The position numbers were made by a program, and so were the translations under genes. Below, piece by piece: positions 1 through 17,834 of a DNA stretch of 17,834 bases (within the stretch, counting starts at the first letter, position 1; each line of letters begins with the position of its first letter). This stretch comes from Geosiphon pyriformis uo1 (taxonomy: Eukaryota > Fungi > Glomeromycota). The DNA lies in the NCBI GenBank assembly GCA_016748015.1, contig JAAOMT010000578.1, positions 36,711 to 54,544 on the forward strand, in the 5' to 3' direction. The notes beneath the pieces are model-generated. The model was given only the letters and a program-made list of their open reading frames with translations. It searched no databases and had not been told where the DNA came from.

Positions 1-290
1 AAATAATTAAAATCATTTTTAAATATTTAATTTTTTTTAATTTACTTATTTTTCTTCTTAAGTTTTTTTAAGTATTTAAATATTTTTGTAATAAAAAATT
101 ATTTATTAGTATTTATTTGTAATTATTATTTTTAAAAATTATTTAATAAAAATTATTAAAAAATATAATTAATACCTAATATTAAAGTTTAAAAATATTA
201 ATATAAGATATAAAATTATATTAGTGTATTATTTTTTATTAATAATATAAACTATTCTTCTATTTTCAAATTTTTTTATTACTATTATTA

Positions 291-1420
291 TTTTTTTTAT
301 TCATTTAACAAGTAAAGTCCAAATATTATCTAGTATAATACATTAAATAATCAATCTAAACTAGGTGTAAATCATGTATTTTTTACATATAACCAGCCAT
401 TTAAGCTAATTAAAACAATACTAAACACCTATATAAACTAAAACTAGATTTTCAATATCTGAAAAAAATAAACAAGATTTACATAATTCAAAACTAGCAC
501 CAAATGTCTCAGCAATACCAAGCAATTTGACTATACTAGCAAAAAACATTAAAGACACCCCAAAAACTAAAATCAGAGCTAAACCATTACATAATACCAG
601 TCTATTTTTTTCCATAAAAGTACAATGCTTAGTACAGACCAACCAAATCTTATTTCTAAAAGCAAGACAAAAATTACTCACAAAGTTCACAATTTTCTAA
701 TTTGTAATCTTAGAACTTCCAAAGACAGATATAGTTTCTTAAAGCCAATTTTTAAAGACAAAACTCTTACAAAAAACTATACATACTGCAATATTCAAAA
801 CACAGAAGAACAACAATTAAGACATATATGAAAAGAACCAAAAAAGACCAGAAATTACACTCCAAGCAGTTGCATGGGCATTCAACAATTGATAATAAGC
901 AAAAACATTAATCACACAAGAAAAAACATAATCTAAAATCTCAATATTATCACAATACAAACACAATATACTAGAATAACACTTGTTATATAGGTGCTTT
1001 TGAACAGCAACTGGTAGTCAATAATGCAAAGCTTTCATAAAATATGTGTGGGCACTAGTAGTAGGCTTACTAGTAAAATTAACAGCCATGTGTGAATTAG
1101 AATACTATACCAAAGATAAGCTAAGCCAATCAATGTTTGATAATAAACTATTATCCAAAACTTTAAAACCAGAACCAACTTTTCAATGCACATAATAAAT
1201 AGACCAAAAAACTTTATAAATAAAATATCTAAAATTATTAAAAATAATACCACTCTTGGCCAACATGTAATGCTTTTTCAATTAGAAAGAAAGATACCAA
1301 GAAAAAAAAAAAACAGTGTTAGTAAAAGTGTTAGTACATATATTATCCAAAACACCCAAATAATTCTTAACTTTGTGCCAGTTAATATTTAAATTCTTCT
1401 TTTAAACAATGTTTATAATG
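291..1420 (-). mobile_element. 5'-truncated, decayed non-LTR (LINE-type) retrotransposon 3' end
   Basis: Minus-strand decayed reading frame: WHKVKNYLGVLDNICTNTFTN (RNase H C-terminal W-x-KVKGHSG-x-x-GNE-x-AD-like), ALHY*LPVAVQKHL, CLYCDNIEILDYVFSC (zf-RVT-like finger), IWLVCTKH, stop at 421, ~120 nt 3' UTR, then AATAAA/A-run at ~291-301. Confidence 0.8.
421..1420 (-). pseudogene. LINE ORF2 C-terminal part (RNase H tail + CCHC zinc finger + C-terminal domain)
   Basis: ORF-track 421..690 is the terminal piece; the same frame extends upstream through in-frame stops; finger at ~915-965 with H>Y. Confidence 0.75.
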
Positions 1421-1824
1421 TTATTATAGGTGATTATTTGGGATTTCAAAGCAAATAACAAACTCATAACTTGGTGCTTAGAAGCTATTTATGATGATAG
1501 TGTTGGTATCTGAATGTTTGATTGTTCTAAAGGTTTTGGTGTCGAGTCTTTTATATAATAGGCAGAAATTTAATAGTTGTTTTAGTAGCCTTCCAGAATT
1601 TCAATTTCGTCAAATTTTTTTCTCAGTGTAATGGTCAGTAATCTTTCTGGTAAGCTATTTTCAAATCTATGAGTGTTCTATCCTTGTTTCATAGGTCTTT
1701 TACCAGTCCTTATAATGTCTGTAATTTAGCATTTAATTTTTTAGTCAATTTAGTAAACAACAAAAAAATAACAAAAAATAAAAGAAAATAAAAGAAAAAT
1801 AAAAAAATAAGCCAAGGCAATAAA
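1420..1824 (-). mobile_element. Remnant E0: probable 5' leader and start of gag of a third LTR element
   Basis: Directly follows the E1 LTR end: TTTATTGCCTTGGC, then a T-rich run sharing TTATTTTTCTTTTATTTT with the E1 leader, then coding-like sequence with stop codons. No diagnostic domain. Confidence 0.45.
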
Positions 1825-2039
1825 TGTTAGTATTCTGTCAATAGCCATAATCAAGAGCTATTGTTCCAGTGTGGTTAAGTATTAATTACTATCAACATAA
1901 AGTGTTGATAGTGGAAAGTGGGTTTGAGATATTAAATAATTATTTATTTGTGATGTGGAGGATTGCTTAAATCCAATCTAAACTGAGAGGTTTTTTTTTA
2001 ACTAAAGAATTCTGTTTTTTCTACTTCTAGTACTACTGC

Positions 2040-2047
2040 TATATATA
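2040..2047 (-). promoter_or_regulatory. Putative TATA box of E1 LTR
   Basis: Minus-strand GTATATATAG downstream of the CCAAT box and repeat block. Confidence 0.6.
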
Positions 2048-2086
2048 CATATTTGAGATTCCTCAATTTTTCAATTCTTCACACCA

Positions 2087-2224
2087 GAAATCCTGGAATT
2101 TCTGGAATCTTGTAATTTCTTTTGGGAGGAATCTTAGAATTCTGGAATCCTGCAATTCCTTGTATGAGAATCCTGAAATTCCTGGAATCCTGCAATTCCT
2201 CTTAAAAAGAATCCTGGAATTTCA
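2087..2224. repeat. ~3.4 copies of a ~40-bp unit built from TCCTGGAAT-like 9-mers (E1 U3)
   Basis: Units start at ~2088, 2129, 2168 and 2209; consensus GAATCCTGGAATTCCTGGAATCCTGCAATTCCT. Confidence 0.9.
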
Positions 2225-2242
2225 CATTTACTATGGCTACTT

Positions 2243-2252
2243 CTGATTGGCT
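2243..2252 (-). promoter_or_regulatory. CCAAT box (NF-Y/HAP-type context)
   Basis: Minus strand AGCCAATCAG within the LTR U3. Confidence 0.6.
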
Positions 2253-2293
2253 AATTTATATGTTAATATACTTTCTATATTTTATGAATAACA

Positions 2294-2308
2294 TTATTTT
2301 CTCCTTTT
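2294..2308 (-). other. E1 polypurine tract
   Basis: Minus strand AAAAGGAGAAAATAA immediately before LTR TGTTA. Confidence 0.8.
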
Positions 2309-2927
2309 AATATTGAGCTCTGTTGAAATTTCCCAAATTTCCTAACTCTAATTCTCCATTCTTGAGTATTTCTTGAACTTTTTTTTTGAGAATTACTTGT
2401 GTTATCTTATTCTGTAATTCTTCAAATTGGGTGTTAGTTATTTTCTCCATTTGGTTAACTGTAATGAAATCCATTTCTGGATTAAGTAAAATTTCTGATC
2501 TGTCTTGAAATTCAGTCTGTAGCCAATAGATAGCTCTTGCTTGTGTTGTCAAATTGTTCTTTTCCACAAATTGTTCTAGTTGTTGCAGTATAGCTGTATT
2601 AAATAATTGTTTTGTTTTATCTATGTATAAGTTTTGAATATTCAAGTATCATCTCAAGTGGAAGTAACAAAAATTTCTTGGAAATTGTTGTATCCACTAA
2701 TCCCAAGTTTTTAGTATTTTCTGTATTTTTCTATTTTTTATCTTGTGGTTTTTTCTTGATATTTGTATATTTGATAGTCTGTTGACTGATTGTAATTTTC
2801 ATCTCTTGTTGTTAGATCAATTAGAAAAGTTGTTGTGTTAGTAAATGAATGTTTTCAGTAATATCCATTTTTTTGCTGTCTTTTTATCACATATACTGTG
2901 TCTTTATATACTCTTTTGGTTGTTCAA
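2307..2927 (-). pseudogene. E1 ORF3 (post-integrase ORF, unknown function)
   Basis: ORF-track 2307..2645 extends in frame upstream through stops; homologous to E2 10200-10676; its stop overlaps the PPT. The 5' limit is approximate. Confidence 0.7.
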
Positions 2928-2929
2928 TT

Positions 2930-4300
2930 TTATGTGTTTGGTTCAATGATTATAATTGGTTCTAAATTTTATAGAATCTCATCTGGTTTAACTAGTATTC
3001 TCTGTACTCTTAGTTGTGGAATATTACTAATAGATAATGATGCTGTATGGTAATATTGTTTTAGTTGATTACCATATGCTGCTTTGGTTAAAATTTTGTT
3101 GTTCAACCTTAATTTATAAGCTCCATTTCTAAGAATTTCTTTTAAGTAAAATTGTCTGTCCCATTTGGGGTCAAATTTTCTACTCTATTGTTTTTCTGCT
3201 TTGGTACAATGTAGAAGTACTTTGTCTTCAATCTTAAATTCAATTGGTTTCTCTGATAGTTGGTTATAATATCTTTCTTTTTGTTTTTCTTGTGACTTTT
3301 GTATATTATCAGCTGCTTTTTGCTTTTTGTTTTCTAGTGTTTCCATTAGGTCATACGTTTTTCTTAACAATATTCTTTGGAAATTTTCTTCTGTTATTGG
3401 TTTTGTTGGATATGTTTATACTTTTATCTCTACTGGTAGTATTGCTGTCCTATCATATACTAATTCAAATGGTGTTGTTTATGTAGTATCTTGCTTTATT
3501 GTCCAGTAAACAAATAATACTGATGATATGAACAAATTCCATTCATTTTGATTTTCTTGGCTGATTTTGGCAATTGCTTCACACAATGTTCTATTGAATC
3601 TTTCAACTAATCTATTGGTTTGTAGATGGTATGATGATTACAATAGTCTTTTAATTCCAAATTTTTGACTTAATTCTTTTAATATTCTATTCACAAAATG
3701 AGTTTCTTGATTTGATAATAGTTCTTTTGGATATTTGTGTTAACAGATTAAGTCTTAATAAAAGAATTTAGCAACAGATTCTGCATCTGCTCTTTGAATG
3801 GCTTTTGCTTCTGGCCATTTAGTGAGATAGTCCATGGCTACCACAATATATCTGTTGCCTCTACTGGTGATTGTTAATGGTCTGACTAAGTCAATTCCGA
3901 TATGATTGAATGGTTGTTCCACTTTAATTCATTTTAATGATTTACTGGGTCTTGTTCCTCCTTTTTTTTGACAAGTATCACAATTTTGAACATATTAGAT
4001 AATGTCTGGATACATTAATAGCCAATAATATCTTTTTCTGGTTCTTTCCATGGTTGTTTTTTTATGAAAATGTCCTGCTGTTGGATTTAAGTACATGTTG
4101 AACAGTATTGTTTCTTTTTCTGGTTCTGTAATCACTCTGGTTGGTTGGTCTAGATTTTTTTGGTTTTTTTGGTAAAGTATATTTTGATGATTGATAAAAT
4201 ATTTTGATTGCTGTTTTATGTTGTTTTGTTCTTTTTGAGATAATTTCTCCTTGAACAATTGGGTATTTATATAATGCTAAAGTTGTTGGTATTTTTGTGT
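2930..4300 (-). pseudogene. E1 integrase (HHCC, DDE core, GPY/F)
   Basis: AGHF...YYW...CDTCQ; IGIDLVRPL; VAMDYLTKWPEA; TNRLVERFNRTL; TPFELVY; KFDPKWDRQF. Confidence 0.95.
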
Positions 4301-4354
4301 GTTCATCTTTTTGTTATATTTTTTGGGTTGAAATGTTTTTAGATTTGTCTTATT

Positions 4355-4795
4355 TATGACAAACTGTCAGCATTTCTATTGTTTTTTCCCTTTTTATAAT
4401 GTACTATAAATTTATATGGTGATAGTGCTATTTTTTATCTGGTATAACAATCATTTCCAAATTCTTGCTTCTGGATTAAAGTCAACTCTTTGTGATCAGT
4501 ATATATATCAAACTTTTGGCTCAAGTATTTTTTCCATTTGGTGACAGCCCAATAGATTGCTAAATGCTCTAGTGCTGAAGTTCCATAGTTTTTTTCAGCT
4601 GAACTTAAGCTTTTACTGACATAAGCTACTGGATGTTCTCTTCCATCTGGTTCTTTCTGTAATAGTACGGCTTCTAATGTTTGGCCTGATGCATCAGTGA
4701 TGATGATGAATGGTTTGTTGTGATCTGGATACATCAACATTAGAGCTTGAATAAGCTTTTGTCTCAGTATGTCAAATGCTTTTTGTTGAGCTCCT
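4355..4795 (-). pseudogene. E1 RNase H (Ty3/gypsy type)
   Basis: IITDASG; PVAYVSKSLSSAEKNY; LEHLAIYWAV; IYTDHK; NRNADSLS. Confidence 0.95.
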
Positions 4796-4797
4796 GT

Positions 4798-5640
4798 CTA
4801 TTCATACTTGACATTTTTAGTTTGTAGATGATAAAGTGGCTGAGCCAGTTTAGAAAAGTCCTTGATAAAATGACAATAATAGCTTATAAATTCCAAAAAT
4901 GCTCTTAGTTCTGTCAGATTAGTTAGTACTGGAAAGTTCTTTACTATTGCAATCTTATCTGGATCCGTTTTTATACCATCTTTGCTTATAATATGTCCCA
5001 AAAACTTGAGTTCAGTTTTTTCAAAAAAACACTTAGTTGTATTTAGTTTCAATCTGGCTCTTCTGAGTCTTTCAAATACTTGTTGGAGATGATGCAGATG
5101 ATCATCAAATGTTTTTGAGAACACATTAGTGTTATCCAAGTATATAACTACTGATTTCCATAGTAGCCTGGTATAGACAATTTCCATAAGCCATTGAAAT
5201 ATTGCTGGAGTATTCATTAAGCCAAATAGCATTACTTCAAATTCAAAATTCTTTTTTCGTGTTGTGAAAGCCATTTTCTCTTTATCTTCTAGCTTTATGG
5301 CTACTTGCCAATAACCACTGTCTAAGTTCAATGTTGAAAACAATTTTTTTTCTCCAAAAGTGTCAAACAGCTCTTGAATCTTTGGAGTTGGGTAGCTGTC
5401 TCCTTTTGTCACTCCATTTAGTTTCTGGTAGTCTACACAAAAACGGATTTTCCCATTTTTCTTATGGACCAGTACTACTGGTGATAACCATAGGCTCATT
5501 GATGACTGAATTAGTCTATTGTCTAACATCCAATTAATTTCTTGACGAATAATCTCATGGCTGGCTGGTAGTACTCAATATGCTTTTTGTTTAATTGGCA
5601 TTGTATCTTCAGTCTTGATCTGATGCTAAATTATGTTGGT
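4798..5640 (-). pseudogene. E1 reverse transcriptase
   Basis: SPVVLVHKKNGKIRFCVDYQKLN; LDSGYWQV; MLFGLMNTPAIFQ; YLDN at 5131-5142 (YLDD decayed); FLGHII. Confidence 0.97.
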
Positions 5641-6171
5641 TCTGCCAAATTTGTTTTTACTGGCAAAGATGTCATTGAATTTGTTAAATAACATCTTTAG
5701 TTGCATCTGTTGGAATGGGTCTAAATTTCTCATGTTTATCTGTTCCAATTGTTCTAATTGGAGCAGATAACTTTTGCTTCATCTGTAAATGATTTGTAAT
5801 GTGATGTCTACATATTCACAAAGCTGTGGAAAATCTGGAATGTAGTTTGGTGGTTGATTTTCAACTTCAGTGGTTAAATATTTAATAATGGTTCCCTTTG
5901 GTATTTTGATGACCTTTCCAGTTGTGTTGTAGATAGAAATTTTAATGTTTTTGGGGCTTTTAGCTAATATGTAGAGATTAGTGAGTCCAATCTCTCCTGA
6001 TTTGCAAATGGTAGCTTCTGTTTCAAACAACTGAGCTTGATTTTTTACTTCCTTTTTTATGGCTAACATATACTGGTCATATAATGGAATGGAAATTAAT
6101 TAATGGGTTGAGATAATTTCTTCTTTGTCAACAATTTCTTCTTTTGCCATATTGATTGGTATATCTATCTT

Positions 6172-6590
6172 ACCTGTTGCTCTGAATCTCTATAATCCTT
6201 TAGCTGTGATACCTAGTTCTTTTTTTTTTCCCACTGAAACTAATTGAGCTATTTTCACCAAAAGTAAGAATATTGCCTGTGCTATCTTTTTATTTGGCTT
6301 TATAATATAGGCTTTTTCTGAATTATTTTGTAGCATGACAATGATATTTTCTATGTATTCCACATCAATTATTTCTCTTCTAATGTTGATTTTTTTTTCA
6401 CTAAACTACTCTTAGATGCTAATTGAATCATGGTTGTTGTTGAAATTTTCAGAGCTATTTTGAGATCAATATATGTGCACAAATTTGGTTCCAATTTGAT
6501 GGCTTTTTTTCCCAGATATCTCAGATCAAATCCTGTATCAGTATCATGCACACATTCTGGCATGATACCTTTATTATTGTCATTATACCA
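6172..6590 (-). pseudogene. E1 dUTPase domain
   Basis: All five motifs recognisable: TGFDL, ASKSSL (RSSL), EIIDVEY (GxIDxxY), KIAQAI, AKGL*RFRATG (RGxxGFGSTG); frameshift in an A-run near 6390. Confidence 0.9.
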
Positions 6591-6829
6591 TTTGAGTTCC
6601 TGCTCCTTAGAGAGATCAGGAAGTGCGATGTATATTCTGGAGTTTAAATTGAAGTCTGAATTATTGATATTTTTGTTGCTATATTGAGTGGAGCTAAAAC
6701 TGGTGTTTTCATTGTTGACATTGTTGGAGTTTGAATCAGAATTGAAAACTGATTCTGATTCTGATGCACAGCTGCTGATTGGTTCTTCTTCTGGAATTAT
6801 GTAGATTATGTATGATGGTAGATTGTAAA

Positions 6830-7455
6830 TGAGATCACACTCATTACAATACTGAAAGTCACAGAGAATTAAGCAATATTAACATAATTGAGTATTCAAT
6901 TGCTCTAAATGCTGCTCTTGTTCTTCCCTAGTGGATGCTAATTGCTGGTAATATTCATGAAATTCTTTTGGATCATCTTTAATATTGCCAAAGATGTCAA
7001 AAGTTTGAATGTATTCAGATTTAGAAAAAAATAGAGGGTTGTTTTTGATTTCCAGTAGTTTACTGGTTGTCACATCCTCTACTTTCACACTTGTCATTCT
7101 CCAGAGTTCATCTTCATCATGGGAATATCTTTTTAATTGTCACAATGATTGTTTCCAGGCATCATCAATTGGTGTTCTCTTGTATATCCAGTCATTAATT
7201 AGGATCATATACTGGCACATTTCATTGCATATTTCTCTGCGTCCAGAAATGTCATTCCATATTCCTTCATCAGACAAAATAGTTTCACATGTGAGACATA
7301 GTTCATTGTCCCATTTTTCTTGCTGTTTTAATTGTCCAAAGCATTCTATGTCACATGGGCAACAGTAGAATTTGGTTGTCATTTGATGTTTCTTATCATT
7401 GCCATAACATGTGCCTATTGATAACAATTTCTTGCTGCAATCAATGCATATGAGT
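6830..7455 (-). pseudogene. E1 Cys-rich domain of unknown function between PR and dUTPase
   Basis: CIDC, C, CCPC, CLTC, CNEMC and C*YC-x3-C-x4-CNEC clusters, matched in E2. Confidence 0.7.
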
Positions 7456-7819
7456 TTTGGCCGACAGTAGGTAGATTATTGTGGTATAGTGTAGGTGTAG
7501 TAATTATAAGGAGGACTGATAGGTGTTGTTTCTTTTCCCTTGTCAGTCTTTTCCCACTCCCAGTTTGCTGATTCATCTTGATTATTATCAGTTTCCTAGA
7601 CTTAGTCGGCATTCCAAGTAAGTTCTTCTTTTTCCTTTTTTTTTCTCTTATTATTGTCTTACAAAAGTATTGGTAGTAGCTCATTGTGGTTTTTGTCAGT
7701 CCAGAATACTTGATAGACTTCCCAAATAGGTTTCTTTTTATCTTTTTCGAATTTGATAAGTGAAGCTAATGGCGTGGTAATGGATTTGAAGTCACCACAC
7801 ATGGCTGGTACACATGTGT

Positions 7820-8060
7820 ATTATCTATTTCACCAATTGGAGTCTTGATGGCTCCATCAGCTGTAATTATTCTTGCACTGGCAGTTCGATCAACTCAGCA
7901 ACCTAATTGGTCCATAAGCTGTCTTGTGATGATGCTGTTAGCTGATTTACTATCTAGGATCAATTTGATAAGATGGGTATCAACTTTGGTGTCAGTATAC
8001 ATTGTGGGAATTGGTTTTTCCTTGAGTGCAGCTCCACTGAACAAGGGTGTAGATGTCAGT
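7820..8060 (-). pseudogene. E1 aspartic protease (C-terminal part deleted)
   Basis: KLILDSKSANSII (DSG>DSK, 7946-7954), IITADG, TPIGEIDN, then an abrupt jump. Confidence 0.9.
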
Positions 8061-8625
8061 TCTTCAAGTTTGAATGGGAAGATAGCTGTGAGTAACTTGT
8101 CATTGGTGACAGTTGTTGGTGAAATATTGCTGATAAGTGGCTGTTTCTGGTTGGATTCCAGGTGGTTGGATGTAGTGTCTTCTAGGGTGACTAGAAGACT
8201 TAAATAGTTCTAAGAATTCAGGTTTTGGGTGTACTTGGTGCCCGAATTCCATTGTTGCAATCCTGATGGTTGCATGGAGAAACTGAGAATTAGTTGATGA
8301 ACTACCATTAATGATTTCCAGCTTTGCTATGTTAGTTTTGGCCTTTGGGTTCTGTTTTGAGATAAGTTTTGGGCAGTATTTGGATTTGTTGGGGCTGATA
8401 AATTATCTAAGACTGTGGCTGATAAATGGGTTAGGGCTGTGGTTGATAAATGACAAGTGTTGTTGGTTGATAGATTGATGATTAATAAATTTACTGCTGT
8501 GTTATAAGTACGTAATTTGGTTGATATTATTCTGGTGATTAATTACTGACATAATTCTGAGTTTGTAGTTGGCAATTGGAGTTTCAATACTGATTAGCTG
8601 ATCTCTGGTCACTTATTTTTCTTTG

Positions 8626-9197
8626 ACATTCAAATTGTAAATGTTTTTGTTTATCACAATAATGGTATGTACACGTTCCCTGCAGCCACTGTTGATTGGT
8701 CAAGAATGATGCTGAACACAACTAATTTTGGAAGCAATTTTCATTTCTCTGATTGTTGCATTGTTGTGGGGGTTGATAAATTGCTTAATTGGTGTTAGCT
8801 AAGTACTGCTCTAATTTTTGATTAATTAATTTGCTAAATTGTTTTAATTTGGAATCCAATTCAGATGATCTGTTCATTACTAAATTTACTGCTTAAGTGT
8901 GGTTGGCTTCTAATTCAGCTGCTTCAAAGTCTCTTGCATTTGTAACTGCAGCTTGAAGATCTGTTGAATGCATTGAGCATACATACTGAAAAATGCTACT
9001 GCATAAATCTTAAATGAATTGATTTAGAATTTAGGGTGCTGTAAAATAATCAGTCTGAATTGCCTAAATTTGGTGCAGATTTCTGTGAAAGTGTCCTAAG
9101 TAAGTAGTGACTGCTTCATTTTCTCTTTGCTTAATGATGGTAAAAGTGTTTGCCAATTGGTTGATGCTATTATTATTACTGAAATATTATAGGAATG
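8626..9197 (-). pseudogene. E1 Gag (capsid-like C-terminal part + zinc knuckle)
   Basis: IKQRENEAVTTYLGHF, ILNQFI*DL, and YHYCDKQKHLQFEC at 8626-8667 (CX2CX4HX4C with first C>Y). Confidence 0.85.
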
Positions 9198-9549
9198 TCT
9201 GCTGTTACTGGAGGTTTTTGGTCTTTTTTCTTGAATGTTGTTACTGTTTATCTGTTGTTAATTTCACGTTTTCTGGAAGCAGTTGAATCTCCAATAATTA
9301 AATTTATTTTCAAATTATCTCTTATAATTTGAACTGTTGGGCTTATAAGTAAAATGGCCAATTCTGTGCCAGTTACTTTGTGTAGTTACATTGTAGTAAA
9401 CATCAACTCTTTCTTAGGCATTGCTCATCTAAAAGCTCACTAAAATTGTACTTTGCTGTGAAAGTCAACTCTTCTATAGAAATCTCATCTGTAGGCTACT
9501 CTAATAATTGTAATAAAAAAATAAAAGAAAAATAAAAGAAATGTAAAAG

Positions 9550-9560
9550 AAATAGAATTC
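9550..9560 (-). other. Candidate self-priming PBS of E1
   Basis: GAATTCTATTT is 10/11 complementary to AAACAGAATTC in the E1 LTR (2017>2007), which starts 30 nt after the TATA. Confidence 0.6.
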
Positions 9561-9808
9561 TGTTAAGAAAAACGTTTTCTATCCAGACCTGGAGTCACTA
9601 ATATTTTATTGAAATTGGTAGCTAATCAATTTCAAAACGTTAGTTGTGTTGAAAGAATTTCAAGTGTAATAATTTAAGAATTTGGTTTTTGAATATTTAA
9701 TTTTTATTTGAATGTGTAAAAGATAATTTGTTATAATTAAGATATCTAAAGTAAAATACTATGCTATGATGTAAAAAGATATATTTTCTTGAAAAGAAAA
9801 GCTTTTTT

Positions 9809-9814
9809 TTTATA
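9809..9814 (-). promoter_or_regulatory. Putative TATA box of E2 LTR
   Basis: Minus-strand GTATAAAA; the equivalent in the + copy is TATATAAAA at 17821-17829. Confidence 0.5.
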
Positions 9815-9863
9815 CAACTTGTTGTAGTACTAGTCTTTGAACTTGCACTTTTTTCTTTGCTTT

Positions 9864-9960
9864 AATTTTGGCAAACTAAAGATACATTTTGGTAAACTAC
9901 AAGTTATTTCTACAAACTATTGATTATTTTGGCGAATTTTCATCAATTTCGGCGAATTTT
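9864..9960. repeat. Five ~20-21-bp spaced TTT(T/C)GGCGAA-like motifs (E2 U3)
   Basis: Cores at 9870, 9891, 9911, 9931 and 9951; mirrored at ~17677-17772. Confidence 0.75.
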
Positions 9961-10165
9961 AACTATATTAAATGGTTCAGGATATTGTGTAATTTGATCA
10001 TCTTAATTTTTATAATACAAATTGGGTTATTAATTAAATAATAATATTTGATAATTTGATTAAATAATAAGTGATAATCGAAATAATAATAATATATGCT
10101 AATTAATAATAAGAATTATGAGGGTAATTTTATGCTAATTAATAGCTAAAATTCTACTGGTAACA

Positions 10166-10178
10166 TAATCTCCTCCTT
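10166..10178 (-). other. E2 polypurine tract
   Basis: Minus strand AAGGAGGAGATTA immediately before LTR TGTTA. Confidence 0.85.
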
Positions 10179-10199
10179 AAGACTGAACTTTATCAAAGT

Positions 10200-10676
10200 T
10201 TAAGCACTATTTGTAATGTCAAAATAGTAATCCAAGATAATTGAAATGATTTGGTCTGAAAATTGTTAAAATTTTAGTTCTGTGAGCTTTCCAATGTATT
10301 TAATCTTTATTGGGTGAAGTATTAGATTTTGTAGAACGTTTTCACAAGTATTGAATAAATCATAGAGTCTAAATGCTGCTCTAAGTTTGTAGCAAGTGTT
10401 TGTTGGTCCAGCTGCTGTCTTGAATTTATTGTGAATTTGTTTTTGTATAGCTTCAGAAGTAATGTTGATTGTTTCAAGTTCTAGTTTTCATTCATGGAGT
10501 GTTTTTCTAATATGAAAATATCTATAAATAAGAGTATGTTCATTGTTTTGTTCATTAAAAATAATAGAAGTTTTTGTTGGATTGTGGCATTTGGTAAAAT
10601 GTTAATAGGAGCAAATAAAAAGTTTTCTTTTAGTGCTTGTTTCAAAAGTTTTGGTAATTGATTTCCAGAGTAACCT
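10200..10676 (-). pseudogene. E2 ORF3 (post-integrase ORF, unknown function)
   Basis: Frame RLLWKSITK...YRYFHIRK...KLRAAFRLYDLF...IGKLTELKF...SA*, 2 internal stops; missed by the ORF track; may extend further 5'. Confidence 0.7.
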
Positions 10677-10996
10677 TTTGTTTTTTTTCTATAAGAATAA
10701 TAATTTTGAAAATTATTTACTACTGGTGTTGTGTTTTTTTTTTTAAGTGTAATTAATTTGATTTCTATTAATTATTATGAATAAATCAGGAAGTGTTTTT
10801 AAAGCTAATATTAATTTTTGAAATATTTGTTGGATATTTTAGAGAATAATCATGATAAAAGTGACTAATTAATAAAAAGAATAAAAAAAAATTATTTTTT
10901 GAATATGGAGTTTTTATTTGTTTTTGGGTTTGAATGTTTCTTGTAATTATTTACTATTTTTGTGTATTTTAAAAAGATTATTATAAAAATGTTAAA

Positions 10997-12380
10997 TTAA
11001 GTATTCAAGTTTGGTTGTTGTTTTATTATAACTATTGGTTTTAAATTTCAGAGAAAATTTTTAGGATTAATTAAAAGGAAATATGTACCAATTTGTGAAA
11101 TTAAAGGTTTAGAATTGTTTCTGAAATAATAATGTTTCAATCAATCTCCATATACAACTTTTGCTAATACTTTATTATTAAGTCTTAACTTGTATGATCT
11201 ATTGCCTAAAATTTAGTAGATATAAAATGATCTATCCTATTTATGTTTAAATTTTTCACTTTATTGTTTTTTAGCCTTAGTTCTGTGTAAAAGAATTTTA
11301 TTTCCAACTTTAAATTCATTGACAACTGGTAACAGTTTATTGTCATGCCTTTCTTTTTGTTAAGCTTGAAAGTGTTCAATATGAGTGGCTGTTATTTGTT
11401 TTTTTCCTTCCAGAATACTAAAAAGAATGTAGGCCCTTTTTTGGAGTGTTTCTTAGAAGTTTTTTTCATTGATTGGTTGTACTGAATATGTTTTCACTGT
11501 AAAATTAATTGGTAATCTTGCTGTTCTTTCATAAGTAAGATCAAATGATATGTGTTTTATAGTATCTTGTTTTAGTTTTCTGTATGTTAATAATACTAAT
11601 AGAATAAAAATATCCTATTTCTGTTCAAATCTGTTGAGACTTTGGCTAAAGATTCATATAATGTTTTGTTGAAACATTCTAAAGTCTATTTGTTTAGGGG
11701 TAATAAGGTGATAATAAAAGTCTTTTGACATTGAATTATTTACAAATTTTTTATATAAAGTTGTTTACAAAATGAGTTCCTTGATCAAATAAAAGTTCAA
11801 TTAGGCATTTATGTCTACAAATAATGTCTTCATAAATAAAATTTACTACTGATTTTGCATCTGTTCTTTAAATAACTTTAGCTTCAGACCATTTGGTGAA
11901 ATAATCTATTACAACTGCAATATAATAATTTCCTTGGGTTGTAATAGATAATAGTCTAACTAAATCAATTCCAACTCTGTTAAAAGATTGTCCAACTTTG
12001 ATTGAATTTAAAGGTTTTGTGAAGCAAATTTTTTCTCTTTTTTAACAATTATTACAAGATTTTATATATTGTCAAATGTCTTTTTACATGTAGGGTTAAA
12101 AATAATGTTCAAAAGTTCTTTGAATTGTTTCATCTCTTCCCAAGTGTGCTGATAATAGATGAGTGTACATGTTGTATAGGATTGTTTTTTTTTCATTTTC
12201 CTGTACTAATCTGAGTAATTAGTTTGAATTTCTGCAATTTTTATAATAGATTTTGTTGTGATGTATAAAATATTGTTTTGATTGATGTTGTAATCGGTTT
12301 TTTTCACTTGAAAACCAATTTTCTGGCATAGTAAAAGTCTCCAAATAGTTTTTAATGTTGTTGTAATTTCTGGGATCTAT
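10997..12380 (-). pseudogene. E2 integrase
   Basis: SAHLG...CNNC; VGIDLVRLL; VIDYFTKWSEA; FDQGTHF; C-terminal NLKPIVII. Confidence 0.93.
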
Positions 12381-12444
12381 TGTTGTTTAGTTATTATTGT
12401 TGATAAATTGATAAGTTGTGGTAAGATTGCTGTTAATGTTAATC

Positions 12445-12900
12445 TTGTTTCATTCTTAAAAGATTGTTAATATTAGTGTGTAGTTTTTCTGGTTTGTGAT
12501 GTACAATATATTTGTAGTTTGCTAGAAAGTTATTCTATTGAAACTGTTTGGTACTTTGTTCAGTTTTCTTTTTATTGAGCTATTTGAGACCAATATTGTC
12601 AGTTATAATATCAAATTTTTTTCTATTTTTCAAGTATTGTTGAAAGTGTTTAAAAGCCCAAATAACTGCAGCAACTTCTAATTCAGTTGAGTCATACTTG
12701 AATTCTGTTGGTTTGAGTGTTTTACTAACATAAACAATAATTTGTTTCTGGCTATTTTCATCTAATTGTAATAAAATAGAACCAAATACTGTGTGTGAAG
12801 CATCAATGGCTAGTTGAAACCATTTGTTGAAGTTTGAATAAACAAAAACTGGGGCTGTTGTTAATTTTGTTTTGAGAGTTTCAAAGGCTTTCTGCTGTTT
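12445..12900 (-). pseudogene. E2 RNase H
   Basis: LAIDASH; VYVSKTLKPTEFKY; ELEVAAVIWAF; IITDN. Confidence 0.92.
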
Positions 12901-13740
12901 TTTAGTTTATTAATATGGCATGTTTTTGTTGATAAAATAATTAAGGAGTTTGGCAATTTCTGAGAATTTTTTTATGAATTTTCGATAATATAAGGCTAAT
13001 TTCACAAATTTTTGTAATTCTGTAGTATTTTTGGAAGTTTGAAAGTTTTTGACAGCACTAATTGTTCTACAATTTGGTTTGACTCCATTTTTATTAACTA
13101 TGTGTTTAAAAAAAATTAAACTTGTTTTTCCAAAGTGATATTTCTCAATGTTCAATTTTAATCTTGCTTTCTATAATCATTGAAAAACTTTTTACAGATA
13201 GATAAGATGAGCTTCAAAGCTTGGTAAGTACACATTAGTGTCATCCAGATAAACAACTACTAATTGCCATAAAAGTCTTTTGTAAACAACATTTATGAGT
13301 TGCTAGAATGTTGTTGGTGTATTGCAGAGTTCAAAACATAACATTGAACTTATAGTTTTTTTTTGCATAGTAAAATGCTGTTTTGAGTCAATCTTTTGAG
13401 TCTATTTCGATTTGCCAGTATTCATTTTTTAAGTTTAAAGTTGAAAAGAACTTGGTTTTTCTTAGAGCATTTAGCATGTTATCAATTCTTGGAAAGGGAT
13501 AGGCATCTTTAATTGTTACACTGTTTAATTGATAATAGTCAACACAAAATCTGATTTTTCTATTTTTCTTTTTAACCAAAACTACTGGTGAAACCCATGG
13601 ACTTCTTGATGATTGAATCAATCTGTTATTGAACATTCTTTAAACTTCTTCTCTGATGAATTGGTGGCTGGCAGGTGGTACTTAATAAGCTTGTTGTTAT
13701 TTTGGTAGAGCATCTCTTATGTGGATTTGATGTTAGACAA
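12900..13740 (-). pseudogene. E2 reverse transcriptase
   Basis: SPWVSPVVLVKKKNRKIRFCVDY; DAYPFPRID; YWQI; intact YLDD at 13240-13251. Confidence 0.96.
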
Positions 13741-14186
13741 TATCAGTTTTTCTAAGTCATTGTTGTCTTTTGTAAATATATCTGCAAATTGAACTATTAG
13801 CTGTTTCAGTTGTCTTTGTTGTTGGGGTTTTAAAAGACTCATGTTGATTTGAGAAAGTTTTTCTTCCAAAAGATAGTAGTTTTTAATAGTAGAGATAATA
13901 TTTGGATTGAAAAGTAAGATATGTCTTACAATTTCAATGAAATTAGAGACAGTTTAAGAGTTTTCATCTTGAAAGATGTTGCTATATATGATTCTAATTT
14001 TTAATTTATTTAATAAGACAATAAAGTAATTGTTGGGATTGTAAAATATAACTCAAAATTTCTTTATTTCTTTGGGAATATAAACATTTGAGATTGAGAT
14101 TTTATGTTTTAAACAGATTTGTTGAGTAATAGTGAGTTTTGAGCAAGTGTAAATTTCGTGATGTTCTCCAAAAAGTGAAATAATAA

Positions 14187-14567
14187 TTCTCTGTTGTTAA
14201 CTAATTATAAACCCAAAATGTTGATTAAGGATAGATAAATTGCTTGGACAATCTTTTCTGCATGTTCAATCCTAAATGGTTTGTCTGTTTTATTCTGTAA
14301 CATGATGGTAATATCTTCAGTATATTCTGCATCTATAACTCCTCCTCTAATATTGATTTCTTTGCTTGCCAATAATGATTGAGAAGCAATTTGTACTATT
14401 GCTCCTGATGGTATTTTAAGAGCAATTTTGAAGTTGATTTTGGTTAAGGATTTTGGTTAGAGAACCAAAATATCTTTTTCTGAGTATTGTAGATCATATT
14501 TAACATCTATATCATGGGCTTTTTTTGGTTTTATTTTTTGTTCATTGTTGTCAAAGTATTTAAGTTG
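14187..14567 (-). pseudogene. E2 dUTPase domain (motif 5 missing)
   Basis: AHDIDVKYDL; IASQSLL; GGVIDAEY; KIVQAI. Confidence 0.88.
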
Positions 14568-14684
14568 TATAACAGACTGATTTTTAGTAAGATAGATTGG
14601 AGTTGTTGTAATTTCTTCTACTAGCTTAGATTCTTTAAACTCAATTTCTTCCTAGTCATTTTTGTTGAATAAAGAGATGCTAAG

Positions 14685-15295
14685 AGCATAGCATTCTGAA
14701 CACTATTTGTTATTACAAAACATGATGTATTCTTCATACAATTGAATATTTATTTGCTTCAATCATTGAATTTGAGCTTCTTGGGTTAGATAAGTATGGC
14801 TTGTAATCTGGTGATATGTTTTTACTTCATCTTTATAGTTAAATTTAGGTAATTCTATTGTTTATTCAATATACTTAGCTTCTTTTATTTGGCAAACATC
14901 TTTTTGTGTGGCTTTATTGATTAAAGCCATTGCTAAATTAAAGATTATTTCAGCATTATAAGGGTAATGGTAGAGTTTGTTAAAAACACTGTTGTATGTT
15001 GCAACAAAAAGTGTTTTTCTTCTCACTTTTTCCGAGATTGATAGAGCATATTGACAGGTTTGATCACATACTCCTCTTTTTATTGCAACATCAATCCAGT
15101 TGCATTCTTCTGATAACATATCTTTATATGTAAGACAAGGAGTGTTGTCCTATTTTCTATTTTGTTTGGAATATCCAAATCGTTTTTTATGGCATGCTTT
15201 ACAGTAGTAATAGGTACAAGTTTCATATTTTTTTTCTGAAGAGATACATGCTCCCATTGATAAAAGTTTCTTGCTGCAATCTTTGCATTTAAGTA
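14685..15295 (-). pseudogene. E2 Cys-rich domain of unknown function
   Basis: CKDCSKKLLSMGAC; YCKAC; PCLTY; CDQTCQY; CSEC. Confidence 0.7.
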
Positions 15296-15499
15296 GGATA
15301 TAAGATGGTTGTTTCCATAGTTCTAATGTAAAATATCTAACTATATTCTATCTTTTGGTTTCCTTAAAGAGTTTTTGTTCTGTTTTTTCAGCCCAATTGG
15401 ATGTTAATCCAAGAGCCATAAAGGTTTCAGTGATTGGTAGTTCTTTCTCTTTTTTAAATTCGAATACTGGGGCTTTTTCAGATTTTTTATTAAAAATAC

Positions 15500-15900
15500 T
15501 ACAGATAGTAGATACTTTGGTATATTGTTCTTAATACAAAATCTTCAATTTCTGGATTTCCCAATTTAAATTTGCATTGGTCTTGAGAAACCAATTATTT
15601 CCAACAAAAGCTTGGTATTGGGGTGCATTCATGACTAAAACTTTGACTGAAATGGCGATTTTATTAACTGTGAAAAGAAAGTTATCAATTTCTTTTACTG
15701 GGGTTTTCTTTATACTATCAGCTATAACAATTACTGTTTGGGCTGGTCTGTCAATATTTTGGTTGAGTTGTTGCATTAGTTGGTAGGTAATAATAATACT
15801 TTTAACTAATCTACTGTCTAGAATTAAGCAGATTTGTTTTCCTTTCACTTTAGCTTCAGTATATATAACAGTGATTGTTTTTTGCTCATTAACAGCTGCA
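15500..15900 (-). pseudogene. E2 aspartic protease
   Basis: CLILDSR (DSG>DSR, 15810-15818); AFVGNNWF (ILGxDWL-like). Confidence 0.92.
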
Positions 15901-16435
15901 TTGTTAAGCAAGAATGGTGATTCATTGACTTCAAATTCAAATAGAAATATATCTGAAAAGTTGGTATTTTGAGCAATTTGGACTAATGGAATAGTATTGT
16001 TAGAAGGGTTTAATCTTGGTGCTGCAACTTTATCTTTAGAAAGTGCAGTTTGTTAAAAATCTGATTCTTTTGGTATTGTAAGATAACTGGATTGAGTGTG
16101 GTAGTAATTGGGTCTTTACTGACCAGAATTTCGAGAAACCAACTAGTTGTTTGAGTTGATTCTGTTATTATTATTATGGAATTAATTTTGGGTTGTGAAT
16201 TGGTTTTGTTAAATCAATCTTTGGACAGGTACTTAATATTGTTGTATAAGTAACTGTTAATACTATTGAATTGGTAAAAGTTGTTGATATTGTTGCTGGG
16301 AGAAGGTTGATAGTAACTGTTTTGCTATTGGAATCTTGAGAAATAGTAGACTGGTAGTAAAGGCTGATAATGAAATTGCTATGTTGAAAAGTAACATTAA
16401 TTACTCCTGTTTTGTTGGTTTCTTTGTGGCTTTTT

Positions 16436-17470
16436 GCAGTCTTGTTTCCAATGTCCTAGAATTTCACAATAATGACAACTTTGGTTTTAACTGTTTAATA
16501 ATAATGGGTAGTTGGTTTGGTTTTGTTGTTGTGGTGGTTAATATTTTTGTGTTTATTGTTGCTGTTGTTAATAGTTTTCAACCTTTTTTGTAAGCTGATC
16601 AATTTTTTCTTCAGCTGCTGAGCTGGTTTCTTTAATAGCAAAATTCACAAGTTTGATATGGTTTGCTTCTTCTATTGCTATTTTATAGTTTTTTGCATGT
16701 CTAATAACTATTGCTAAGTCTTTTAGAGCAGGTGGGCAAACTTTTTTGATCAATTTGTCTTTTAATTCTGCTATAAACTGATCCAAAATCTGGGCATTGA
16801 AATAGTATTAATTGATTTCCAATTGTCAAATTTGTCTAAGAAGATTATTAAATCTTCCAAGATAAGTTATAACAGTTTTAGATGTTTCTTGTTTGATATT
16901 GTAAAAGTGATTTTGGAGAATGATAAAAGTGTTGTTGTTAGTGAATTGTTATAAGAAAGCATTTTTGAATGCTTGCCAATTTTTAAATAGTTCTTCTAAG
17001 TTTTCAAACCATTCTCCTATAATTTTTTGAAGAAAGTATGAAATTGCTTTAAATATTTTTGCTGTATTTTATTTATTTGCATCTTCTGCTTTCTGGACTT
17101 TGTTAAGCCATTTTTGAAAGCTGGTATCATTATTTTCACCAGTAAATTTGGAATTTTTGCAATATAAACAGTTGCCATTTTTTTTTATTTTCTGTAGTTT
17201 TTTCTTGTTCTGATTTAGTTTCTTTACTTTCTAAGTTTTTTAAATGATTACTTTTATTTTTTTGTAAATAATTAATAATATTAGTGCTGGTTAATATTGG
17301 TTTTTGCTGTTGAGTAAGACTTTTAGGTGACTGAAAATCTTCTGGTTTGAAGAAACAAATAAGTGGTGAACTTGGTGTTTATGGTTGAGCAAGTGAAATT
17401 GGAAATGGTATAATAAAAAGTAATAATTTAATGCTGGTTCCTTGTTCAGGTGTTTGCAAGTATTTGGCAG
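16436..17470 (-). pseudogene. E2 Gag (retrotransposon gag domain + intact CCHC knuckle)
   Basis: FTGEN..KWL; GEWF..WQAFKNAFL; IKQETSKTVITYLGRF; ILDQFIAEL; CHYCEILGHWKQDC at 16436-16477. Confidence 0.88.
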
Positions 17471-17834
17471 TGTTACCAATAGAATTTTAGTTATTAACTA
17501 GCATGAAATTACTCTCATAATTCCTATTATTAATTAGCATACATTATTATTAATTCGATTATTACTTATTATTTAACCAAATTATCAAATATCATTACTT
17601 AATTAATAATCAGATTTGTACTCTAGAAATTAAGATAATCAAATTACACAATACTCTGAACCATTTAACATAGTCAAAATTCGCCGAAATTAATGAAAAT
17701 TTGCCGAAATAATCAATAGTTCAGTGAAATAACTTGTAAATTTGCTGAAATATATCTTAAGTTCACCCAAATTGTAGCAAAGAGAAAAGTGCAAGTTCAA
17801 AAACTAGTACCACAACAAGTTATATAAAAGAAGA
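17471..17834 (+). repeat. E2-family LTR in opposite orientation (5' LTR or solo LTR; runs off window)
   Basis: Starts TGTTACC; co-linear with the reverse complement of 10165>9805; not preceded by a PPT; interrupts the E2 gag frame. Confidence 0.9.

Follow-up and report, generated by a model that had tools for sequence, protein, structure and literature searches.

ORF3 is a real third gene of a Ty3/gypsy lineage in Geosiphon pyriformis that bears a dUTPase and in whose decayed window integrases no chromodomain was seen. It is a sense-strand extra gene between the integrase and the polypurine tract (PPT) in both elements, E1 and E2, of the window, that is, of the whole 17,834-nucleotide stretch of DNA analysed here. 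Extra ORFs in LTR retrotransposons are already known; the ORF3 protein family was previously unannotated and has a confidently predicted fold, and its codon-position pattern points to purifying selection in the past. We tentatively favour, at somewhat less than even chances, the view that the protein regulates its own element as a non-enzymatic binder of nucleic acid.

Two decayed elements and their extra gene

E2 and E1 are decayed Ty3/gypsy elements arranged head to tail on the minus strand, to which all feature coordinates below refer. Along this strand E2 (about 17470-10166) comes first; an LTR-like block (10165 to about 9610) and, at 9600, a PBS-like motif separate it from E1 (about 9490-2294). 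Beyond E1, starting at 2293, lie a second LTR-like block, unrelated to the first, then a short gag stub and finally the end of a LINE. The pol order protease-RT-RNase H-integrase and a Ty3-like reverse transcriptase (RT), by which Ty3/gypsy elements are recognised, are both present. In E1, a broken gag/protease region (7701-9490; likeness to the gag/protease parts of P0147 and P0246) is followed by a protease-RT interval (5779-7700) that holds dUTPase-like segments together with a Cys-rich region. The Pfam dUTPase match of this interval is weak; at the DNA level it matches the E2 dUTPase at 14280-14431, and the related model P0234 matches dUTPase with E 4e-15. RT and RNase H follow in Ty3/gypsy order (4435-5574; Pfam RVT_1 E 1.5e-26, RT_RNaseH_2 E 2e-31), with Ty3 RT as the best PDB sequence matches (E 1e-48). 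The broken integrase (2930-4276) comprises an H2C2 zinc finger (Pfam Integrase_H2C2 E 3e-7), a core, an SH3-like C-terminus and a tail recognised by likeness to contig L002. E2 consists of a broken integrase (10997-12305; 66% DNA identity to E1 3051-4231, tail stop at 10999) and a remainder (12580-17470) with RNase H, RT, dUTPase (14208-14456; Pfam E 3e-10, sited between protease and RT), a Cys-rich region, protease and gag, truncated at its 5' end. On the integrase pieces of both elements, decayed as they are, Pfam gave no Chromo match; the integrase of contig L001 stops shortly past the SH3-like stretch.

The PPTs of E1 (2294-2308, a purine run directly before TG at 2293) and E2 (10166-10180, within the ORF3 frame) and the PBS-like motif preceding E1 (9588-9600) were read from the sequence alone. 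In both window elements and in L001 the PPT directly precedes an LTR that starts with TG. LTR-B (9610-10165), with its TG after the PPT of E2, is the 3' LTR of E2 and, by position, the 5' LTR of E1; putative LTR-A (1870-2293), after E1, occurs as a single copy in the window, its extent being inferred and its far end not fixed. As the first-pass annotation had stated, the LTRs of the two elements are unrelated, with only a T-rich leader downstream in common. Neither paired matching direct LTRs nor a target-site duplication is found for E1 or E2 in the window; E1 stands between two unrelated LTR-like blocks and E2 is without its 5' end, and both are truncated or recombinant copies. E1 may be an inter-family recombinant, because LTR-B lies upstream and the unrelated LTR-A downstream, and because its 5' leader peptide is also found after F2-type ORF3 (see below) in models P0195 and P0226.

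Several further features of the window were recorded. An inverted second copy of LTR-B at 17471-17834 (87% identical over 362 nt, 17471-17832), with no PPT before it, cuts off the 5' end of E2. Across 1640-10200 the elements are head to tail with a single LTR between neighbours. In both protease-RT intervals (5779-7700 and 13760-15500) the Cys-rich region, which has no Pfam match, is accompanied by two apparently tandem dUTPase-derived segments. Within putative LTR-A, 2100-2219 is made up of three tandem units of 40 nt, to which a trans-acting factor might bind. The minus strand at 420-1320 holds the 3' end of a non-LTR LINE-like element matching the C-termini of P0005, P0242 and P0255, the last of which has an RNase H.

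The ORF3 of E1 (family F1) is broken and occupies 2307-2899. The first-pass annotation had opened this frame at 2927; its 3' end stands, and the start lies most likely near 2899, as inferred from the gene models of the family, with a second Met at 2868. Five premature stops interrupt this copy, about 26 codons have been lost near 2713 with a shift of frame, and the final stop codon (2309-2307) overlaps the PPT. The broken ORF3 of E2 (family F2; 10146-10853, 235 codons) is collinear with P0180 and has, along the path read, four premature stops and two compensating frameshifts; it reads across the PPT and 20 nt into LTR-B. The ungapped 57-residue block with 14 identities, on the minus strand and co-directional with pol in E1 and E2 alike, was recovered, although the E2 reading TELKFNNFSDQ is in fact TELKF-stop-QFSDQ. 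The upstream YFHLR/YFHIR match is likewise visible, but it is partly a product of decay in the window copies, since the families mostly read YFYLG and YF[HQY]IG; the conserved family motif is Y-x-Y-[FY]-x-[IL]-G.

Families, inheritance and signs of past selection

Whether the likeness of the two genes exceeds that of shuffled sequences, a point on which the earlier proposal had been staked, depends on the material compared. The two window pieces by themselves give no BLASTP match and a weak Smith-Waterman score of 55, equalled by 13 of 2000 shuffles. Near-complete family member P0002 scores 108 against the E2 frame, a value reached in 0/2000 shuffles, with a maximum of 52 among 561 decoy frames; P0039 and P0020 fail the same shuffle test (91/2000 and 99/2000). 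The profiles of the two families align over 185 columns with probability 94.3 and E 1.1e-7, a score reached in 0/50 column shuffles and 0/50 block shuffles, so that the relationship is significant at the family level.

Family F1 comprises 129 matching proteins among the 329 candidates retrieved with the E1 frame, and family F2 122 among the 145 retrieved with the E2 frame; all named homologues in both are Geosiphon pyriformis gene models. A HMMER scan with P0002 returned 89 matches, the distant ones including three further families, F3, F4 and F5. Seventeen distant matches were identified as 15 Geosiphon models and two metagenome proteins, P0293 (234 aa) and P0295 (230 aa), which makes seven lineages in all, five Geosiphon families and two from metagenomes. 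The proteins are 210-240 residues long (about 230 codons). One metagenome contig has an intact 230-aa ORF3 in the same slot as the window elements. Contig L001 carries RT-RNase H, an integrase interrupted by one stop, an AT-rich spacer of 317 nt and an intact ORF3, which continues across the PPT into the LTR; L002 opens with the tail of an integrase, and its ORF3 lies further along. Between this tail and ORF3, at 398-811 of L002, lies an additional open frame of 128-137 codons, which matches nothing in Pfam and does not resemble ORF3. The gene caller fused 24 of the 327 ORF3-bearing proteins to the upstream integrase, in F1, F2 and F5. Homologues mapped relative to retroelements place ORF3 behind the integrase in F1, F2, F5 and the metagenome contigs, with an intact metagenome copy among them.

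Each window integrase clusters with models carrying its own type of ORF3. Because integrase type and ORF3 type group together, ORF3 is inherited with pol and not freely swapped. This linkage is also what would be expected of an integration-targeting adaptor that would stand in for a chromodomain and tether the integration complex to chromatin or other elements, a reading to which we give a low probability. It gains from the chromodomain not being seen on the decayed window integrases, from the head-to-tail arrays in the window and from 12/327 models that fuse ORF3 to a downstream gag/protease; however, linkage and arrays are equally explained by adjacency and recombination, structure comparison found no chromatin-reader fold, and targeting domains of gypsy elements usually belong to the integrase.

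A tree of 13 representatives separates {F2, P0293, P0295} from {F1, F3, F4, F5} with support 100/99, and this split corresponds to the way in which ORF3 ends. Tails of the AQY/AQF type, with the stop at the PPT, occur in 55 models, and LEEEIMLP-like tails, in another frame across the PPT, in 87. The pre-LTR DNA (window 2294-2320 and 10166-10189; L001 3092-3125) is conserved across families although the LTRs are unrelated. One DNA stretch is thus read in two frames, and the tail of ORF3 is therefore set by a DNA signal and not by the protein.

The codon-position pattern was used as a substitute for dN/dS. Over 90 aligned codons, E1 and E2 are identical at 0.39, 0.62 and 0.28 of positions 1, 2 and 3 (chance 0.28, 0.33 and 0.32), and the codons differ for 18 of the 22 identical residues. 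Four further pairs involve L001 or L002: in three, identity is 0.59-0.61 for position 2 and 0.42-0.44 for position 3, and in the fourth (38 codons) 0.68 and 0.45. All these alignments are protein-guided, which favours positions 1 and 2. Neutral simulations with matching third-position identity yield equal values at positions 2 and 3, about 17 stops and scores of 33-36 that never exceed 63, whereas the four longer pairs score 71-188. Between two F2 subfamilies (23 and 8 models), the N-terminal half has 25 fixed differences and the core 7, as compared with 44 and 38 singletons (Fisher p 0.019); the fixed changes are not significantly more conservative (p 0.12). The singleton protein changes in family copies are mostly L>F, T>I, P>S, E>K and P>L, the types expected of C-to-T decay.

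An accessory ORF should occupy the same slot in several families and bear signs of purifying selection, and both were found here. It is very improbable that the region is a non-coding 3' stretch or a neutrally drifting captured fragment whose likeness is due to chance or AT-bias. In favour of such a relic, the copies in the window are both broken, their direct comparison gives a weak match and the gene models are automatic predictions on repeats; against it stand the family profile match (0/100 shuffles), the codon-position signature, the confident fold, the intact copy, and the fact that 23 of the 120 F2 models listed are exactly 221 aa long (8 others are 239 aa). The codon-position signature, the core-biased conservation, the intact homologue in the same slot and the confident all-helical core bear out the earlier view of a formerly selected accessory helical protein.

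Predicted fold and possible function

The AlphaFold model has a confident helical core (pLDDT about 90). In the predicted layout, a small alpha-beta-beta-alpha unit at the N-terminus is joined by a flexible basic linker to a core of some 125 residues; within this core two helices flank a GKTN turn, the second of them bearing the conserved Asn and Arg. ORF3 has no significant Pfam match (36 and 28 members scanned), and the predicted core has no significant match in PDB and no viral fold match at E 0.001; a described retroelement domain, which would have overturned the original proposal, was thus found in none of the three. No Asp, His, Cys or Ser is conserved at 6/8 lineages. An enzymatic ORF3 (GDSL esterase or DEDDy exonuclease) was considered and rejected on the Pfam result, the lack of conserved catalytic residues and the helical core.

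The env slot and the sense orientation would suit an env-like or membrane fusion protein. This is extremely improbable, as the first-pass annotation had already held: the maximum 19-residue hydropathy is 0.27-1.29 in 7/7 proteins, with no transmembrane segment, the one or two cysteines are not conserved, and the model is that of a soluble helical protein with no viral fold match at E 0.001.

Two faint resemblances recur. For about 95 core residues the predicted helix order is similar to that of the KorB/ParB/Spo0J DNA-binding domain (PDB 1r71, 1vz0, 6s6h), with a Gly-Lys turn between two helices; the profile similarity is not significant (hhalign E 0.72 against a shallow profile of 7 sequences, 27/40 shuffles as good). 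In DUF1016_N (PF17761, YhcG) a Tyr-x-x-Ile-Gly helix and a Gly-Lys ... Arg-x-[FL]-Tyr helix are in register over about 63 columns. Here too the likeness is non-significant against shuffles (hhalign E 0.12, 8/60 as good; the top Pfam score, in 1/36 members, is 15.8 bits where the cut-off is 32.8), and ORF3 is without the attached nuclease domain. The functions put forward in the first-pass annotation (nucleic-acid binding, anti-silencing, trans-activation or targeting) are hinted at only faintly, by these HTH-type resemblances.

Our preferred reading as a nucleic-acid-binding regulator draws on the polar conservation at the turn, the lack of catalytic residues and the faint recurring HTH-type folds. 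The protein would be translated from a sub-genomic or spliced RNA of its own and enter the nucleus, where it may bind DNA, most likely the LTR, via the helix-GKTN-helix (helix-turn-helix) element and so promote expression of the element against host silencing. Counting against this are the non-significance of the fold resemblances and the acidic pI of two homologues, the intact ones.

The same acidic pI would fit a protein-binding counter-defence factor or particle component that blocks the small-RNA or methylation machinery without binding nucleic acid, which we consider rather unlikely. Fast divergence would be natural for such a factor: core identity between the lineages is 17-45%, as against 39-59% for the RT/RNase H pieces of E1, E2 and L001. 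The CpG depletion of the whole window (1-17834; observed/expected 0.11, with CA/TG in excess) is consistent with a silencing host. Against this role, the conserved Asn, Arg, Lys and Thr at the inter-helix turn would be more usual in a protein that contacts nucleic acid.

An RNA-binding trans factor that exports, stabilises or packages genomic RNA, in the manner of Rev or of Cer1 CERV, the precedent described in the available text of PMC10309623, is possible at modest odds. A separate 3' ORF, a helical protein and a basic linker with 4-6 Lys/Arg per 12 residues in 9/9 proteins inspected speak for it; however, ORF3 matches no Pfam RNA-binding family, and of all parts of the protein the linker has the lowest conservation and the lowest model confidence.

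Relation to known extra ORFs and significance

In the available portion of PMC5408684, bdelloid rotifer LTR retrotransposons that are Ty3/gypsy-like, several of them with dUTPase, are described with ORF3s behind pol, non-env types included. These are family-specific and encode env, GDSL esterase, DEDDy exonuclease, coiled-coil or transmembrane proteins; by contrast, the Geosiphon ORF3 has none of the Pfam families reported there and no conserved catalytic residues, and is retained across seven lineages. Fungal Ty3/gypsy elements with dUTPase between protease and RT (PosPlaTy3-5) appear in PMC2864245, where a figure legend marks an 'additional ORF with unknown function'; those elements, as far as the accessible text goes, come from asco-, basidio- and chytrid fungi, and their extra ORFs were compared with the Geosiphon ORF3 by description only. 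Extra 3' ORFs of plant LTR elements are documented in PMC7264820, in the part seen. Another known set of extra ORFs agrees with the Geosiphon ORF3 in position and orientation and occurs in most copies of a family; these have been called env-like for the transmembrane segments that some of them possess, whereas the Geosiphon ORF3 has none. The accessible part of PMC3248453 mentions neither dUTPase nor HTH terms, and that of PMC11952901 does not describe ORF3. No description of the family was found in the literature searched, supplements and Geosiphon genome papers being outside its coverage.

Most known extra ORFs are env-like, captured enzymes or confined to a single family. ORF3 is soluble, apparently non-enzymatic and kept across widely diverged lineages, and its fold is predicted confidently yet without a significant match among solved or viral structures. 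P0295 is an intact natural copy, so the protein is directly testable. Several hundred 'hypothetical proteins' of Geosiphon are copies of a transposon ORF3 and not host genes.

In its broadest form, which we regard as improbable, the preferred reading would make ORF3 a trans-acting DNA-binding protein found throughout a Glomeromycotina gypsy lineage, either a distant eukaryotic offshoot of bacterial KorB/ParB/DUF1016-type HTH proteins or a new fold, that binds its own LTR, overrides silencing and helped to drive LTR expansion. Since LTR sequences make up 41.2% of the G. pyriformis genome according to the available text of PMC11952901, a trans-acting factor, if true, could bear on the expansion of such elements in Archaeosporales.

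What the first reader, a model, noticed from the sequence alone, without database searches (positions are those of the whole stretch)
6830..7455. Unrecognised ~200-aa multi-Cys (putative zinc-binding) domain inside Pol
E1 CIDCSKKLLSIGTC..FYCCPC..FG..KWDNELCLTC..W.D..CNEMCQY vs E2 CKDCSKKLLSMGAC..YYCKAC..FG..K*DNTPCLTY..W.D..CDQTCQY, then a helical stretch and a second cluster (C-x2-C-x3-C-x4-C-x2-C). Cys, Trp and Gly spacing is conserved across families. Standard gypsy Pol has no such domain; it could be a chromatin or nucleic-acid reader released by PR (inference).
Basis: partly seen in the sequence, partly recalled or inferred. Interest (0 to 1): 0.75.

Follow-up and report, generated by a model that had tools for sequence, protein, structure and literature searches.

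The report
Unnamed triple zinc-finger in fungal retrotransposon
Dead gypsy-type jumping genes of a mycorrhizal-type fungus carry a conserved, unnamed stretch of about 210 amino acids with 13 cysteines between their protease and their dUTP-destroying enzyme, predicted to fold into three zinc sites around a helical core and likely an optional docking arm for that enzyme, which makes it a real but modest addition to the known parts of such elements.

Summary
E1 and E2 share 11 of E1's 16 Cys, against 27% identity at other residues. Thirteen Cys recur across five Geosiphon pyriformis subfamilies and in one uninterrupted metagenomic PR-domain-dUTPase-RT polyprotein (P0235). A second metagenomic element (P0351) shares only the C-terminal helix plus Cys5 module. 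No significant match came from Pfam, NCBIfam, PHROGs, PDB sequences, the ESM Atlas or fold searches. AlphaFold2 (mean pLDDT 69, pTM 0.36) gives two treble-clef-like C4 fingers, a confident four-helix core and a small Cys5 module. The region is net acidic, which weakens a plain nucleic-acid-reader role. Most likely it is an optional zinc-stabilised docking arm on the dUTPase (about 0.4); function is untested. Five non-Geosiphon dUTPase-bearing relatives lack it, and other relatives carry unrelated Cys motifs in the same spacer. The scan earlier noted smaller Cys/His modules beside dUTPase in other genomes; identity with this one is unverified. New variant of a known kind.

The parts
6830..7455 (-). 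E1 multi-Cys region (about 210 codons), all 13 conserved Cys present, two internal stops (7142, 6881)
7353..7448 (-). Finger 1: C-x2-C-x24-C-x2-C, predicted treble-clef-like; the last Cys pair sits at the start of a helix in the model
   Evidence: weak LIM-domain Foldseek rows on the low-confidence first model
7215..7298 (-). Finger 2: C-x2-C-x19-C-x3-C with a conserved Trp on each side of its first Cys pair, predicted treble-clef-like
7010..7214 (-). Four-helix core (approximate limits), the most confident part of the model (pLDDT 84-94 over model residues 91-140)
6837..6975 (-). C-terminal module: helix pair plus C-x2-C-x3-C-x4-C-x2-C (left limit exact, right limit approximate); found alone upstream of a dUTPase in metagenomic P0351
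6570..6830 (-). Acidic Ser/Asn/Asp-rich low-complexity linker between the region and the dUTPase (approximate limits)
6175..6570 (-). E1 dUTPase, frameshifted near 6400 (approximate limits)
   Evidence: motifs; tblastn to the E2 dUTPase; homologues carry PF00692; Pfam did not detect it in the E1 half-frame
7820..8083 (-). E1 aspartic protease, decayed
   Evidence: homologues carry PF13650/PF13975
4345..5643 (-). E1 reverse transcriptase and RNase H, decayed
   Evidence: PF00078, PF17919, PF17917
2936..4300 (-). E1 integrase, decayed; likely its own reading frame
   Evidence: PF17921
14670..15293 (-). E2 copy of the multi-Cys region, about 30% identical to E1, 10 of 13 conserved Cys kept, four internal stops
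14229..14528 (-). E2 dUTPase
   Evidence: PF00692 E 3e-11
15681..15950 (-). E2 aspartic protease
   Evidence: homologues

Best explanation
This is a conserved, unnamed Cys-rich region of Pol, lying between protease and dUTPase in a fungal Ty3/gypsy lineage, predicted to bind about three zinc ions and likely to act as an optional protein-docking arm that stays attached to the dUTPase and holds it near reverse transcription in the particle. Shown: position, in-frame fusion, conservation of 13 Cys, and absence from the libraries searched. Predicted: two tandem treble-clef-like C4 fingers, a four-helix core, and a helix plus Cys5 module. Inferred: zinc binding; that protease cuts upstream of the region rather than between it and the dUTPase; that a trimeric dUTPase would then display three such arms; and that these arms bind an element protein (Gag/NC or RT), so dUTP is removed where cDNA is made. 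The window's own copies are dead.
For: Order PR < region < dUTPase < RT in one uninterrupted ORF (P0235). Among 224 stored proteins with the region, the order labels were PR<ZF 31, ZF<dUTPase 75, both 12, region alone 93, out of order 13. Identity of P0235 to Geosiphon copies: PR about 59%, fingers 38-48%, helical part 29-41%, Cys5 module 50-58%, dUTPase 51-60%, flanking linkers about 15-35%. Every lineage that carries the region also has a dUTPase downstream, including the third Geosiphon family and P0351. None of 56 relatives with PR and RT but no dUTPase carries it. All five dUTPase motifs are intact in P0235. The net acidic charge fits protein partners better than nucleic acid. The model places the second Cys pair of both fingers at a helix start, as in the treble-clef core defined in PMC4999995 (passages). 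Precedents: the NC-dUTPase fusion of Mason-Pfizer monkey virus (PMC1802613, abstract) and the extra Zn knuckle after the dUTPase of Juno elements (PMC5408684, passages).
Against: Five of five non-Geosiphon relatives with a complete PR-dUTPase-RT interval lack the region, so the dUTPase does not need it. The co-occurrence rests on about two independent lineages. A low-complexity linker of up to about 80 residues separates the region from the dUTPase in E1 and could be a cleavage site. The model's pTM is only 0.36, so domain packing is unresolved, and no fold match is significant. No binding partner was tested.
Confidence: 0.4

Rival explanations
1. The region is cut out by protease and acts on the host as a chromatin or methylation reader, or as an anti-silencing adaptor, that helps the element choose sites or escape silencing.
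For: Flexible, poorly conserved linkers on both sides. Tandem C4 fingers with MYM/FCS-like spacing in 5 of 6 copies tested. One sub-threshold PHD-like hit. An acidic surface could bind histones (inference). The window is strongly CpG-depleted (observed/expected 0.11). An unchecked note reports CpG-centred insertions in this genome (e1-10582392).
Against: No PHD, RING, LIM, CXXC or zf-FCS profile match above cut-off. The region is far from the integrase, which likely is a separate protein. Most relatives in the clade lack it.
Confidence: 0.2
2. The region is a second nucleocapsid-like nucleic-acid chaperone that binds the RNA or cDNA and brings the dUTPase to the template, as NC does in betaretroviral NC-dUTPase.
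For: Finger 1 and the linker after it are neutral to basic. FCS-type treble clefs can bind RNA (PMC4047054, passages). Precedent in PMC1802613 (abstract).
Against: Finger 2, the helical core and the Cys5 module are acidic in the least decayed copies. There is no CCHC knuckle pattern.
Confidence: 0.2
3. The region is a zinc-stabilised structural spacer that sets geometry or cleavage timing between protease and RT and has no specific partner.
For: Unrelated Cys motifs occupy the same spacer in relatives: C-x-C-x10-C-x2-C in 13 and C-x-H-x8-C-x2-C-type in 3 of a 41-member clade, while about half have none. No homology to the first of these motifs was detectable (HHalign probability under 1%).
Against: A 210-residue, three-part region with conserved Trp, Gly and helical residues beyond the ligands is more than a spacer needs.
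Confidence: 0.15
4. The region is a neutral passenger (a captured host fragment), or its Cys richness is a by-product of CpG decay.
For: Some Cys in the copies are variable Arg/Cys/His positions typical of CpG decay. Identity among recent copies is expected from descent alone.
Against: The 13 Cys persist between families only 30-43% identical and in an intact ORF, while the linkers diverge. No host gene appeared among the hits that were named.
Confidence: 0.05

Closest known systems
Fungal and rotifer Ty3/gypsy elements with a dUTPase between PR and RT (PosPlaTy3-5 of Postia placenta, PMC2864245; Juno, Vesta and TelKA of bdelloids, PMC5408684; Burro, PMC6431247; all read as passages)
   Same: Order PR-dUTPase-RT-RH; Juno also has an extra Zn knuckle beside the dUTPase.
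   Different: Here a region of about 210 aa with 13 Cys and a helical core precedes the dUTPase. Juno's knuckle follows the dUTPase and is a single small knuckle. The passages read mention nothing of this size.
Betaretroviral nucleocapsid-dUTPase fusion (Mason-Pfizer monkey virus, PMC1802613, abstract)
   Same: A zinc-binding module fused N-terminally to a trimeric dUTPase in a retroelement polyprotein.
   Different: NC is a basic CCHC protein from Gag (recalled). This region is all-Cys, net acidic, lies after the protease, and whether it stays fused is untested.
Treble-clef zinc fingers of the TRASH/zf-FCS/MYM and LIM types (PMC4999995, PMC4047054, passages)
   Same: CxxC knuckle, loop, then a Cys pair at a helix start, in tandem. 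Finger 2 fits C-x2-C-x19-25-C-x3-C in 6 of 6 copies.
   Different: No FCS signature, no conserved His ligand as in LIM, no profile match; followed by a helical core and a Cys5 module not seen in those families.
Small Cys/His modules beside the dUTPase noted earlier in this scan (e1-9859060, e1-9861470, e1-7552071, e1-7508334, e1-9944351; unchecked AI notes)
   Same: An unnamed putative zinc module between protease and dUTPase in dead fungal gypsy elements.
   Different: Those are 33-45 aa with His. This is about 210 aa with no conserved His ligand. Sequence look-ups found no look-alike windows.

Membership tests
Ty3/gypsy LTR retrotransposon | Order Gag, PR, RT, RNase H, integrase | tested here: met
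Ty3/gypsy LTR retrotransposon | Flanking direct LTRs with polypurine tract and primer-binding site | tested here: inconclusive
   E2 has a purine tract (10166-10178) and a TG-starting LTR at 10165 on the minus strand, but its 5' end is interrupted. No LTR pair was found for E1.
Trimeric dUTPase | Five conserved motifs | tested here: met
   All five in P0235, P0351 and (decayed) P0004; PF00692. Window copies are broken.
Treble-clef zinc finger (fold group) | Knuckle, loop, hairpin, helix, with ligands from the knuckle and the helix start | tested here: inconclusive
Spacing and predicted helix positions fit. The fingers were not folded or searched alone.
zf-FCS / MYM-type finger | CX2C-X14-30-FCSX2C signature (PMC4047054) and a PF06467-type profile match | tested here: not met
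   The third Cys is preceded by Tyr/Phe only in finger 1 and is never followed by a conserved Ser. No zf-FCS hit in 24 members at E up to 5. Loose tandem spacing fits 5 of 6.
LIM domain | C2-H-C / C4 ligand pattern with His | tested here: not met
   Recalled pattern matches 0 of 6; best Pfam LIM E 3.5 in 1 of 24.
PHD or RING finger | C4HC3 or C3HC4 pattern | tested here: not met
   0 of 6 match the recalled patterns; one zf-HC5HC2H hit below cut-off.
zf-CXXC CpG reader | Twin CxxCxxC pattern | tested here: not met
   0 of 6, recalled pattern
Gag CCHC knuckle or badnavirus second Cys region | C-x2-C-x4-H-x4-C, or C-x2-C-x11-C-x2-C-x4-C-x2-C | tested here: not met
   0 of 6 each, recalled patterns
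Zinc-binding domain (any) | Measured metal binding | not testable with these tools
   Needs ICP-MS or a PAR assay

The most novel reading that the evidence does not exclude
The region is a new kind of retrotransposon-encoded zinc-finger reader or anti-silencing protein, released from Pol. It recognises the methylated, CpG-depleted chromatin of Glomeromycotina fungi and helped this lineage take over the Geosiphon genome. The PR-RT spacer of this clade would then be a swap site for several independently acquired zinc modules.
Probability: 0.12. Interest if true: 0.75.

Novelty: new variant of a known kind. Interest (0 to 1): 0.4.

Why it matters
It adds an undescribed three-part zinc and helical domain to the parts list of LTR retrotransposons. 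It also shows that the PR-RT spacer of one fungal gypsy clade repeatedly hosts different Cys modules. An intact natural ORF (P0235) makes the domain directly testable. In practice, several hundred 'hypothetical proteins' in the Geosiphon pyriformis annotation are fragments of these elements (102 and 216 hits; all 222 listed are named Geosiphon), so a profile of the domain would help clean that annotation. If it proved to read chromatin or counter silencing it would matter more, but nothing here shows that.

Tried and rejected
No whole genome was held for this window.

Sequence libraries: Pfam, NCBIfam and PHROGs gave nothing above cut-off for the region. PDB sequences gave best E 0.13. The second profile included dUTPase columns, and the 60 rows shown of 78 were all dUTPase matches. 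ESM Atlas gave no usable hit and a best score of 0.82 to unnamed clusters; neither shows novelty.

Related loci: scans of viral contigs and metagenome contigs confirmed no locus. No RNA holder was listed.

Homology leads rejected: the C-x-C-x10-C-x2-C spacer motif of relatives. A visual likeness of finger 2 to a motif in P0385 did not score with the finger-2 profile, and the shuffle control in that script failed to run.

Other readings rejected: RIP as the cause of decay (TpA/ApT 0.88, substrate index 1.35). The 360-nt inverted repeat as DIRS-like termini, rejected in favour of a nested LTR insertion.

Papers: searches returned nothing. Searches listed no title describing the domain. Subscription papers, including the Geosiphon genome paper, are not in the library, and no supplements were read.

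Full report
Setting. The window is AT-rich DNA holding two decayed Ty3/gypsy elements on the minus strand: E1 (about 9500 to 2300) and E2 (about 17470 to 10165). They align over Gag, protease, the region in question, dUTPase, RT, RNase H and integrase. No genome was held. All 102 hits to the E1 region, and all 120 listed of 216 hits to the E2 region, are named hypothetical proteins of Geosiphon pyriformis, so the host is likely that fungus or a close relative. PMC11952901 (passages) reports striking LTR expansions in Geosiphonaceae and Ambisporaceae, and TE sequence in the exons of 61% of G. pyriformis genes. One DNA run gave 8,434 contig pieces on 6300-8200, most under 95% alike and differing mainly by transitions, which fits many diverged copies. 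CpG is depleted to 0.11 of expectation and the RIP indices are not of RIP type.

Observation. The quoted motifs are exact. E1 keeps all 13 Cys that prove conserved (7448 to 6837) but has stops at 7142 and 6881; E2 keeps 10 of 13. E1 and E2 share 11 Cys in 214 columns (1.05 expected, P 2e-12), and 11 of 16 E1 Cys against 27% identity elsewhere (P 5e-4). Identity among recent copies proves little, so I compared lineages. A tree of the region, built from 180 of 350 stored proteins with enough coverage plus a few added, separates three Geosiphon families, one of them with three subfamilies. With P0235 this makes six lineages. In 192 columns covered by all six, 9 of 15 Cys columns and 25 of 177 others have the same majority residue (P 1.5e-4). 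The four Cys of finger 1 fall outside that count only because two subfamilies have few or decayed rows there. At the 13 positions, 1,206 of 1,313 residues in the Geosiphon-type copies are Cys, and 72 of the 107 exceptions are Tyr.

Anatomy. From the N-terminus: an acidic linker after the protease; finger 1 (C-x2-C-x24-C-x2-C); a short, often basic linker ending in Lys-Trp; finger 2 (C-x2-C-x19-C-x3-C); four helices; a helix pair and C-x2-C-x3-C-x4-C-x2-C; an acidic linker; then the dUTPase. P0235, an unnamed ENA protein about 43% identical to the nearest Geosiphon copy, has protease, region, dUTPase and RT in one uninterrupted frame, with all five dUTPase motifs. Against Geosiphon copies its protease is about 59% identical, the fingers 38-48%, the helical part 29-41%, the Cys5 module 50-58%, the dUTPase 51-60% and the linkers about 15-35%. 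AlphaFold2 on P0235 with 54 rows gave mean pLDDT 68.9 and pTM 0.36. The helical core scores 84-94, and helices start at the second Cys pair of each finger, the treble-clef arrangement described in PMC4999995 (passages). An earlier model on a decayed copy scored 51 and gave only non-significant LIM rows. The intact copy has 24 basic and 38 acidic residues; only finger 1 and its linker are neutral to basic.

Distribution. The profile found 417 representatives at E<=0.001, of which 150 were listed. Of those, 27 were already named Geosiphon. Of 20 more looked up, 19 were Geosiphon and one was P0235. The other 103 are at least 57% identical to named Geosiphon proteins but were not looked up, and 267 hits were not shown, so the range is a lower bound. 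Among 118 new relatives found with P0235's dUTPase-RT part, the profile hit two Geosiphon proteins and P0351. P0351 is a JGI protein cut at its start that shares only the helix pair plus Cys5 module (E 1e-13); its 37 preceding residues do not align. Of 62 relatives with both protease and RT, none of 56 without a dUTPase has the region, and 5 of 5 non-Geosiphon ones with a dUTPase lack it. In a 119-sequence tree of about 160 RT residues (FastTree, weak backbone), E1, E2 and P0235 sit in a 41-member group (support 0.87). That group includes a Rhizophagus irregularis protein and also one record named Tanacetum; P0351 does not group with E1, E2 and P0235. Thirteen members carry an unrelated C-x-C-x10-C-x2-C motif in the same spacer and three a C-x-H-...-C-x2-C motif.

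Mechanism. Shown: position, in-frame fusion, selective retention of Cys, and that the region is optional. Predicted: three zinc sites and a helical core. Inferred: function. I favour an optional docking arm that stays on the dUTPase and holds it near reverse transcription (0.4). Every carrier has a dUTPase just downstream, the C-terminal module occurs with a dUTPase in a separate lineage, and the surface is acidic. Zinc modules fused to retroelement dUTPases have precedent in betaretroviral NC-dUTPase (PMC1802613, abstract) and in Juno elements (PMC5408684, passages). The role of dUTPase in keeping uracil out of new DNA is from PMC4531489 (passages). Against this: dUTPases work without the region in relatives, the association rests on about two independent lineages, and cleavage and partners are untested. 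Rivals are a released chromatin or anti-silencing reader (0.2), an NC-like nucleic-acid chaperone (0.2), a structural spacer (0.15) and a neutral passenger (0.05).

Novelty. A dUTPase between protease and RT is known in fungal, rotifer and planarian gypsy elements (PMC2864245, PMC5408684, PMC6431247; passages). PMC3248453 and the Entomophthora preprint 10.1101/2023.09.13.557621 (passages) showed nothing on such a domain. Eight paper searches found no description; subscription papers and supplements were not seen. Earlier notes of this scan describe smaller Cys/His modules at a similar place in other genomes, while sequence look-ups found no look-alike of this one. Verdict: a real, undescribed accessory domain in an otherwise known kind of element, with narrow known range and untested function; interest 0.4.

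Noticed in passing
window 9805-10165 and 17471-17832: The 362-nt, 87% inverted repeat around E2 is most likely E2's 3' LTR (TG start at 10165 on the minus strand, after a purine tract) plus an LTR of the same family inserted in the opposite orientation into E2's gag. Alignments of three Gag homologues stop at 17468-17471 while those proteins continue upstream.
   Followed up: partly
window 5779-6099 (minus strand): A second, degenerate dUTPase-like stretch follows the dUTPase before RT (Pfam dUTPase E 0.06). It is conserved in P0235 at about 28-37% and may be a decayed tandem duplicate.
   Followed up: no
window about 4300-4345 (minus strand): RNase H ends in a stop and the integrase continues in another frame with a Met near 4303. 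Many relatives end after RNase H without an integrase domain. This agrees with earlier notes of a stand-alone integrase, but decayed copies cannot prove it.
   Followed up: partly
P0367, P0369, P0370, P0372, P0373, P0375, P0376, P0377, P0387, P0392, P0400, P0404, P0458: A separate unnamed motif GP-x3-C-x-C-x10-C-x2-C sits about 50 residues before RT in 13 metagenomic gypsy polyproteins without a dUTPase. No Pfam match in the one tested.
   Followed up: partly
P0349, P0350, P0385: A C-x-H-x8-9-C-x2-C motif lies in the PR-RT spacer, after the dUTPase in the first two. P0385 also has a C-x2-C...C-x4-C motif that looks like finger 2 but does not score with its profile.
   Followed up: partly
window 2065-2223: Imperfect tandem repeat of about 40 nt (three to four copies, rich in GGAAT/ATTCC) near the 3' end of E1.
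   Followed up: no
window 2307-2648 (minus strand): A 113-codon open frame downstream of the E1 integrase; possibly an integrase tail or an extra ORF.
   Followed up: no
window 1748-1814 and 9492-9557: A-rich imperfect direct repeats flank E1 and may be LTR remnants or chance low-complexity matches.
   Followed up: no
window 421-1400: Several short open frames and fragments on both strands with a different AT skew, possibly part of a further decayed element in the opposite orientation.
   Followed up: no
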